Assembly: GCA_050249955.1 (NCBI GenBank)
Contig: JBFWPN010000001.1
Coordinates: 896,716-960,715 of the forward strand
DNA length: 64,000 nucleotides
Source: Vicinamibacterales bacterium
Lineage (GTDB): Bacteria > Acidobacteriota > Vicinamibacteria > Vicinamibacterales > CAVVIG01
Direction: 5' to 3'
The notes below the pieces were generated by a model that saw only the letters and a list, made by a program, of their open reading frames with translations, had not been told where the DNA came from and ran no database searches. Position 1 is the stretch's first letter; each line of letters starts with the position of its first letter. Positions 1-64,000 of the stretch are shown here, piece by piece. The translations under genes were made by a program, and so were the position numbers.

Positions 1-1
1 C

Positions 2-754
2 GACCTGCTCGGCATCTCGTGGGAGGACATCCGCAAGGTCCGCGGCAGCGAGATCAGCATGATCTTCCAGGAGCCGATGACCTCCCTGAACCCGGTCTTC
101 ACGATCGGGATGCAGGTGACCGAGGTGATCCTCCAGCACGAGCCGGTGTCCCAGGAGGAGGCGAACCGGCGGGCGGTGGCCATCCTCACCGAGGTCGGCA
201 TCCCCGACGCCGCCCGGCGCATGACCCAGTACCCCCATCACCTCTCCGGCGGCATGCGCCAGCGGGTGATGATCGCGATGGCGCTCGTCCTGAACCCCGA
301 CCTGCTCATCGCCGACGAGCCGACGACGGCACTGGACGTGACCATCCAGGCGCAGATCCTCGACCTGATGCTGCAGCTGAAGGCGAGGCGCCCGGGCGCG
401 GCGATCCTGATCATCACGCACAACCTGTCGGTCGTGGCCGAGACCTGCGACCGCGTGGCGGTGATGTACGGCGGGAAGATCCAGGAGGTTGCGCCGGTGA
501 CGCGCCTCTTCGAGAACCCGCTGCATCCCTACACGCAGGGGCTGATCGGCTCCATCCCACGCGTGGACGGCGAGCGGGCGAAGCGCCTCAACGTGATTCC
601 CGGCACCGTGCCGAGCATCCTCGACATGCCGGCCGGCTGCAAGTTCGTCACGCGCTGTCCGCACCGCTTCGAGCCGTGTGCCGACATCGAGCCTCCGCTC
701 ATCGAGGTGGAACCCGACCACTTCGTGCGCTGCCACCTGTACCCGACACGCTGA
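2..754 (+). CDS. dppD: Oligopeptide/dipeptide ABC transporter ATP-binding protein (5' end cut by window edge)
   Basis: Frame open to the window edge. ABC signature '[15 protein letters not shown]', Walker B '[12 protein letters not shown]', and the oligopeptide-type C-terminal '[10 protein letters not shown]'. Stop TGA at 752-754. Confidence 0.9.
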
Positions 755-755
755 C

Positions 756-1763
756 ATGAGCACCCCGCAGGACGTCATCCTCGAAGTCGAGAACCTGAGC
801 GTGCGCTTCCCCGTCACGGGGGGTGTCCTGCTGCGCCGCATCGGCGAGGTGCGGGCCGTGGACCGGGTGTCGTTCACGATCGGTCGCGGCGAGACGCTCG
901 GCCTCGTGGGCGAGTCGGGCTGCGGCAAGACCACCGTCGGCCGCGCCATCGTCAACATCCTCTCGGCGATGGCCTACGGCGTCGAGGTGACGGGCCGGAT
1001 CGTCTACCACCACTCGTCTGGCCCCGTGGACCTCGCGACGCTCACGCGCAAGGGGATGCGCCCCTACCGGTCCGACATCCAGATGGTGTTCCAGGACCCG
1101 TACGCCTCGCTGAACCCGCGCAAGACGGTCAACCAGATCGTGGCCGAGCCGCTGGCCATCCACTCGAAGGGATCCAAGGCGGAGCACCTGGAACGGGTCG
1201 CCTGGCTGCTGCAGAAGGTGGGGCTCTCCGCCGAGCAGGGGAACCGCTACCCGCACGAGTTCTCGGGCGGACAGCGCCAGCGCATCGGCATCGCGCGCGC
1301 ACTCGCGACCAACCCGAAGCTGGTGATCGCGGACGAACCGGTCAGCGCGCTCGACGTGTCGGTCCAGGCCCAGGTGATCAACCTGATGCAGGACCTGCAG
1401 GAGGAGTTCGGGCTGTCCTACCTGTTCATCGCCCACGATCTCTCGGTGGTCCGGCACATCTCGAACCGCATTGCCGTCATGTACCTCGGGCACATCGTCG
1501 AGATGGGTGACGGCGAGACGATCTACCGGTCGCCGCTGCACCCCTACTCGCGGGCGCTCCTCGCATCGGCCCCGCGCCCCGACCCGGGTGCGAAGCGGGT
1601 CCGGCAGGCAAAGCTCGTGGGCGACATCCCCTCGCCCATGAACAAGCCTTCGGGCTGTCCCTTCCGTACGCGCTGCCCCATCGCGAAGGACAGCTGCGCG
1701 GCGGAGGTGCCCCCGCTGCAGTTCCGTGACGGCCGGTTCGTCGCCTGCCCGTTCGTGGAGTGA
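756..1763 (+). CDS. dppF: Oligopeptide/dipeptide ABC transporter ATP-binding protein
   Basis: ATG at 756, 1 nt after the upstream stop. Walker A 'GESGCGKTT', signature 'FSGGQRQRIGIARAL', C-terminal 'LHPYSRALL'. Confidence 0.9.
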   Translation: MSTPQDVILEVENLSVRFPVTGGVLLRRIGEVRAVDRVSFTIGRGETLGLVGESGCGKTTVGRAIVNILSAMAYGVEVTGRIVYHHSSGPVDLATLTRKGMRPYRSDIQMVFQDPYASLNPRKTVNQIVAEPLAIHSKGSKAEHLERVAWLLQKVGLSAEQGNRYPHEFSGGQRQRIGIARALATNPKLVIADEPVSALDVSVQAQVINLMQDLQEEFGLSYLFIAHDLSVVRHISNRIAVMYLGHIVEMGDGETIYRSPLHPYSRALLASAPRPDPGAKRVRQAKLVGDIPSPMNKPSGCPFRTRCPIAKDSCAAEVPPLQFRDGRFVACPFVE

Positions 1764-1776
1764 ACGGTCCCAGGCG

Positions 1777-2460
1777 TCAGTTCGCGAAGCCGTACCCGAA
1801 CAGCGCAATCTCCTCGGCGTAGACCCGTGCCACCAGGCCGCGCGTCCGGTTGTCGTACGCGTCGCGGTAGTCCGGCTTGTCCATCCGCATCAGGTGCGGC
1901 AGCGGCGTCGCAATGGCGAGCCGATGGGCAATCTCCGCGAAGTCGCGGTCGAGGGTCTCGAAGCGCCCGATGAAGTCCACGCCGATGCGGCCGTCGAAGC
2001 CGCGGATCCAGTCGAGCTGCGGCCGCAGCATGCCCCGTCCAGCCTGGCGGTCGAGGAAGCGGCCGAGCGAGACCGGTTCAGTGAGCCCGTACGACGGCCA
2101 GTGCTGGCGGTCCTGCATGACGTTCGCCCACCAGGAGTGCGCCCGCGCCCACGGGTTGCGCACGACGGTGAACTTCAGGTACGCCGCGAACTGTCCGGCC
2201 GTCACCCGCAGGTCGTTCGCCGGGTTCGCACTGGGCGGTGCCAGCCGCCGATGGTGCAGCCGGGCGAAGGCGTGCCGAAGGTTGTCCCGGCCGTTCACGG
2301 CGCGCGAGAATGGGAAGGGCTCCTCCAGCATCCGAAGGCTGCGGTGGTCCTGCGCCTCGCGTCCCGCATACCCGTCCAGGTGCCCGAGCACCGACTCGAT
2401 GCTCGTGCCGGCGCACTTCGGGATGTGGATGAAGATGCAGCGATGCTGGTGCGACACCAT
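1777..2460 (-). CDS. Sulfotransferase family protein (PAPS-dependent, substrate unknown)
   Basis: 227-aa ORF starting 'MVSHQHRCIFIHIPKCAGTSI', which matches the 5'-phosphosulfate-binding loop pattern of sulfotransferase family 2/3 proteins. Later 'FTVVRNPWARAHSWW'. Confidence 0.7.
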   Translation of the reverse strand: MVSHQHRCIFIHIPKCAGTSIESVLGHLDGYAGREAQDHRSLRMLEEPFPFSRAVNGRDNLRHAFARLHHRRLAPPSANPANDLRVTAGQFAAYLKFTVVRNPWARAHSWWANVMQDRQHWPSYGLTEPVSLGRFLDRQAGRGMLRPQLDWIRGFDGRIGVDFIGRFETLDRDFAEIAHRLAIATPLPHLMRMDKPDYRDAYDNRTRGLVARVYAEEIALFGYGFAN

Positions 2461-2535
2461 CGGCGCAGCCGATCATAGACGTTCGTGGTGACGAACGGTG
2501 CCGGAACGGCCGCGCACCCACGCATACTTGCATCC

Positions 2536-4161
2536 ATGACACGGAAGATCCTTGCAGCCGCCGCCGCGGTGGCCGTTGCCGCCAGCCTCCACGCGCAGGG
2601 GCAGGCGGCGTTCAGCGCCGACCGGTTCCGCGCCCATGTCGCCTTCCTCGCCGACGACCTGCTCGAGGGACGCGAGGCGGGCACGCGAGGGCACGAGATC
2701 GCGGCCCGATACGTCGCCACGCAGTTCGAGCTGCTCGGCGTGAAGCCGGGGGCTGCCGGACGCTCGTACTTCCAGCCGGTGAACCTGCTCGAGGTGGCAC
2801 ACACCGGCCGGGCACCGACCCTGACGATCAAGACGCCCGAGGGGAGGCACCGCCTGCGACATACCGTGGACGCGCTCATCGGCGGAGCCCCGGACGGCGG
2901 GACCGCGCGGGTGAACGGACAGACGGTGTTCGTCGGCTACGGCGTCACCGACCCGGTCCTCGGGATCGACGACTACGCCGGGCTCGACGTACGCGGGAAG
3001 GTGGTGGTGGCGCTGGCGGCCCCGGCGCCAGGCATCGACAGTGAGATTGCCGCGCACCTGATGAGCGTGCAGCGGCGCACCGCCGCCCGCCACGGAGCGG
3101 TCGGCTTCATCGGCATCCAGACACGGGCCGCCGAGAAGGCCCGTCCCTTCGACGCGCTCATGAGGCTGGCAGATGGGCCGGCCACCAGCTGGGAGCGAGC
3201 GGATGGACAGCCGGGCGACGGCTCCGGCATGAAGGCCGGTGCGCTCGTTGGCCCCAGGGCTGCCCCGCGGCTCTTCGAGGGAGCTCCGCGTACGCTGAAC
3301 GACGTCCTGGACGAGGCAGACCGGGCCGGCGCACGGCCCGCCGGCTTCGCCCTGAAGAGCACGGTCGAGCTCAGCGTCACGACAGCCGTGCGCCGATACG
3401 CCAGCCCGGATGTCGTGGGCCTCATCGAAGGGACCGACCCGGTGCTGCGCAACGAGTACGTCGTGCTGATGGCGCACGCGGACCACATCGGCGTGAACCG
3501 GTCGGGCAGCGGCGACCGGATCAACAACGGCGCGCTCGACAACGCGGCTGGCATCGCCACCCTGCTCGAAGTGGCACGCACTTTCGCCACATCCACCCAG
3601 CGCCCACGCCGGTCGATCCTCCTCGTCGCCAATACGGCCGAAGAGAAGGGTCTCCTCGGAGCCGAGGCGTTCGCCAACAATCCGCCCGTCCCGATCGAGC
3701 GCATCGTCGCCGCGGTGGACCTGGACATGCCGTTGTTGCTCTACGACTTCACCGACGTGGTGGCCTATGGCGGCAGCCACTCCACGCTCGACCGGGCCTT
3801 CCGTGCCGCAGGGGCGGAGATGGGCATCACGCTCTCGCCTGACCCGATGCCGGAGCAGACGATCTTCGTGCGGTCGGACCACTACGCGATGGCCAAGGCG
3901 GGCGTACCGGCGGTGATGCTGGCCACGGGGATGGCGAACGGCGGGGACAAGGCGTGGGCGAGCTTCCTGAGCACGCAGTACCACCAGCCGAGCGACGACC
4001 TCACGCTCCCGATCCACTGGAACGCCGGGGCGAAGTTCGCGGAGCTGAACTACCGCGCGATACGGATCCTGGCCGATTCCCAGGAACCGGCGCGCTGGTA
4101 CGAGGGCGACTACTTCGGGCGCGTGTTCGCGCCGAAGGCGGCGAAGGCACCACGGCCGTAG
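2536..4161 (+). CDS. Secreted M28-family zinc aminopeptidase with PA domain
   Basis: ATG at 2536 gives the signal peptide 'MTRKILAAAAAVAVAASLHAQG'. M28 metal-ligand motifs 'MAHADHIG', 'NGALDNAAG', 'NTAEEKGLLG', 'VDLDMP'. Confidence 0.85.
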   Translation: MTRKILAAAAAVAVAASLHAQGQAAFSADRFRAHVAFLADDLLEGREAGTRGHEIAARYVATQFELLGVKPGAAGRSYFQPVNLLEVAHTGRAPTLTIKTPEGRHRLRHTVDALIGGAPDGGTARVNGQTVFVGYGVTDPVLGIDDYAGLDVRGKVVVALAAPAPGIDSEIAAHLMSVQRRTAARHGAVGFIGIQTRAAEKARPFDALMRLADGPATSWERADGQPGDGSGMKAGALVGPRAAPRLFEGAPRTLNDVLDEADRAGARPAGFALKSTVELSVTTAVRRYASPDVVGLIEGTDPVLRNEYVVLMAHADHIGVNRSGSGDRINNGALDNAAGIATLLEVARTFATSTQRPRRSILLVANTAEEKGLLGAEAFANNPPVPIERIVAAVDLDMPLLLYDFTDVVAYGGSHSTLDRAFRAAGAEMGITLSPDPMPEQTIFVRSDHYAMAKAGVPAVMLATGMANGGDKAWASFLSTQYHQPSDDLTLPIHWNAGAKFAELNYRAIRILADSQEPARWYEGDYFGRVFAPKAAKAPRP

Positions 4162-5109
4162 TCAGGCTGCTTCGGTCGACGGGCCGGATCCGACGCGCGC
4201 CTCGTGGGCCGGGCTGGTCACCGCCAGCGTTTCCGCGCCCAGGAACACGAACGCAATCCAGATCGCGTCAGCCAGCAGCAGGTGCAGGAGCTGCAACCAC
4301 ACTGGCGCGAGCAGGGCGACGTTCACCGCGCCGGCCGTCAGCTGCAGCGCCAGCAGCCAGGTCAGCGTGCGGGCGAGCGAGCGGGCCCGCAGGTTGCGCC
4401 CCGCAATCTTCCAGACAGAGGTCGCCAGGTACAGCGACACCATCACGGCCAGGATCGGATGGATCGTCCGCAGCCGGATCAGGAAGTGCGAGGTGGCCGA
4501 GAGGTCCGCCCGCAGCCCTTCGCCGAGCGATCCGGCCGGAAAGAGGGTGTCGCCCAGCGCCGTGATGGCCCCCGCCACACTGACGATGAGCAGGGCGGCA
4601 GCGCCGAAGGCAAGCGGAGCCGTGCCGACGACGCCCGCACCCACGCGCAGGTGTGACCCACCCGAGGCCCAGTGCACGCTCAGCGTGAGCGCGGCCAGCA
4701 GCAGGAAGGTATTGAGCAGGTGCGCCGCCACCGCAAACGCCCTCGCCGCGCTCGCGTCGTCGGCCACGAGCTGGAAGAGCACGAGGCCGGCACCAAGGGC
4801 CGCTTCGGACAGCATGAACCCCAGGGAGAGCCCCGCGCCGAGCCGGACCGGGGAGCCGGGCGCCGCCACCCGGCGAGCCCAGAAGAAGAGCACGACCACC
4901 GAGATGAGCGCGAGGCCGCTCGTGGCCCGGTGGGAGAACTCGACCAGCATCTCGACCGACTCGGGCCGTGCCAGCACCTCGCCGTTGCAGAGGGGCCAGT
5001 GCGCACCGCAGCCGGCGCCGGAGCCGGTGGCCCGCACGTAGGCACCCCAGGCGATGACGGCAAGGTTGTAGATCAGGACAACCCAGGTATAGCGGGCAAG
5101 GCGAGCCAT
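4162..5109 (-). CDS. ctaA: Heme A synthase (COX15/CtaA family)
   Basis: 'GSGAGCGAHWPLCNGE' Cys pair followed by a multi-pass membrane profile. Start ATG at 5109 ('MARLARYTWVVLIYN') preferred over the upstream in-frame extension. Confidence 0.85.
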   Translation of the reverse strand: MARLARYTWVVLIYNLAVIAWGAYVRATGSGAGCGAHWPLCNGEVLARPESVEMLVEFSHRATSGLALISVVVLFFWARRVAAPGSPVRLGAGLSLGFMLSEAALGAGLVLFQLVADDASAARAFAVAAHLLNTFLLLAALTLSVHWASGGSHLRVGAGVVGTAPLAFGAAALLIVSVAGAITALGDTLFPAGSLGEGLRADLSATSHFLIRLRTIHPILAVMVSLYLATSVWKIAGRNLRARSLARTLTWLLALQLTAGAVNVALLAPVWLQLLHLLLADAIWIAFVFLGAETLAVTSPAHEARVGSGPSTEAA

Positions 5110-5119
5110 CGGATCGATC

Positions 5120-5464
5120 CTAGACCATCTCCTCCACCACGGAGGTGCCGCTGCCCTCGCCACCTTCGGTCCAGCTCCAGGATTCGTGGAGCCGCAGCCG
5201 GCCGTCCGGGAGGACTTCCGGCGTCGAGAGGCAGCGACCTGCCCGGAGCTGGCCCGTGACGCTGACCTGCTGGTAGCGCATCTCGAGCCGTCCGCGCGCG
5301 TCCACCGTGGCGATCAGGGTGCCGAACGCGACGCCCCCGCCGTCGTAGGTGGCCCACACGACGGCGCCCCGCTGGTGGTAGTGGAACGTGGTGTCGGTCG
5401 TGACGTCGCCCGTGTCCACGTTGGACACGGCGCGAAAGCGGCGATTGTCGTAGTCGATGATCAC
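5120..5464 (-). CDS. Small conserved hypothetical protein (beta-rich, about 114 aa)
   Basis: GTG start at 5464. Alternating beta-strand-like pattern 'TTFHYHQRGAVVWATYDGGGVAFGTLIATVDARGRLEMRYQQV'. The stop lies 10 nt upstream of the ctaA start, so it is probably co-transcribed. Confidence 0.55.
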   Translation of the reverse strand: MIIDYDNRRFRAVSNVDTGDVTTDTTFHYHQRGAVVWATYDGGGVAFGTLIATVDARGRLEMRYQQVSVTGQLRAGRCLSTPEVLPDGRLRLHESWSWTEGGEGSGTSVVEEMV

Positions 5465-5538
5465 GGCAGCCCATGTTACCGGTCGCCGGACCGCGGCGCA
5501 CGCTGACCGGCCAGTCGGTCGGGTGCTAGCATGGCGGC

Positions 5539-6789
5539 GTGTCGCGCCTCACTGTTGCCGCCGTCGTGACCGGCGCACTCGCCCTCGCTGCCGCGACAGT
5601 GCCGGCGCAGGGGAGACCCGACATCTTCCAGGTGCCCCTCTCGCATCCGACCATCGCCTACACCACCGCGCCCACCGCCGACCGGATCAGCCGGCTGAAC
5701 AAAGCGCTCGCGGCGGGCACGATCAGGCTGCCGTTCGACCCGGCGAGCGGCTACCTGCGCGGCGTACTGGCCGCGACCGGTGTGGCCGTGGAATCGCAAC
5801 TGCTCGTCTTCTCGCAGACGAGCGCCCAGGCCGACCACATCTCGTTCGCCAACCCGCGCGCCATCTACTTCGACGACGACCTGGCGGTGGGCTGGGTGCG
5901 GGGTGCCGAGGCACTCGAGGTCGCGGTACACGACCCACGGCAGGGTGCCGTCTTCTACACCCTCGCCCAGCGCCCCACGGACACGCCGCAGTTCAGGCGG
6001 GACAACGGCTGCCTCCTCTGCCACGCCATCTTCGAGACGCACGGAGTGCCCGGGTTCCAGGTGCTGAGCACCTTCCCGATGGCGAACGCCGACGCCTACG
6101 CATCCGGCGTCGCCAGCGACCACGGCACGCCCTTCCCCCAGCGCTGGGGCGGGTGGTTCGTCACCGGGCGCAGCGTGCCGGCGCAGCACCTCGGGAACCT
6201 GCCGGTGGTCCGGCCGGTCGGCTCGCACGCGATGCCGGAGGCGCCGGTTCTGGCGTCGGTGCAGGGGCAGTTCGATCTGGCCGGATTCCCCACCGACACG
6301 AGCGACATCGTCGCCCTGCTGGTGCTGGAACACCAGGCGCGCGTGGCCAACGCCCTCACGTGGCTCGGCTGGGAAGCGCGGGTCGCCGAGCCGACGCCCG
6401 CCGGGCGCGACCGCGTCGCCTATGTCGCGCGCGAGGTGGTCGACGACATGCTCCTGGTGGGCGAGGTGCCGCTCGGGCAACCGGTGGAGGGCACATCGGG
6501 GTTCGCACGGCGGTTCGTGGAGAAGGGACGGAGGGATCGGCAGGGTCGCTCGCTGCGAGATCTCGACCTGCAGACGCGCCTGTTCCGGTACCCCTGCAGC
6601 TACATGATCGACTCGGCGGCATTTGCGGCGCTGCCTCCGGAGGCACGGCTGGCGGTCTACGCGCGTTTGCGGGAGGTGCTGTCTGGCGCCGAGGGCTCCC
6701 CTCGCTACGCAGACCTCGCGCCTGCCACGCGTCAGGCGATCGTCGAGATCCTGCGCGACACGCGTGATGATCTGCCGGCCGGGTGGTAA
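5539..6789 (+). CDS. Secreted hypothetical protein with a single CxxCH heme-c motif
   Basis: GTG at 5539. Signal peptide '[25 protein letters not shown]'. One 'CLLCH' motif in '[17 protein letters not shown]'. Conserved-looking C-terminal '[20 protein letters not shown]'. Confidence 0.7.
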
Positions 6790-6814
6790 GCTTCGTCACC
6801 GGCCCCGGTTCCCT

Positions 6815-8539
6815 ATGACGACGCCCGTGCCTGACGCACCCGACCTGACCGCAGAGGACCTGCTGGCACTCGTGGACATGGGACGCGAGCTCGCGGCGGT
6901 GCTCGACATCCGCGCGCTCCTGCCGCGCATCCTCTCGCGCGCGTGCTGGCTCACCGACTCGCCCGACGGCAGCGTGATCCTGTTCGATCCGGAGCGGGGC
7001 GACCTCTACTTCGCCGAGGCAGTCGGAAGAGACGCGGCCACGCTGCTCGAGCAGTGGGGACGCCGCCGCCAGAGGGGCATTCCCGTGGACGCGAGCAAGG
7101 CCGGCCAGGTGTTCAGCACCGGGCGCTCGCTGAAGGTGGACCTGCTCGTGGACGACGAGCGGCACTTCAAGGGGGTGGATGCCGATACTCGCCGGGCCAC
7201 CGAGTCCATGATCTGCGTCCCGCTCGTGGTCGGCAGCGACCGGCTGGGGGTCATGCAGATCCTGAACAAGCGCACCGGGAACTACACGGGCCGCGACCTG
7301 ACGCTGCTCGAGCACTTCGCCAGCCAGGCCGCCGTGGCGCTGCGCAATGCCAGGCTCGTGGAGGACGTGCTGGCCCACATGGGCTGGTACGAGACAGAGG
7401 GGGGCGGGCCCGACCCGCTGCGTCTGCTGACGACCCTCCGCAATCCGGCGCACGCCGAGGAACTCACGGTGATGTTCGCCGACATGCGCGGCTACAACCG
7501 GCTGTGCCAGGTGCTGGACCGCCCGGAGCACGTGCAGGCGATCCTGAACGAGTTCCTGACCGAGCTGGCCACGTCCGTCCTCGCCAGCGGGGGCATCGTC
7601 AACAAGTTCCTCGGTGACGGCCTGCTGGCGATCTTCCGCGAGAGGGATACGGCCCTGCGCGCCGTCCGGTGCGCCGCGGACCTCACCCACCGCATGGCTG
7701 CCATGCGCACGCGCTGGGACGAGAACACCAACGCGTCGCTCGAGTTCCTGGACGTGGGCATCGGCATCGCCACCGACACCGTGATTCTCGGATCGATCGG
7801 GACGGCGCGCGTGCGCGACTTCACGGTGCTCGGCACCGGCGTCAACCTGGCCGCGCACCTGACACGCGACGCCAGGCAGGGACGCCGCATCCTTGTGGAC
7901 AAGCGGACCTATCTCGCTGTCCGTTCGATGGTGACCGCGGATCCGCCCGAGGAGTTCGAGCTGAAGAAGCCGGACCAGCCCCAGGGACGACGGTACGAGC
8001 GCTACTGCATCCGCAGCGTGAACGGCACGCAGCTCGCACGCGCGGCATCGGCGGCGTCCCCGGCAGCCTCTCCAGCGCCGGCTGCCGGTGCGGCGCCCGC
8101 ACGCGACAGTATCTTCATCAGCTACAGCCACGACGATCAGCCCTGGCTGGAGAAGCTGAAGGTGCACCTGAAACCGCACACGCGGAAGCGCAGCCTCAGC
8201 GTGTGGGACGACACGCAGATCAAGACCGGGGCGAACTGGCGCGAGGAGATTCGACGCGCGCTGGCGTCGGCGAAGGTGGCCGTGCTGCTGGTGAGCCCGA
8301 ACTTCCTGGCGTCGGACTTCATCACCGACGAAGAGATTCCGCCGCTGCTCGCGGCTGCGAAGGAGGCCGGACTGACCGTCGTCTGGTTTGCCGTGAGCGC
8401 CTGCTCGCACGACCAGACCGACATCCCGGACTACCAGGCGGCCTACAACCCCGAACGTCCGCTGGACAGCCTCTCGCCAGCGGAGCTGAACCAGGCGTTC
8501 GTCGACATCTGTCGGAAGATCAGCGACGCCCTGAGGTAG
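6815..8539 (+). CDS. GAF sensor / class III adenylate-guanylate cyclase / TIR domain fusion protein
   Basis: ATG at 6815, 25 nt after the upstream stop; the long in-frame upstream extension is Arg/Cys-rich junk. Three recognisable domains in one frame (see the domain features below). Confidence 0.9.
6857..7354 (+). other. GAF-like sensor domain (aa ~15-180 of the fusion protein)
   Basis: '[43 protein letters not shown] ... [50 protein letters not shown]', a typical GAF start and end pattern. Confidence 0.7.
7460..7939 (+). other. Class III nucleotidyl cyclase homology domain (aa ~216-375)
   Basis: Metal-binding Asp residues in 'VMFADMRGY' and '[12 protein letters not shown]'. '[16 protein letters not shown]' corresponds to the D...N...R catalytic segment. 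Confidence 0.8.
8108..8524 (+). other. TIR domain (aa ~432-570)
   Basis: '[21 protein letters not shown]', '[22 protein letters not shown]', '[22 protein letters not shown]'. This matches the bacterial TIR_2 pattern (S-x-[WF]-x3-E), with Glu506 (nt 8330-8332) at the catalytic position. Confidence 0.8.
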
Positions 8540-8560
8540 GCACTCGCAGTCCTGCGTGCC
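8539..8560 (+). terminator. Possible hairpin after the GAF-cyclase-TIR gene
   Basis: GGCAC-tc-GCA-gtcc-TGC-GTGCC starts at the stop codon. There is no U-tract, so this is only a weak terminator call. Confidence 0.3.
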
Positions 8561-8601
8561 CCACCTGCCCAGCCAGCCTCGATTCCCGGCCTTGCAGCCC
8601 C

Positions 8602-9936
8602 CTAGACGTGCCGTCCCATGGCCGAGTCGTGCCGTGTGTCGCGCATCATCGTGTACACGACGAGCGACGCGGCAATGACGCCGGTCAGGTAGAAGTAGAA
8701 CCAGTTCTCGTGGCCGATCGACTTGAACCACAGGGCGATCGACTCCGCGGTCCCCCCGAAAATCGACACCGTCACGGCATAGGGCAGGCCGACGCCCGTG
8801 GCCCTGACAGCCGTGGGAAAGAGTTCGGCCTTCACCACGGCGTTGATGGACGTGTAGCCGGCCACGATGATCCAGGCGGCCGCAATCAGCAGGAAGGCGA
8901 CGAAGCCGCTCTTCGTCGACTGCAGCGTGTAGAGGAGTGGAATGGTGAAGAGCGTGCCGGTGACACCGAACCAGATCAGCAGCGGCTTGCGCCCGATGCG
9001 GTCCGAGATGGCACCGTAGATCGGCTGCAGGATCAGCGCGAACACCAGCGACCCTGCCGTCACCAGCGTGGTCTGGTTGTCCGTGAGACCGACCGACAGC
9101 TTCAGGAACTTCTGCATGTAGGTCGTGTAGGTGTAGAAGGCGGTCGTGCCGCCCATGGTCAGGCCGACGACGACCATCACCTCGCGGGGATAGCGCATCA
9201 GCGCCCGCAGCGAGCTCTCGCGCTTCGTGACGACCTGCTTCGCCGCCTTGAAGTCGTCGGTCTCGTGCAGGTTGCGCCGCATCGCGAGGGCGACGACGGC
9301 GAGGAGGGCACCGATGAAGAAGGGGATGCGCCAGCCCCAGGCACGCAACTGCTCGTTGGTGAGGAACACCTGCTGCAGCAGGAGCAGCACCAGCAGCGCG
9401 GTGAGCTGGCCACCGATGAGCGTGACGTACTGGAAGCTCGAATAGAACCCGCGGTTCTTCTCGTCGGCGACCTCGGAGAGGTAGGTGGCGCTCGTGCCGT
9501 ACTCGCCGCCGAGGCTCAGTCCCTGCAGAAGCCGGGCGAGCCCCAGCATGACCGGTGCAGCCAGCCCGATGCTCGCATACGACGGCGTGACCGCAATCAT
9601 GAGCGAGCCGAAGCACATGAGCAGCACGGAGATCATCAGCGCGCTGCGCCGGCCGTACGAATCGGCCAGGTGGCCGAAGAGCCAGCCGCCCACCGGCCGC
9701 ACGATGAAGCCGATGGCAAAGAGGATGGCGGCATTCAGCTGCTGGACGACCGGGTCCGACCCGGGAAAGAAGGCGCCCGCGAAATAGAGCGCGAACGCTG
9801 AGTAGGCGTAGAAGTCGTACCACTCGACCAGGTTGCCGATCGACCCGACGAAGATGGCACCCACCCGCCGACGCACATCGTCGAAGTGGAGCTCGCCTGA
9901 GCGTTCGGTCACCTTGAGTGCTGCGCTGCGTTCCAC
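8602..9936 (-). CDS. MFS transporter, metabolite:H+ symporter family (KgtP/ProP-like)
   Basis: 'VEWYDFYAYSAFALYF' and MFS motif A 'GGWLFGHLADSYGRR'. 12-TM profile. Confidence 0.85.
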   Translation of the reverse strand: MERSAALKVTERSGELHFDDVRRRVGAIFVGSIGNLVEWYDFYAYSAFALYFAGAFFPGSDPVVQQLNAAILFAIGFIVRPVGGWLFGHLADSYGRRSALMISVLLMCFGSLMIAVTPSYASIGLAAPVMLGLARLLQGLSLGGEYGTSATYLSEVADEKNRGFYSSFQYVTLIGGQLTALLVLLLLQQVFLTNEQLRAWGWRIPFFIGALLAVVALAMRRNLHETDDFKAAKQVVTKRESSLRALMRYPREVMVVVGLTMGGTTAFYTYTTYMQKFLKLSVGLTDNQTTLVTAGSLVFALILQPIYGAISDRIGRKPLLIWFGVTGTLFTIPLLYTLQSTKSGFVAFLLIAAAWIIVAGYTSINAVVKAELFPTAVRATGVGLPYAVTVSIFGGTAESIALWFKSIGHENWFYFYLTGVIAASLVVYTMMRDTRHDSAMGRHV

Positions 9937-10018
9937 GCTGTTCTCCAGTGGCTGGCTCCGCCGCGAGATCGGACACGCGCGGGCCGGGCCATCTTATCCG
10001 AGTCGTCCGCGCCCGTGA

Positions 10019-11152
10019 CTACCGGTCGGCGGTGGACATCTGGGCCGGCGTGGGATGCAGGATCAGCTTCTGCACGCGCCAGTTGGAACTCTCGGCCACG
10101 TAGATCTCGTTCTCGGCAGGGCACGCGAGCTGGTGTGCGCCGGAGAACTGCTTCAGGTTGCGGCCGGACCTGCCGATGACGCCGAGCACCCGGCCATCGA
10201 GCGTCACCTTGAAGATGCGGCCGGGCCACGTGCTCTCGCCGAGATACAGCACCTGGTTCGGGCCGGGCGTGATGCAGAGGGAGTTGGGAGCCCCCACGCC
10301 CTGCATCGACGGCGCCTTCGGGGTGTCCCCGTTCACGGCGCGGGTGCTGTAGTCGGGCGGGATCCGGATCTTCCACTCGCGGAGGTACGTGCCATTGGTG
10401 TTGAAGACCTGCACGCGCTCGTTGCCGCGGTCGCCGACGTAGATGTTGTCGTTGCGGTCGATTACGATGGCGTGCGGCGTGCGGAACTGGCCGGGACCCG
10501 TGCCCGGCTCGCCGAACGACCCCACCCAGTCGCCGTTCCGATCGAACTTGGCGACGCGCGAGTTGACGTAGCCGTCGGTGACGTAGATGTTGCCCTGCGA
10601 GTCCCAGGCCACGTCGGTCGGCTGCCGGAAACTGCCGTCACGGGGAGGCAGGGGCGGGTTCACGTGCTCCCAGGGCTCGGCGCCGTCCGCCGACTCCTTG
10701 CGGCGGCCGAACACCCACACCACGCGGCCCGCCTGGTTGAACCGGATGACCATGTCCGAGCCCTTGTCGATGGCCCAGATGTCGTTGTTCCGGTCGATGC
10801 GGACGGTGTGGGCGAAGGCCCACCCGTAGAGATCGCGCCCGATCTCCCGGATGAAGTCGCCGTTCGGTGCGAACTCCAGCAACTGTGCCGCGGTCGGCCC
10901 GAAAGCGGGGCCTCCGGTCGCACCGGATCGGGAGAAGACATAGACATGTCCCCTCGCGTCGACCGCCACGCCCGGCACCTCGCCGAAGTTGGTACCTTGC
11001 GGCAGGTGGAGGAAGTCGGGAACGGAATCGAACTGAATCTCCGGTGCGCTCGCCTGCCCGGCGGGGGCGGCAGCCTGCTGACCGGCCGTCAGGCTGGTTG
11101 CCAGCGTGGCGAAGACGACGGCCCCGCACAGTGCCGAAACCCACTTCCTCAT
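10019..11152 (-). CDS. Secreted NHL-repeat beta-propeller protein
   Basis: ATG at 11152 gives the signal peptide 'MRKWVSALCGAVVFATLATSLTAG'. Repeated NHL-like units ('GHVYVFSR', 'NDIWAIDKGS', 'GNIYVTDGYVNSRV', 'DNIYVGDRGNERVQVF', 'NEIYVAESSNWRVQK'). The start overlaps the upstream stop (ATGA). Confidence 0.8.
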   Translation of the reverse strand: MRKWVSALCGAVVFATLATSLTAGQQAAAPAGQASAPEIQFDSVPDFLHLPQGTNFGEVPGVAVDARGHVYVFSRSGATGGPAFGPTAAQLLEFAPNGDFIREIGRDLYGWAFAHTVRIDRNNDIWAIDKGSDMVIRFNQAGRVVWVFGRRKESADGAEPWEHVNPPLPPRDGSFRQPTDVAWDSQGNIYVTDGYVNSRVAKFDRNGDWVGSFGEPGTGPGQFRTPHAIVIDRNDNIYVGDRGNERVQVFNTNGTYLREWKIRIPPDYSTRAVNGDTPKAPSMQGVGAPNSLCITPGPNQVLYLGESTWPGRIFKVTLDGRVLGVIGRSGRNLKQFSGAHQLACPAENEIYVAESSNWRVQKLILHPTPAQMSTADR

Positions 11153-12444
11153 CTGCCCTCCTTCGAGGCCGCCGGTCGCATGGGCGACGTGGTGCGATCG
11201 ATGGCCGTGCCCTTCAGGTACACGGCGCTGATACGCCGGGTGTTCGTGATGTCCTCGAGCGGATTGGCATCCAGCACCAGGAAGTCCGCGCTCTTGCCAG
11301 GCGCGATCGTGCCGAGGTCGTCGAGGCGCAGGAACGCCGCCGAGTTGCGCGTGGCAGCCACAATCACCTGCGCCGGCGTGAGTCCCGCGGCCACCATGTC
11401 GGCCATCTCGGCATGCGGTGCCCACGGCGTGTTGCCGTCGGTGCCGAGCGCGATGGTGACACCGGCAGCAGCCAGCTTCGCGAGGTTGCGCGCCTGCAGG
11501 TCAAAGGCCTTCTTCGTCTCCGGCCGGTCGACCGCGTTCTCCTGCAGGCGCCGGAGGTCGTCGGCCGGCAGGCTCGCGGCCAGCCAGCTCATGTCCGTGG
11601 CCACGCCCCTGTCGGGCAGGTTGGGCACCAGCACGAAGGCCGGCTTCTCCTTCAGCAGCGCCAGCACCTCGTCATCGGCGTCGGTGTCACGGATGCCGTG
11701 CGCGAAGGCGTCCACTCCGACCCGCAGCAGGCCCTTCGCATCCGACAGGTTGAAGATGTGGGCCGTCACGCGGAGCCCGGCCGCGTGCGCCTCGTCGATG
11801 ATCGGCGTGTAGAGTTCAGGCGGCAGCTTCTTGTACTGCCCGTTCCGGTCGTCCACCCAGATCTTCACGAGGTCGACCTTCCTCGAGGCGAGTTCACGCA
11901 CCGCCTGCCGACCTTCGGCTTCCGTGGTGATCCAGTACGGCGCGTCGGTCCGCCCGGGCTCGGGCAGCGTGATGCCGCGGCCGGCCGTCCGCACGAGCGC
12001 CACGCCGGGCACCGGGTTCGCACGGATGTCGAAGACCGTGTCTCCCTTGTCCTGGCCAAGGCTCAGGGCGGCGGCCACACCGTAGTAGGCGCGCCGCCTC
12101 AGGTCGTCGACCAGCGCCTCGCGCGTCTGGCTCAGGTGCGTGTGGGTGTCGACGATGGCCGGCATCACCGTCTTGCCGGCAAGGCTCACGTGCGTCGCGC
12201 CGTCGGCCACCGCAATGGACGCGGGCGGCCCCACGGCCAGGATCCGGCCCGCATCGACCACGATCGTGGCGTTCTCGATGGGCGGCGTGTCGGTCCCCGT
12301 GATGACCCGCGCCCCTTCGAACAGCGTGGTCGTGGACTGCGGGTTCTCCAGCTGCGAATCGGATGAGGTGCAGGCCGCGACGAGGAGTGACGAGCCCAGC
12401 GCGGCAGCAACCGCACCGGTGCGAACAGCCAGGAATCGGCGCAT
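11149..12444 (-). CDS. Metal-dependent amidohydrolase family lipoprotein
   Basis: ATG at 12444 gives the lipobox 'SSLLVAAC'. HxH motif 'AIVDTHTHL'. Later 'VTAHIF', 'FAHGI', 'IALGTDG'. Confidence 0.85.
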   Translation of the reverse strand: MRRFLAVRTGAVAAALGSSLLVAACTSSDSQLENPQSTTTLFEGARVITGTDTPPIENATIVVDAGRILAVGPPASIAVADGATHVSLAGKTVMPAIVDTHTHLSQTREALVDDLRRRAYYGVAAALSLGQDKGDTVFDIRANPVPGVALVRTAGRGITLPEPGRTDAPYWITTEAEGRQAVRELASRKVDLVKIWVDDRNGQYKKLPPELYTPIIDEAHAAGLRVTAHIFNLSDAKGLLRVGVDAFAHGIRDTDADDEVLALLKEKPAFVLVPNLPDRGVATDMSWLAASLPADDLRRLQENAVDRPETKKAFDLQARNLAKLAAAGVTIALGTDGNTPWAPHAEMADMVAAGLTPAQVIVAATRNSAAFLRLDDLGTIAPGKSADFLVLDANPLEDITNTRRISAVYLKGTAIDRTTSPMRPAASKEGR

Positions 12445-12612
12445 GCCATGCCTCCGGGAAAGAATCGCACTGTAACGCGGAGCGTCGCGCGAGACAACTG
12501 CGGGCGATCGGCGCAACATCGTTGCCGAACGGGGGCCATCGCGGGGGGTGCGCATGGCCAGGTGAGTTTACCGTTGTGGCTCGTGGTCCCCTCGTGGAGA
12601 ATCTCCGGCACT

Positions 12613-13401
12613 GTGACGCCTACACGCGCATCCATCCGCCCGGGCCTGCTCATCCTCGTGGCTCTCGTCGTGACCGGTGTCCTGTGCACGCCGCTGACGG
12701 CCTCCGCGCAGCTCAAGGTCATCATCTCTGGCGGCTTCAACGCGGCCTACCGCGAGCTGCTGCCGCAGTTCGAGGCGGCCAATGGCGTGACCGTCACGAC
12801 CACCAGCGGTGGATCGGTCGGCACCGGACCGAACACGATCGGCGCCCAGATCCGTCGAGGCGTGCCGGCTGACGTCGTGATCCTCGCCCGTGAGGGGCTG
12901 CGCGACCTGATCGCGGAACAGCGGATTGCCGCCGGCAGCGATGTAGACCTTGCCCGGTCGATCATCGGCGTGGTCGTGCGGAGCGGCGCCCCGAAACCGG
13001 ACATCAGCACGCCCGAGAAACTGAAGCAGGTGCTGCTCCAGGCCAAGTCGGTGGCCGTCTCGAGCAGCACGAGCGGCGTCTACCTCACCACCACCCTCTT
13101 CCCGAAGCTCGGCATCGCGGACGCGATGAAGGCCAAGACCAGCATGAGCGGCGCTGCCCTCGTCGGCCGCGGCGAGGCGGAGGTCGGCCTGCAGCAGGTC
13201 AGCGAGATCCTGCCGATTCCGAACACCACCTTCGTCGGCACCATCCCTGAAGAGATCCAGTACGTCACCACCTATGCCGGTGGTGTCGTGGCCGGCTCGG
13301 CGAATGCGTCCATGGCCTCGAAGCTGCTGGCATTCCTGTCGTCGGCTGCCGCGGCGCCGGCCGTGACGCGCAGCGGCATGGAGCCGGCGACCCGCCGCTG
13401 A
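12613..13401 (+). CDS. Periplasmic substrate-binding protein, ModA/type-2 PBP-like (start uncertain)
   Basis: GTG at 12613 gives a signal peptide ending 'LTASAQ'. 'LKVIISGGFNAAYRELLPQFEAANGVTVTTTSGGS ... ADVVILA' resembles molybdate/anion-binding proteins. No permease or ATPase partner is adjacent. Confidence 0.6.
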   Translation: MTPTRASIRPGLLILVALVVTGVLCTPLTASAQLKVIISGGFNAAYRELLPQFEAANGVTVTTTSGGSVGTGPNTIGAQIRRGVPADVVILAREGLRDLIAEQRIAAGSDVDLARSIIGVVVRSGAPKPDISTPEKLKQVLLQAKSVAVSSSTSGVYLTTTLFPKLGIADAMKAKTSMSGAALVGRGEAEVGLQQVSEILPIPNTTFVGTIPEEIQYVTTYAGGVVAGSANASMASKLLAFLSSAAAAPAVTRSGMEPATRR

Positions 13402-13460
13402 CACGTCGCGGCCTCGCGCCCCCGGAGGGCTGGTGGGGTCGGTGGGACCGCAAGAAGCAC

Positions 13461-13494
13461 AAAGGGCGGGCCCCCGGTTGGGAACCCGCCCTTT
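13461..13494. terminator. Bidirectional intrinsic terminator hairpin between convergent genes
   Basis: AAAGGGCGGG-(14 nt)-CCCGCCCTTT, a perfect 10-bp stem flanked by A/T runs, located between the PBP stop (13401) and the nrdJ stop (13526). Confidence 0.65.
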
Positions 13495-13525
13495 GCCCTT
13501 CAGTTCTGAGTTCTGACTTCTGTTC

Positions 13526-16375
<2,850 letters not shown>

Positions 16376-16580
16376 AGTCCTGCTCCGTTTGCTCCGGGGC
16401 GTCTCCCCGGATCAAGCAATCGAGCACCCCTGCCCCAGGGGTCCGATCGGCTTGTCTGTGATGTCTGAGTGAAGCGTTGGTTTGACTGAAAACGGCTTCG
16501 TACCTTCTGCGGACCGGTGTGGCCGGAAACCTGGGATGTCCCCGTCCGACGCCCGTCCTTCCTCGCGTCAGGCGGGTTTC

Positions 16581-16609
16581 AATATGCGCCCGCGTAACGA
16601 CGATGTCAA
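16581..16609 (-). promoter_or_regulatory. Candidate sigma-70 promoter for nrdJ
   Basis: On the minus strand: TTGACA (16609-16604), a 17-nt spacer, then CATATT (16586-16581). This implies a leader of about 200 nt. Confidence 0.4.
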
Positions 16610-16617
16610 GCCAGGAT

Positions 16618-16662
16618 CTACCACATATTGTGTTTTTGTTTTAGGGCACTCGCATATGTGGA
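16618..16662. promoter_or_regulatory. Pair of AT-rich palindromic boxes, NrdR-operator-like
   Basis: CCACATATTGTGT (16621-16633) and CACTCGCATATGTGG (16647-16661) share inverted CCACATAT/ATATGTGG cores. They lie just upstream of the putative -35 of an RNR gene and resemble the NrdR box consensus acaCwAtATaTwGtgt (about 12/16 matches for the first box). Confidence 0.45.
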
Positions 16663-16670
16663 TGCCTGTG
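16658..16670. repeat. 13-nt exact repeat GTGGATGCCTGTG, copy 1
   Basis: Identical 13-mer also found at 16995-17007. This copy abuts the second NrdR-like box. Confidence 0.85.
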
Positions 16671-16928
16671 GAAAAGACGGTACCTGGCGAAAACGCTAGG
16701 AAAACCTTGGTGGGTGTCCGGACGGGCCGACAAGTCGGCGCTTCAGGCGAAGTCCTGCGGGACCGTGGAAGAGTGGCGTCAGCCCGACCATTGGCGACGA
16801 GCCGGTGTGTTCGTACATGGCGGGCGGGAGGTCGTCTTTCGACGCCTCCCGACGTGCAGTGGCGGGGTGTATGGAAGGTTGTGTGCCCTCCGGCAGAACG
16901 CTGGAGGAACGAGGTTGCCCTCTTATTG

Positions 16929-16944
16929 AGCAACGGGAATGCCA
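16929..16944 (-). promoter_or_regulatory. Sigma-54 (-24/-12) promoter motif
   Basis: The minus strand reads TGGCATtcccgTTGCT, with exact GG-N10-GC spacing. Predicted TSS near 16918, reading toward lower coordinates. Confidence 0.6.
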
Positions 16945-16994
16945 GCAGCGATTCGCACGGAAATGGCCTGAATTTGCGCGGGTGTGTCGGAGCG

Positions 16995-17007
16995 GTGGAT
17001 GCCTGTG
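16995..17007. repeat. 13-nt exact repeat GTGGATGCCTGTG, copy 2
   Basis: Identical to 16658-16670. It overlaps the 11-bp palindrome TGTGTCACACA (17004-17014). Confidence 0.85.
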
Positions 17008-17234
17008 TCACACACCTGAACGGTTGTGCTGCACTGTGGGTAACAAACGCCCCACCGGTGTCGACACGCGGCCAGGGCCAAGGCCGCGTCGGCGCAGCAG
17101 TTCCGCGAGCCATGCGTCAGTGCCCCGATGGAGATCCGTCCAGTACGCTCGAGTCCACGTGCCGACACGGGCTCAGCGGTATGTGGCGGCACACCGACAG
17201 CGTTCCGAATTCAGAACGTGGAACGTCGAACGAC

Positions 17235-17870
17235 TTATCTGCCGAACAGCTGGGCGGCCAGGGCGGCCGCCTTGTCGGCGAGGTTGTTCGCGAAGACGAG
17301 GTTCCGGGCGCGGAGCGCCTCTTCTGCCTGCGTGGCGAAGCGCTTGGCGGTGTCGTACTGGTTCCGGGCGTCGGCGTTCAGCGCCTGGTAGTTCACCCGG
17401 TTCAGGTCGTTCAGCGCCTGACTGATGAGGATGCGTACGCGGCGCTCCACCTCGCCCTCGCGCTGCGTCGGCGTGGTCTGCAGCGTGGTCGGCGGGGTCC
17501 GGGGCTGGTCGTCCGCGGGCTTGGGTGTCTCGCTCACCACGACGTCGGTGCGGGGCGGCTCCGTGCTGCGCGGGGCGTCGGTTCTCGCCGGAGCCGTGGG
17601 CCTGGTCCGCACCGGAGTCTGCGGCTCGTCGGGCAGCGACACGATGGGCGACTGCGGCGGTTCGGCCGCCTCGACGATGCGCGGGGGTGGAGCGGGCATG
17701 TCGAGCGGAGGGAGTTCCGCCACCGTGCTCGCCTGACCGTGCGCACAGGCTCCAGCGACGAGCGGCAGCAGCCACAGGCACGCGTGGCGAGCCGCGCGTC
17801 CTGCCCTGGCTCGCCATCCCTGCGTCTCCGTGCTCCTGTCCCGCTGCATGCGCATGCTCACCGACCTCAC
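17235..17870 (-). CDS. Proline-rich lipoprotein with C-terminal helical domain (hypothetical)
   Basis: Lipobox 'LLPLVAGAC'. Pro/Thr-rich spacer followed by the helical 'RVRILISQALNDLNRVNYQALNADARNQYDTAKRFATQAEEALRARN'. The longest start, GTG at 17870, overlaps the kinase stop (GTGA); alternative ATGs at 17855 and 17849. Confidence 0.65.
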   Translation of the reverse strand: MRSVSMRMQRDRSTETQGWRARAGRAARHACLWLLPLVAGACAHGQASTVAELPPLDMPAPPPRIVEAAEPPQSPIVSLPDEPQTPVRTRPTAPARTDAPRSTEPPRTDVVVSETPKPADDQPRTPPTTLQTTPTQREGEVERRVRILISQALNDLNRVNYQALNADARNQYDTAKRFATQAEEALRARNLVFANNLADKAAALAAQLFGR

Positions 17871-19723
17871 GCCTGCGGCAGCAGGATCGTGAAGGTCGTC
17901 CCCTTCCCTGGAGTTGACTGTACTTCAATCTCGCCGTCGTGCATCTGCACGGTGCGATAGACCATCGACAGGCCGATGCCGCTGCCCCGCTCCTTCGTCG
18001 TGAAGTAGAGGTCGAAGATGCGCTGCAGGTGTTCCGGCTTGATGCCCACGCCCGTGTCGGCCACGGTGATGCGGACACGGCGGCCGCGCACCCCCTCGCA
18101 CCGCAGCCGGAGCGTGCCCCCGCCGGGCATCGCCTGGCAGGCGTTCAGCGCCAGGTTCAGCAGCGCCTGCCTGAGCATCGTGGGATCGCCGTTCACCTCG
18201 GGCTCGCCCTCGGCCTCGGTCACGATCTGGACACCGCGCTGGTTCGCCTCGGTCGAGATGATCGGCACCACCTCGTTGATCAGCTCCGTGAGGTTCACCG
18301 GCCGCAGCTGCAGGTCCTCGGGGCGCGAGAACTTGAGGAAGCCCTGCACCACCTCGTCGAGCCGGCGGATCTCGCGCGCGATGACGTCGACGTGCTGCAA
18401 CGCCTCTGGTGCCGGGGCCCCGGCGGGGCCGGCGTCGAGGTTCAGTGGGCCGCGGGCGGCACCGCGCGCCGAGGCGAGGGCCGACGGCGCCACGTACTGC
18501 CGCAGCAGCTCGAGGTGGATCATCATCGCGTTCAGCGGGTTCTTCACCTCGTGCGCCACGCCGGCCGAGAGCCTGCCCAGGGCGGCGAGCTTGCGCGAGT
18601 ACCGGATGGTGGACTCGACCTGGCTGAGGTACTCCACGTTGCGCGCGATGAGCATCACACCCACAAGGTGTCCGGCCCCGTCGTTCACCGGATGCGCCAG
18701 CAACAGGCGTTCACCCGCCTCGCCCTTGGGCTCGCCGAACACCGCCTGCGTCGGTCCGCGCGACTGGCGCGTGGTGAGGGTGTCCTCCGCCATGCGGCGC
18801 AAGGGATGGTCGGGCGCGATCAGCGCCTCGAGCGCTGCACCCGGTGCGGCAGCCGGCAGCAGCAGGCGCATGGCCGGATTGGCGAACAGCAGCCGGCCGT
18901 CCGGGCCGACGATGGCCACGGCATCCTCGAGGTGTTCGACCGCCGACTCGAGGTGCGCCACCTGTCCCGCCATGTGCGAACGGTCGGCCGCAATCTGGGC
19001 GCTCATGGTGTTGAAGAAGGTGCCCAGTTCCCCGAACTCGTCGGCCTGCGGCAGGTCGAGCTGCACGCCCGACTCACCGCGGCCAAGGCGCGTGAGGCCG
19101 CTCCTGATCACGTGGATGGGGCGGAGGAGCAGCTGCGCCAGTACCGTCGCCCCGAAGACGGCGGCGGCGAGCGCACCAAGGGCCGTCAGTACCGCCGGAC
19201 CGAGCGAGCGGTTCAGGTCGCGGCGGATGAGCAGCGTGGAGACGCCGATGTGAATGGAGCCGATCGGCTGGTCGCCCATGAACAGCGGCTGCGCGTATTC
19301 GAGGTTGCGGCCCTGGTCACGGTAGATGGCCAGCAGCCGGCTGAAGGCGGGCCGGTCGAGCAGTTCCTGCAGGTTGGCCGACCGCGGCAGCGGACGACCC
19401 TCCTGGCTGGTGTCGGCATTGAGCACCGCGATGCCGTCGGGGCTGGTGATGGCGGCCACGGTGACCGCCGGATCGTTCAGGCTGGCTTCGAGAATCGAGC
19501 GGAGCGCGGCGTCGGCGTGCAGCGCCTCGTACGGGTCGCTGACAATCGGCACCGCGCTCGCGCGGTAGGAGATGGCGCTGGCCAGCAGCTCGGCGCGCGC
19601 CCCACTGTCGTCGAGGCCCGCCTTGGCGAGCTGCGACAGGTGCATCAGGCTCAGGGCCACTACCACCACACCCACGATGGTGGTGACGCCGAGCACCTGC
19701 TTGCCCTTGATGCCGAGTCGCAT
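17867..19723 (-). CDS. Sensor histidine kinase (TM-HAMP-PAS-HisKA-HATPase)
   Basis: N-terminal TM 'VTTIVGVVVVALSLM', HAMP 'LLLRPIHVIRSGLTRLGRGE', H-box 'GVAHEVKNPLNAM', and ATPase boxes 'NLALNACQAM', 'DTGVGI', 'GSGIGLSMV'. Confidence 0.9.
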   Translation of the reverse strand: MRLGIKGKQVLGVTTIVGVVVVALSLMHLSQLAKAGLDDSGARAELLASAISYRASAVPIVSDPYEALHADAALRSILEASLNDPAVTVAAITSPDGIAVLNADTSQEGRPLPRSANLQELLDRPAFSRLLAIYRDQGRNLEYAQPLFMGDQPIGSIHIGVSTLLIRRDLNRSLGPAVLTALGALAAAVFGATVLAQLLLRPIHVIRSGLTRLGRGESGVQLDLPQADEFGELGTFFNTMSAQIAADRSHMAGQVAHLESAVEHLEDAVAIVGPDGRLLFANPAMRLLLPAAAPGAALEALIAPDHPLRRMAEDTLTTRQSRGPTQAVFGEPKGEAGERLLLAHPVNDGAGHLVGVMLIARNVEYLSQVESTIRYSRKLAALGRLSAGVAHEVKNPLNAMMIHLELLRQYVAPSALASARGAARGPLNLDAGPAGAPAPEALQHVDVIAREIRRLDEVVQGFLKFSRPEDLQLRPVNLTELINEVVPIISTEANQRGVQIVTEAEGEPEVNGDPTMLRQALLNLALNACQAMPGGGTLRLRCEGVRGRRVRITVADTGVGIKPEHLQRIFDLYFTTKERGSGIGLSMVYRTVQMHDGEIEVQSTPGKGTTFTILLPQA

Positions 19724-19754
19724 GGCTCGATCCTAGCCTGCCCGGGGCGCGGAC

Positions 19755-21170
<1,416 letters not shown>

Positions 21171-21292
21171 TTTTACATTGTGAGTTGCGCCGGGTAGCAG
21201 CGCAAGCTCAGCCCTCATGCTTGTAAGTTGTTGACCAGAAAACCTCTACAATGGTGACGGTCCACGGGGACCGGGCCACAGGAGAGGGTGAC

Positions 21293-22111
21293 ATGCGACG
21301 CTGTGCAATTGTTGTGCTTGTTTTTGGTCTGACTGCCGCGGCCTGCCAGCCTGCCCCTCCCGGGACCGGCCAGCCACCCGCCGGCGACCCGGCCGCCGCT
21401 GCTGCCGCTGGTGGTACCCCTTCGGCCAGTGCCCCTTCGGCGGGGGCCGCTGGAGCGGTTCAGGGCGAGGCCGCGTCGGGCACCGGCACGGGAACAGGCG
21501 CCACGGCGCCCGCCGGCGCCATGGGCCTGACCACCGCCGGGGGCTCAGCTCCCGCGCAGGCCTCGGAGCCGGCACCGGTCGAGGTCACCATCCCCGAGGG
21601 CACCACGCTCGCGCTCACGCTCGATACCGCCGTGGCCTCGGACCAGAGCAGGGTCGAACAGGCCGTCGGTGCCACCCTGAAGGATGCGATTTCCGTCGAC
21701 GGGATCACGGCGTTGCCGATCGGCACGACCCTCGCCGGCGCGGTGACAGAGGTGGAGCGTGCCGGGAAGGTCAAGGGTCGCGCGCACCTCGCCTTCCGCT
21801 TCACCGAACTCACACGGCCCGACGACCCCACCCGTTATGACGTCCGCACCTCGCCGGTCTCCCGCACGGCGGCCGCCACGAAAGGCAAGGACGCACTGAA
21901 GGTCGGCGGCGGCGCACTCGGCGGGGCCATCATCGGCGGCATCGCCGGAGGCAAGAAGGGCGCGGCCATCGGCTCCGCCGCCGGCGCAGGCGCCGGTGGC
22001 GCGGTGGTGATGTCGACCCGGGGCGACGAGGTGCGCCTGGCGAAGGGCGCGAGCATCAGCGTGACGCTCTCGCGGCCGCTGGTCGTCCGGGTGCCGCGAG
22101 GCACGCACTGA
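21293..22111 (+). CDS. Lipoprotein with C-terminal glycine-zipper segment
   Basis: GGAG-type RBS 5-12 nt upstream of ATG 21293. Lipobox 'FGLTAAAC'. C-terminal 'GGGALGGAIIGGIAGGKKGAAIGSAAGAGAGGAVV'. Confidence 0.75.
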   Translation: MRRCAIVVLVFGLTAAACQPAPPGTGQPPAGDPAAAAAAGGTPSASAPSAGAAGAVQGEAASGTGTGTGATAPAGAMGLTTAGGSAPAQASEPAPVEVTIPEGTTLALTLDTAVASDQSRVEQAVGATLKDAISVDGITALPIGTTLAGAVTEVERAGKVKGRAHLAFRFTELTRPDDPTRYDVRTSPVSRTAAATKGKDALKVGGGALGGAIIGGIAGGKKGAAIGSAAGAGAGGAVVMSTRGDEVRLAKGASISVTLSRPLVVRVPRGTH

Positions 22112-22113
22112 CC

Positions 22114-22863
22114 GTGGACGCGGATCAACCGCCCATCGCGGGCGCGGACACCGCCGAACCGCCTCCGGCGCCAGCCGCCCGCGCGGCAGCCGTCATGGAG
22201 GTGCTGCTGTGCTCCGGCTACCCCACGCAGATCGCGGTGGCCCAGACGTTCGCGGTCTTCGGCGTGCGGCCCATCAGTCCCACGTCGTTCTCGCTCGCCT
22301 ACGTCACCGCCATCTCGCTGGTCGACACCGCGATCCTCATCGGGCTCATGGTCTTCTTCCTCCGGTCGCGCGGCGAGTCGCCACGGGTCGCCTTCTTCGG
22401 TGAGCGTCCGCTCCGCAGCGAGCTGCGGGCCGGGCTGCCACTCGTCTTCGTCGCCTTCGTCATCGCCGTGGTGCTGATGCTCACGCTGCAGGCAGTCGCC
22501 CCGTGGCTGCACAACGTCACGCGGAACCCGTTCCAGGATGCGGTGAAGACCCGGCTGGACGTCGTGCTGCTGGTCCTGGTGGTGGTGATCGCGGGCGGCC
22601 TGCGCGAGGAACTGCAGCGGGCATTCCTGCTGGGACGATTCGATCGCTGGCTCGGTGGTGCGCGGGTGGGCCTCGTGCTGACCAGCCTCGCGTTCGGACT
22701 GGGGCACTACTACGAAGGTCGCGATGCGGTGATCGTCACCGCCACCCTGGGCGCCTTCTGGGGGTCGGTCTACCTCGCCCGCCGCTCAGCCGCCGCCCCC
22801 ATCGTCAGCCACGCCGGGTTCAACCTGCTGCAGGTGGTGCAGTTCCTCACGGTCATCCGCTGA
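22114..22863 (+). CDS. CPBP (CAAX/Abi) family intramembrane glutamic protease
   Basis: GTG at 22114, 2 nt after the upstream stop. Motifs 'GLREELQRAF' (EExxxR), 'LAFGLGHY', 'SHAGFN'. Multi-TM. Confidence 0.8.
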   Translation: MDADQPPIAGADTAEPPPAPAARAAAVMEVLLCSGYPTQIAVAQTFAVFGVRPISPTSFSLAYVTAISLVDTAILIGLMVFFLRSRGESPRVAFFGERPLRSELRAGLPLVFVAFVIAVVLMLTLQAVAPWLHNVTRNPFQDAVKTRLDVVLLVLVVVIAGGLREELQRAFLLGRFDRWLGGARVGLVLTSLAFGLGHYYEGRDAVIVTATLGAFWGSVYLARRSAAAPIVSHAGFNLLQVVQFLTVIR

Positions 22864-22878
22864 GCGACGACGCCCGGG

Positions 22879-23412
22879 TCAGGGGCCCGGTTGCGCGAGA
22901 TCGATGACGTCCGCGCGCCGGCGCAGCCCGCCCACCCATTCGTCCACCAGGCGCCGCTGCTCGGCCGGGGTGTCGGCGGTGAAGCGCTGGTCGAGGTACG
23001 CGCGGATGCGCAGGTCCTCGCGCAGCAGTTCGCGGACGAACGCGCGATCGATGCCCAGCCGGGCCACCGTCGCCTCGAACGCGTCGGCACTCGGGAAGCG
23101 CGCCACCACGGCGTCGAGCGTGGCATCGATCGTCTCGGCCGACGGCTCGGGCGGCGCGAAGCGGTTCACCTCGGCCAGCACCAGGGCACGGTCGACGAGC
23201 TGCGCGAGCACCGCACGCACCGGGTCGTCCGCGTCGCGCACGTCCACACGCCCCAGCTCACGGGCGGCACGAACGTCGCTCAGCGTGATGACCTCGCCAC
23301 CAGCCACGGCGAGGACCCGGTCAATCACCTCCTGGGCGTGCGAACGCGCCGGCACCAGCGCCATGATGCAGACCAGTCCGCGCAGCGTCCAGGCTGTGAG
23401 GATGCGGTTCAT
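22879..23412 (-). CDS. Periplasmic SurA N-terminal-domain-like chaperone (no PPIase domain)
   Basis: ATG at 23412 gives a signal peptide ending 'ARSHAQE'. 'VIDRVLAVAGGEVITLSDV' is SurA_N-like. It starts 1 nt after the bamA stop. Confidence 0.6.
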   Translation of the reverse strand: MNRILTAWTLRGLVCIMALVPARSHAQEVIDRVLAVAGGEVITLSDVRAARELGRVDVRDADDPVRAVLAQLVDRALVLAEVNRFAPPEPSAETIDATLDAVVARFPSADAFEATVARLGIDRAFVRELLREDLRIRAYLDQRFTADTPAEQRRLVDEWVGGLRRRADVIDLAQPGP

Positions 23413-23413
23413 C

Positions 23414-26320
23414 TCAGAACGCCTCCCCGAAGGTGATGAACCACTGGATGCGCGACTCCTCGCCCCGCCTCGGCACCTTGAAGCCCAGGTCGAACCGGAG
23501 CGGACCGACCGGCGACTTGTAGCGGAAGCCCACGCCCAGCGCACTGCGGAGGTCGCCCACGTTCACGTCGGTGACCCTGTTGAACACGTTGCCGACGTCG
23601 GCAAAGGTCACCAGCCGCACCGCCGTGCGCACCGGGATGCGGAGCTCGCCATTGAGGATGAGCAGCGCGTTGCCGCCGAGCGGGAACCCCGCCGGGTCGA
23701 TGGTGTCCGATGCGCGCCTGGGCGTGTGCGTCACGCCCAGGCGGTCGAGCGCGAAGCTGCGGACGGTCGTGTCGCCGCCGGCAAAGAACCGCTCGCTGGC
23801 CGGCAGGTCGCGCGACCCGCTCGCGTTCGGAAACCCGACGGCAGCCCCCACGCGCGCACTTGTCGCGAACACCACACCGCGCTGGCCGGGCAGGGTGCGG
23901 AACGACTGCGCCGTGACGAACGACTTCATGAAGCCGACCTCGGAGCCGATGGCCCTGGCCGCCATCTGCCCGTTGGCGCTCATGTACTGGCCGTGGCTCG
24001 GATCCACCGGGTCGTTCCGGGTGTCCCGGATCACCGACGCCACGAACGAGGAGATGCGGACCTTGGGGAAGAGCCGGTCGATGCTCCGCTGCTGCGACGG
24101 GTCGACGCTCTGGTTGAAGACGCGCGTGCGCTGAATCTGGTAGCCGCCGCTCGCGCTCATGTTCCGCGGCAGGCGCACCGCCAGTTCGGCAGAGACTGCG
24201 CGCCGCGAGAAGTTGAAGCTGGACCGGATCTGCTGCTCGAACGTGCCGGTCACGCGGAAGTCGGCACGCGACTGCAGGATGCGCGGCTGCCGGAACTGCC
24301 CGAGCACGCGGTACTGCGGGAAGCCCCACCCGCCGGTATCGGGCAGGGTGGACTGATCCTGGTTCGCGAACACCGGCGAGTTGCGCGGGTGCAGGCTGGC
24401 GCTGGTGAAGAGGTTCACCGAGCGGTTCGTGCCGAAGAGGTTACGCCGCCCCACTTCGAACGACGCGCGTGGTGCGAACTGCAGCTGCTCGGACGCCACC
24501 GTCGGGTCGTTCGGCGACCGCACGACGCGCGAGCGGACCTCGAAGCCGCCGCCCCATCCCACGGTGGTGAGCGGGGCCTCGTCGACGGTGACCAGCACGT
24601 CGCGGTGCGCTTCGTCGCCCCGCCCGAGCTGCGTGATCCGCGCGCGGCGGAACAGGCCGAGCGAGGCGAGCCGGCGCTGACTCTCGCTGATGGCCTCCAG
24701 GCCGAGCGGGTCGCCGGCCTTGAACTGCAGCTCGCGCTCGATGGTCTCCGTCTTCGTCCGGGTATTCCCCACAATCAGCACGTGGTCGACGATGACCCGG
24801 GGTCCCTCGCGGACGGCGAACACCACATCGGCCCGCGTCGTGTCGACCGAGAGCCCCTGGCGCGACTCCACCGTCACGTTCTGATAGCCGCGGTTCGCAT
24901 ACATCAGCTCGATGGCGTCACGATCCGCCGCAAGCCGCGCGAGCGAGAACGGTGCCCCAGGCGCGAGGCTGAGGCTGGCCAGCAGGTCCCCCTCCGGGAC
25001 GGACTGGTTCCCCTCGATCCGCACGGAGCTGACCAGCGTCTGCGCGTTCTCGACCACGTCGATCCGGATGGCCACCGGCACCTGCTGATCCGCGCCCGGC
25101 GGCCCGGGCACCGTCGTGGCCTCGGCACGGGCGGCCGTGTACCCGACCCTGCGGTAGAGCTCCTCGATCTGCGTGAGGTCTGCGTCCAGGGCCGCAGCAG
25201 AGAACGGCTGTCCCGCACGCACCCGCAGGCGCGCCAGCAGGTCCGCCGCCGGCACCGCCACGTTGCCGGTCACCTCCACGGCCGACACCCTGTGGAGGCT
25301 GCCGCGCGTTACGGTGAAGGTGATGAAGAGGTCGCCGTTGCGCTCCTCGCGCCGATAGGGGGCCTTCGCGTCGCGATAGCCCTGCGCGCGGAAGAAGTCC
25401 TGGATCCGGTTGCTCGAGTCCTCCAGCAGGTCCTCGTCGGCCGACCCCTCGCGCGCCACCGGCACCAGTTCGTCGCGGCGGTCGTCCGGGACCGGGTCTC
25501 CCTCGAACTGCAGGTGCACCACGGGTCCCCGGATGGCGGTGAGCCGCAGGTCGACGGTGCGGCCGTCGGTCGAGAACACGGGGATGGCCGACAGGCGCGC
25601 CTCGTAGAAACTCCGGCGACGCATCTCGTTGAGGTGCCGCTCGATGCGCGCGAGCAGCCGCTGCCGTTCGTACGGCTGCCCCGTGGCGAGGTCGAGCTGT
25701 GCCAGCAGCGCCGACGCCGGCATCCCCGGCGTCCCCTCCACGGTGATCGTGCCGAGCCGCGCTCGCGTGCCTGGGTCGATGGCGAAGGTCAGCAGCGTCC
25801 GGTCTGGCTGGTGCTCGACCGCCGCGCGGGGCGTCACCCGCGCGCGCAGGTATCCCTCGTCCCGGAGCGTGTCCTCGATGGCGCGTGCCATGTCGGCCGC
25901 ACGCGCGGCACGCGGCGAGCGTCCGAACCGCTCGAACAGCATCTGCCGAAGGCCCCCCTCCTCGATGCCGGGGGCCCCGCCAGAAAAGGCGATCTCCTCG
26001 ACCGGGTGCAGGGGAACCAGCTCGTACACCAGCGACACGCCGTTCGTGCCGAGCGAGGCCTTCACCTGCACGTCCTCGTACACGGCAAGGCTGAACAGGT
26101 GCGTGAGCGACTCGCGGACCTCGCGCATGCCGAGCGTGCGACCTGGCGTGGTCTCGACGAGCGCCAGCACGCGCGGATCGGTCACGACCCGCCCCTCCAC
26201 CAGCACCGACACGGCGGCAATCGGCCTGCCCAGGTAGTCGGTCACGTCCGCCCTGGCCGGAGCCGCCACGGCCAGGAGTGCGGCCAGCACGAGCCCGGCC
26301 AGCCTCCACGTCACGCGCAT
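23414..26320 (-). CDS. bamA: Outer membrane protein assembly factor BamA (Omp85)
   Basis: ATG at 26320 ('MRVTWRLAGLVLAALLAVAAPARA'). Multiple POTRA-like repeats, then a beta-barrel ending in the aromatic 'WFITFGEAF'. The longer ORF-track extension is upstream junk that overlaps tamB. Confidence 0.9.
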   Translation of the reverse strand: MRVTWRLAGLVLAALLAVAAPARADVTDYLGRPIAAVSVLVEGRVVTDPRVLALVETTPGRTLGMREVRESLTHLFSLAVYEDVQVKASLGTNGVSLVYELVPLHPVEEIAFSGGAPGIEEGGLRQMLFERFGRSPRAARAADMARAIEDTLRDEGYLRARVTPRAAVEHQPDRTLLTFAIDPGTRARLGTITVEGTPGMPASALLAQLDLATGQPYERQRLLARIERHLNEMRRRSFYEARLSAIPVFSTDGRTVDLRLTAIRGPVVHLQFEGDPVPDDRRDELVPVAREGSADEDLLEDSSNRIQDFFRAQGYRDAKAPYRREERNGDLFITFTVTRGSLHRVSAVEVTGNVAVPAADLLARLRVRAGQPFSAAALDADLTQIEELYRRVGYTAARAEATTVPGPPGADQQVPVAIRIDVVENAQTLVSSVRIEGNQSVPEGDLLASLSLAPGAPFSLARLAADRDAIELMYANRGYQNVTVESRQGLSVDTTRADVVFAVREGPRVIVDHVLIVGNTRTKTETIERELQFKAGDPLGLEAISESQRRLASLGLFRRARITQLGRGDEAHRDVLVTVDEAPLTTVGWGGGFEVRSRVVRSPNDPTVASEQLQFAPRASFEVGRRNLFGTNRSVNLFTSASLHPRNSPVFANQDQSTLPDTGGWGFPQYRVLGQFRQPRILQSRADFRVTGTFEQQIRSSFNFSRRAVSAELAVRLPRNMSASGGYQIQRTRVFNQSVDPSQQRSIDRLFPKVRISSFVASVIRDTRNDPVDPSHGQYMSANGQMAARAIGSEVGFMKSFVTAQSFRTLPGQRGVVFATSARVGAAVGFPNASGSRDLPASERFFAGGDTTVRSFALDRLGVTHTPRRASDTIDPAGFPLGGNALLILNGELRIPVRTAVRLVTFADVGNVFNRVTDVNVGDLRSALGVGFRYKSPVGPLRFDLGFKVPRRGEESRIQWFITFGEAF

Positions 26321-29300
26321 CAGAACGCGTGCCTCACGCGGACCTCGATCGCGTAGCTGGAGTCTTCGTTGCGCGAGAGGATCCACGACAGCCGGTCGCT
26401 CTCGTCGTACTCGAGCAGCAGGATCTGGTCGTTGAACGAGCTGCTGAGGCTGCGCGAGAAGGTGAGGTAGACCCGGTCCGAAATGCGCTTGCCGATGGTG
26501 ACACGCGCCGACGGGTTCACGCGCCCGGTCGACTGGTTGTACGGATCGATCAGCGACGGCGTCACCTGGAAGGTGTCCACACCGAAGGTCTGCTCCACCA
26601 CACGCCCCACTTCGGACGCCACCGGGTTGGCGAGCAGCTGCGTGGCGCGGGTCGTGAGGATGTCGCGCTGGCGCTGGTTCGGGTTCTGCAGCGCGAGCAG
26701 CTCGGCGTCGCCAGCTCCCTGCGATCGGCGCACATCGGTGAAGAGCAGCGCCAGCACGTCGGGAGCCGGCAGCGGCGGATCGGACGTCAGCTCGGGCTGG
26801 AGCCTGTCGAGCGTGCCCACCGCGCGCACGATCACCTGGTAGGTCTGGTAGGGCACGCGCACCCGTGTCTGCGCTTCGACGTCGAAGAACGGCTCGATGC
26901 GCGACGGGTTCGTGAAGTCGATATTGCCCCGGGTGACCAGGTAGCGGCGCCCCTCGAAGGTGATCTCGCCGCGGTCCACCTCGGCCCGCCCGAACAGCAC
27001 CGGTCGATCGTAGGTCCCTCGGAGCTGGAGGTCGGCACTGGCAACGATGCGGGCGAGGTTGTTCTCGATGCGCAGGCTCGAGGGCACCACCACCTCGAGA
27101 TCGAAACGGAGCGGGATGGTGCTGGACGCTGGCGTGGGCGCCATCTCGACACCGCTGCCGCGCCCTCCGAAGCTCATGATGCCGCCGCTCGGATCCATCC
27201 GCTGGGTCCACGTGGCCTGCTTCACGCGCACGGTGCCGCCCAGCGTGGGCGCCTGCACGCTGCCGCGCAGCGAGAGGTCGGCGTCCACGGTGGACCGGAT
27301 CCCCTCGGGATACCGCAGGTGCATGTCCTCGCCCCGCACGGTCACGTTCAGGTCGCCGGGCATGTACCCGTCGAGCCCCACACGGCCCCCGAACTGCACC
27401 CGTCCGCCGCCCATCGTCGCCGTGATGTCGTCCAGGCGGATGCCGCGCGAGTCGAAGCGGATGGCGCCGTTGATGCCGTCGAGGGCGTTCGGCAGCGAGA
27501 AGTGGCGGACCCGCCCGTTCGCGATGACCGCGCTGCCGCTGAAGTTCGGCTCGTACATCGGGCCGTCGATCGCGGCCGTGAGCGTGGCGCGGCCCGCGCC
27601 ACGGACGTCGCGCATGAAGCCCTGCAGGATGCCCAGGTTGGCGTCGCCGTTCGCGCGCAGCGCCACGCGCTCGTCCCCGAGCGACACCGACCCGCCGATG
27701 GAGAGCTGCGTCTGGTCGCCCACCAGCTGGAAGTCCTCGACCCGCACCACCTGCTGCGCCATCGAGAGACGGATGGGACGCGGGATGCGGATGGCGTAGT
27801 CGAACAGCTCCATCTCGAGCCGGTCGACCGTGGCTTCCACGTCGAGCCGTCGCACGTCCTCGAGGGGCCCGCCCACCCGGATGGTGCCGCTCGCCACGGC
27901 GCGCGTGAACTCGGACAGCTTCGGCACGTAGACCCGCACATAGGGGTCGAGCGGGCTGTCGTGGAAGCGGAAGGTCAGGTCGGCGTCGTAGCCGGTCTCG
28001 AGCGAAATGCGTCCCGTGCCGGTCAGCGCCAGCTTGTCCGAGTTGGCTTCGGCCTCACCGATCACCTCGGTGCCACGCAGGCCGAGCGTGCCGGTCACCA
28101 GCCCGACCGGCTCCTGCGCCACGGCGAAGTTGTTGATGCGGAACCGCACGTCGTAGCGCGGGAACTCGAAGGTGCTGCTGCCGGTGGCGGTGAACTCGAT
28201 CACGCCCGACGGCTGCAGCGTGGGGTACGCCAGCAGCGCCACCCGCTCGGCCGGAATGCGGCGACCATCCGCGTTGAACGAATAGGTGCCGTCCCACCCG
28301 ACGTAGGCGGCGCCGGTCACGGTGCCGGTCGCCTTCGCCATGGTCATGCCGTCGAGGCGGACGCCGCGGCCATCGAAGCGCAGCGAGGCGCTCGCCCGCT
28401 GGAACGGCTCGTCATACGCCACCCCATCGTCAATGGTCATGGCGCCGAAGCCGAAGGGGTTCTCGTAGTTGCCGGTGAGGTGGAACTCGCCGCTCAGGCG
28501 GCCGGACACCGGCCAGTCGTCCAGCTCGAAGGCGTGGCGCAGGCTGTCGAGGTCGCGCCTGACGAGCCTGAACCGGGCGTTGACCTCCTCGCCGCCGTCC
28601 TTGCGCGGGTAGCCGAGCGAGTAGAGGCCCTCGGCCCTGATCTCCGAGTCCTCCTTGCGGATGATGCCGTCGGTCACCGTCACGTAGCTGTTCTCGACGA
28701 CGATGTGCGCCGAGCCGTCACCCCAGAGGGTGTCCCAGGCGCGCATGTCCTCACCGGTGAAGAGCCCTTCGACGCGTGGGTTGCGGAAGGGACCCGTGAG
28801 GCCGCCGTCGAACTCGCCACGGCCGCCGAAGGCCACTGCGCCGGTCTTCGCGCCGAAGTCGGTGAGGATGCCGGCGAGCACCTGGTCGCTTTCCTGCCAG
28901 TCGGCGCTCGTCACGTGGAACCGCATGTCGGACTCGTCGCCCCACGCCGTGCGCCCCTCGAAGGAGACGTGGGTCTTCTCGGTGGCGAACCGCCCGTCGC
29001 GCAGGTCGACCGTGTCCGGCCCGAAGTCGTAGGCCGCATGCCCGGCAATCGGGATGTGCGGGGCGAGCGGCATCGGCAGGAACGGCCCCCACTCGTGCCT
29101 GGAGTGGTCGGGGTCTGCGGCGCGCACCGCGTCGAGCGACGGCACCATCGTCGTCGCACCCGCCGGCGGGGTGACGGTCACCTCGCCGCCGCCGCGATGC
29201 TCCGTGAAGCGGCCCATGGGCCATTCGAGCAGGTTGCGCCCCGTGGCCCGGCCGCCGAAGCGGACACCGGCGAACTGGTAGAAGTCGGTCAGCTCGGCCA

Positions 29301-30408
29301 GGTCGAGATTCGTGTAGCTGGCCTCGAAGCGGCCGGTGGGCTTGATCGGGTCGCTCAACGGGGCGATGTCGAAGGTGAAGCGCGCGTTACCGCCCGAGAA
29401 GCGCGAGCCGGCGTTCATCACCTTGAAGAACTTCTTGTTCCAGTGCAGCGAGCCGTACAGCGCGGGGAAGCGGTAGTCGTAGAGGCCGGCCACCTCGGAG
29501 GTGAAGTCGCCGGTGAGGTCGTGGCCCCCCTTGTACAGATGGAACGTGCCGGCGAAGTCGCCCGCGCCGTCGAGCACCCAGGGCTCGTCCTTGAAGAACA
29601 GCTCGCGCATGCGCTGGAACTGCACGCGCGACTTCACCTGGTAGGTCATCTCGGGCCACTGCGCCATGTCGAGATCGCCGGTGGCGCTGCTGACCGCACC
29701 GTCGGTGACCATCTCGATCCGGTCCATGTGGAGCTTCGACCCGTCGATGAAGAAGTGGGCGTTGAAGTCGGCCCACATCGGCACGTAGTCCTGGATCGTC
29801 ACCAGGCCGCCCTTGAACGCAGCGTCGCCGTTGTAGCCCCGGCTGTTGGTGACCGTGATGTCGATGTTGGGCGCGATGATGCCCCAGGGGGTTTCGTGGT
29901 CCTCGTAGGTGAACTGTCCGCGATAGGCGTGCACGCGCTTCACCGTGGTCACGAAGCGCCGCGGCCCCGGGGGGCGGTTGCTCTCGCTGCGGCGGAACCG
30001 GACGAAGCTGTCGGTGCCCGGCCACTTCTCGACGAGCATCTGCCAGTCGGTCAGCTCGACGTCGGCCACGATGATCTCGGGCACGCGCTGGAGGAGCTTC
30101 CCCCAGTCCATCGCGATGGTGAGCTTCTTCGCAGCGAAGAACGGGCGGTCGTCCGGCTTCAGCCCTTCGATGAGGAAGTCGTCCACCTCGAAGCGGCCGT
30201 TGGCGATGCGGATCGAGAGACCGCCGATATGGATGGGACGGCGGAGCTGCGTGGAGCCCTGGCGCTCGGCGAGCGCGCGGATGGACGGACCGAGATCGAT
30301 GCGAAGCGTGACGACGATCGCAATGGCGAGGATTGCGATGGTGCTCGCCAGGCTGATGCCGACGTATCGGAGGACCTTGAGGGCCCGCTGCCTGGAGAAC
30401 AGTGACAC
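26320..30408 (-). CDS. tamB: Translocation and assembly module protein TamB (AsmA-like, DUF490 C-terminus)
   Basis: 1362 aa. N-terminal anchor 'ISLASTIAILAIAIVVTL', a long beta-rich body, and C-terminal 'YLTFSRSLSSSFNDQILLLEYDESDRLSWILSRNEDSSYAIEVRVRHAF'. Its stop overlaps the bamA start (TGATG). Confidence 0.85.
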   Translation of the reverse strand: MSLFSRQRALKVLRYVGISLASTIAILAIAIVVTLRIDLGPSIRALAERQGSTQLRRPIHIGGLSIRIANGRFEVDDFLIEGLKPDDRPFFAAKKLTIAMDWGKLLQRVPEIIVADVELTDWQMLVEKWPGTDSFVRFRRSESNRPPGPRRFVTTVKRVHAYRGQFTYEDHETPWGIIAPNIDITVTNSRGYNGDAAFKGGLVTIQDYVPMWADFNAHFFIDGSKLHMDRIEMVTDGAVSSATGDLDMAQWPEMTYQVKSRVQFQRMRELFFKDEPWVLDGAGDFAGTFHLYKGGHDLTGDFTSEVAGLYDYRFPALYGSLHWNKKFFKVMNAGSRFSGGNARFTFDIAPLSDPIKPTGRFEASYTNLDLAELTDFYQFAGVRFGGRATGRNLLEWPMGRFTEHRGGGEVTVTPPAGATTMVPSLDAVRAADPDHSRHEWGPFLPMPLAPHIPIAGHAAYDFGPDTVDLRDGRFATEKTHVSFEGRTAWGDESDMRFHVTSADWQESDQVLAGILTDFGAKTGAVAFGGRGEFDGGLTGPFRNPRVEGLFTGEDMRAWDTLWGDGSAHIVVENSYVTVTDGIIRKEDSEIRAEGLYSLGYPRKDGGEEVNARFRLVRRDLDSLRHAFELDDWPVSGRLSGEFHLTGNYENPFGFGAMTIDDGVAYDEPFQRASASLRFDGRGVRLDGMTMAKATGTVTGAAYVGWDGTYSFNADGRRIPAERVALLAYPTLQPSGVIEFTATGSSTFEFPRYDVRFRINNFAVAQEPVGLVTGTLGLRGTEVIGEAEANSDKLALTGTGRISLETGYDADLTFRFHDSPLDPYVRVYVPKLSEFTRAVASGTIRVGGPLEDVRRLDVEATVDRLEMELFDYAIRIPRPIRLSMAQQVVRVEDFQLVGDQTQLSIGGSVSLGDERVALRANGDANLGILQGFMRDVRGAGRATLTAAIDGPMYEPNFSGSAVIANGRVRHFSLPNALDGINGAIRFDSRGIRLDDITATMGGGRVQFGGRVGLDGYMPGDLNVTVRGEDMHLRYPEGIRSTVDADLSLRGSVQAPTLGGTVRVKQATWTQRMDPSGGIMSFGGRGSGVEMAPTPASSTIPLRFDLEVVVPSSLRIENNLARIVASADLQLRGTYDRPVLFGRAEVDRGEITFEGRRYLVTRGNIDFTNPSRIEPFFDVEAQTRVRVPYQTYQVIVRAVGTLDRLQPELTSDPPLPAPDVLALLFTDVRRSQGAGDAELLALQNPNQRQRDILTTRATQLLANPVASEVGRVVEQTFGVDTFQVTPSLIDPYNQSTGRVNPSARVTIGKRISDRVYLTFSRSLSSSFNDQILLLEYDESDRLSWILSRNEDSSYAIEVRVRHAF

Positions 30409-30414
30409 GTATCC

Positions 30415-30936
30415 TTAGGATGGCGTGATGATCGCGAGGAGGGTGCCGGCCTCGACCGACTGCCCCTCCTGCACGAGCACCTCGGTGACGGTACCGTCAC
30501 GCGAGGCGCGGAGCTCGTTTTCCATCTTCATGGCTTCGATGACGACGACCGGCTGCCGATGCAGCACGGCGTCGCCCGGCTTGCCGACGATGCGGACGAT
30601 CTTCCCGGGCATGGGCGCCACGATGCGCTGCGGTCCCGAGCCGCCGGAGGCCGCCTCGTCCTTCCGGCCGTAACGGCGTCGGGCATTGAGGCTGACCGGC
30701 ACGGGCACGGGGCCGATGCCGAAGACGTGGTGACCGGACACCGGGTCGATGGCGACGGGGATTTCGTGGCTCAGCACCTGCTCCTCCCCCGCAATCAGCA
30801 AGGAGAGCGTGTGCCCCGCCACGTGCGCCGCATCGACCACCCAGCGCTGGTCGTCGAACGACACCACGAACCCGCCGTCCTTGCGGACGACGCTGACCTG
30901 CCTCGACTGTCCGTTGACCTCGATCTCGTACTGCAC
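30415..30936 (-). CDS. Biotin carboxyl carrier protein subunit of acyl-CoA carboxylase
   Basis: C-terminal biotinyl domain containing 'VVIEAMKMENEL'. Confidence 0.85.
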   Translation of the reverse strand: MQYEIEVNGQSRQVSVVRKDGGFVVSFDDQRWVVDAAHVAGHTLSLLIAGEEQVLSHEIPVAIDPVSGHHVFGIGPVPVPVSLNARRRYGRKDEAASGGSGPQRIVAPMPGKIVRIVGKPGDAVLHRQPVVVIEAMKMENELRASRDGTVTEVLVQEGQSVEAGTLLAIITPS

Positions 30937-30938
30937 GG

Positions 30939-32477
30939 CTATCGCAACCCTTCGCTGCGCGCGCGTGTCTTCCAGCGCGTGGCACCCGCGGCCACCGGCT
31001 CTGCGGATGTCGTGGCGAATGCAGACGCACCGGCGGTGCGCGGGGCGAGCGCCAGCTGCAGGGCACCAGCCACTGCGGCGAGGGTCTCGGCCTGGGCATC
31101 CGGTTCGACGAACGGACGCCCGTTCCTGGCTTTCAGGATCTCATCGAGGTAGGTCGTGTGGAACGCGCTGCTCTGGAACTCCGGCTGCGCGAGCAGCCAG
31201 GTGAAGAACGGCACCGTGGTCTTGATGCCGGTGACCACGTACTCGCCAAGCGCACGCTTCATGCGCGCGACGGCCGCTGGACGATCCTCGGCCCAGGCCA
31301 CCAGCTTCGAGATCATCGGGTCGTAGAAGATCGGCACCTCGAGGCCGGCCGTCGCGCCGCTGTCGTCGCGGATGCCGGGACCGTTCGGCACGCGCAGGTG
31401 CTGGATGCGGCCGGGCGACGGCAGGAAGTTGTTGTCGGGATCCTCGGCGTAGATGCGGCACTCGATGGCGTGGCCGTTCGGCGTCAGCACCTTCTGCGGG
31501 TCGAGCGTCAGCTTCTCGCCGCGCGCGATGCGGATCTGCCAGCGGACGAGGTCGACGCCGGTCACCATCTCGGTGATCGGGTGCTCCACCTGCAGGCGCG
31601 TGTTCATCTCGAGGAAGTAGAACCGGCCGTCCTGGTCGAGCAGGAACTCGATGGTGCCCGCGTTCGTGTAGCCGGCCGCACGGGCCACCGCGGCTGCCGC
31701 CGACGTGATCTGCAGGCGCAGCTCGGCCGACACCGCGAGCGACGGCGTCTCCTCCACCACCTTCTGGTGCCGCCGCTGGATGGAACACTCGCGCTCGACG
31801 AACGGGAGCACGGTGCCGTGCTGGTCGGCCAGCAGCTGCACCTCGATGTGCCGCGGGTGCGTGATGCGCCGCTCCAGGAAGACCGCGGGATCGCCGAAGG
31901 CGGTGCCCGCCTCGGAGCGTGCGGCACGCACCGCACCGAGCAGGTCGGCGGCGCCGGTCACCGTGCGCATGCCCTTGCCGCCACCGCCGGCCACCGCCTT
32001 CACCAGCAGCGGGTAGCCGATCTCCTCGCCAATCCGCAGGATCTCGGCGTCGCTGGTGTCGGCACCGAGCGGGTCTGGCGTGCCCGGCACCACCGGCACG
32101 CCGGCACGAACGGCCACCTCGCGCGCCGCGGTCTTGCTGCCCATCAGCGCCACCGCTTCCGGCGACGGCCCGATGAAGGTGATCCCGGCGTCGCGACAGG
32201 CCGCCGCGAAGTCTTCGTTCTCGGCCAGGAAGCCGTACCCGGGATGGATGGCATCCGCGCCGCAGCGCTTCGCCACGTCGATGATCGTGTCGATCCGGAG
32301 GTAGCTCTCGCGCGGCGCACTCGGCCCGATGGGGTACGCCTCGTCGGCATACCGGACGTGCAGCGCGCTCCGATCGCACTCGGAATAGACCGCCACGGGC
32401 GAGATCTGCATCTCGCGGCAGGCACGGATGATCCGGACGGCGATCTCGCCGCGGTTCGCGATGAGGACTTTACGCAA
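30939..32477 (-). CDS. accC: Biotin carboxylase subunit (acetyl/propionyl-CoA carboxylase alpha, BC domain only)
   Basis: 'MRKVLIANRGEIAVRIIRAC', ATP-grasp 'GGGGKGMR', 'FLEMNTRLQVEHPITE'. Confidence 0.95.
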   Translation of the reverse strand: MRKVLIANRGEIAVRIIRACREMQISPVAVYSECDRSALHVRYADEAYPIGPSAPRESYLRIDTIIDVAKRCGADAIHPGYGFLAENEDFAAACRDAGITFIGPSPEAVALMGSKTAAREVAVRAGVPVVPGTPDPLGADTSDAEILRIGEEIGYPLLVKAVAGGGGKGMRTVTGAADLLGAVRAARSEAGTAFGDPAVFLERRITHPRHIEVQLLADQHGTVLPFVERECSIQRRHQKVVEETPSLAVSAELRLQITSAAAAVARAAGYTNAGTIEFLLDQDGRFYFLEMNTRLQVEHPITEMVTGVDLVRWQIRIARGEKLTLDPQKVLTPNGHAIECRIYAEDPDNNFLPSPGRIQHLRVPNGPGIRDDSGATAGLEVPIFYDPMISKLVAWAEDRPAAVARMKRALGEYVVTGIKTTVPFFTWLLAQPEFQSSAFHTTYLDEILKARNGRPFVEPDAQAETLAAVAGALQLALAPRTAGASAFATTSAEPVAAGATRWKTRARSEGLR

Positions 32478-32576
32478 GGGTCGGCCTGGTGGTTTCGACA
32501 GCTAACTATTCTAGCACCGCGACTTACGCGGGCGTCCGGCCGTCTCGACCGGTCGGGCACTTCATCCGGCGACCCC

Positions 32577-34118
32577 TCAGAGGGGGATGTTGCCGTGCTT
32601 CTTGGGCGGGTTCCGGTCGCGCTTGTTCTCCAGGTTCCGGAGGGCGGCAATCAGCTTCCGCCGCGTGTCGCGCGGATGGATCACCTCGTCGACGAAGCCC
32701 CGCGAGGCGGCCACGTACGGGTTGGCGAACTTGCTGCGGAACTCGGCCACCTTCTCCGCCCGCGCGGCAATGGCGTCGGCCGCGGCATCCAGCTCGCGCT
32801 TGTACAGCACGTTCACCGCACCCTCGGGCCCCATCACCGCGATCTCGGCCGTTGGCCACGCATAGTTGAAGTCGGTCCGAATGTGCTTGCTGGACATGAC
32901 GCAGTAGGCCCCACCGTAGGCCTTGCGCGTAATCACGGTCACCTTCGGCACGGTGGCCTCGGCAAACGCGTAGAGCAGCTTGGCCCCGTGGCGGATGATG
33001 CCGCCGTACTCCTGCACGGTGCCCGGCAGGAAACCCGGCACGTCCTCGAAGGTGACGAGCGGGATGTTGAAGGCATCGCAGAACCGGACGAACCGCGCGC
33101 CCTTCACCGACGCGTCGATGTCGAGCACCCCGGCCAGTACCGCCGGCTGGTTCGCCACGATGCCGACCGACCGCCCGTCGATCCGCGCGAAGCCGACGAC
33201 GATGTTGCGGGCGTAGTGCTGGTGCACCTCGAGGAAATACCCCTCATCCACCACGGCGTGGATCACGTCCAGCATGTCGTACGGCTGGTTGGGCGACGCC
33301 GGGACGAGTCGGTCGAGCTCCGGCAGCTCACGATCGGCATCCTCGGCCGCGGGCAGCCGCGGCGGGTCGTCCACGTTGTTCGAGGGCAGGAAGGAGAGCA
33401 GGTCGCGAATCAGCCCGATGCACTCCTTGTCATCGTCCACCGCGAAGTGGGCGACGCCGCTCGTGGCGTTGTGCGTCATCGCGCCGCCGAGCTGTTCCTT
33501 GGTCACCTCCTCGTGGGTGACCGTCTTGATGACGTCGGGGCCGGTCACGAACATGTAGCTCGTGTTCTTCACCATCACGTTGAAGTCGGTGATGGCCGGC
33601 GAGTAGACCGCGCCGCCCGCGCAGGGCCCCATGATGGCGGAGATCTGCGGGATGACGCCCGAGGCGAGCGTGTTGCGCAGGAAGATGTCGGCGTAGCCGC
33701 CGAGCGACATCACCCCCTCCTGGATGCGCGCGCCGCCCGAGTCGTTGAGGCCGACCACCGGTGCGCCGAGGCGCATCGCGAGGTCCATGACCTTGACGAT
33801 CTTCGCGGCGTTGGTCTCGGACAGCGAGCCGCCGAACACGGTGAAGTCCTGCGCGAAGGCGAAGACCTGGCGTCCGTCGACGAGCCCGTGCCCGGCCACG
33901 ACGCCGTCGCCGGGAATCAACTGGCCGGCCATGCCGAAGTCCAGGCACCGGTGGGTGACGAGCTTGTCCACCTCCTCGAAGGTGCCCGGATCGAACAGCA
34001 GCTCGATGCGCTCGCGCGCGGTGAGCTTGCCCGCCTCGTGCTGGCGGCGCAGGCGGTCTTCGCCGCCGCCGAGTTCGGCGCGACGTTCGAGGTCGTCGAG
34101 AACGGAAATGGGGTCCAT
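32577..34118 (-). CDS. pccB: Acyl-CoA carboxylase carboxyltransferase subunit (propionyl-CoA carboxylase beta-like)
   Basis: 513 aa. '[14 protein letters not shown]', '[16 protein letters not shown]', '[14 protein letters not shown]'. Confidence 0.95.
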
Positions 34119-34145
34119 CGTGTCGGCTGCTCAGGCGATCGGTGG

Positions 34146-34799
34146 CTACTTGCCGGACGGGTACGCCTTCTCCCAGTCCTTCAGGAAACGCTCGAGGCCG
34201 CTCGTCGTGAGCGGGTGGTTGAACAGCTGGTCGATCACCGCGGGCGGGCAGGTGCAGATGTCCGCGCCCATCTTCGCCGCATCCACGATGTGGATCGGGT
34301 TGCGGCAGCTGGCCACCAGGACCTCGGTGGTGAAGTCGTAGTTGTCGTAGATCTGGACGATCTCGCGGATCAGGTCCATGCCGGTCTGGCCGATGTCATC
34401 GAGCCGGCCGACGAACGGGCTCACGAAGGTGGCCCCCGCCTTGGCCGCGAGCAGCGCCTGCGCCGCCGAGAACACCAGCGTGACATTCACGCGGATCCCC
34501 TCGTCCGACAGCGCCTTGCACGCGCGGATGCCATTGCGCGTCAGCGGCAGCTTCACCACCATGTGCTCGTCCAGCGCCGCGATCTCGTGCCCCTCGCGCA
34601 GCATGCCGTCGAACTCGGTGGAGATGACCTCGCCGCTCACCGGCCCCTTCACGATGCCGCAGATCTTCTTGAGGTTCTCCTTGTAGTCCCCCGGCTCCTT
34701 CGCCAGGAGCGACGGGTTCGTCGTCACGCCGTCGATGATGCCGAGGGCGCACAGTGTCTCGATGTCCTTGATGTTGCCGCTATCCACGAAGAGCTTCAT
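34146..34799 (-). CDS. fsa: Fructose-6-phosphate aldolase / short transaldolase (type 3B)
   Basis: 'MKLFVDSGNIKDIETLCALGIIDGVTTNPSLL' and the Schiff-base Lys region 'HMVVKLPLT'. 217 aa. Confidence 0.9.
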   Translation of the reverse strand: MKLFVDSGNIKDIETLCALGIIDGVTTNPSLLAKEPGDYKENLKKICGIVKGPVSGEVISTEFDGMLREGHEIAALDEHMVVKLPLTRNGIRACKALSDEGIRVNVTLVFSAAQALLAAKAGATFVSPFVGRLDDIGQTGMDLIREIVQIYDNYDFTTEVLVASCRNPIHIVDAAKMGADICTCPPAVIDQLFNHPLTTSGLERFLKDWEKAYPSGK

Positions 34800-34916
34800 A
34801 TCGACCTCTCGCTGACGCGGACCGGCTGAGTGTGATTTCAGCGCGAAATCCGCGCAATGTGATTGCGAATTTCGCCCGACCTGAATCGACGCCCCCGTCC
34901 GTCCGCCCGCCCCGCC

Positions 34917-35696
34917 TCAGGGCGTGTCGTTACTGACCGGATTGCTCAACTCACCAACCCCCTCCACCCGGACACTCACCACGTCGCCCGCCACGATCGG
35001 GCCGACGCCCGCGGGCGTGCCCGTGGAGATGATGTCCCCGGGCTCGAGCGTCATCACGAAGGTGATGTACTCGACCAGGAACTCGATCGGGAAGATCAGG
35101 TTGCTCGTGCTGCCGTTCTGCCGGCGCTCGCCGTTCACGAACCCTTCCACGGCACGGGGTCCGCGCCTGCCGCCAATCTCGATGCACGGGCCGAACGGCG
35201 CAAAGGTGTCGAACCCCTTGGCCCGGGTGTACTGCGTTTCCCTGTTCTGGATGTCGCGCGCGGTGACGTCGTTCAGGCAGGTGACGCCGTAGATGTAATC
35301 CCACGCATCCGCCGCCTTCACGCGGTGCGCGCGGCGGCCGATCACCAGCGCCAGCTCCGACTCGTAGTGAATGGTGCCGACGCCGGGCGGAATCAGGATC
35401 GGCGCCCCAGGGTCGAGAATGGACGAGGGCGGCTTGGAGAACAGCAGTGGCTCGGGCGGGATCGCCTTCTTCATCTCCGCCGCATGGTCCTTGTAGTTCA
35501 GGCCCACGCAAATCAGCTTCGATGGCAGCACCGGCACGTGCACCGTGACGGCGGCAAGGCCCCCGTCCAGTTCGGGCCCCGCCGTGCAGCCCTCGAAGAT
35601 GCTGCGCCCCTGCGGCACCGCGCGATGCAGCGTGCCCGCCCGTTCGACGACGTAGAAAGGGTCGGCGCCCTGAGACACCCGATAGAGTCGTTCCAT
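34917..35696 (-). CDS. Fumarylacetoacetate hydrolase (FAH) family protein
   Basis: 'KLICVGLNYKDHAAEM', 'YESELALVIG', 'MTLEPGDIISTGTPAGVG'. Confidence 0.9.
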   Translation of the reverse strand: MERLYRVSQGADPFYVVERAGTLHRAVPQGRSIFEGCTAGPELDGGLAAVTVHVPVLPSKLICVGLNYKDHAAEMKKAIPPEPLLFSKPPSSILDPGAPILIPPGVGTIHYESELALVIGRRAHRVKAADAWDYIYGVTCLNDVTARDIQNRETQYTRAKGFDTFAPFGPCIEIGGRRGPRAVEGFVNGERRQNGSTSNLIFPIEFLVEYITFVMTLEPGDIISTGTPAGVGPIVAGDVVSVRVEGVGELSNPVSNDTP

Positions 35697-35720
35697 GGCT
35701 GGAGTCCGCGAAATCTTACG

Positions 35721-36803
35721 TTACCTCGCCGTTTCCGTAATGGAGGTCGACGGGGCGCTGCGGTTGCCCGCCTTGTCGACCGCCACCACGGCGTAGGTGA
35801 CCCGGGCGCCTGTCGGCGCCGGATCCCGGTAGTTCGTGTCCGGAATGGGCGCCGGAGTGGCCGGCACCAGTTCGGTCGCCGGTGCCATGGCCCGCAGCAC
35901 GATATAGCCGGCGATGTCCGCCTCGTCGTTCGCCGTCCAGATCAGGCTCACCGAATTCTCCGAACCCACACCCACGAGCCCCTGCGGCGGGGCCGGCGCG
36001 AAGGTGTCGCGGGGCGTCACGCACTGCGGTGCCGACGCGGCGCTCTCGATCCGTACCGACTCCACCGTGAGCACACTCCGCACCTCGTAGCACCGCTCCT
36101 CGCCCCAGGCGATGGCCGCGTCGGCAAACGAGGGCTCGGCCACCGGTGCCTCCGTCAGCGCCACGGGCGGAGTGCCTGGCCGGTAGACGGCATACGCGAC
36201 CGCCGTTCCCTCGGCGGCGGTGACCGGCGCCCACGCCACGGTGATCGCCTTCTCGTCGTACGTCACCCGCGGCGCACCCGGAGCCGCCGGCGGATCGACC
36301 AGCGGCACCGCCACCCTCGGTGTCAGCGCACCGCGGCGTCCACGGCTGTTGAAGCCGACCGCCACGTACGACCGGTAGGTGCCGGGCACCGCCGGATCGA
36401 TCGTGTCGGTGACACGGGCGGCCTCGTTCTGATCGAGCCCAGGACCCTTCGGCGCCGGCGTTTCAGGTTCGGGTTCGTCCGGGTCCGGCGCCTTGTTCAC
36501 CGCGAGGGTGCCGATGCGCTCCCCCTGGCGCACCACCTCCTCGGCGCCCACCGGGCCGGGCGTGGTCCAGGCATAGACCTCGATGCGCGCCAGGTCGGCC
36601 GGCGTGCTGCGGTCGGTGTTTGCCCCAGGCACCGTGAACGACAGCGCCACCTCGTCGCCCTGCCGCACGGCGGCAAAGCCCTCGGGTGGATTGGGCAGGA
36701 GGACGAGCGGCGGGAGGGGCGGCCCCTTCTTGCCGCAGGCGAGGGCCAGCACCGCCGTGGCCAGCACCAGCGGCAGCGCGGCCCGAACGAGAGGTCGGCT
36801 CAC
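35721..36803 (-). CDS. Lipoprotein with fibronectin type III-like domains (hypothetical)
   Basis: GTG at 36803 overlaps the hslU stop (GTGA). Lipobox 'AVLALAC'. FN3-like '[32 protein letters not shown] ... [13 protein letters not shown]'. The 582-aa ORF-track version is an over-extension antisense to hslU. Confidence 0.7.
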
Positions 36804-38179
36804 AGGATGTACCGGGAAAGGTCTTCGTTCTTCACGACGTCGGCCAGCATCCGCGTCACATACGCATCGTCGATCACCACGTGCTTGTCGGGCAGGTCCG
36901 GCCCCTCGAACGAGATCTCGTCGAGCAGCTTCTCCATCACCGTGTGCAGGCGGCGCGCGCCGATGTTCTCGGTCCGCTCGTTCACGATGGTGGCGAAGTC
37001 CGCGATGCGATCGATCGCCTCGGGCGAGAACTCGAGCGTGATCCCCTCGGTGCTCATGAGCGCGGTGTACTGCTTCACGAGGGCGCTGCGCGGCTCGGTG
37101 AGGATCCGCACGAATTCGTCCTTCCCCAGCGCCTCGAGCTCCACGCGGATCGGGAAGCGCCCCTGGAGCTCGGGAATCAGGTCCGATGGCTTCGAGACGT
37201 GAAATGCCCCGGCAGCGATGAAGAGGACGTGGTCCGTCCGCACCATGCCGTGCTTCGTGTTCACGGTGGTGCCCTCGACGATGGGGAGGATGTCGCGCTG
37301 GACGCCCTCGCGGCTCACCTCGGGACCGTGCGATCCTTCCCGCCCCGCGATCTTGTCGATCTCGTCGACGAAGATGATGCCCGACTGCTCCACCCGCTCG
37401 ATGGCGGCGCGCGCCACGCTCTCCATGTCGATCAGCTTCTGCTCTTCCTCCTGCGTGAGGTAGTCCCACGCCTCGGGCACCTTCATCTTGCGCTTCTTCT
37501 TGCGCCCGCCCTGGAAGAGCCCCTGCATCGTGTCGCCGAGGTTCAGCCCCACTTCCTCCACCGACCCGCCGGCAATGATCTCGAGCGAGGGCATCGCCTT
37601 CTCGCGAACATCCACTTCGACGACCCGCTGGTCGAGCCGGCCGTCGCGCAGCTGCTCGCGGAACCAGTCGCGCGTGCCCGACTGCGGGTCGCGCGTGCTG
37701 GCGTCCTCCCCCGGCGTCAGCGGACGCGATGGGGGCAACAGCAGGTCGAGCAGCCGGTCCTCCGCGTTCTGCCGGGCGCGGGTCCGCACCTCCTCGAGCC
37801 GCTCCGCCCGGATCATTTCCACGCCAAGCTCGACGAGGTCGCGCACCATCGACTCGACGTCGCGCCCCACGTAGCCCACCTCGGTGAACTTCGAGGCTTC
37901 CACCTTGATGAACGGCGACTGCGCCAGCCGCGCGAGCCGGCGCGCAATCTCGGTCTTGCCGACGCCGGTCGGCCCGATCATCAGGATGTTCTTCGGCGCA
38001 ATTTCCTCGGCCAGTTCCGCTGGCAGCTTCTGGCGGCGCATGCGATTGCGCAGCGCAATCGCCACGGCGCGCTTTGCCGCCTTCTGGCCCACCACGTACT
38101 TGTCGAGTTCGGCCACGATCTGTCGCGGCGTGAGCGCGTCAGGCGCGCTCTGCGAACTCTCTGGCAGCAGAATCGGCAT
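36800..38179 (-). CDS. hslU: ATP-dependent protease ATPase subunit HslU
   Basis: '[17 protein letters not shown]', Walker A '[15 protein letters not shown]', '[10 protein letters not shown]'. Confidence 0.95.
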
Positions 38180-38182
38180 CCG

Positions 38183-38710
38183 TTACAGCTCTTCGACGAC
38201 GATGTTGGTGTTCGTGTAGATGCAGATCTCGCCGGCGAGCTGCATGGCCTTCAGCGCGATGGTCCTGGCGTCGAGGTCGGTGTTGGCGGCAAGGGCCCGG
38301 GCCGCAGCCAGCGCGTACGGACCGCCAGACCCGATGGCCACGATGCCGTCGTCCGGTTCGATGAGGTCGCCGGTGCCGGAGAGCAGGAAGGTCGAGTTCC
38401 GGTCGAGCACGATCAGCATCGCCTCCAGGCGCCGGAGGATGCGATCGCTGCGCCAGTCCTTGGCGAGTTCCACGACGGACCGCTCCAGGTTGCCGCGGTA
38501 CTGATCGAGCTTCGCTTCGAAGCGGGCGAACAGGGCGAAGGAGTCTGCGGCAGAGCCCGCGAAGCCGGCGAGGATGCGGTCGTTGTAGAGCCGGCGGATC
38601 TTCTTCGCGCTCTGCTTCATGACCGTCTGGCCGAAGGTCACCTGGCCGTCGCCGGCCAGCACCGACTGTCCGCGGTGCCGCACGGCGAGGATGGTTGTGC
38701 TGTGGATCAT
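38183..38710 (-). CDS. hslV: ATP-dependent protease subunit HslV
   Basis: '[14 protein letters not shown]' (N-terminal Thr nucleophile region) and '[14 protein letters not shown]'. Confidence 0.95.
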
Positions 38711-38846
38711 CGCGGGTTTTCTGACTGTATCGGCCCCGTGATCGGGGTGTCAAGAAAACGGGACGCGCGCTGCTCCCGGGTCAGGACACGCGGGGCACCG
38801 CGGCGGCGGGGACGGCGAAAAGCGGCCCAAATCAGCTCGTCTGCAG

Positions 38847-38862
38847 TGGCAGCGTGGTTGCT
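38847..38862 (+). promoter_or_regulatory. Sigma-54 (-24/-12) promoter motif
   Basis: TGGCAGcgtggTTGCT with exact spacing. Predicted TSS near 38874. GGAG RBS at 38877-38880 and ATG at 38888. Confidence 0.6.
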
Positions 38863-38887
38863 TTTGCGGAGAAGTTGGAGTCTTCCC

Positions 38888-39826
38888 ATGCGCGTTCATC
38901 ATCAGCACTCGTCCGGTCGACCGGCGCTCGCGTCGGCGGCCACGCTCACGGCCAGCGCGCTCGTCGGAGCCGCTCTCCTCATTCCGGCGCCGGCCTCAGC
39001 TCGTCCGGCTGACCGCGGCGACCTGTCCGGCACGCCGGCAGTGGCAGTTTCGGTGCTCGACGGGCAGCTCATCCCGCGCCTCGAACAGCGCCGTGGCGGC
39101 GGTCGTGGGGGCGGCGGGGGTGGCGGACGCACCAGCGGCGGCGGAGGCGGCGGAGGTCAGGCTGTTCCGCGCGGCGGGTCGGGCGGCGGCATCAGCTCGG
39201 GTGGCACACGGTCGGGTGGCGGGGGCGGCGGCAACGTGGGCGGCACCGCCCCGCGGGGTGGACCGCGCGGGGGCGACGCCCGTGCGGGCGATGGCAGCGG
39301 GCGCTCGGGTGACGCGGGCGGAACGGCGGTGAGCCGACCTCGTGGCGACCGCGAAGTCACCGGTACCGCGGTGCCGCGGCGCGGCGGCAGCAGCGGCGGC
39401 CGCGGTCCCGACACTGTCATCGTCGGTGGCGGCTACTACGGCGGGTTCTACCCGTGGGGGTGGGGCGGCCTCGGGCTTGGCGGGTACTACGGCTGGTACG
39501 ACCCCTGGGGCTGGGGCGGGTACGGTGGCTGGGGCGGATACGGCGGAGGCTATGGTGGCTACGGCGGCGGGTACACCTACTACGCCGATGGTGCACTGAA
39601 GCTGAAGGTGAAGCCGCGCCAGGCCGAGGTGTTCGTGGACGGCTACTACGCGGGTGCGGTGGACAGCTACGACGGCGTGTTCCAGCGGCTGCGGCTGGAG
39701 CCAGGTCCGCACCGCGTCGAGATCCGGCTCGACGGGTACGAGCCGCTGTCCTTCGAAGTGCGGATCCTCCCCGACCGCACGATCACCTACAAGGGTGAGA
39801 TGCAGAAGACCGGTACTGTCGAGTAA
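38888..39826 (+). CDS. Secreted Gly/Arg- and Gly/Tyr/Trp-rich low-complexity protein with C-terminal PEGA domain
   Basis: ATG at 38888. Signal-like 'ASAATLTASALVGAALLIPAPASA'. RGG-type runs, then 'GGYYGGFYPWGWGGLGLGGYYGWYDPWGWGGYGGWGGYGGGYGGYGGGY'. PEGA-like 'LKLKVKPRQAEVFVDGYYAGAV ... LEPGPHRVEIRLDGYEPLSFEVRI'. Confidence 0.75.
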   Translation: MRVHHQHSSGRPALASAATLTASALVGAALLIPAPASARPADRGDLSGTPAVAVSVLDGQLIPRLEQRRGGGRGGGGGGGRTSGGGGGGGQAVPRGGSGGGISSGGTRSGGGGGGNVGGTAPRGGPRGGDARAGDGSGRSGDAGGTAVSRPRGDREVTGTAVPRRGGSSGGRGPDTVIVGGGYYGGFYPWGWGGLGLGGYYGWYDPWGWGGYGGWGGYGGGYGGYGGGYTYYADGALKLKVKPRQAEVFVDGYYAGAVDSYDGVFQRLRLEPGPHRVEIRLDGYEPLSFEVRILPDRTITYKGEMQKTGTVE

Positions 39827-39857
39827 GGACACCTATCCGACAGGTACCCGTTGCGGC

Positions 39858-40874
39858 ATGAAGGCCGCCGCATATACTCACGCGATGAAGAGCATGCGCG
39901 TCCGTGAAGGTGCCCGGGCCGTGGCGCTGTTCGCCTTCGGCTTCACGCTGTTCACTCCACCTGTCGTCCTCGCGCAGGCGGGTTCCGCCGGGCCGCGGAC
40001 GACTGTCCCTGCCGAGCGCCAGTCGATTGCGGGGACGTGGAACTTCTCGACGCTCACGCCGCTCGAACGCCCGGCCGAGTTCGGCAACCGGGCGACGATG
40101 AGCGCCGCCGAGGCTGCGGCGTACGAGCAGCAGGTGATGGAACGGAACAACGCGGACCGCCGCGACGGTCCGGTGGAGACCGATGTCGCCCGCGCGTACA
40201 ACGACGCGTGGTACGACCGCGGCACGCACGTCGCCATGGTGAATGGCGAGTTCCGCACGTCGCTCGTCGTGTCGCCGCCCGACGGTCGGATCCCTGCCCT
40301 CACCCCAGCTGCGGCGGCTCGGCAGGCTGCGCGCGCGCAGCAGCGACGGGATCACCCTGCCGACGGACCGGAAGACCGATCGCTCGGAGAACGGTGCCTG
40401 AGCTTCAACGCCGGCCCGCCCACCCTGCCCGCACCGTACAACAACTACCTGCAGCTGTTCGTGTTCGCCGACTACGTGGTCATCCTCAACGAGATGATCC
40501 ACGACGCCCGGGTCGTGCCGACCGACGGACGCCCGCACCTGCCGCCACACATCCGCCGGTTCCAGGGAGACCCCGTGGGTCACTGGGAGGGCGCGACGCT
40601 CGTGGTCGACACGACGAACTTCACCGACACGACGAGCTTCCGCGGCGCGACGGCGCGGCTGCACCTGGTGGAGCGCTTCACGCGCACCAACGCGAACACG
40701 CTGCTCTACGAGTTCACGGTGGACGACCCTGACGCGTTCACGGCTCCCTGGAAGGTGGCGCTGCCGATGCGTGCGACCGACGAGGCCATCTACGAATACG
40801 CCTGCCACGAGGGCAACGAGGCGCTGACCGGCATCCTGCGCGGGGCGCGCTTCGGCGAGCGCACACGTCCGTGA
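39858..40874 (+). CDS. Secreted conserved hypothetical protein (start uncertain: 39858, 39885 or 39894)
   Basis: Signal peptide 'AVALFAFGFTLFTPPVVLAQA'. Non-repetitive, conserved-looking 'GDPVGHWEGATLVVDTTNFTD ... LLYEFTVDDPDAFTAPW ... YEYACHEGN'. Confidence 0.7.
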   Translation: MKAAAYTHAMKSMRVREGARAVALFAFGFTLFTPPVVLAQAGSAGPRTTVPAERQSIAGTWNFSTLTPLERPAEFGNRATMSAAEAAAYEQQVMERNNADRRDGPVETDVARAYNDAWYDRGTHVAMVNGEFRTSLVVSPPDGRIPALTPAAAARQAARAQQRRDHPADGPEDRSLGERCLSFNAGPPTLPAPYNNYLQLFVFADYVVILNEMIHDARVVPTDGRPHLPPHIRRFQGDPVGHWEGATLVVDTTNFTDTTSFRGATARLHLVERFTRTNANTLLYEFTVDDPDAFTAPWKVALPMRATDEAIYEYACHEGNEALTGILRGARFGERTRP

Positions 40875-40925
40875 TCGGCGCCTGAGACCGGGGCGGCGGG
40901 CCGACGTCCCGCGCCTCGTCTGGCG

Positions 40926-42287
40926 TCAGCGCGCGCGCTTCATCAACACGTAGACCGGCACGCCGAGCCCGATGATGGCCAGACCCGCCATCGACGGCAC
41001 CGGGTTCCGCCACACCTCGTTCAGCAGCATCACCCCGCTCGTCAGCACGAACACGGCCGGCGCCAGGGGGTAGCCCCAGGCACGGAAGGGCCGCTCGACC
41101 GACGGCTCGCGCCGCCGCAGGACGAACAGCGCGGCCACCGCAATGCCCGAAAAGAGCACCACGGCAAACCCGGTGTAGCTCACCAACTGCGAGAGCGACC
41201 CGCACAGCACGAGCACGCTGCTCCACACCGTCTGCGCGAGGATGGCGCTGACTGGCGCGCGAAAGCGCGGGTGCACGCGCGCCGCCTCGGCGGCGAAGAG
41301 CCCGTCCCTCGCCATTGCGAAGTACACGCGCGGACCGGCCAGCACCATCGCGCTGATGCTCGCGGCGATGCTCACGATGGTGAAGAGCGCGATCACGTTG
41401 CCCGCCGTGAAGCCGAACAGCCGTTCGGCCACCGTGTCGATGAGCGTGCCCTTCACCGCCGCCAGGTCGGCCGCCGGAATCGCGTAGAGGTAGAGCGCGT
41501 TCAGCCCGAGGTAGATGACGACGACCGCCAGCGTGCCGAGCCCCAGGGCAATCGGCACGTTGCGCCCGGGCGTGTGGATCTCTTCGGCGACATACGCCGC
41601 GGCGTTCCAGCCCGAGTAGGTGAACATCACGGGAACCAGCGCGAGCAGGACGCCGGTGATGCCAGCGCTGCCCGCAGCCAGCACCTGCGCCGGCTGGCCT
41701 TCACCCAGGCCGAATCCAAGCGCGAGGAACACGACGATGGCGCTGACCTTGGCGCCGGCGAGGATGTTCTGCACGAGGCTGCCCGGGCCGAGCCCGCGCA
41801 GGTGCACGACGGTGATCGCGGCGATGGCTGCGAGAGCCACGAGCGCCTTGGGCGACACGACGATCGGTACGAGCGGCAGCGGCACGGTGAGGAGCGGCGT
41901 GCCGTCGCCGGCGATGGGCGCGAAGCGGCCGATGTACTCCGCAAGTGCGACCGCGCTGGCCGCTATGGCGCCGGAGAAGCCAGCCACGAACGAGGTCCAT
42001 CCGCTCAGGAAGCCGGTGAGCGGCCCGAACGCCTCGCGCAGGTACACGTACTCGCCACCCGCGCGAGGACGGAGCGCCGCGAGCTCGGCATACGCCATGG
42101 CGCCCGCAAAGGCGAGCATCCCGCCGAGCAGCCAGACCAGCAGCATGCCGCGCGCGCTCGGCACCAGGCCGGCGACGATGATTGGGGAGAAGAAGATGCC
42201 GCCGCCGATGACGTTCGACACCACGATCGCCGCGGCGTCGAGGGGGCCCAGCCGTCGGTCGAGCGCGGGCGTGGAGTCGGCGGTCAC
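40926..42287 (-). CDS. APC-superfamily amino acid permease
   Basis: 453 aa with a 12-TM profile. N-terminal 'LGPLDAAAIVVSNVIGGGIFFSP'. Confidence 0.85.
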   Translation of the reverse strand: MTADSTPALDRRLGPLDAAAIVVSNVIGGGIFFSPIIVAGLVPSARGMLLVWLLGGMLAFAGAMAYAELAALRPRAGGEYVYLREAFGPLTGFLSGWTSFVAGFSGAIAASAVALAEYIGRFAPIAGDGTPLLTVPLPLVPIVVSPKALVALAAIAAITVVHLRGLGPGSLVQNILAGAKVSAIVVFLALGFGLGEGQPAQVLAAGSAGITGVLLALVPVMFTYSGWNAAAYVAEEIHTPGRNVPIALGLGTLAVVVIYLGLNALYLYAIPAADLAAVKGTLIDTVAERLFGFTAGNVIALFTIVSIAASISAMVLAGPRVYFAMARDGLFAAEAARVHPRFRAPVSAILAQTVWSSVLVLCGSLSQLVSYTGFAVVLFSGIAVAALFVLRRREPSVERPFRAWGYPLAPAVFVLTSGVMLLNEVWRNPVPSMAGLAIIGLGVPVYVLMKRAR

Positions 42288-42304
42288 GGTGAAGGCCGGA
42301 ACCG

Positions 42305-42781
42305 CTACTTCTGGATCAGCCGGCGTTCAACCGGGAACTCCGCGAGGAGCGTCCACTGCGCGGAGCCGTACTTCGCGAAGACCTGTGCGCGGGCATCGAT
42401 GAACTGCTTGTTCGCCATCATCTGCGCCCGGGTTTCGCTGCTGGTGTAGCCCAGCGTCGAGTTGACGGTGAAGCTCTTGGTCGAGGCGCCGCCAGCCAGC
42501 CCCTCCGACCCCGTGATCCGCAGGAAGCCCGCGCCCCACTCCTCGTCTTCCCCGACGCGGCGGAAGATGACGTTGCCCTGGAGCGTGCTGATGGGCGTGC
42601 TGCCGGTGTTCCGGAGGGTGAAGGTGATGGAGGGGACGATCTTGTTCTGCCCGTTGATCACGCCGAGGTCGGCCCACCCGGTCGAGACATTGTCGATGGC
42701 CAGGGCAGACTTCAGGTCGATCTTCGGTCCGCAGGCAGCGGCGGTGAGGGCCAGCAGCAGGGTCAGGCAGAGTGCGCGCAT
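42305..42781 (-). CDS. Hypothetical lipoprotein
   Basis: Lipobox 'LALTAAAC'. 158 aa, beta-rich. Confidence 0.7.
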   Translation of the reverse strand: MRALCLTLLLALTAAACGPKIDLKSALAIDNVSTGWADLGVINGQNKIVPSITFTLRNTGSTPISTLQGNVIFRRVGEDEEWGAGFLRITGSEGLAGGASTKSFTVNSTLGYTSSETRAQMMANKQFIDARAQVFAKYGSAQWTLLAEFPVERRLIQK

Positions 42782-42790
42782 GCCGCCATT

Positions 42791-43645
42791 CTAGAACACC
42801 CGCACTTCGATGCGCGTGCGGGCCTCCTGCGGCGTGATTTGCCCCCCGAGGAACGCGGTCAGGTCGGCCCCGCGGACGCTCAGGACGACCGTGCGCGAGT
42901 CGGTATCGATGCCCATGCGGGGCCGGTCGTCGCGGCGGCGGGCCGCCACGGTGAGCCATTCGGCCGGACCGATGGACAGGCTGCGGCTGTGTTCGAGCAT
43001 GGCCCCCATCAGGGCCTCGCGGATTTCGGTGCGGTAGGCTTCGTCCGGGTTGCTCAACACCGGGTCGTCGGTGCGCGGCTCTGGGGCCGGCGCCGTGGCG
43101 TCGGGGGCGGCGATCCCGTTGGCCGTCTGGACGGCGGTGGCGGCGGCACTGTCGGCAGGCAAGCGGCCGGGTGCCACCTGCAGTTCGAGCCGGCGCAGGG
43201 CCTGCTGCGCATTCACGTCGTTGCCGGCCGCCTGACGCAGGGTCTGGAGCGCGGCCTCGAGCCCGAGATCGTTCCGGGTCATCGCCTGGAAGCTCCAGAT
43301 GGTGCCGCCGAGATCGGGCACCTCGACATCGAAGAAGACGCCGTAGCCATCGAGCCGGAATCCGCGCGCCTTCGCGTTCTCGGTGAGCAGCATGTCGGCC
43401 GGCATGATCGCCTGGAGCCGATCGCGAATGACGGTGGCCCCGTGCTCGACGGCCCCTTCGAGCACGCGCTCCATCTGCCCGAGCTGGTAGCGCGCCTCGC
43501 GCACCCGCATCTGGGCGGCTGCCGTGCCAGTCTGTGCGGCCCCGGTCGGCTCCTGGGCCGCCGCGATCGACGCGGTGACCCCGATCACCGCGATGGTCCA
43601 CGTGATGCTGCGCATTGATTCCGTCCGTCCCCTGCCCATGGTCAT
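42791..43645 (-). CDS. Secreted hypothetical protein
   Basis: ATG at 43645 overlaps the anti-sigma stop (ATGA). Signal peptide 'SITWTIAVIGVTASIAAAQ'. Confidence 0.65.
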   Translation of the reverse strand: MTMGRGRTESMRSITWTIAVIGVTASIAAAQEPTGAAQTGTAAAQMRVREARYQLGQMERVLEGAVEHGATVIRDRLQAIMPADMLLTENAKARGFRLDGYGVFFDVEVPDLGGTIWSFQAMTRNDLGLEAALQTLRQAAGNDVNAQQALRRLELQVAPGRLPADSAAATAVQTANGIAAPDATAPAPEPRTDDPVLSNPDEAYRTEIREALMGAMLEHSRSLSIGPAEWLTVAARRRDDRPRMGIDTDSRTVVLSVRGADLTAFLGGQITPQEARTRIEVRVF

Positions 43646-44442
43646 CGCTGCTCGGACACACGCTGCCGCAGCAGGTCGTTCAGCTGCTGCTGCTGCCGCA
43701 TCACTTCCATGCCGGTGCGGTTCTGCAGCAGGCCGAGCGACCGGTCGTAGTAGACCCGATCCGCCTGTCGCTGCACCTGGACATCGCGCGCGACGCCGGC
43801 CACCTGCAGGCCGATCTCGCGCATCACGCGGCGCTCGCTCGCCTGGAGGTCCGCACGCACCTGCTTGAGCAGCTCGTCGCCCCCGGCCGCAGCCGTCGCC
43901 ACGGGCTGGGTGCGGAGCGCCTGGAGTTCCTGCCGCAGCGCCACCAGCTCGGCGCGAAGCTGCTCGCTTTCCGCAGACGGGGCGGCGGCGGTCCGCACCG
44001 TGGCCGCCTGCGCCTCGGTCGGTGCGGCAGCGGCCCGAATCCAGCCGGTGGTGAGCGTGAGCCCCTCGCGCGAGTACGTGAGGTTGATGTTGGCGAGGCC
44101 GAGCGAAGCGGCCACGACGAGCATGGCGGCGGCCGCCTGCATCCAGACCGGGGCGTCGGCCAGCACGCGCCAGCCGGACGGCCTCGGCGACGGCGGCGGC
44201 TCGGCCAGCCGGAGCGCGACCCGGGGCGACTTGCCACCGACGCCGTCGGCCACCTCGGGCGCCGCCCAGGCCGCGAGCCCCTCGCGCACGGTGCCGAGCG
44301 CGTCGAGTTCGGTGCGACAGGGCACGCAGCCCGGCAGGTGCCGTTCGAACGCCTCGCGTTCGGCCTGGTCGATGTCGTCGTACAGGTAGGCGACGAGGAC
44401 CTCCTCGCGCCGGCCGTCGTAGGTACAGAGGTCGTTCAGCAT
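43642..44442 (-). CDS. Anti-sigma factor (zf-HC2 type, single TM)
   Basis: N-terminal 'FERHLPGCVPCRTEL' (H-x3-C-x2-C). Central TM 'VWMQAAAAMLVVAASLGLA'. Located immediately downstream of the ECF sigma gene. Confidence 0.75.
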   Translation of the reverse strand: MLNDLCTYDGRREEVLVAYLYDDIDQAEREAFERHLPGCVPCRTELDALGTVREGLAAWAAPEVADGVGGKSPRVALRLAEPPPSPRPSGWRVLADAPVWMQAAAAMLVVAASLGLANINLTYSREGLTLTTGWIRAAAAPTEAQAATVRTAAAPSAESEQLRAELVALRQELQALRTQPVATAAAGGDELLKQVRADLQASERRVMREIGLQVAGVARDVQVQRQADRVYYDRSLGLLQNRTGMEVMRQQQQLNDLLRQRVSEQR

Positions 44443-44443
44443 G

Positions 44444-45016
44444 TCAGGCCACTCGGCCGGGACGACGGGCGAGTTCGCGCCTCAGCACCGTCAGTCCCTG
44501 ATAGAGACGTGTCTTCACCGTGCTCAGCGGACATCCCTGGAGATCGGCAATCTCCTGGAACGTGAGCCCGTGATATTCCTTCAGCACAATCGCCGTGCGC
44601 TGCTCCTCGGGCAGGTGGGCCATCGCCTCCTCGACCCGCCGCGTCATGTCCTTGCGGCTCACGAGGTCTTCGATCGACTCCGAGGGTTCGGCCGCAGCCG
44701 CCATCTCGATGAGGTCGACGTCCTCCGGCGGCTGCACCACCGGCGCGCGGCGCTCCTTGCGCGCCCAGTCGCGACACAGGTTCAGGGCGATGCGGTAGAT
44801 CCACGATGAGAACTTCGCTTCCCGCCTGAACTTCGGCAGCGCGCGGAAGGCCCGGAGGAACGTTTCCTGGCAGACGTCGCGCGCGTCCTCTTCCCGTCCG
44901 ATCGTGCGATACGCCAGGGCATAGATCGGCCGCTCCCATCGCAGGATGAGCTGGTTGAAGCTGTCGTGATCGCCGCCCATCGATCGGGCGACGAGTTCCT
45001 CGTCGGTCCAGGTCAT
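44444..45016 (-). CDS. ECF-type RNA polymerase sigma factor
   Basis: Region 2 'DVCQETFLRAFRAL' and region 4 'LTFQEIADLQGCPLSTVKTRLYQG'. Confidence 0.9.
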   Translation of the reverse strand: MTWTDEELVARSMGGDHDSFNQLILRWERPIYALAYRTIGREEDARDVCQETFLRAFRALPKFRREAKFSSWIYRIALNLCRDWARKERRAPVVQPPEDVDLIEMAAAAEPSESIEDLVSRKDMTRRVEEAMAHLPEEQRTAIVLKEYHGLTFQEIADLQGCPLSTVKTRLYQGLTVLRRELARRPGRVA

Positions 45017-45167
45017 GCGAAAGAGTCGGGCCCCGCGTCTCCCCTCATTAGACGGCGTCCTGCCGGCTTCGGCCTGACCCGCCTGCGGCCATGCTCGATG
45101 TTACCAGCAGGTCATTGATGCGGCAGGGTTTAGCCCGGGCTACAATGCCGGAACCCCTCACCCGATC

Positions 45168-46202
45168 ATGGAACCCTCGCGCGCCGCGGCCGGCTTTACC
45201 GTTCACTCGCTCCTGACGCTGCTGGCAGAGGGGGGCGGGCGCACGGCTGCCCTGTCGTTCCTGCACCAGCGCGCCCTTCAGGTGGCCGGTGCCACGGTGT
45301 CGCTGCTCTACGAACCCCATCCGGCGAACGGGCGCATGCAGGCCACGTCTGGCGCGGGCGTCGAGGCCCTCCCCACCGCCGCCTGGGAGCCCTCGTCCGG
45401 GGAGTCTGCGGTGCTGGGACGCATCTTCTCGGGTCGACACCCGGTGGCCATGGCCGGACTCGCCGCGGAGCTGTCCTCGCTGCACGAACAGGTCGGCACG
45501 GCGGCAGCCATCCTCGTGCCCCTGCTGGCCGAGACGCATCGCGTGGGACTGCTCGTCGTGGGGCTGCCGCCGGATGCCCGGCCCGACGTGGAGGCAGTGG
45601 CCGGCAGCGACGTGCCCTCGGGCTTCCTCGTGGCCCTGGAGCTGTCGCGACTCCGGCAGCGCGAAGAGTTCGAAGCCGACGTGCGTGCGCTGCTGGACAC
45701 CTTCTCCGAACGGCTGGCCACCACGCTCGACCTGGCCCAGGCGCTCCAGCCGCTGTGTCACGCCGTGACACGCCTCTTCGCGTGCGACCGCACGACCGTC
45801 TGGGTGCACGAGCGCGAGTCGCGTCACCTGGTGCCGCTGGCCTCCTCGGACCCTGCGCAGCTGGACGACCACCAGTCGGTACGCGCTGACGATCCGGTGG
45901 CCCCCGCGGCCGTGGCGCTGCGGGCGCAGCGGGCCGGGCTCTCGACGAGCGACGGGGAAGCGACCAGCCGCCTGTGCATTCCGCTGCGCGGCTGCCGCCG
46001 CGCGCTCGGCACGGTGGTGTGCGACGGCGTGCGGATCGAGCCTGGCGACGACATCGCCCTGCTGAACCGGGCGGACGAACTGGGCCGGCAGCTCTCCGGG
46101 GCGGTGGAGACGATCGCGCTGCTCCGGGCCGTGGCACGGACGCGGCAGGAACTGGCCGAAATTTCACAGTTACCGCCGTCGCCCGCCGGTGGCCCCACCT
46201 GA
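45168..46202 (+). CDS. Tandem GAF-like domain protein (hypothetical, no output domain)
   Basis: Two segments with GAF-like endings ('AAILVPLLAETHRVGLLVVG', 'RLCIPLRGCRRALGTVVCDG'). Domain call is moderate. Confidence 0.6.
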   Translation: MEPSRAAAGFTVHSLLTLLAEGGGRTAALSFLHQRALQVAGATVSLLYEPHPANGRMQATSGAGVEALPTAAWEPSSGESAVLGRIFSGRHPVAMAGLAAELSSLHEQVGTAAAILVPLLAETHRVGLLVVGLPPDARPDVEAVAGSDVPSGFLVALELSRLRQREEFEADVRALLDTFSERLATTLDLAQALQPLCHAVTRLFACDRTTVWVHERESRHLVPLASSDPAQLDDHQSVRADDPVAPAAVALRAQRAGLSTSDGEATSRLCIPLRGCRRALGTVVCDGVRIEPGDDIALLNRADELGRQLSGAVETIALLRAVARTRQELAEISQLPPSPAGGPT

Positions 46203-46351
46203 GCCATGGGTTCGTGCGACACTATCTGGGCTGCGCCAACACTTTGAATACCGATGTGCCCGCCGGTTCGGCCTGCCGGTGCGTCCGGGTGCTGGTCCCG
46301 TGGTAGCCTTCAGCCGCGCTCGGCCCGGGTCCGTGGGCAGCACAGATCTCC

Positions 46352-46957
46352 ATGATTGACGAAACGTTCCTCACGACCGAAGAAGTCCTCGAGTATCTGC
46401 AGGTCAACCTGCGGACGGTCTACCGGCTGATCAAGGCCGGGAAGATCCCGGCCGTCCGCGTCGGCCGGCAGTGGCGCTTCCGGAAGAGCGACATCGACGC
46501 GTGGCTCGACAGCCAGCACTCGCGTCCCGCCACGCGCGCCGCGGCGGCGCCGATGCCGATTGCTCCGGCACCCGCGGCTCCGCGCGACCCCGAGGCCCGG
46601 CCCCGCATCCTCGTGGTGGACGATGAGGCGAGTGTGCGCGACCTGCTGGTCAAGACGCTCTCGCTCGTGGAATACGACGTGGATGCCGCGCCCGACGGCC
46701 AGGCCGCACTCGATCAGATGCGCCAGCACCGGTACGACCTGCTCATCACCGACCTCCGCATGCCCGGCATCGACGGCATGAGCGTCATCCGCGAGGCCAA
46801 GCGCTACAAGGCCGACATGCCGGTGATCATCATCACGGGCTACTCGTCCGAGTCGGCGGCCATCGAGGCGTTGAACCTCGGCGTGGCCGGCTACCTCACC
46901 AAGCCCTTCCGCGTGCCGCAAGTGCTGTCGACCGCCGCCAAGGCGCTCGAGAGCTGA
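46352..46957 (+). CDS. Response regulator with N-terminal excisionase/MerR-type HTH and C-terminal receiver domain
   Basis: 'LTTEEVLEYLQVNLRTVYRLIKAGKIPAVRVGRQWRFRKSDIDAWL', then REC 'RILVVDDE ... DLLITDLRMPGIDG ... TKPF'. Confidence 0.85.
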   Translation: MIDETFLTTEEVLEYLQVNLRTVYRLIKAGKIPAVRVGRQWRFRKSDIDAWLDSQHSRPATRAAAAPMPIAPAPAAPRDPEARPRILVVDDEASVRDLLVKTLSLVEYDVDAAPDGQAALDQMRQHRYDLLITDLRMPGIDGMSVIREAKRYKADMPVIIITGYSSESAAIEALNLGVAGYLTKPFRVPQVLSTAAKALES

Positions 46958-46962
46958 CCGGG

Positions 46963-48999
46963 ATGATCCAGCTTTCCGAGCTCACCAAGACCTTCGGCGG
47001 CCGGGTCCTGTTCGACCACGTCACCTGGCAGATTACCGACCGCGAACGGGTTGGGCTGTGCGGCCCCAACGGTGCCGGCAAGACCACGCTGCTGAAGATG
47101 ATGGCCGGCCTCGAGGAGTGCGACTCGGGCGCCATCCTGAAGCCGGCCGCACTCACCGTCGGCTACCTGCCGCAGGACGGGCTGTCGCACGCGGGCAAGT
47201 CGGTCTTCGAGGAAGCGAGCGGGGCGTTCGACGACCTGCTCGCGATGAAGGCCGAGATGCACGTGCTCGAGGACAAGCTCGGCGACGCCTCGGTGCCCGA
47301 ATCCGATCACGAGGCGATCCTCGCCCGCTACAGCGACCTCCAGGATCAGTTCCGCCTGCGCGACGGCTACGCCATCGAGCTGAAGACCGCCACGGTGCTG
47401 CAGGGCCTCGGCTTCAGCCGCGACGACTTCGAACGGCGGACGGAGACCTTCTCGGGTGGCTGGCAGATGCGCCTCGCCCTCGCCAAGCTGCTGCTGAAGC
47501 AGCCGAGCCTGCTGCTGCTCGACGAACCGACGAACCACCTGGATCTCGAGGCGCGCAACTGGCTCGAGGAATACCTCAACGCCTACCCGCACGCGGTGAT
47601 CCTCGTCTCGCACGACCGCTTCTTCCTCGACGCCGTGGTCACCCGCATCGCCGACCTGACGCTGCGCACGCTCACCGACTACGTGGGCAACTACAGCGCG
47701 TACCTCGTCGCCCACGAGGCGAAGATGGACGCGCTGCGGAAGGCGAAGCACGAGCAGGACGAGGAGGTCGCCCGGGTCAAGATGTTCATCGACCGGTTCC
47801 GCTACCAGGCGACGAAGGCCTCGCAGGTGCAGAGCCGGATCAAGATGCTCGAGAAGGTGGTGCCGATCGAGGTGCCGCCGGAGCGGAAGAAGATCCGCTT
47901 CCACTTCCCGGTCTGCGAGAAGAGCGGGCGCACGGTGCTCGAGCTGAAGCACGTGCGCAAGGCCTACGGCGACCTGGTGGTGTTCCGCGATCTGAACCTG
48001 CACGTCGAACGGGGCGACCGCATCGCACTCGTCGGCCACAACGGCGCCGGCAAGTCCACGCTCATGCGCATGCTCTCGGGCGAGGAGGCGCCCGACTCGG
48101 GCGAACGCATCGAGGGGCACAACCTCGTGATGCAGTACTTCGCCCAGGACGAAGCCACGCGCATGGACCCGGCGCCGACGGTGCACGACACGCTCTCGTC
48201 GGGCTCGCCCATGCACATGGTCCCGATGATCCGCAACATCCTCGGCGGGTTCCTCTTCTCGGGCGACGACATCTACAAGAAGGTGAAGGTGCTCTCGGGC
48301 GGCGAGCGCACGCGGCTCGCGGTGGCGCGGATGCTGCTGCGTCCCTCGAACACGCTGCTGCTCGACGAACCGACCAACCACCTGGATCTCGACTCGAAGG
48401 AAGTGCTGCTCGACGCGCTCGTCGACTACGGCGGCACGCTCATCTTCGTGTCGCACGACCGCTACTTCGTCGAACGGCTCGCCACGAAGGTGATCGACGT
48501 CGGCGGCGGTGACGTGCTCGTCTACCCGGGCACCTACCGCGAGTTCCTCTGGCACAAGGAGCACCCCGAGGCGCCGGCCACATCAGGCCAGGCGCAGGCG
48601 CGCAAGCCGGAGGCGGCGAAATCCCAGCAGGCGAAGCCCCAGCCGTCCGCCACATCGCCGCAGGCCGGCAGGAGCCGGCCGCAGGCCGCAGCCGCCGCGC
48701 CCACGCAGCCCTCGCGCGACGAGAAGAAGCGGCTCGATGCCGAGGTCCGCAGGCGCATGAAGGCCGAGCAGGCGCGCAAGGCCGAAGTGGACCGCCTCGA
48801 AGGCCGCATCGCCGAGACCGAAGCGGCCATCCGCGAGCTCGAAGCCCGCATGTCCGCGCCCGGCTTCTACGACGATCGCGCCGCCGCGCAGAAGGCCGCC
48901 GACGAGCACCAGTCCCTCATGTGGAAGGTCGGCGAGCTCATGCAGCGCTGGGAAGACCTCCAGTCCGACCCTGATTTGGCTCCCGCCAGCGACCGATAA
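46963..48999 (+). CDS. ABC-F family ATPase (Uup/EttA-like) with C-terminal coiled-coil extension
   Basis: Two ABC cassettes: 'GPNGAGKTT'/'FSGGWQMRLALA' and 'GHNGAGKST'/'LSGGERTRLAVA'. No TM domain. Starts 5 nt after the upstream stop. Confidence 0.95.
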   Translation: MIQLSELTKTFGGRVLFDHVTWQITDRERVGLCGPNGAGKTTLLKMMAGLEECDSGAILKPAALTVGYLPQDGLSHAGKSVFEEASGAFDDLLAMKAEMHVLEDKLGDASVPESDHEAILARYSDLQDQFRLRDGYAIELKTATVLQGLGFSRDDFERRTETFSGGWQMRLALAKLLLKQPSLLLLDEPTNHLDLEARNWLEEYLNAYPHAVILVSHDRFFLDAVVTRIADLTLRTLTDYVGNYSAYLVAHEAKMDALRKAKHEQDEEVARVKMFIDRFRYQATKASQVQSRIKMLEKVVPIEVPPERKKIRFHFPVCEKSGRTVLELKHVRKAYGDLVVFRDLNLHVERGDRIALVGHNGAGKSTLMRMLSGEEAPDSGERIEGHNLVMQYFAQDEATRMDPAPTVHDTLSSGSPMHMVPMIRNILGGFLFSGDDIYKKVKVLSGGERTRLAVARMLLRPSNTLLLDEPTNHLDLDSKEVLLDALVDYGGTLIFVSHDRYFVERLATKVIDVGGGDVLVYPGTYREFLWHKEHPEAPATSGQAQARKPEAAKSQQAKPQPSATSPQAGRSRPQAAAAAPTQPSRDEKKRLDAEVRRRMKAEQARKAEVDRLEGRIAETEAAIRELEARMSAPGFYDDRAAAQKAADEHQSLMWKVGELMQRWEDLQSDPDLAPASDR

Positions 49000-49088
49000 C
49001 AATTTCGTCAGCCGATTACGGTTCTGCCCCGGTCGCCAGCGCGCCGCCACGCGCGAGGTCCGCGAAACGCGCCGTTTTCAGCCCAGAA

Positions 49089-50327
49089 ATGTCCAGTCGA
49101 GCCGGGTACGTCCCTTGCCCCGGCAGATCCGAGCTGAAGTGTATGGCTTCCCCTCGCCCCATTCCTGAAACCGGCGCCCGGCGCCGCCGGGTCGCGGCGC
49201 CCTCCGCGCACGCGTCGCCGACCACCCATCCGGACGACCGTTTCTTCCGGCACCTGGTCGGGAGCATGCGCAATGGGGTGATCGCGATCCATCGTCACGG
49301 CGCGCTCGCGCTGATGAACGACGAGGCCTACCGGATCTTCGCGCTCCCGCGTGGATCGGCCGACATCGGCACGCCGTTCGCCGACCTGTTCCGCGAGCGA
49401 CCCGATCTCGTGCGCGTGCTCTCCGGCGCCTTCGAGATGACCACGCTGCCCAACCGGGCCGAGCTGCGGCTGAAGGACCTGGACCGCGTCATCGGCTACA
49501 CGCTCTCGCAGGTCCGCGACGAGGAGGGCCGCGCCATCGGCGCCGTGCTCTTCTTCAAGGATCTGACCCGGGTGGAGCAGATGGAGGAGCGCGAACGCCT
49601 GCGCGATCGCCTCGCGTCGCTCGGCGAAATGGCCGCCGGCATTGCCCACGAGCTGAAGAACCCGCTCGCCGGCATCGAGGTGATGGCCGGGCTCCTGCGA
49701 CGCCAGGTGTCCGACTCGCCCGACGCGCAGTCGCTGCTGGCCGATATCATCAGCGAGGCCAAGCTGGCCAACTCCATCGTGGTCGAGATGCTGGAGTTCG
49801 TGCGGCCGATCCGCCTGCAGGTGGAGCAGATCGACATGGCCGGCGTGCTCGAGCAGTCGGTCACCAACGCCGAGAGCAAGGTGCCCCGCCGCGACATCGC
49901 GATCGACCTGGACGTGGCCGAGGGGCTGCCGCGCATGGACGGCGACGCCAGCCAGCTGTGCCAGGTGTTCACCAACCTGCTCACGAACGCCTTCGAGGCG
50001 ATGAACGGCAGGGGGCGCGTGCTGCTGCGTGCCGCCCTCGCCGAGGTGCCATCCGACGAGGAAGGTTCGTCCGGCGCTCCCACTCCCGCTCCTGCCGTCG
50101 TCGTCGACGTGGTGGACGACGGCCCCGGGGTGTCGGCGGAACTGAGCGATCGCATCTTCAATCCGTTCTTCACGACCAAGGTGACCGGCTCGGGCCTGGG
50201 CCTGCCCATCGTCCGCAAGATCGTCGACGCCCATGACGGGCGCATCGATCTGAGCAGCGAGCCCGGGCACGGCACCCGCTTCCGGGTGACGCTGCCGGTG
50301 TCGTCGAAGTCGAGCTGGTTCAAGTAG
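49089..50327 (+). CDS. PAS-domain histidine kinase (cytoplasmic; start 49089 or 49143)
   Basis: H-box 'GIAHELKNPLAGI' and ATPase boxes 'NLLTNAFEAM', 'DDGPGV', 'GSGLGLPIV'. Confidence 0.85.
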   Translation: MSSRAGYVPCPGRSELKCMASPRPIPETGARRRRVAAPSAHASPTTHPDDRFFRHLVGSMRNGVIAIHRHGALALMNDEAYRIFALPRGSADIGTPFADLFRERPDLVRVLSGAFEMTTLPNRAELRLKDLDRVIGYTLSQVRDEEGRAIGAVLFFKDLTRVEQMEERERLRDRLASLGEMAAGIAHELKNPLAGIEVMAGLLRRQVSDSPDAQSLLADIISEAKLANSIVVEMLEFVRPIRLQVEQIDMAGVLEQSVTNAESKVPRRDIAIDLDVAEGLPRMDGDASQLCQVFTNLLTNAFEAMNGRGRVLLRAALAEVPSDEEGSSGAPTPAPAVVVDVVDDGPGVSAELSDRIFNPFFTTKVTGSGLGLPIVRKIVDAHDGRIDLSSEPGHGTRFRVTLPVSSKSSWFK

Positions 50328-50344
50328 AGGACGAGGCACGAGCC

Positions 50345-51766
50345 ATGGGTCGAATACTGGTTGCTGACGATCACGATGCCCTCCGCCGGGGGCTCGCGCG
50401 GGGGCTGTCCGAGGCCGGGCACGAGGTGGAGGAGGCCTCGAACGGCAACGCCGCCATCGAGCGCCTGCACGAGAGCCACTTCGATGTCGTGCTGAGCGAC
50501 CTGAAGATGGGCGGCAGCGACGGCATGGACGTGCTGCGCACGACGCGCGCGCTGCACCCGACGACCGCGGTGATCCTGATGACCGCGTTCGGCTCGGTGA
50601 ACACCGCGGTGGAGGCGATGAAGATCGGCGCCTTCGACTACGTGCAGAAGCCGTTCGAGATCGAGGAAATGGAGGTGAAGATCGAGAAGGCGCTCGAGAT
50701 GCGGCGCCTGAAGCACGAGCTCGAGTACCTCCGCGGCACGCAGCAGGACATCTACGACTTCGACCGGATTGTGGGATCGAGCGCCGCCCTCCAGAAGGTG
50801 CTCGACATCGTCCGCAAGGTGGCCAAGAGCAACACCACCGTGCTGGTGCGGGGCGAGACCGGCACCGGCAAGGAGCTGATTGCCGGTGCCACGCACCACA
50901 ACTCGCTGCGGAGCACCCGCAACTTCGTGAAGGTGAACTGCGCGGCCCTGCAGGAGAACCTGCTCGAGTCCGAGCTGTTCGGGCACGAGAAGGGGGCGTT
51001 CACCGGCGCGGACAAGCAGCGGATCGGCCGCTTCGAGCAGGCGGACGGCGGCACGCTGTTCCTCGACGAAATCGGCGACATGAGCCCGAGCACGCAGGCC
51101 AAGATCCTGCGCGTCCTGCAGGAGCACGAGTTCGAGCGCCTGGGCGGCACGCGCACGCTGCGCGTGGACGTGCGGCTGATTGCCGCCACCAACCGCGACC
51201 TGTCGGCCATGGTGCTCGCGGGCCAGTTCCGCGAGGACCTCTACTACCGCCTCAACGTGGTGTCGATCGAGATGCCGCCGCTGCGCGAGCGCAAGGACGA
51301 CATCGTGCCGCTGGCCAATTCGTTCATCCGCAAGTTCGCCGGTGAACTGAAGAAGAAGATCGACGGACTCGAGCCCGACGCCCAGAAGCTGCTGATGCGC
51401 TACAACTGGCCTGGCAACATCCGGGAGCTCGAGAACGCGATCGAGCGCGCCATGCTTCTGGCCGAGGGGCGCGCCATTGCCGCCGACGACCTCCGCCTCG
51501 GCGAGACCCCGACACCAGGCTCCGGCCGCGACCACACACCGGTGGTCCGCATCCCGCCCACCGGCATCCCGCTCGACGATGTGGAGCGGTTCGCGCTGAT
51601 CGAGGCGCTGAAGATGTCGAACTGGGTGCAGAAGGACGCCGCCGAACTGCTCTCGATCAGCCCGCGCGTGATGAACTACAAGATCAAGACGCTGGGCATC
51701 GAGTTCCCGCGCGGCCGCCGGGCAGCGCCGCTCACCCCGTCGGATCCGCTGGCGGCGGCCTCTTAG
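50345..51766 (+). CDS. Sigma-54-dependent response regulator (NtrC/AtoC family EBP)
   Basis: REC 'RILVADDH', 'GETGTGKE', '[10 protein letters not shown]', and HTH '[19 protein letters not shown]'. Confidence 0.95.
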
Positions 51767-51816
51767 AGGATGGGCGATAGGCGATTGGCTCCACGCCTCG
51801 GGCTCCTGCTGGAAGC

Positions 51817-52809
51817 CTAGTCGTCTGAAGGCTTCCCCGGCGTCGTCGACCGCGCCCGCGGGTGCGCCTTGCGGTACACCTCCATCAGCTGGGCCGCGTT
51901 GACGTGCGTGTAGCGCTGCGTCGTGCTCAGGCGCGAGTGGCCCAGCAGCTCCTGGATGGTGCGCAGGTCGGCACCGCGCTGCAGCAGGTGCGTGGCAAAG
52001 GAATGCCGCAGGGCGTGCGGGCTGACGCCGTCGCGCTCGGTCACCGCCGCGTACTTCCGCACCAGCCGGTCGATGCTGCGCACGGTGAGGCGCCCGCCAC
52101 GATAGTTGACGAACACCGGCTCGCGCCGCGCACGCCCCTGTTCACGCCGGCGGTCGCGCGCGCGTGACCCCACCACCCGGTCGTCGGTGCTGCTGTTGCG
52201 GATGTACTGCTCGCGGTCCTTCAGCCAGGCACGCAGGGCGGTGGCCGTGGCGCCGTTGAACGGCACGAGCCGCTGGCGGCCCCCCTTGCCGAGCACGCGC
52301 ACCATCCGCCCGCTCAGGTTCAGGTCGTCCAGGTCCAGCCCGGCCAGCTCGCTGAGCCGCAGGCCCGACGCGTAGAACAGCTCGAGAATCGCCTGGTCGC
52401 GCCGCCCGAGCGGCTGCTCCTCGTCCGGCGCGTCGAGCATCCTGGTCATCTCCTGCTCGGAGAGATGGGCCGGCATCCGCACCTCGCGCTTCGGCGTGGC
52501 GATGAGCGAGCCGGCGTCCGACTCGATGATCCCCTCGCGCCGGAGATAGCGCAGGAAGGTGCGGATGGCGGCCAGCTTCCGCGCGGCCGTGGCGCGCGTC
52601 TGCCCTTCTGCGTGCAGCCAGGCCAGGAACGAGCGGATGGCGGTGCGGTCGAGCGCCTGGGGCGAGAGGTCGCGCTTCTTGAGGTCTGCGGCGGCGGCCA
52701 CGTGGCCGATGAACTGCGTGAGGTCGCTGTCGTAGGCGCGCACCGTGTGCGGCGACACGTTGCGGTTGAGGGCCAGGTACCTGAGGAAGGCCTTCAGGTG
52801 CTCGATCAT
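51817..52809 (-). CDS. xerC: Tyrosine recombinase XerC/XerD family (chromosome dimer resolution context)
   Basis: ATG at 52809 overlaps the trmFO stop (ATGA). 'SPHTVRAYDSDL', 'HALRHSFATHLL', 'LGHSRLSTTQRYTHV'. Confidence 0.9.
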   Translation of the reverse strand: MIEHLKAFLRYLALNRNVSPHTVRAYDSDLTQFIGHVAAAADLKKRDLSPQALDRTAIRSFLAWLHAEGQTRATAARKLAAIRTFLRYLRREGIIESDAGSLIATPKREVRMPAHLSEQEMTRMLDAPDEEQPLGRRDQAILELFYASGLRLSELAGLDLDDLNLSGRMVRVLGKGGRQRLVPFNGATATALRAWLKDREQYIRNSSTDDRVVGSRARDRRREQGRARREPVFVNYRGGRLTVRSIDRLVRKYAAVTERDGVSPHALRHSFATHLLQRGADLRTIQELLGHSRLSTTQRYTHVNAAQLMEVYRKAHPRARSTTPGKPSDD

Positions 52810-54224
52810 GCCACCCTGTCCCGCATCCAGGCGTCGAGCGCCTCGAGCGCGCGGTGCGAGAGGGCCACCTTGCGGTCGGCCTTGCCCCGCGGCGGTTGCA
52901 CCAGCGGCTCCATGATGCCGAAGGTGATGTTCGACGGGTCGTAGTGCGCCGGATTCGCGTGCGACGCATAGTAGGCGAGCGCGCCGATCGCGGTGGTGCG
53001 CGGCGGTGCCGAGGTTGGCCGGCCCTTGGCCAGCGCCGCTGCGTTCAAGCCCGCGAGCAGCCCGGAGGCCGCAGATTCCACGTAACCCTCGACACCCGAC
53101 ATCTGCCCGGCGAAGAAGATGGACGGGTGCTCCCGCAGCTGCCACGTTTCGGTGAGCACCGTCGGCCCGTTCACGTACGTGTTGCGGTGCACCATCCCGT
53201 AGCGTACGAACTCCGCCTGCTCGAGCCCCGGGATCATGCGCAGGACGCGCGCCTGTTCACCCCACTTCAACTGGGTCTGGAACCCCACGAGGCTGAAGTG
53301 GTCGGCCGCGAGGTTGTCCTGTCGCAGCTGCACGGCGGCGTACGGCGTGCGTCCGGTGCGCGGGTCGGTGAGGCCAACCGGCTTCATCGGGCCGAACCGC
53401 AGCGTGTCCACGCCGCGGTGCGCCATCACCTCGATCGGCAGGCAGCCTTCGAAGAACTTCTCCTTGTCGAAGTCGTGCACGGTGGCCGACTCGGCATGTA
53501 CGAGCGCATCGTAGAAGCGCTCGTACTCGTCCTTCGTGAACGGACAGTTCAGGTAGTCCCCCTCCCCATCGTCCACCCCGCACGCGACGTCAGTGGCGCC
53601 CGCACCCTGAGCGACCGAAGGGAGTCGAAGGGCCCCCTCCTGCCCTTCCAGGCCCTCCCGCCCCCTGATCGACCGTCCCCACCGCGACTGGCGGAACACC
53701 TTCGTCCGGTCGATCGACTCGGCCAGGACGATGGGGCTGATGGCGTCGTAGAAGTACAGGTGACTGCCGCCCACCAGGCGCGCGATCTCGGCCGAGAGCG
53801 CGTCGCTCGTCAGCGGACCGGTGGCCACGATCACCGGCTCGGCTGGCGACGAGGGCGGCAGCACCGCCACTTCCTGGCGGACGATGGAGATGAGCGGGTG
53901 GGTGCTGATGGCGGTGGTGATGGCGTCGGCAAACGCCTCGCGGTCGACCGCGAGCGCGGCGCCCGCGGGTACGCGGCTGGCCTCGGCCGCCTGCATCACG
54001 AGGGAGCCGAGCCGCCGCATCTCTTCCTTCAGCAGGCCGACCGCGTTATCGAGCTTGTCACCGCGGAACGAGTTGCTGCAGACCAGTTCGGCGAGCCGGT
54101 CGGTCTTGTGCACGGCCGTGCCACGCACCGGCCGCATTTCGTACAGCGTGACAGGCACGCCCGCGCGTGCCGCCTGCCAGGCGGCCTCGCACCCGGCGAG
54201 GCCCCCCCCGACGACCCGAATCAT
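52806..54224 (-). CDS. trmFO: Methylenetetrahydrofolate--tRNA-(uracil54-C5)-methyltransferase TrmFO
   Basis: ATG at 54224 overlaps the topA stop (ATGA). 'VVGGGLAGCEAAWQ', 'LVCSNSFR', 'DYLNCPFTKDEY', 'FAGQMSGVEGYVESAASG'. Confidence 0.95.
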   Translation of the reverse strand: MIRVVGGGLAGCEAAWQAARAGVPVTLYEMRPVRGTAVHKTDRLAELVCSNSFRGDKLDNAVGLLKEEMRRLGSLVMQAAEASRVPAGAALAVDREAFADAITTAISTHPLISIVRQEVAVLPPSSPAEPVIVATGPLTSDALSAEIARLVGGSHLYFYDAISPIVLAESIDRTKVFRQSRWGRSIRGREGLEGQEGALRLPSVAQGAGATDVACGVDDGEGDYLNCPFTKDEYERFYDALVHAESATVHDFDKEKFFEGCLPIEVMAHRGVDTLRFGPMKPVGLTDPRTGRTPYAAVQLRQDNLAADHFSLVGFQTQLKWGEQARVLRMIPGLEQAEFVRYGMVHRNTYVNGPTVLTETWQLREHPSIFFAGQMSGVEGYVESAASGLLAGLNAAALAKGRPTSAPPRTTAIGALAYYASHANPAHYDPSNITFGIMEPLVQPPRGKADRKVALSHRALEALDAWMRDRVA

Positions 54225-56977
54225 GACGTGACTGCAGCCTTCCGCGTGCGCTTCGTGGTGGCAGCCTTTTTCGCCGCGGGCTTGGCGGACTTGGTGGACT
54301 TGGCGCGCGGAGCGCGCGCCTTGGAAGCACCCTCGCCCGCAGCCTTCTTCTTCCCGCGTGCCGCACCACGACCGCGCCCTTCCTTCGGCGGCGCAGACCG
54401 CCGCGCCTCGAGCAGGTCGTTGGCCGCTTCGAGCGTGAGCGTCTTCGGATCCACGCCGCGCGGCACCGACGCGTTCGTCTCCTTGTCGGTGACGTACGGG
54501 CCGAAGCGCCCCTCGAGCACCTGGAGCGGCTCGGCCCCCGGCCGCTCGATCAGCGCAATCACCTTCTTCGACGCCTGGCGACGCCGCGAGCGCTTGGGCT
54601 CCGAGAAGAGCTGGAGCGCACGGGCCAGGTCGCACGTGAACAGTTCCTCGTCGCTCTCGAGCGAGCGGAACTCGTCGCCGTGCTTCACGTACGGACCGAA
54701 GCGGCCGAGCCCCGCCACGACGATCTCGCCCGACTCCGGGTGGATGCCGAGCTCGCGCGGCAACTGGAGCAGCTTGAGCGCCTCATCGAGCGTGACCGAC
54801 GACTCGGTCATCTCGCCGATCAGCGACGAGCGGCGCGGCTTCTCCTTCGATCCCTTGTCGGGCGTCTCGCCGAGCTGCACGTACGCGCCGAAGCGGCCGT
54901 GAATGGCATAGACGTTCTGGCCGGTCGCCGGGTCGACGCCGAGCAGGCGCGGCCCTTCGGCCTTGGCGCGAATCAGCTTCAGGGCGTACTCGACCGTCAG
55001 GTCCGCGGGCGCGATGTTCGGCGGCAGCGAGGCGGTCCTGCCCGGCCCCCCCTCGCCCTGCTGCAGGAAGGCCCCGAAACGGCCGATGCGCACGCGGATC
55101 GGCTCGCCCGATTCCGGGTCGGTCCCCACGTCGATGAGCGGATAGTCGGCCCGCTCCTCGGCCTGCTTCGCCGCAACCTCGAGACCACGGTGCTGCGTGT
55201 CGCCGCGATAGAACTGCTCGATGAAGTGCAGCCAGTCGCGCTTGCCATTGGAGATGTCGTCGAGGTCCTCTTCCATCTCGGCGGTGAACTCGAAGTCCAC
55301 CAGGTCGCCGAAGTGGGCGCTGAGGAGGCGCGTCACGGCAAATGCCGTGAAGCTCGGCACGAGCGCCTTGCCCTGCCGGAAGATGTAGCCGCGCCGCTCG
55401 ATCGTCCCGATCGTGGCCGCATACGTGGAGGGCCGACCGATGCCGAGCCGCTCCAGCTCCTTGATGAGCGAGGCCTCGGTGAACCGCGCCGGCGGCGTGG
55501 TCTCGTGCTTCTTGGCGTCGAGCGCCAGCAGGGTCACGTCGCCCTGCGCGGTACCGGCTGCCGTGATGCGGGCTCCGACCGCCAGCTTGGGCAGCACGGT
55601 CTCCTGGTCTTCGAGTTCCGCGGCCGGGTCGTCACTCCCCTCGACGTAGGCGCGGCGGAAGCCGGCAAACTCGATGGCCTTGCCCGACGCGGTGAACACG
55701 GCCGGCTCGCCGCTGGTACCGGTGCCGGTGATCTCCACGGTGGTGCGCAGCACGCGGGCATCCACCATCTGCGATGCCATCGTGCGCTTCCAGATCAGCT
55801 CGTAGAGCCGGAAGTCGTCGCCCGACAGCCCCGCGGTGACCGGCGTGGCGGCGAAGTTCGACGGACGGATCGCCTCGTGTGCCTCCTGGGCGTTCTTCAC
55901 CTTGGTGGCGTAGCGGCGCGGACCGGCGTAGTAGCTGTCGCCGAACATGTCGCGGATGGCCCCGGCCGATTCCTGCAGCGCCTTCTCGCTGAGCGTGGTC
56001 GAGTCCGTGCGGTGGTAGGAGATGTGGCCGTCCTGGAAGAGCCGCTGGGCCGCCTGCATGGTGCGCTCGGTGGAGAACCCGAGCTTGCGGCTGGCTTCCT
56101 GCGTGAGCGTCGACGTGGTGAAGGGGGGCGCCGGCCGTTCCACGCCGGGCTTCTCTTCGACCGAGGTGACGGTCCACGGCAGGTTCGTCCGCAGTGCCTC
56201 GACCAGCGCGTGCGCGGCATCGCCGCCAATCACGCGCGCGTTCCGGCCGACGAAGCGACCGTTCGCGTCGAAGTCCTTGCCCGAGGCCACGCGCTCGTCG
56301 CCCACCCGTGCCAGCGTCGCCGCGAACTCGCGGCCCTCGCCCGACAGGCGCGCCTCGAGATCCCAGTACGTGGCGGTGGTGAACGCAATGCGCTCCTGCT
56401 CGCGGTCGACGATGAGCCGGACCGCCACGCTCTGGACGCGGCCGGCGCTGAGGCCGGTCTGCACCTTCTTCCAGAGCACGGGCGAGAGCGTGTAGCCATA
56501 GAGGCGGTCGAGGATGCGCCGGCTCTCCTGCGCGCGCACCAGGTTCTCGTTCACGTCGTGCGCATCCTTCACGGCGTCGCGGATGGCCGACTCGGTGATC
56601 TCGTGGAAGACGATGCGCTTGACCGGAACCTTGGGCTTGAGCACCTCCTTCAGGTGCCAGCTGATCGATTCGCCCTCACGATCAGGGTCGGTGGCGAGGA
56701 ACACCTCGCGGGCGTCCTTCAGGGCCGCCTTGAGCGCCTGGACGTGCTTCCGCTTGTCGTTCGGGACGACGTAGTAGGGCTTGAAGTCGTTCTCGGTGTC
56801 GACACCGAGCCGGCCCCACTTCTTCTTGCGGATCTCGTCGGGAATCTCGTCGGCCGATTCCGGGAGGTCGCGCACGTGCCCGAAGCTGGCCTGGATGTCG
56901 TAGTCGTTCGAGTCCAGGAACCGCTGAATCGTCCGCGCCTTGGCCGGCGACTCCACGATCACGAGTGTCTTTGCCAT
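54221..56977 (-). CDS. topA: DNA topoisomerase I (type IA)
   Basis: ATG at 56977 ('MAKTLVIVESPAKARTIQRFL', Toprim). Active-site 'ISYHRTDST'. C-terminal 'GRFG[AP][FY]' repeats and a Lys-rich tail. Confidence 0.95.
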   Translation of the reverse strand: MAKTLVIVESPAKARTIQRFLDSNDYDIQASFGHVRDLPESADEIPDEIRKKKWGRLGVDTENDFKPYYVVPNDKRKHVQALKAALKDAREVFLATDPDREGESISWHLKEVLKPKVPVKRIVFHEITESAIRDAVKDAHDVNENLVRAQESRRILDRLYGYTLSPVLWKKVQTGLSAGRVQSVAVRLIVDREQERIAFTTATYWDLEARLSGEGREFAATLARVGDERVASGKDFDANGRFVGRNARVIGGDAAHALVEALRTNLPWTVTSVEEKPGVERPAPPFTTSTLTQEASRKLGFSTERTMQAAQRLFQDGHISYHRTDSTTLSEKALQESAGAIRDMFGDSYYAGPRRYATKVKNAQEAHEAIRPSNFAATPVTAGLSGDDFRLYELIWKRTMASQMVDARVLRTTVEITGTGTSGEPAVFTASGKAIEFAGFRRAYVEGSDDPAAELEDQETVLPKLAVGARITAAGTAQGDVTLLALDAKKHETTPPARFTEASLIKELERLGIGRPSTYAATIGTIERRGYIFRQGKALVPSFTAFAVTRLLSAHFGDLVDFEFTAEMEEDLDDISNGKRDWLHFIEQFYRGDTQHRGLEVAAKQAEERADYPLIDVGTDPESGEPIRVRIGRFGAFLQQGEGGPGRTASLPPNIAPADLTVEYALKLIRAKAEGPRLLGVDPATGQNVYAIHGRFGAYVQLGETPDKGSKEKPRRSSLIGEMTESSVTLDEALKLLQLPRELGIHPESGEIVVAGLGRFGPYVKHGDEFRSLESDEELFTCDLARALQLFSEPKRSRRRQASKKVIALIERPGAEPLQVLEGRFGPYVTDKETNASVPRGVDPKTLTLEAANDLLEARRSAPPKEGRGRGAARGKKKAAGEGASKARAPRAKSTKSAKPAAKKAATTKRTRKAAVTS

Positions 56978-56990
56978 CTGCCCTGTCACC

Positions 56991-58070
56991 CTAGCACGTT
57001 CTGTCAAACCGCACGAAACGCCCGCCCGGCTCACGGCGGACCAGCCCCCGGAACTCCAGGTCGAGCAGCCGGGGCAGCAGGTCGGAGGCGCCGAGTCCGC
57101 AACGGGCCGAAATATCGCCCAAATCCGAGGGTTCGCCCACGGTCAGGGCGTCGAGGACCGGGTCTGGCGCGTGCCTGGGCGCCACCCCGACCGTGCCCAC
57201 GCCTGCACGGGCCGTCCACCCCAGTTCGTCCAGGACGTCGGCGGCCGACTCGACCAGCCGGGCTCCGTCCCGGAGCAGCGCATGCCCGCCGCGGTTCCGT
57301 CCACCCAGGACGTTGCCGGGCACGGCCATCACATCGCGTCCCTGCTCGAGCGCGCAGCGGGCGGTGATGAGCGAGCCGCTCTTCTCCCCCGCCTCGATGA
57401 CGACGACGGCCCGCGAGAGGCCGCTGATGATGCGGTTGCGGCGGGGGAAGAAGCCGGGCTGGGGCACCGTGCCCGGCACCAGTTCGCTGACCACGGCACC
57501 GCGGGTGGTCATCTGGCTGGCGAGCGCGCGGTGCTCGGGTGGGTAGACGACGTCGGCCCCGCATCCGAGCACTCCGACCGTTGCCCCTTCCGCGGCAAGC
57601 GCCCCGGCGTGGGCGGCGGCATCCACGCCACGGGCGAGCCCGCTCACCACGGTGACACCGCTGGCCGCCAGTTCCGCGGCGAGCCGCTCGGCCACCGCCA
57701 CGGCGTACGACGAGCCAGCGCGTGAACCCACGAGCGCCACTGCCGGCGTCGAAAGGGCGGAGACCTGACCGGCGACCCAGAGCACCGGTGGCGGGTCGGG
57801 GATTTCGAGCAGGGCCGGCGGAAACGCGGGGTCGTCCTGGCCGATCAGGGCGAGGCCGGCCGCCTCCGACCGTGCACGGGCGGCTGAGGCCAGCGCCAGG
57901 GCGCGCGCCGGGTCGGCCCATGTTGGAGGACGGCGTCGGTTGCGGGCGTCGGCGCACTGCGCCTGCAGGATGTCGGCAGCGGGCAGGCCGTCGCGCAGGT
58001 GGAGGGTAACCGTGCGCCAGCGCCAGACCGGCAGCAGCGCGAGCGCGATCAGGTCGAGGCTCGGAGGCAT
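56991..58070 (-). CDS. dprA: DNA processing protein DprA (Smf)
   Basis: ATG at 58070. 'VVSGLARGVDAAAH', 'GCGADVVYPPEH', 'FPRRNRIISGLS', 'SGSLITARCALEQGRDVMAVPG'. Confidence 0.9.
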   Translation of the reverse strand: MPPSLDLIALALLPVWRWRTVTLHLRDGLPAADILQAQCADARNRRRPPTWADPARALALASAARARSEAAGLALIGQDDPAFPPALLEIPDPPPVLWVAGQVSALSTPAVALVGSRAGSSYAVAVAERLAAELAASGVTVVSGLARGVDAAAHAGALAAEGATVGVLGCGADVVYPPEHRALASQMTTRGAVVSELVPGTVPQPGFFPRRNRIISGLSRAVVVIEAGEKSGSLITARCALEQGRDVMAVPGNVLGGRNRGGHALLRDGARLVESAADVLDELGWTARAGVGTVGVAPRHAPDPVLDALTVGEPSDLGDISARCGLGASDLLPRLLDLEFRGLVRREPGGRFVRFDRTC

Positions 58071-58243
58071 GCGTTCACCCGGACGGCCCGACACGATCGG
58101 GACGGGCCGCCGCGACGTGCGCGGGCCCGACCGCGTCCAGTATAGCGTCCACCCCGACGACATCCGGTGTCGGGAGAGGTCGCTTTTCGAAAGCGGTTGC
58201 ATGAGATCGCGTGCAAAATGGCAGGAATTTCCACGGTTCTCCA

Positions 58244-58259
58244 TGGCATCGCGCTTGCT
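58244..58259 (+). promoter_or_regulatory. Sigma-54 (-24/-12) promoter motif
   Basis: TGGCATcgcgcTTGCT with exact spacing, in the dprA/TPR divergent intergenic region, about 78 nt upstream of ATG 58337. Confidence 0.55.
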
Positions 58260-58290
58260 CGGCGTGAGGGCCTGATGGGCGCCAATTGCC

Positions 58291-58320
58291 TTGCCTCGTG
58301 CAGTTTCGTGTCGCTATAGT
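58291..58320 (+). promoter_or_regulatory. Candidate sigma-70 promoter
   Basis: TTGCCT (58291-58296), an 18-nt spacer, then TATAGT (58315-58320). It lies downstream of the ORF-track start 58286, which argues for the ATG at 58337 or 58343 as the true start. Confidence 0.45.
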
Positions 58321-58336
58321 GAGGTCCACTCGGCCC

Positions 58337-58693
58337 ATGGTCATGCTCCGCCCGCTGGTGTCCGCCGTCCTGCTCCTGCCCCTGCTCGCCACGCCTGCGC
58401 TCGCCGACAAGCGGAGCGATGCGCGATCCGAAGTGGCCTTCGGGATCGATGTCGCCCAGCGCGGCCTCTGGCGCGAGGCGATCTATCGCTGGGAACGGGC
58501 GGTCGAACTCGACCCGACCTACGCCCCGGCCCTCAACAACCTCGCCGTGGCCTACGAGCACGAGGGACAGCTCGACAAGGCCCGCAAGGCGTACGAGCGC
58601 GCCCTCGAAGTCGACCCGAAGAACCTGCAGATCCAGCAGAACTACGAGCTGTTCAAGGAAATCAATGACCGGACCGCGGCCGAGCAGGAATAA
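58337..58693 (+). CDS. Small secreted TPR-repeat protein
   Basis: Signal peptide 'MVMLRPLVSAVLLLPLLATPALA'. TPR units 'WREAIYRWERAVELDPTYAPALNNLAVAYEHEGQLDKARKAYERALEVDP'. Confidence 0.75.
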   Translation: MVMLRPLVSAVLLLPLLATPALADKRSDARSEVAFGIDVAQRGLWREAIYRWERAVELDPTYAPALNNLAVAYEHEGQLDKARKAYERALEVDPKNLQIQQNYELFKEINDRTAAEQE

Positions 58694-59492
58694 CCGGAGC
58701 CGGGCGCTTGCCCTGCTCGCGGCCGCGTCAGCGGCCACGATGCTGGCCTGCGGACCGGTCTCCTACGAGATCCCGATCGAGACGCCGATTCAGGCGAAGC
58801 TGGACGTCACGCCGTTCCAGCGCGTCCTGATCGCCGGCTTCGTCACGGGCGGCACCGAGGACGTGGACACGAACCAGGAGACGGTCCGGCTGCTCCGCAG
58901 CCAGCTCCGCTCGAAGTCGACGCTCCGCATCATCGACGCCGACGTCATGCCGCTCATGGAGATTGCCCAGGAGCAGAGCCGGGTGAATGCCGAACCGGCC
59001 GCCCCGGCGGAGTCGGGCGCCGCCGATCGCGCCGCGGGCCCCACGGCGCTGCCCAGCCGCATCCGCGACGAGAAGGATCTCGAGCCCTACGAGCGGCTCT
59101 TCGCCAACACCTCCTACTGGAAGCGGATCGGCGAGGAATACCAGAACCCGCTCATCGTCACCGGCACGGTCCTGTTCACGCCCCAGTCGCGTTCGGGCTT
59201 CGTCTCGCGCGATGTCGAGCAGTACGACTCGTTCGGGCGGCGGCAGGTGATCCCGACCCGCACCTACATGGAGCGGAAGGGGTTCATGCTCCGGCCCAAG
59301 TTCATCTTCATCGACGGCCGATCGGGCGCCACGATGTACTCGGAGAGCTATCGGGAAGAGGTGCTCTACAACATCCAGCAGAGCACGCCCGCCCTGTCGT
59401 CGTACTTCGAGCTGATGGACCGTCTGGTCCCGAACTTCCTGAGCACGCTGAGCAGCCAGAAGGTGCGCGGCACGCGCGTCCTCCTGAAGTAG
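58665..59492 (+). CDS. Hypothetical lipoprotein
   Basis: ATG at 58665 gives an Arg-rich n-region plus the lipobox 'SAATMLAC'. It overlaps the TPR gene 3' end by 29 nt in another frame. Confidence 0.65.
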   Translation: MTGPRPSRNNRSRALALLAAASAATMLACGPVSYEIPIETPIQAKLDVTPFQRVLIAGFVTGGTEDVDTNQETVRLLRSQLRSKSTLRIIDADVMPLMEIAQEQSRVNAEPAAPAESGAADRAAGPTALPSRIRDEKDLEPYERLFANTSYWKRIGEEYQNPLIVTGTVLFTPQSRSGFVSRDVEQYDSFGRRQVIPTRTYMERKGFMLRPKFIFIDGRSGATMYSESYREEVLYNIQQSTPALSSYFELMDRLVPNFLSTLSSQKVRGTRVLLK

Positions 59493-59565
59493 AGCGTCGC
59501 GCCGATACACAGGTCGAGGACCGCTGTACTTGCAGGGACGCCCGCGCTACACTGCCGGCACCCGC

Positions 59566-60075
59566 ATGGGTGACCACACGCCATCGTCAGCAGCCGTCCG
59601 TCCGCGCGTGGCACGCCTGCTGGCCGTGTGCGCCGCCACGGCGCTGACCGCCGGGTGCGCGGCGTCGCCGTCGGCCCCCTCGTCCACCGCCGGGTCTGCC
59701 AGCCTGACCGCCAGCCTCCAGTTCTGCGCCGACGAGATCAACCGCTACCGCGCGAGCATCGGCCGCGCGCCGCTCGAACGGACCGACTCCCTGGAACAGT
59801 TCGCCAGCGAAGCGGCCCGCCACGACCATGAGGCCGGCGTGCCGCACCTGCTCTTCCGCAACACGAACGGCGGTGGGGTGGCGCTGGCCGAGACCCAGCT
59901 GCTGCTCTGGAAGAACTATCAGGTGCGCGAGGTGATCAAGGAAGGGCTCGCCCGGATGTGGGCGGCGGGACCTGGCGGCGAACACTACGCCATCCTTGCC
60001 GGTCCCTACACGCAGGTGGGCTGCGGTGTGTTCGTCGACGGCACGCAGGTGAGCGTCTCGCAGGACTTCCGCTAG
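59566..60075 (+). CDS. CAP/SCP/PR-1 superfamily lipoprotein (start 59566 ATG or 59530 TTG)
   Basis: Lipobox 'ALTAGC'. CAP-like 'CADEINRYRASIGRAPLERTDSLEQFASEAARHD' and 'GEHYAILAGPYTQVGCGVF'. Confidence 0.75.
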   Translation: MGDHTPSSAAVRPRVARLLAVCAATALTAGCAASPSAPSSTAGSASLTASLQFCADEINRYRASIGRAPLERTDSLEQFASEAARHDHEAGVPHLLFRNTNGGGVALAETQLLLWKNYQVREVIKEGLARMWAAGPGGEHYAILAGPYTQVGCGVFVDGTQVSVSQDFR

Positions 60076-60104
60076 CCTTTTTCCCAGGTCCCGCGTCGAA
60101 ACCT

Positions 60105-60133
60105 TTGCAATCGTCCGTGTACGGTCGTACAAT
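60105..60133 (+). promoter_or_regulatory. Sigma-70 promoter for rplU-rpmA
   Basis: TTGCAA (60105-60110), a 17-nt spacer, then TACAAT (60128-60133), about 25 nt upstream of the rplU ATG. Confidence 0.55.
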
Positions 60134-60157
60134 TCCCCCTTTGCACAGGTGCCGACT

Positions 60158-60472
60158 ATGTACGCAATCGTTCAGACCAGCGGTCGTCAGGTCAAGGTAA
60201 CTCCCGGAGCCACCGCGCTCGTGGATGGCACGGCGGGAGAGCCGGGGGCCGAACTGACGCTGGATCAGGTGCTGCTCGTCGAGAAAGACGGGGGCGAAGT
60301 GGTGGCTGGCGCGCCGTTCGTGGCCAACGCGAAGGTGCTGGCAGTCGTCGAAGGCGAGGCGCGCGGGCCGAAGATCCGCGTGTTCAAGAAGAAGCGCCGC
60401 AAGGGCATGCGCCGGACCAAGGGTCACCGCGCCACCTACACGCGCCTTCGTATCAAGGACATCGTTCTCTAG
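60158..60472 (+). CDS. rplU: 50S ribosomal protein L21
   Basis: '[14 protein letters not shown] ... [20 protein letters not shown]'. ATG at 60158 preferred over GTG at 60149. Confidence 0.95.
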
Positions 60473-60483
60473 GTTGTTCAGTC

Positions 60484-60750
60484 ATGGCTCATAAGAAAGG
60501 TCAGGGCAGCTCCCGCAACGGCCGGGACTCCAACTCCCAGCGCCTCGGCGTGAAGGCGCACGACGGCAACTTCGTGACCGGCGGGACGATCATCGTCCGG
60601 CAGCGAGGCCGCCGCTTCAACGCCGGCCTCAACGCCGGCCGCGGCAAGGACGACACGATCTTCGCGAAGATCGACGGCAAGGTGCGGTTCGAGGACCACG
60701 GAGCCAAGGGCCGCCTCATCAGCATCATCCCGCTCGCCGAACAGGCCTGA
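60484..60750 (+). CDS. rpmA: 50S ribosomal protein L27
   Basis: '[24 protein letters not shown] ... GTIIVRQRG'. Confidence 0.97.
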
Positions 60751-60852
60751 GCATCCGCTATACCGGCATCTGGCCGTCCCGCCCCATTGGCTGTGCAGCG
60801 CCGGTCGCCCACCACGTGTTGGGCGGCCGCGCGTCCGGCCTGACATGTTCCG

Positions 60853-61923
60853 ATGTTCGTTGACGAAGTAGACATTCACGTGACAGCCGGACGGGGCGGA
60901 CGCGGATGCCTCGCGTTCCGCCGCGAGAAGTACGTCCCACGCGGCGGTCCGAGTGGCGGCGACGGCGGCCACGGCGGCTCGGTCTTCATCGTCGCCAGCC
61001 CGCACATCAACACCCTCATCAATTTCCGGTTCCATCCCGAATTCGACGCCCAGAAGGGCGCCAACGGCGAGGGCTCGAACCGCACCGGTCGCAATGGCGA
61101 GGACCTCACCCTGGACGTGCCGGTCGGCACGCTCGTGTGGGATCGCACCGGTGCGCCGGAGATCGCCCCGCGCATCGTGGCCGACCTGGCCCAGGCGGGC
61201 GACCGCGTACTGGTGGCCAAGGGGGGCCGGGGCGGACTCGGTAACGCGCACTTCGCCACCTCGACCAACCGTGCCCCCCGCAAGGTGCAGCCCGGCGAGG
61301 AAGGCGAGGAGAAGTGGCTGCGTCTCGAGCTGAAGCTGCTCGCCGACGTGGGCCTCGTGGGGTTCCCCAACGCGGGCAAGTCCACCCTCATCTCGCGCAT
61401 TTCCGCGGCCCGTCCGAAGATTGCGGACTACCCGTTCACCACGCTCACGCCCAACCTCGGTGTCGTGGGCCTGAGCGACGACCGCAGCTTCGTGGTGGCG
61501 GACGTGCCCGGGCTGATCGAAGGGGCACATCGCGGACAGGGCCTGGGGCACCAGTTCCTGCGGCACCTGGAACGGACCAAGGTGCTGGTGCACCTGGTCG
61601 ACGTCTCGAGCATGTCGGGACGCGATCCGGTGTCGGACATGGACATCATCCGCCGGGAGCTGGAACTGTTCGCCCCGGAGCTGGCGTCCAAACCGCAGCT
61701 CATCGCCGCCAACAAGATCGATGCGCTCGATGACGAGGCGCGCGCGGCGGCCGTGGAGCGGCGCGCCGGCGAACTCGGGCTGCCGTTCTTCCGCATTTCC
61801 GGTGTCACCGGTTCTGGCGTGCCCGCGCTCCTCGAAGCCGTGTGGCGCGAACTCGCCGCGGCGAGGGAGGCTGACGCGGCGAATCTCGATCTCCAGTCTC
61901 CAGACGCGTCGACGAACGAATGA
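60853..61923 (+). CDS. obg: GTPase Obg/CgtA
   Basis: '[27 protein letters not shown]', Gly-rich Obg fold, G1 'GFPNAGKST', G4 'NKID'. Confidence 0.95.
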
Positions 61924-62633
61924 GCATACGGCGGGTAGGTCTCCTCGGCGGCACCTTCGATCCCATTCACATGGGCCACCTCGATCTGGGCGCGGCGGCC
62001 CAGGCGGCACTGGACCTGACACAGGTCCTGGTCATTCCGGCCAACGTGCCTCCGCATCGCCCGAGGCCGCTCACCTCGAGCTTCCACCGCTTCGCCATGG
62101 TGGCGCTGGCCGTGGCCGGCCGGCAGGGGTGGCGCGCGTCGGACGTGGAACTCCGGCACGACACGCCGTCGTACACCACCATCACGCTGCGGCGCTTCCA
62201 CGAACGCGGCTACAAGGCGCACGAGCTGTTCTTCCTGATCGGCGCCGACGCGTTCGCCGACATCACGATGTGGCGCGACTACCCGCAGATCCTCGATCGT
62301 GCCCACTTCGCCGTCGTGTCGCGCCCGGGCACGCCGGTCACCGGGCTGCCCGAACGGCTGCCGGCGCTCGCCGCCCGGATGATCGAGGTGACGCCGGGAG
62401 TCGCAATCCCACAGACCCCCTCCATCCTCCTCATCAACGGCACGACCGCCGATGTCTCGTCCACCATGGTGCGATCGAGACTGGCCGCGGGTGAACCGAT
62501 GGAGGGCCTGCTCGACCCGCGGGTCTGGCAGCATGTAGAGCAGCACGGGTTGTATCGATTGTCGACGCCCGATCGACGGAGCGCAGGCAGCCCGGCGGAA
62601 GGCGCGGCAGGCAGGTTGCATGGCCAAGACTGA
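61920..62633 (+). CDS. nadD: Nicotinate-nucleotide adenylyltransferase
   Basis: '[15 protein letters not shown]'. The start overlaps the obg stop (ATGA). Confidence 0.9.
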
Positions 62634-63015
62634 AAAGCGGAAGAAGACACCGCGCCTGCCGAAGGCGCTCACCCTCGCCATCAAGGCGGCCGAGGACAAG
62701 AAGGCGAACGACCTCGCGGTCCTCGACCTGCGGAAGGCCCACGGCTTCACGGACTTCTTCCTGATCTGCTCGGGCACCAACAGCCGCCAGATCCGCGCGA
62801 TTGCCGACGCAATCGAGGAAGCGCTGGCAGGCGAAGGGGAGAAGCCCGCGCACGTCGAAGGCTACGACCGCTCCGAATGGATCCTGCTCGACTACTTCGA
62901 CTTCATCGTCCACGTGTTCGCGCCGGACACGCGCACGTTCTACGGGCTCGAGCGCCTGTGGGGCAATGCGGAAGCAGTGTCGGTGGGCAGCGAACCCGAG
63001 AAGCCCGCGTCCTAG
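62620..63015 (+). CDS. rsfS: Ribosomal silencing factor RsfS (iojap-like)
   Basis: 'DLAVLDLRKAHGFTDFFLICSGTNSRQIRAIAD ... WILLDYFDFIVHVF'. Confidence 0.9.
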   Translation: MAKTEKRKKTPRLPKALTLAIKAAEDKKANDLAVLDLRKAHGFTDFFLICSGTNSRQIRAIADAIEEALAGEGEKPAHVEGYDRSEWILLDYFDFIVHVFAPDTRTFYGLERLWGNAEAVSVGSEPEKPAS

Positions 63016-63037
63016 CGGTCGGATCGCCACGCGCCTG

Positions 63038-63754
63038 ATGCGCGCGTGGCTCGACGGCCTGCTCGCGATCCTGCTCGCGCCGGCCTGCGTCTCCTGCAGC
63101 CGGACACTGCCCTCCCCCACCCGCGGCTGCGTCTGCGAACACTGCTGGCATCGCCTCGACCGTCTCGTTCCTCCCTTGTGCGCGCGCTGCGGTGAACCGG
63201 CCGTGCCCGGTCCGGCAGCCCTCCATGCCTGCGCCCACGACCGTGGGCACTTTCGCGCGCTCAGCGCCGTCCGTGCCGTCGGTCCCCACGACGGCGTGCT
63301 GCGCGATCTGGTGCACGCCCTGAAGTACGACGGCCGGCGGTCGCTCGCGCGGCCGCTCGGGGCGCTGATGCGCGAGGCGGCGGAGCCGCTGGTGCAGGCG
63401 TCGCAGGCCTGCGTGCCGGTGCCGCTCCACCCGTCACGACGCCGCGAGCGCGGCTTCAACCAGGCAGCCGACCTTGCCAGGCACCTCGGTCTGCCGGTGG
63501 TGCACGCCCTCAGGCGCACGCGACGCACCGAGACGCAGACGTCGTTGCCCGCACCCGATCGGCACGCCAACGTGACGGGCGCGTTCGCGGTCACGCGCCG
63601 GGCGGCGGTGCTGCGCGGGTCCCAGGTGCTGCTGGTAGACGATGTGCGGACGACCGGGGCGACGCTGGAGGCGTGCGCGCAGGCGCTGCGCGAGGCCGGC
63701 GTCGGCGAGGTCTGTGCGGTTACCGCAGCGAGAGCTGCGCTGCCACGTGCGTGA
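63038..63754 (+). CDS. comF: ComF family protein (phosphoribosyltransferase domain)
   Basis: N-terminal Cys clusters 'CVSCSR ... CEHCW ... CARCG'. C-terminal PRT motif 'VLLVDDVRTTGATL'. Confidence 0.8.
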   Translation: MRAWLDGLLAILLAPACVSCSRTLPSPTRGCVCEHCWHRLDRLVPPLCARCGEPAVPGPAALHACAHDRGHFRALSAVRAVGPHDGVLRDLVHALKYDGRRSLARPLGALMREAAEPLVQASQACVPVPLHPSRRRERGFNQAADLARHLGLPVVHALRRTRRTETQTSLPAPDRHANVTGAFAVTRRAAVLRGSQVLLVDDVRTTGATLEACAQALREAGVGEVCAVTAARAALPRA

Positions 63755-64000
63755 ACACGTCGGCGGCCACGGCCTCCTTCGTGCGTTCGCCGTCGAGCAG
63801 CAGCCAGCCATCGCGCTGGGCGAGGCGACGGTAGCTGTCGCGCACGCGGCCCTGGAGGGCAAGGTCGCGCTCGTAGCGATCGCGGTCGGTGGCCTTCCGC
63901 CCCACGGCGGTTTCGGGCGCGATGTCGAGCATGATGGTGAGCGACGGTCGCGGCAGGAAGCGCTGGATGTCCATGAGCCACGCGGCGTCGAGCCCGAAGG
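63720..64000 (-). CDS. tmk: Thymidylate kinase (C-terminal part; 5' end beyond window)
   Basis: The frame stays open to the window edge. 'PSLTIMLDIAPETAVGRK...DRYE...LQGRVRDSYRRLA' matches the Tmk LID/C-terminal pattern. Confidence 0.8.
   Translation of the reverse strand, partial: FGLDAAWLMDIQRFLPRPSLTIMLDIAPETAVGRKATDRDRYERDLALQGRVRDSYRRLAQRDGWLLLDGERTKEAVAADVFTHVAAQLSLR

Follow-up and report, generated by a model that had tools for sequence, protein, structure and literature searches.

A GAF-cyclase-TIR protein of a Vicinamibacterales bacterium: a candidate one-protein switch with an exchangeable effector

In CBASS, Pycsar/Pucsar and type III CRISPR, the signal generator and the effector are found on separate proteins. 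Pycsar and Pucsar are organised as a two-gene operon, in which the cyclase (PycC or PucC) is accompanied by a separate effector possessing either a cNMP-binding domain (CNB) joined to a TIR domain or a transmembrane (TM) module. TIR-SAVED and Cat1 (CARF-TIR), of CBASS and type III CRISPR, are TIR NADases activated by cyclic-nucleotide-induced assembly. In bacterial conflict systems, the classical effectors that can replace one another and that are activated by proximity are TIR and caspase domains. Further points of reference are provided by CyaB1 and CyaB2 of Anabaena, which are adenylate cyclases of the order GAF-GAF-PAS-class IIIb with cAMP feed-forward, and by SARM1, with its ARM-SAM-TIR arrangement. 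The gene described here lies within a window of 64,000 nucleotides from a Vicinamibacterales bacterium, which is the whole stretch of DNA that was analysed, and specifies a GAF sensor, a class III cyclase and a TIR domain on a single chain.

Domain architecture and conserved residues

A first-pass annotation had proposed one 574-residue frame joining GAF, class III cyclase and TIR domains, and this was borne out. The complete ORF (6815-8539, + strand) is intact over 574 codons plus stop and shows a coding-type GC3 of 0.89; the ATG at 6815 gives an N-terminus which matches that of the homologues in alignment, and the product is 100% identical to a database protein (P0001). The HMM searches which that annotation had suggested returned GAF_2 (E 4.5e-15), Guanylate_cyc (7.9e-13) and TIR_2 (3.7e-15), all three exceeding the Pfam curated cut-offs, and the TIR and cyclase motifs that it quoted are present in the protein. 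The AF2 model is of high confidence (pLDDT 90.9). Among 111 homologues the mean pairwise identity is approximately 54% for each of the GAF, cyclase homology (CHD) and TIR domains, versus 14% for the Ala/Pro-rich flexible linker (aa 403-431; 8021-8107, +). This linker, recognised from the outset, is real: it is hypervariable among the homologues and disordered in the AF2 model, with pLDDT values below 50 at aa 414-426. Rfam, tRNA, promoter and terminator scans found nothing.

The GAF domain (aa 30-176; 6902-7342, +) is, judged by its closest relatives, of the cNMP-binding type. A PDB profile search places the GAF domains of CyaB2 (1ykd; 1.2e-23) among the best matches, with those of PDE5, PDE10 and PDE2 matching at 1e-13 to 1e-16, and Foldseek lists Lcd1-GAF with cAMP (5w10) among the best matches (TMt 0.85). 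By fold and similarity the domain belongs with the cNMP-binding GAFs of the PDE2/5/10 and CyaB1/2 type. Heme-type (DosS/DevS) domains gave partial and weak matches (~1e-7, in the C-terminal helix region) against 1e-23 for the cNMP type, and the heme option (DosS/DosT) that had been raised earlier is disfavoured, since the best matches are to cNMP-type GAFs. A motif resembling the NKFDE signature of cNMP-binding GAFs, as defined in PMC4411481, is partly recognisable: N151 (98%), K152 (89%) and D161 (94%) are retained, Y157 (100%) replaces the Phe, and the final Glu is Leu here. The helix lining the ligand pocket bears D122, T125 and T129, all of them conserved; alignment pairs the invariant D122 and T125 (96%) with D356 and N359 of CyaB2 GAF-B, both of which contact cAMP, and S53 (93% in the family) with T293 of CyaB2. 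The adenine-reading R291 of CyaB2 corresponds to D51, a position which appears variable in the homologue alignment, and an inserted helix is found instead of the I308 region. The base-recognising residues of known cAMP- and cGMP-binding GAFs are not kept in the family. The likeliest ligand would be a purine cNMP, perhaps the one that the enzyme itself makes. The long C-terminal helix of the GAF and a transducer segment with a conserved LLAHMG motif (aa 159-212; 7289-7450, +; AF2 helices 159-188 and 201-209) connect the sensor to the cyclase. The top Foldseek match of the whole protein is a phytochrome-linked cyclase (6fht), which covers the region from sensor through cyclase.

The class III (IIIb-like) CHD spans aa 213-402 (7451-8020, +). 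Pfam PF00211 matches aa 214-384 with 48.8 bits versus a cut-off of 21.9; the PDB profile matches are CyaB (3r5g; 2.4e-28), Cya2 (2w01) and CyaC (1wc0), and Foldseek gives TMt values of 0.82-0.86 to CyaB, Cya2 and CyaC. The cyclase is closest to the class IIIb adenylate cyclases. D223 (7481-7483, +) and D268 (7616-7618, +) had been put forward as the metal-binding Asp residues, and both are invariant in 111/111 homologues, as are the substrate residues K264 (7604-7606, +) and T337 (7823-7825, +); all four codons were checked. In a wider alignment of the GAF-cyclase chassis (n=35), D223 is present in 34 and D268 in all 35, and each of the D/K/D/T residues occurs in at least 31. Lys and Thr at the substrate positions are typical of class IIIb adenylate cyclases (ATP). 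K264 and T337 align with the Lys and Thr of CyaB in the profile alignment, and cAMP is the product predicted from this pair.

At the canonical transition-state Arg position the protein possesses H348 (7856-7858, +; codon checked), which leaves the N-x-x-x-R motif of helix alpha4, aligned to VNLASRLES of CyaB, incomplete, with N344 (7844-7846, +; codon checked) present. The fold, the metal Asp residues and the Lys/Thr pair of the proposed class III cyclase stand, whereas its transition-state Arg is His here. Across the family this position is chiefly His (54), Tyr (21), Asn (10), Phe (6) or Ala (5), with Arg in only 4, that is, non-Arg in 107/111; of the representatives aligned for the wider chassis, only one has the canonical Arg. 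N344 is retained in 82% of the family. With the transition-state Arg missing and no Asn in 18% of the family, cyclase turnover may be low or absent. R354 (7874-7876, +; codon checked) is invariant and family-specific, but it is situated at the C-terminal end of helix alpha4, approximately 10 residues past N344, and is probably too distant to substitute for the missing catalytic Arg. One clear enzymological question is posed by an Arg which is systematically lost while the remaining catalytic residues are kept (Asn in 82%).

These substitutions might indicate that the cyclase is a pseudo-enzyme scaffold, which makes no cNMP and serves as a nucleotide-binding dimerisation platform, the TIR being gated directly by the GAF ligand or by ATP/GTP occupancy. 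Such a scaffold would account for the loss of Arg in 107/111 homologues and in nearly all of the wider chassis, and of Asn in 18%; the invariant R354 suggests a re-purposed surface, and a precedent exists in the inactive cNMP-cyclase domains of other conflict systems, which are mentioned in passages of PMC7159879. However, the metal Asp pair and the substrate Lys/Thr, which pseudo-enzymes usually lose, are invariant in the family and nearly so in the wider chassis, and conservation of the CHD equals that of the GAF and TIR domains. Class III cyclases mutated at the Arg are impaired and not dead. We consider the scaffold quite unlikely.

The TIR domain (aa 432-574; 8108-8536, +), in which Pfam TIR_2 covers aa 433-527, was modelled separately (AF2 pLDDT 86); whole-protein Foldseek searches were dominated by cyclase and GAF matches. 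The TIR-only model matches the enzymatic TIRs of RPP1, SARM1, SPARTA, AbTir and Cat1, with a Foldseek probability of 1.00 for SARM1, RPP1, AbTir and SPARTA. A structural comparison with AbTir and SARM1 had been suggested earlier, and both are matched, the SARM1 TIR being among the best structural matches (TMt ~0.65). The invariant residues are S436, Y437, D441, W464-D465-D466 at the entry to the BB loop, G472, W475, S500, F502 and E507, of which the WDD/G472/W475 block, S500/F502 and E507 are found in 111/111 homologues. The catalytic position had been assigned to Glu506. This is the wrong residue, being variable among the 111 homologues (Asn in 38, Glu in 31, His in 13, Ser in 12, and others), and the invariant one is E507 (8333-8335, +; codon checked). 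In the profile alignment E507 falls in the catalytic-Glu column of PdTIR (3h16, QKEL) and AtTIR (3jrn, WCLDEL), relative to which the family has a one-residue insertion in this region, and in the AF2 model it falls within the opening turns of helix 501-518, which suits a catalytic Glu at the beginning of helix alphaC. The notion of a TIR of the NAD+-cleaving type survives with its catalytic-type Glu renumbered. From its sequence the domain is a putative NADase; a catalytic Glu is necessary, not sufficient, for such activity.

A Glu at the position of E507 is also found in the non-enzymatic TIR domains of TLRs, and the top sequence-profile matches of the TIR include those of TLR6, TLR2 and TLR1. 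As the catalytic Glu alone is no proof of an NADase, the domain could function in interaction or oligomerisation, as do the TLR and MyD88 adaptors of animal immunity, and recruit or cluster the cyclase, leaving cNMP as the sole output. The complete invariance of E507, the WDD/G472/W475 block and S500/F502 argues for catalysis instead, as do the enzymatic nature of the best Foldseek matches and the presence, at the equivalent position in relatives, of caspase-like proteases with intact His/Cys motifs, which are catalytic effectors. A purely structural TIR is, in our opinion, improbable.

Family, effector exchange and genomic neighbourhood

The architecture is not peculiar to one genome. More than 110 full-length homologues, counted as sequence clusters (43-75% identity) and bearing generic names only, were found in MAGs of Acidobacteriota, Gemmatimonadota, Actinomycetota, Burkholderiales and Desulfobacterota. 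The first-pass annotation had advised a check of phylogenetic patchiness, and the 185,579 GTDB species representatives reveal approximately 20 loci (37-64% identity), sparsely distributed across phyla.

A GAF-CHD profile search of representatives was carried out, in which giant multi-GAF proteins were excluded and only single-stretch full-module matches were kept. The GAF-cyclase part is a conserved chassis with a varying effector at either terminus. A C-terminal TIR_2 is carried by 26/35 representatives at 50% identity, and a second type of TIR is fused to the chassis in other lineages. The remaining forms include a C-terminal Peptidase_C14 (P0125 and L017), an N-terminal C14 (P0156), an N-terminal CHAT (P0121), an N-terminal SEFIR/TIR (P0204) and, rarely, an effector-less chassis that is a plain GAF-cyclase (P0127). 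The His and Cys motifs of the L017 caspase-like protease are intact, as read by eye from the sequence. The C-terminal domain thus behaves as an interchangeable effector, and the exchange of TIR, caspase, CHAT and SEFIR on one chassis makes a one-gene switch more plausible than a signalling curiosity.

The surrounding genes are of the housekeeping kind, and the window shows neither defence genes nor a defence island. Pfam and PADLOC scans of the neighbours in the window were empty as regards a ThsA/SIR2/Macro, CD-NTase or cNMP-binding partner, in agreement with the earlier statement that no such gene lies nearby. No conserved neighbour was found across 25 family loci by all-against-all BLAST of the ORFs within 6 kb; the conservation of neighbourhood that had been worth looking for is limited to synteny within genus or order, and the protein would for this reason act alone. 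In a related Vicinamibacterales MAG the gene is syntenic, with 74% identity versus 71-87% for the flanks. This synteny, together with a divergence equal to that of the housekeeping flanks, indicates that the gene has been inherited vertically and has not evolved at the raised pace which is typical of immune genes. Searches of 72,556 plasmids and 50,697 phages gave no match covering at least 80% of the protein. At some family loci the gene is adjoined by toxin-antitoxin genes, a fragment of an integrase or another TIR protein. An upstream ORF of 416 aa (5539-6789) was considered as an operon partner and rejected: it gave no family hits, and an unrelated Cu-oxidase occupies its place at the syntenic Vicinamibacterales locus.

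Such surroundings would suit a physiological second-messenger enzyme, that is, an adenylate cyclase of the ordinary GAF-regulated kind in a soil bacterium, whose TIR couples cAMP signalling with NAD+ metabolism or with a signal derived from ADPR that controls stress or dormancy, and which has no part in immunity or suicide. The housekeeping neighbourhood devoid of defence genes, the order-level synteny with a divergence equal to that of flanking genes, the proximity of the cyclase to physiological class IIIb adenylate cyclases and the existence of P0127 as a plain GAF-cyclase are all consistent with this, and the many invariant GAF residues would suggest a fixed endogenous ligand and not a variable invader cue. 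The replacement of the TIR by caspase or CHAT at either terminus fits poorly, however, with a metabolic role that is specific to NAD; the very sparse and patchy occurrence across phyla despite approximately 50% identity, and the toxin-antitoxin genes, integrase fragment or second TIR protein beside some loci, also speak against it. We regard a purely physiological role as somewhat unlikely.

Proposed mode of action

The fact that relatives swap the TIR for a caspase-like protease while keeping the sensor and the cyclase suggests an undescribed one-protein switch for cell suicide or defence. The reading that we favour, tentatively and at slightly less than an even chance, is that of a single-protein, ligand-gated cyclase which activates a proximity-dependent death effector. 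The cNMP-type GAF would control the class IIIb-like cyclase through the helical transducer, which is the design of the GAF-regulated CyaB1/CyaB2. Because a class III active site arises only where the two chains of a dimer meet, the GAF-cyclase chassis would be an obligate dimerising unit. Binding of ligand by the GAF would promote or rearrange dimers or oligomers of the chassis; the cyclase would be switched on and, were its product the ligand, feed-forward amplification would follow. The tethered TIR domains would presumably be gathered into an active assembly, where they could consume NAD+ or make ADPR-derived signals, resulting in growth arrest or death. An extra gating step must be assumed, since in a constitutively dimeric cyclase the effectors would be paired from the start. 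The biological role might be conflict, abortive infection or programmed dormancy. As to the defence role proposed at the outset, the exchange of effectors favours a one-gene switch, whereas the setting outside a defence island and a divergence rate equal to that of the housekeeping neighbours do not.

The favoured switch might also be self-amplifying, which we hold to be unlikely. Here the protein's own cNMP product would bind the GAFs of neighbouring molecules, and the runaway formation of dimers or oligomers would end in an all-or-none collapse of NAD+ or in proteolysis. Assembly would build further cyclase active sites while gathering the tethered TIR (in relatives, caspase) effectors, so that generator, receptor, amplifier and executioner would be united in one chain, with the effector exchangeable at either terminus.

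If active, the protein would represent a minimal, genetically portable model of nucleotide signalling that licenses TIR or caspase activation, and would connect the depletion of NAD+ with cAMP signalling of the classical, GAF-regulated kind. The modules of immunity or programmed death would also gain a family that is abundant in soil phyla which have been little studied (Acidobacteriota, Gemmatimonadota).

Comparison with described systems

The protein may be regarded as a variant of the cyclic-nucleotide/TIR systems. In the literature searched, no paper on a GAF-cyclase-TIR architecture was found, in keeping with the initial remark that no characterised protein of this kind is known. With CyaB1/CyaB2 it shares a cNMP-type GAF, helix-joined and N-terminal to a IIIb-like CHD, and the K/T substrate pair; its pocket residues D122/T125 align with D356/N359 of CyaB2. 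It differs from them in having a single GAF, no PAS, a replaced Arg, an appended TIR and no conserved equivalent of R291.

The resemblance to Pycsar/Pucsar lies in the combination of a class III-fold cyclase with an NADase-type TIR and, conceptually, in a common logic which leads from a cyclic mononucleotide to NAD+ depletion. In contrast to their two-gene operon, there is here one polypeptide without a CNB domain, in which the GAF is the sole candidate receptor. Membership of Pycsar, with which an analogy had been drawn, lacks support. The cyclase is nearer to CyaB (2.4e-28) than to PycC (7r65; 9.4e-11) in the PDB profile search, and the PADLOC PycC models, which score 64 bits here, score 105.7 and 80.5 with the cyclase domains of the physiological CyaB and Cya2; these matches are non-specific and were dismissed as evidence for Pycsar. 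No Pycsar-type effector (cNMP-binding domain with TIR or TM) was found in the window, nor was one conserved in the 25 family loci. In its running text, a 2026 survey of cNMP cyclases in immunity does not mention the architecture.

For Thoeris, no ThsA-like gene (SIR2/Macro-SLOG) was found nearby, and ThsB_TIR matches are weak (Pfam 0.0087; PADLOC ThsB1 7e-13, at domain level only); for CBASS, no CD-NTase or SMODS domain was found in the protein or its neighbours. TIR-SAVED and Cat1 have a comparable TIR domain, and both are among the PDB matches, with the PADLOC SAVED_TIR models matching the TIR at 4e-13. They are, however, receptors only, with SAVED or CARF in place of GAF, and receive their signal from a separate CD-NTase or Cas10. 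SARM1 similarly unites on one chain a sensor of small molecules, a module for oligomerisation and a catalytic-Glu TIR, its nucleotide sensor acting allosterically to gate the oligomerised TIR NADase, but its ARM sensor and SAM octamer oligomeriser are unrelated to those described here, and it possesses no nucleotide cyclase.

The NTP-dependent conflict systems of Kaur, Burroughs, Iyer & Aravind 2020 (PMC7159879) are alike in the combinatorial fusion and displacement of cNMP cyclase, caspase and TIR. Theirs comprise either two genes or a multi-gene ternary set, with vWA-MoxR, STAND or TM components as the basis, and the passages of that paper dealing with GAF or cNMP describe no GAF-cyclase chassis that stands alone and has an effector at its terminus. 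In the present family, by comparison, sensor, cyclase and executioner are found in one chain, and it is the executioner (TIR, SEFIR, caspase or CHAT) which is exchanged while the chassis is kept.

Domain architecture and family

The reading frame at 6815-8539 (+) is translated without interruption into 574 residues; its GC3 (0.89, in a window of approximately 69% GC) and codon-position GC pattern are those of a real gene, and the N-terminus set by its ATG agrees with that of the homologues. Pfam places GAF_2 at residues 30-176 (E 4.5e-15), Guanylate_cyc at 214-384 (7.9e-13) and TIR_2 at 433-527 (3.7e-15), each over its curated cut-off, and the AlphaFold2 model, built from 111 homologues, reveals three folded domains (mean pLDDT 90.9) with the Ala/Pro linker disordered at residues 414-426. 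The GAF-cyclase-TIR architecture proposed in the first-pass annotation is therefore real. Of the 424 matches obtained from 5.8 billion searched proteins, the best 120 are nearly all full-length (530-620 aa; 43-75% identity) with GAF, cyclase and TIR_2 Pfam content; these carry generic names only and, where a source is named, derive from Vicinamibacterales, Longimicrobium, Geobacteraceae, Actinomycetota and Acidimicrobiales MAGs. Architecture and family are thus confirmed. Across 111 aligned members the GAF, cyclase homology domain (CHD) and TIR are equally conserved, each at ~54% mean pairwise identity, whereas the linker is hypervariable (14%), a pattern indicating that all three domains are under purifying selection.

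Catalytic and ligand-binding residues

The nearest solved structures to the cyclase domain, by PDB profile search and Foldseek (TMt 0.82-0.86), are the class IIIb-type enzymes P. aeruginosa CyaB (3r5g; profile match 2.4e-28), Synechocystis Cya2 (2w01) and Spirulina CyaC (1wc0), with the Pycsar cyclase structure 7r65 far more distant (9.4e-11). The metal-binding D223 and D268 and the substrate residues K264 and T337 are invariant in the 111 members. A Lys/Thr pair of this kind characterizes class IIIb adenylate cyclases and so predicts ATP as the substrate and cAMP as the product. The transition-state Asn is present (N344; kept in 82% of members), and the canonical transition-state Arg position is occupied by His348 (family H54/Y21/N10/F6/A5, with Arg in 4/111). 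Six residues beyond this position lies a family-specific Arg, R354 (window 7874-7876), in the motif A-R-x-G-R-R of the loop after cyclase helix alpha4; it is invariant (111/111), and we know of no Arg at this position in canonical class III cyclases. Judged by these residues the domain retains its metal- and nucleotide-binding positions, yet is not fully canonical. The missing catalytic Arg would suit a cyclase that has lost its activity and serves as a scaffold, an explanation that we consider improbable given the invariant metal and substrate residues.

The best matches to the GAF domain in profile and structure searches are all of the cNMP type: Anabaena CyaB2 (1ykd; 1.2e-23), PDE5, PDE10 and PDE2, the GAF of an HD-GYP protein (4mcw) and, by structure, cAMP-bound Lcd1 (5w10; TMt 0.85). 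A heme-type GAF (DevS) was rejected, its matches being weak and partial. The NKFDE-like motif (N151, K152, Y157, D161) is kept in the family, and D122 and T125 align with D356 and N359 of CyaB2, which contact cAMP (PMC4411481); the base-reading R291 of CyaB2 is without a conserved counterpart. The ligand is likely to be a nucleotide.

The best structural matches of the TIR-only model (pLDDT 86) are the enzymatic TIRs RPP1, SARM1, SPARTA, AbTir and Cat1, and S436/Y437/D441, W464-D466, G472, W475, S500, F502 and E507 are invariant or nearly so in the 111 members. Glu506, initially named as the catalytic residue, proved to occupy a variable position (N38/E31/H13/S12); its neighbor Glu507 is invariant (111/111) and, allowing for a one-residue insertion in the family, falls in the catalytic-Glu column of PdTIR (3h16, QKELDG) and AtTIR (3jrn, WCLDEL) in a profile alignment. 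The top profile matches include non-enzymatic TLR TIR domains, which also carry Glu here, and NADase activity is therefore plausible, not proven. These TLR matches would fit a purely adaptor TIR, which the enzymatic structural matches render very improbable.

Effector exchange on a common chassis

The exchange of effectors on one GAF-cyclase chassis is the most informative result of this analysis. In scans of GTDB representative genomes and of 1.84 billion cluster representatives, a GAF-cyclase profile recovered the module, at 37-52% identity, in fusion with a range of effectors: a second TIR_2 subtype with canonical S-x-W-V-R-x-E spacing (Thiodiazotropha, Bryobacterales, Terriglobia and an alphaproteobacterial MAG), a C-terminal Peptidase_C14 caspase domain (locus L017, 7986-10010; P0125), and an N-terminal CHAT (P0121), C14 (P0156) or SEFIR/TIR (P0204) domain. 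Rarely, the chassis is effector-less (P0127, 401 aa; locus L090, 6001-7206). Among 35 aligned sequences (the target plus 34 representatives at 50% identity), TIR_2 is found in 26, a caspase-superfamily domain in three and SEFIR in one, the remainder being mostly fragments. The CHD signature D-K-D-T-N-[not R]...R and the GAF invariants are maintained across all effector types, and R354 is kept in 31 of the 35 (two of the other four are gaps).

Bacterial conflict systems typically use TIR and caspase-superfamily domains as interchangeable effectors, both of which are activated by induced proximity. Together with the exchange, this points to the terminal domain as an effector under the control of the chassis. 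Since effectors occur at either terminus, control through assembly state would be more likely than a rigid allosteric connection, in agreement with the disordered linker. For interchangeable effectors of this kind, compare PMC7159879.

In P0127 Lys replaces R354, an abutting 67-aa ORF precedes the gene, and ribonucleotide reductase and cytochrome genes lie nearby. The profile also retrieved giant proteins of 1,400-3,800 aa with 6-22 tandem GAFs of the target subtype (P0122, P0123, P0129, P0141, P0157 etc.). A Bryobacteraceae copy (L014, around 8001-9407) yielded an ORF of only 21 codons when read from the start of the match, and a deltaproteobacterial one (L015, 7911-9320) stops within the TIR; frameshifts, pseudogenes or extraction artefacts may account for both.

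Genomic context, mechanism and known systems

The gene follows Opp-type ABC ATPases, a sulfotransferase, an M28 peptidase, CtaA and a 416-aa ORF, and precedes an MFS transporter, an NHL-repeat protein, an amidohydrolase, a solute-binding protein and a class II ribonucleotide reductase, with a histidine kinase and sigma-54 regulator and then TamB further along. PADLOC found no defence genes among these neighbors. The 416-aa ORF (5539-6789 (+); GC3 0.89, strongly coding) ends 25 nt before the gene and has no match in Pfam, NCBIfam or PADLOC; an unrelated multicopper oxidase takes its place in the syntenic Vicinamibacterales locus L001. Within the 64-kb window there were no Rfam families at gathering score, no cobalamin riboswitch being detected beside the class II (B12-type) reductase (13526-16375 (-)), and no tRNAs were found.

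In a Vicinamibacterales MAG with common flanks (ABC, M28, CtaA ... MFS) the copy is 74% identical and the flanking genes 71-87%, a sign that the gene has been inherited vertically and has diverged at an ordinary rate. Neighborhoods are unrelated in nine further loci with called genes and in 17 GTDB loci, and all-against-all comparison of family loci gave no conserved partner gene. The chassis occurs at only ~20 loci among 185,579 GTDB species representatives, a sparse distribution spanning phyla; no full-length members were found on known plasmids or phages. A few loci adjoin toxin-antitoxin pairs, an integrase fragment or another TIR protein; most do not. In an Actinomycetota MAG (L006) a stand-alone 285-aa TIR_2 protein (11760-12617 (-)) is convergent with the family member, 20 nt apart, with a PIN/PhdYeFM pair and a 1065-aa AAA_16 protein within 9 kb. 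At L007 a phage-integrase fragment (9703-9900) lies directly upstream and a ParD/ParE pair (17543-18102) 6 kb downstream, hinting at a variable region. At L009 a same-strand 5'-nucleotidase (Metallophos + 5_nucleotid_C; 8308-9972 (+)) ends 29 nt upstream, possibly a tie to nucleotide metabolism confined to that lineage.

The housekeeping neighborhood and unexceptional rate of evolution leave a defence role as a hypothesis. They favor a physiological cAMP/NAD+ signalling enzyme, which we regard as rather unlikely, a purely metabolic role sitting uneasily with effector swapping. The best-supported mechanism, advanced tentatively, is a single protein in which the GAF would gate the cyclase chassis and the chassis would license an effector that is tethered to it and activated by proximity, in this case a TIR of the NAD+-cleaving type; the protein's own cNMP may serve as a feed-forward ligand.

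Full-text literature searches found no paper on this architecture, as anticipated in the first-pass annotation, and excerpts of a 2026 preprint survey of immune cNMP cyclases and of the 2020 survey of NTP-dependent conflict systems (PMC7159879) are without mention of the fusion. The expected lack of ThsA, CD-NTase or cNMP-binding (CNB-TIR) partners nearby was also borne out. Membership of Thoeris (no ThsA), CBASS (no CD-NTase) and Pycsar (no PycC-clade affinity, no CNB-TIR or TM partner) was accordingly rejected; in a PADLOC control the CyaB and Cya2 cyclase domains score above the target on PycC models. The protein is rated a variant of known cyclic-nucleotide/TIR systems: its N-terminal two-thirds would operate in the manner of the GAF-regulated cyclases CyaB1/CyaB2, and its overall logic is similar to that of Pycsar/Pucsar (cyclase plus TIR) and of SARM1, TIR-SAVED and Cat1 (nucleotide-gated TIR assembly).

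Follow-up and report, generated by a model that had tools for sequence, protein, structure and literature searches.

Pxr, a small RNA of Myxococcus xanthus and other Cystobacterineae, is about 100 nt long, is preceded by a predicted sigma-54 promoter and an enhancer region, and lies directly downstream of the histidine kinase/NtrC-like regulator pair that controls it, in the order pxrK-pxrR-pxr between nla19 and Mxan_1079/1080 (PMC5684412, PMC5568312). It displays three stem-loops, with SL1, SL2 and an 8-bp segment of SL3 conserved and SL3 a U-tailed terminator stem, and is processed into long and short forms. NrsZ of Pseudomonas aeruginosa, a sigma-54-dependent RNA found by the logic of the TGGCAC-N5-TTGCW consensus, directly follows ntrC and is activated by NtrB/C; its three repeated stem-loops are processed apart and act via a loop motif (PMC4253122). 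The genes for CrcZ and CrcY in Pseudomonas always lie just downstream of their own activator gene, cbrB, and carry their own -24/-12 promoter; CrcZ is a protein sponge of about 400 nt with A-rich Hfq-binding repeats, which also arises from cbrB read-through followed by processing (PMC5113210, PMC6296734). In Enterobacteriaceae, the glmY gene is located upstream of the QseE(GlrK)-QseG-QseF(GlrR) operon, which encodes a kinase, an accessory lipoprotein, and the sigma-54 activator, and QseF(GlrR) binds the sigma-54-dependent glmY promoter (PMC6075780, PMC8745638, PMC12691602). The Qrr RNAs of Vibrio, paired with LuxO, are base-pairing sRNAs of about 100 nt that depend on sigma-54 and an enhancer-binding protein (EBP), possess several stem-loops and a canonical terminator at the end, and have a known Hfq dependence (PMC3730234).

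A locus of related design was found in a 64,000-nucleotide stretch of DNA (the window), in which a promoter and a structured RNA stand between a sensor operon and nrdJ. Homologues of the last protein of that operon (LP211, 211 aa) belong to Vicinamibacterales MAGs, and the source is a Vicinamibacterales acidobacterium, not a myxobacterium. The gene order EBP - kinase - LP211 - [RNA] - nrdJ is kept in all 27 genome loci compared. We estimate a probability of roughly 65%, judging from sequence comparison, that the locus holds an independent, activator-dependent sRNA gene of Vicinamibacterales (Acidobacteriota) of about 100 nt, its product pairing with target mRNAs and the adjoining two-component system being its likely switch.

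The earlier note had likened this region to Pxr, and as an analogy of layout the comparison holds: both RNAs are of about 100 nt with several stem-loops, have a predicted sigma-54 promoter, preceded here by a candidate enhancer box, and lie downstream of a kinase and an NtrC-like regulator gene. It does not extend to gene order, phylum, or sequence. That the RNA is a divergent member of the Pxr family, as the shared promoter type, neighboring regulator and kinase, and stem-loops might suggest (PMC5684412, PMC5568312), is next to negligible in probability, since the published Pxr ends (5′ AAGCGAGGCUGAAGGCGGUUCCCCCC..., 3′ ...GUGUCGGGCCGCCUUCUUUU), recovered from published primers (PMC5568312 Table S1, PMC5684412) rather than from a full Pxr alignment, have no counterpart in the 59-sequence alignment described below. 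Furthermore, the genes here run regulator - kinase - LP211 - RNA, with nrdJ rather than Mxan_1079/1080 coming next, and only two hairpins are conserved, neither corresponding to the U-tailed third stem-loop.

The remaining systems are likewise matched in arrangement and not in sequence. Unlike NrsZ, the RNA carries two dissimilar hairpins with its motifs mostly unpaired, and no sequence homology to NrsZ was seen. Reverse-complementing the NrsZ loop GUACAGGCAGGC gives the stretch CCUGCCUGU(G/A)C of this RNA, probably by coincidence. In contrast to glmY, the RNA lies downstream of the sensor operon, and the Rfam models of GlmY, GlmZ, and Qrr gave no match; unlike Qrr, it shows no canonical terminator after its second hairpin. 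The activator scored 343 bits against the GlrR model (cut-off 763) and 383 bits against the LuxO model (cut-off 800), and in the NCBIfam comparison it fell below every equivalog cut-off. Whereas the QseE sensor is a four-helix bundle, the kinase here shows only a weak Cache match (PF17203). An analogy between LP211 and QseG was considered and found no support, as LP211 matched neither QseG nor any PDB entry in sequence or fold.

Table 1. Coordinates of the promoter, RNA, and sensor operon features in the window
Feature	Position	Strand	Sequence or description	Basis
Candidate upstream activating sequence (enhancer box)	17017..17043	-	TTACCCACAGTGCAGCACAACCGTTCA, 27 bp	Fixed-distance conservation
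Sigma-54 (-24/-12) promoter	16929..16944	-	TGGCATtcccgTTGCT (motif also written TGGCATTCCCGTTGCT)	Read directly in window
Small RNA, conserved core	16819..16918	-	About 100 nt; predicted TSS G16918; model extends to 16812	blastn block, covariance model
Single-stranded 5′ tail	16909..16918	-	GCAACCUCGU (also given as CAACCUCGU)	Conserved, unpaired in MFE folds
Helix H1	16886..16908	-	10 bp, loop of 3-4 nt; encloses hairpin 1 (16907-16887)	RNAalifold on plain MAFFT alignment
C-rich, G-poor single-stranded linker	16851..16885	-	35 nt; conserved motifs AACCUUCC and CCUGCCUGUGCAC (CCCCGCCACUGCAC in window)	Alignment consensus
Helix H2	16826..16850	-	GGGAGGCGUC-GAAA-GACG(A)CCUCCC	Folding, alignment
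Conserved 3′ tail	16819..16825	-	7-8 nt, consensus CACCUGCC; GCCCGCC in window; conservation stops after it	Alignment
LP211, probable lipoprotein or periplasmic protein	17235..17870	-	211 aa, last gene in sensor operon	Hydrophobic helix then Cys42
Sensor histidine kinase	17867..19723	-		Weak Cache match (PF17203), HAMP, PAS, HisKA, HATPase_c; synteny
NtrC-family sigma-54 enhancer-binding response regulator (EBP), presumed activator	19755..21218	-		Pfam: Response_reg, Sigma54_activat, AAA_lid_14, HTH_8

Promoter and extent of the conserved unit

The full -24/-12 motif that the earlier note had read on the minus strand was found as described, with GG at 16943/16942 and GC at 16931/16930, the elements 10 nt apart, and a single mismatch to the consensus TGGCAC-N5-TTGCW. 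By itself this motif is not significant: 64 kb contain three one-mismatch matches against 1.22 expected, and 17 of 100 shuffles contain as many. The single-sequence fold of 266 nt is similarly unexceptional (z = -1.48). Rfam at gathering thresholds matched nothing in the whole window, so the Rfam/Infernal scan that the earlier note had proposed assigns neither the region nor its surroundings to a known family; when Rfam 15, with its Qrr, GlmY/GlmZ and Acido-type motif models, was searched at E values up to 10 over 16300-17300, only a chance snoRNA fragment (16386-16415) was returned. Such results would be expected if a sigma-54-like motif and hairpins had arisen by chance in a spacer without function, or if the element acted at the DNA level and gave no RNA product. 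The signal rises far beyond chance because of the comparison with other loci, and not through the motif or fold alone.

In that comparison, the block conserved by blastn (query 289-423) corresponds to 16946-16812 of the window. Conservation runs from the TGGCA element to about 16819, just past hairpin 2, with sharp limits, and within the RNA it begins at +2. A covariance model (R1) scored the copy in the window, the only one there, at 104.5 bits and detected single copies, scoring 66-114 bits, in 66 further loci, comprising 20 of 27 related genome loci and all 46 metagenome loci. The set thus holds at least 67 loci with 59 distinct sequences. Conservation among relatives had been put forward as a test, and its outcome favors the RNA in 20 of the 27 related genomes and on 46 metagenome contigs.

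The promoter accompanies the RNA. It starts 25-27 nt 5′ of the RNA start in RNA-bearing loci. Every one of the 21 RNA-bearing sequences in the first set carries it, as do 44 of the 45 metagenome loci whose upstream sequence can be read; in the one exception a transposase is inserted at the promoter position. The promoter is missing from all seven RNA-less loci, and the expectation that orthologous loci would share the motif is therefore borne out for nearly every readable RNA-bearing locus and for none of those lacking the RNA. Across the 59 distinct sequences, TGGCA and TTGCT reach about 2 bits per position, compared with about 0-0.5 bits in flanks and spacers; the letters of the -24 and -12 elements are unchanged among loci while the spacers drift freely. 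Compared with a 99.7%-identical relative, nine of the 20 differences fall between the upstream box and +1, and all 20 leave TGGCA, TTGC, the box, and the RNA body untouched. A start near 16918 is predicted from the -24/-12 promoter, and the onset of RNA conservation at +2 fits it.

Promoter, RNA and, in the subclade of the window, the 27-bp box behave as one unit, with insertions occurring before the box or after the tail and not within, apart from an IS element that has entered locus L039 at +1. The region had been described as lacking a credible ORF. Mechanical ORFs do cross it, for example a 181-aa frame at 16568-17113 (-), though the overlapping ORFs have no Pfam match and no frame is kept. 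A small conserved ORF was ruled out by the lack of family matches together with frame-breaking indels of 1-2 nt among homologous RNAs. The lower GC content claimed for the region was confirmed, although it is only modestly below that of the flanks (0.565-0.66 versus 0.63-0.76).

Structure of the RNA

RNAalifold on the unbiased MAFFT alignment yielded H1 and the base of H2, and both hairpins occur in most single-sequence MFE folds. Hairpin 1 of the earlier note lies within H1, and its hairpin 2, with the GAAA loop, was recovered exactly as described. In H1, 97.5% of alignment cells are paired and seven of ten pairs change on both sides. In H2, the outer GGGAGG/CCUCC stem is near-invariant (92-100% paired) and the inner stem variable; each of the 57 testable distinct RNAs forms a stem of 7-10 bp, although the inner stem and loop occur in 39 different sequences. 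The search for covarying pairs suggested earlier thus returned compensatory changes in H1 and an H2 retained through 39 inner-stem sequences. Over the 59 distinct sequences, 95.1% of cells pair, versus 52-61% with the partners slid, and at nine pairs both partners have changed, in 52 cells altogether, a result reached by none of 500 shuffles; these covariation counts come from related sequences and a model-fitted alignment, which flatter the structure.

The single-stranded parts are conserved as well. Of the unpaired stretches, the 5′ tail varies least (cAaCcUCGU-UC; UCGU is kept at 90% or more in the 59 distinct sequences, and the C and UCGU are invariant in the first 18 sequences), and it is the best candidate for a seed. 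The plus-strand GC skew of +0.17 to +0.26 over the linker corresponds to a C-rich minus strand. H2 probably marks the 3′ end of the RNA. The conserved core of about 100 nt falls at the lower end of the 90-250 nt that had been proposed, and the third hairpin and U-runs once counted toward the RNA do not belong to it.

With a promoter at a fixed distance across 67 loci and 59 distinct sequences, compensatory changes in both helices, and conservation that stops sharply at TGGCA and past the tail, an origin of motif and hairpins by chance, or a purely DNA-level element, is effectively refuted. The core of the earlier reading, a sigma-54 promoter with a predicted TSS near 16918 and a small structured RNA beside the EBP operon, is strongly backed by the comparative evidence. 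A promoter and a conserved, discrete, structured non-coding product of an intergenic region, the features generally looked for in a trans-acting sRNA, can be recognized in these alignments.

The sensor operon and nrdJ

The presumed activator contains a receiver domain, a Walker A motif at residue 200, and GAFTGA at residue 247, and is 82-96% identical among the 27 genome loci. LP211 has no Pfam or NCBIfam match. Its Cys42, following the hydrophobic helix, is invariant, and the AlphaFold model combines a signal/TM helix with a disordered linker rich in Pro and a three-helix bundle predicted with confidence; a Foldseek comparison of this model with the PDB returned generic three-helix bundles at best (E 0.3) and no QseG, and a profile search of PDB sequences gave nothing relevant.

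A link between this operon and the RNA is suggested by the box upstream of the promoter, which begins about 125 nt before the RNA start and about 100 bp before the -24 element. It recurs at -125 to -127 with at most six mismatches in 13 loci of the window's subclade, to which its clear form is confined, whereas random 204-nt segments mostly show 11-13 mismatches. Each locus has one site, and no secondary site was detected in about 1.1 Mb scanned (both strands counted). Dyad symmetry was sought in the box and was not convincing, and our claim is limited to a conserved box at a fixed distance. We infer that the EBP binds this candidate activating sequence and that the adjacent two-component system controls the RNA promoter. 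Seven related loci have the same two-component operon, with an EBP 85-89% identical where it is on the contig, and neither promoter nor RNA; the activator must therefore have other targets.

On the other side of the RNA, nrdJ possesses in every locus a conserved sigma-70 promoter of its own (TTGACA-17-CATATT), accompanied by palindromes resembling NrdR boxes and followed by a leader of about 200 nt; this also holds for the seven RNA-less loci. From the end of the modelled RNA to the first nrdJ box, the distance ranges between about 15 and 390 nt, and blast shows no conservation of this spacer. Hairpin 3 (16739-16726) and the first two U-runs reported earlier do exist, within this variable, unconserved spacer, which rules them out as a terminator of the RNA; the third U-run is part of the conserved nrdJ promoter block. 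A canonical intrinsic terminator between H2 and the nrdJ promoter was found in only five of 62 loci, with no U-tract after H2. Canonical terminators are not enriched in this genome (six found versus 5.9 expected), and their absence after H2 consequently says little.

The arrangement raises the question of whether the sigma-54 promoter is instead a distal, activator-dependent second promoter of nrdJ. Its transcripts would then pass through H2, the spacer, and the NrdR-box region into nrdJ, and the conserved 100 nt would open a long leader, about 540 nt in the case of the window, with the role of stabilizing nrdJ mRNA or freeing it from NrdR control. Of the 62 loci in which both can be placed, 61 have the RNA directly ahead of nrdJ and in the same direction, 57 have no canonical terminator in between, and in some the modelled RNA stops only about 15-30 nt short of the first nrdJ promoter box. 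Common descent explains the co-orientation, however, and the missing terminators are uninformative in a genome that does not detectably use canonical ones. The strongly conserved sigma-70 promoter and leader of nrdJ, present also where the RNA is not, and a spacer of unconserved sequence and length make such a leader unlikely, and it would leave the near-invariant unpaired motifs unexplained. Locus L040, represented by a single metagenome contig of 3.1 kb, carries the entire module in inverted orientation, directed away from nrdJ; the RNA tail there ends 3 nt from the stop codon of LP211, which is convergent with it. Taken together, the downstream promoter, the seven RNA-less loci, and the L040 inversion argue against a cis-acting 5′ leader or riboswitch of nrdJ, and the distal-leader alternative raised in the earlier note is disfavored.

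The nrdJ leader and promoter region were also inspected by eye for complementarity to the RNA. The only candidate, CACAGGCA / UGCCUGUG, was rejected, as it is located 5′ of the sigma-70 -35 element and its two parts do not pair in the window.

It is also conceivable, if improbable, that the locus has a dual output, in which a trans-acting sRNA of about 100 nt is accompanied by partial read-through past a weak stop at H2, across the NrdR boxes and into nrdJ. If true, this would tie an envelope- or nutrient-sensing two-component system to the supply of DNA precursors, permit NrdR-independent expression of the B12-dependent ribonucleotide reductase, and account for the retention of the module in front of nrdJ in almost every genome.

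Candidate mode of action and significance

For the independent sRNA gene that we favor, the following course of events is envisaged. The kinase, possibly with LP211, would phosphorylate the adjacent NtrC-type activator, which would then bind the box about 100 bp upstream and open the sigma-54 promoter, such that the RNA is made only upon a signal. H2 would end or protect the transcript. The RNA would act in trans, its unpaired C/U-rich stretches (CCUC, CCUUCC) most likely pairing with purine-rich ribosome-binding regions, and pairing with target mRNAs would repress their translation. RNAduplex of the whole molecule against 42 crude gene starts in the window produced meaningless full-length duplexes and no target.

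The RNA might instead bind or sequester a protein, as do CrcZ and GlmY, two decoys among the known sigma-54-dependent sRNAs encoded beside their own two-component genes (PMC5113210, PMC7073468). The protein sites would then be the GGGAGG/CCUCC stem base and CCUGCC, which in the form CCUGCC(UGUrC) precedes H2 and in many sequences recurs after it. The near-invariance of the outer H2 stem, where pairing alone would suffice, fits such a role. We nevertheless regard a decoy as doubtful: no known protein-binding motif is apparent, as the loops lack GGA and A-rich repeats are missing, CCUGCC occurs in two copies only, and the locus offers no candidate partner protein. Moreover, the most conserved unpaired stretch is the 5′ end, a typical position for a base-pairing seed.

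Vicinamibacterales rank among the most abundant bacteria in soil. Our literature search found no experimentally characterized regulatory sRNA from Acidobacteriota. The candidate described here is testable, combining a promoter of known logic, an RNA of about 100 nt with a covariation-supported structure, and a probable cognate sensor module, and its 59 natural sequence variants provide a guide for mutagenesis. The RNA most likely represents a new family without an Rfam match, and its addition to Rfam would improve the annotation of soil metagenomes. It would also extend to a distant phylum the recurring design in which a sigma-54 activator gene stands beside its sRNA (Qrr, GlmY, CrcZ, NrsZ, Pxr), which argues that this design is convergent and general.

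Locus and neighboring genes

The order of genes around the candidate RNA, from the NtrC-family sigma-54 enhancer-binding activator (EBP) to nrdJ, is kept in all 27 related genome loci, which were retrieved with a profile of the 211-aa protein encoded last in the sensor operon. Hundreds of homologues of this protein were found, the named ones in Vicinamibacterales (Acidobacteriota) MAGs; the window is thus not of myxobacterial origin. Three MAGs (L006, L007 and L018), whose titles read "Bifidobacterium sp.", "Bifidobacterium breve" and "Betaproteobacteria bacterium", carry the same GC-rich Vicinamibacterales-type locus with EBP and NrdJ 85–93% identical, probably through mislabelling or contamination of the bins. 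The family comprises >800 proteins and has no Pfam or NCBIfam model. A predicted hydrophobic (signal/TM) helix ending in an invariant Cys-x-His is followed by a Pro-rich, presumably disordered linker of ~90 aa and a C-terminal three-helix bundle, predicted very confidently (pLDDT 96–98), with no significant match in the PDB. Neither sequence nor fold relates it to QseG.

Features of the RNA locus (window coordinates)
Feature	Position	Strand	Remarks
EBP	19755-21218	minus	receiver, AAA+, HTH_8 domains; GAFTGA at residue 247
Sensor histidine kinase	17867-19723	minus	HAMP, PAS, HisKA, HATPase_c domains
211-aa protein (LP211)	17235-17870	minus	no family match
Gap, 859 bp	between 211-aa gene and nrdJ		holds candidate RNA
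27-bp box TTACCCACnGTGCAGCnCAACnGTTCA	17043-17017		candidate enhancer site
Sigma-54 motif TGGCATtcccgTTGCT	16944-16929	minus
Candidate RNA, ~100 nt	16918-16819	minus	helices H1 (16908-16886) and H2 (16850-16826)
NrdR-box-like palindromes	~16662-16647, ~16633-16618	minus	upstream of nrdJ promoter
Sigma-70-type promoter TTGACA-17-CATATT	16609-16581	minus	downstream of candidate RNA
nrdJ 5′ leader, ~200 nt	16580-16376	minus	conserved
nrdJ, class II B12-dependent ribonucleotide reductase	13526-16375	minus

A predicted structured RNA and its sigma-54 promoter

The sigma-54 motif, three hairpins and U-runs described in the earlier note are all present. Singly and without comparison, neither the motif (three in 64 kb versus 1.22 expected) nor the fold (z = −1.48 for 266 nt) is significant. 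The Rfam scan that the note had proposed gave no match at gathering thresholds over the window, and relaxing the E value to 10 over 16300-17300 brought up nothing relevant; no family matches the RNA. The other two sigma-54-like motifs, TGGCAGCGTGGTTGCT at 38847-38862 (+) and TGGCATCGCGCTTGCT at 58244-58259 (+), appear to sit in gaps ahead of plus-strand ORFs whose starts resemble signal peptides.

Comparison of the gap with the 27 loci by blastn identified two conserved blocks: 16946-16812, which begins at the sigma-54 motif and stops just past hairpin 2, and 16675-16376, the nrdJ promoter and leader. Hairpins 1 and 2 fall within the first block. The stretch separating the blocks, where hairpin 3 and two of the U-runs (the first and second) lie, had no blastn match in the related loci. 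The aligned RNAs read CAACCUCGUUC, H1, a C-rich linker (AACCUUCC ... CCUGCCUGUGCAC), H2 (GGGAGG ... CCUCCC) and CACCUGCC. R1, a covariance model of the RNA whose bit scores are a safer measure than its rough E values, retrieved a single copy in the window, scoring 104.5 bits, and the RNA in 20 of the 27 loci (66–114 bits); the ~350 kb scanned contained no further copy. One pattern scan of metagenome contigs on the conserved letters yielded another 46 stretches, all scoring 81–112 bits and all in the same gene context wherever the contig was long enough. The variable spacers around the unit (L013, L018, L020, L024, L025 and L026) often contain short tandem repeats that differ per genome, such as GCTGATA x5, TAGAACC-type and CCAACT/CACCAA.

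H1 and the base of H2 were predicted by RNAalifold on a plain MAFFT alignment. In a combined alignment of 67 mutually related sequences (59 distinct), fitted to R1, 95.1% of paired cells are complementary versus 52–61% with the 3′ partners slid by 1–3 columns, both sides change at nine pairs (52 cells), and 0 of 500 shuffles reach the pairing and change values. Relatedness and the fit to R1 temper these counts, but the resulting structure agrees with the unbiased MAFFT alignment and with single-sequence folds. Compensatory changes affect 7 of 10 pairs in H1. In H2, the outer GGGAGG/CCUCC pairs are almost constant, and the inner stem and loop occur in 39 versions, all folding to 7–10 bp.

Upstream, TGGCAY-N5-TTGCT is invariant in the alignments and is separated from the RNA by a freely varying spacer of 11–12 nt. 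Among 59 distinct upstream sequences anchored on TGGCA, information is ~2 bits per position at TGGCA and TTGCT and ~0–0.5 bits at upstream positions and in the N5 and −12 to +1 spacers, with high conservation resuming at +2. The motif starts 25–27 nt before the RNA in 21/21 sequences of the first set. The upstream sequence is readable in 45 metagenome loci, and 44 of these have the motif at this distance as well. The exception is L039, where a DDE transposase gene sits precisely at the RNA 5′ end. This gene (PF01609; L039:1982-3940) stands in place of the promoter and sensor operon, as if an insertion sequence had cut the RNA gene off from its promoter. All seven RNA-less loci lack the motif, three of them having no room for the RNA. 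The window and the 99.7%-identical L050 differ at 20 positions over 6.35 kb aligned, nine of which cluster within an 87-nt stretch (17004-16918) downstream of the box and ending at +1; on the RNA strand these are all A/C-to-G changes or a G insertion, except a G-to-A at +1 (16918), and they hit promoter spacers only, leaving TGGCA, TTGC, the box and the RNA body untouched.

The distance of the 27-bp box from the RNA start is fixed (−125 to −127) in 13 loci, which match it with ≤6 mismatches (background mostly 11–13); only a looser match, TACCCAC ... TTCAC, is seen in more distant loci. The box has no other occurrence in ~1.1 Mb scanned (both strands counted), is absent at both plus-strand motifs, and may represent an enhancer site. 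At the level of sequence comparison, a conserved sigma-54 promoter and its predicted product, a conserved, structured and non-coding RNA of ~100 nt, are established, in line with the small RNA first proposed.

Small RNA gene or nrdJ leader

The RNA could also be the start of an nrdJ leader, with sigma-54 transcripts running into nrdJ, as proposed alternatively in the earlier note. This reading is favored by the shared direction of RNA and nrdJ in 61 of the 62 loci in which the two can be placed, and by the scarcity of canonical terminators after H2 (5/62 loci). Against it, this genome shows no enrichment of such terminators (6 versus 5.9 expected), the sigma-70-type promoter downstream of the RNA provides nrdJ with its own start, and this promoter and the ~200-nt leader occur in all loci, RNA-less ones included. 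The spacer between RNA and nrdJ ranges from ~15 to 390 nt, and insertions always spare the unit itself, lying upstream of the box in L009 (2.8 kb) and past the tail in L024 and L070. In L040, one 3.1-kb soil metagenome contig, the whole unit (a box-like sequence, the promoter and the RNA) lies in reverse orientation in the gap that separates the 211-aa gene from nrdJ (L040:1260-1510). The RNA and the 211-aa gene are then convergent, the RNA tail lies 3 nt from the stop codon of the latter, and transcription leads away from nrdJ. From the separate nrdJ promoter, variable spacer, insertion sites and inversion, we conclude that the candidate is most likely an independent RNA gene rather than a distal nrdJ leader, with some read-through into nrdJ possible.

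The two palindromes ahead of the nrdJ promoter look similar to the NrdR box consensus. The leader contains a covarying hairpin with a near-invariant loop, UCCCAGCUU (one of 25 aligned sequences differs); since 16670-16376 matches no Rfam family, it may be an undescribed cis-regulatory leader.

Related systems and proposed function

Pxr, with which the RNA had been compared, shares the layout only: published Pxr ends are unmatched, and gene order, neighbors and phylum differ (PMC5684412, PMC5568312). Closest in layout are NrsZ, encoded downstream of ntrC (PMC4253122), and CrcZ, downstream of cbrB (PMC5113210), while GlmY with QseE-QseG-QseF (PMC6075780, PMC12691602) is the closest analogue as to an accessory lipoprotein. 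The RNA carries the motif CCUGCCUGU(G/A)C before H2 (16865-16852), and many sequences have a second copy behind H2 (tails of L048, L051, L064, L030 and L025). This motif is the exact reverse complement of GUACAGGCAGGC, the functional loop motif of NrsZ, a Pseudomonas sigma-54 sRNA (PMC4253122), which is probably a coincidence. No acidobacterial sigma-54 sRNA was found in the literature searched.

We infer that the adjacent GAFTGA-bearing activator, once phosphorylated by the kinase, would switch on the RNA, and that H2 would serve as its 3′-end structure. The RNA may then work in trans through C/U-rich stretches that are unpaired and near-invariant and that resemble anti-Shine-Dalgarno seeds; the main alternative is a protein sponge. 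Since seven loci carry the operon without the RNA, other targets of the activator must exist. The Vicinamibacterales element is a real and apparently undescribed family of predicted sRNAs, which would belong to a known kind, the sigma-54/EBP-dependent sRNAs encoded beside their own two-component system.
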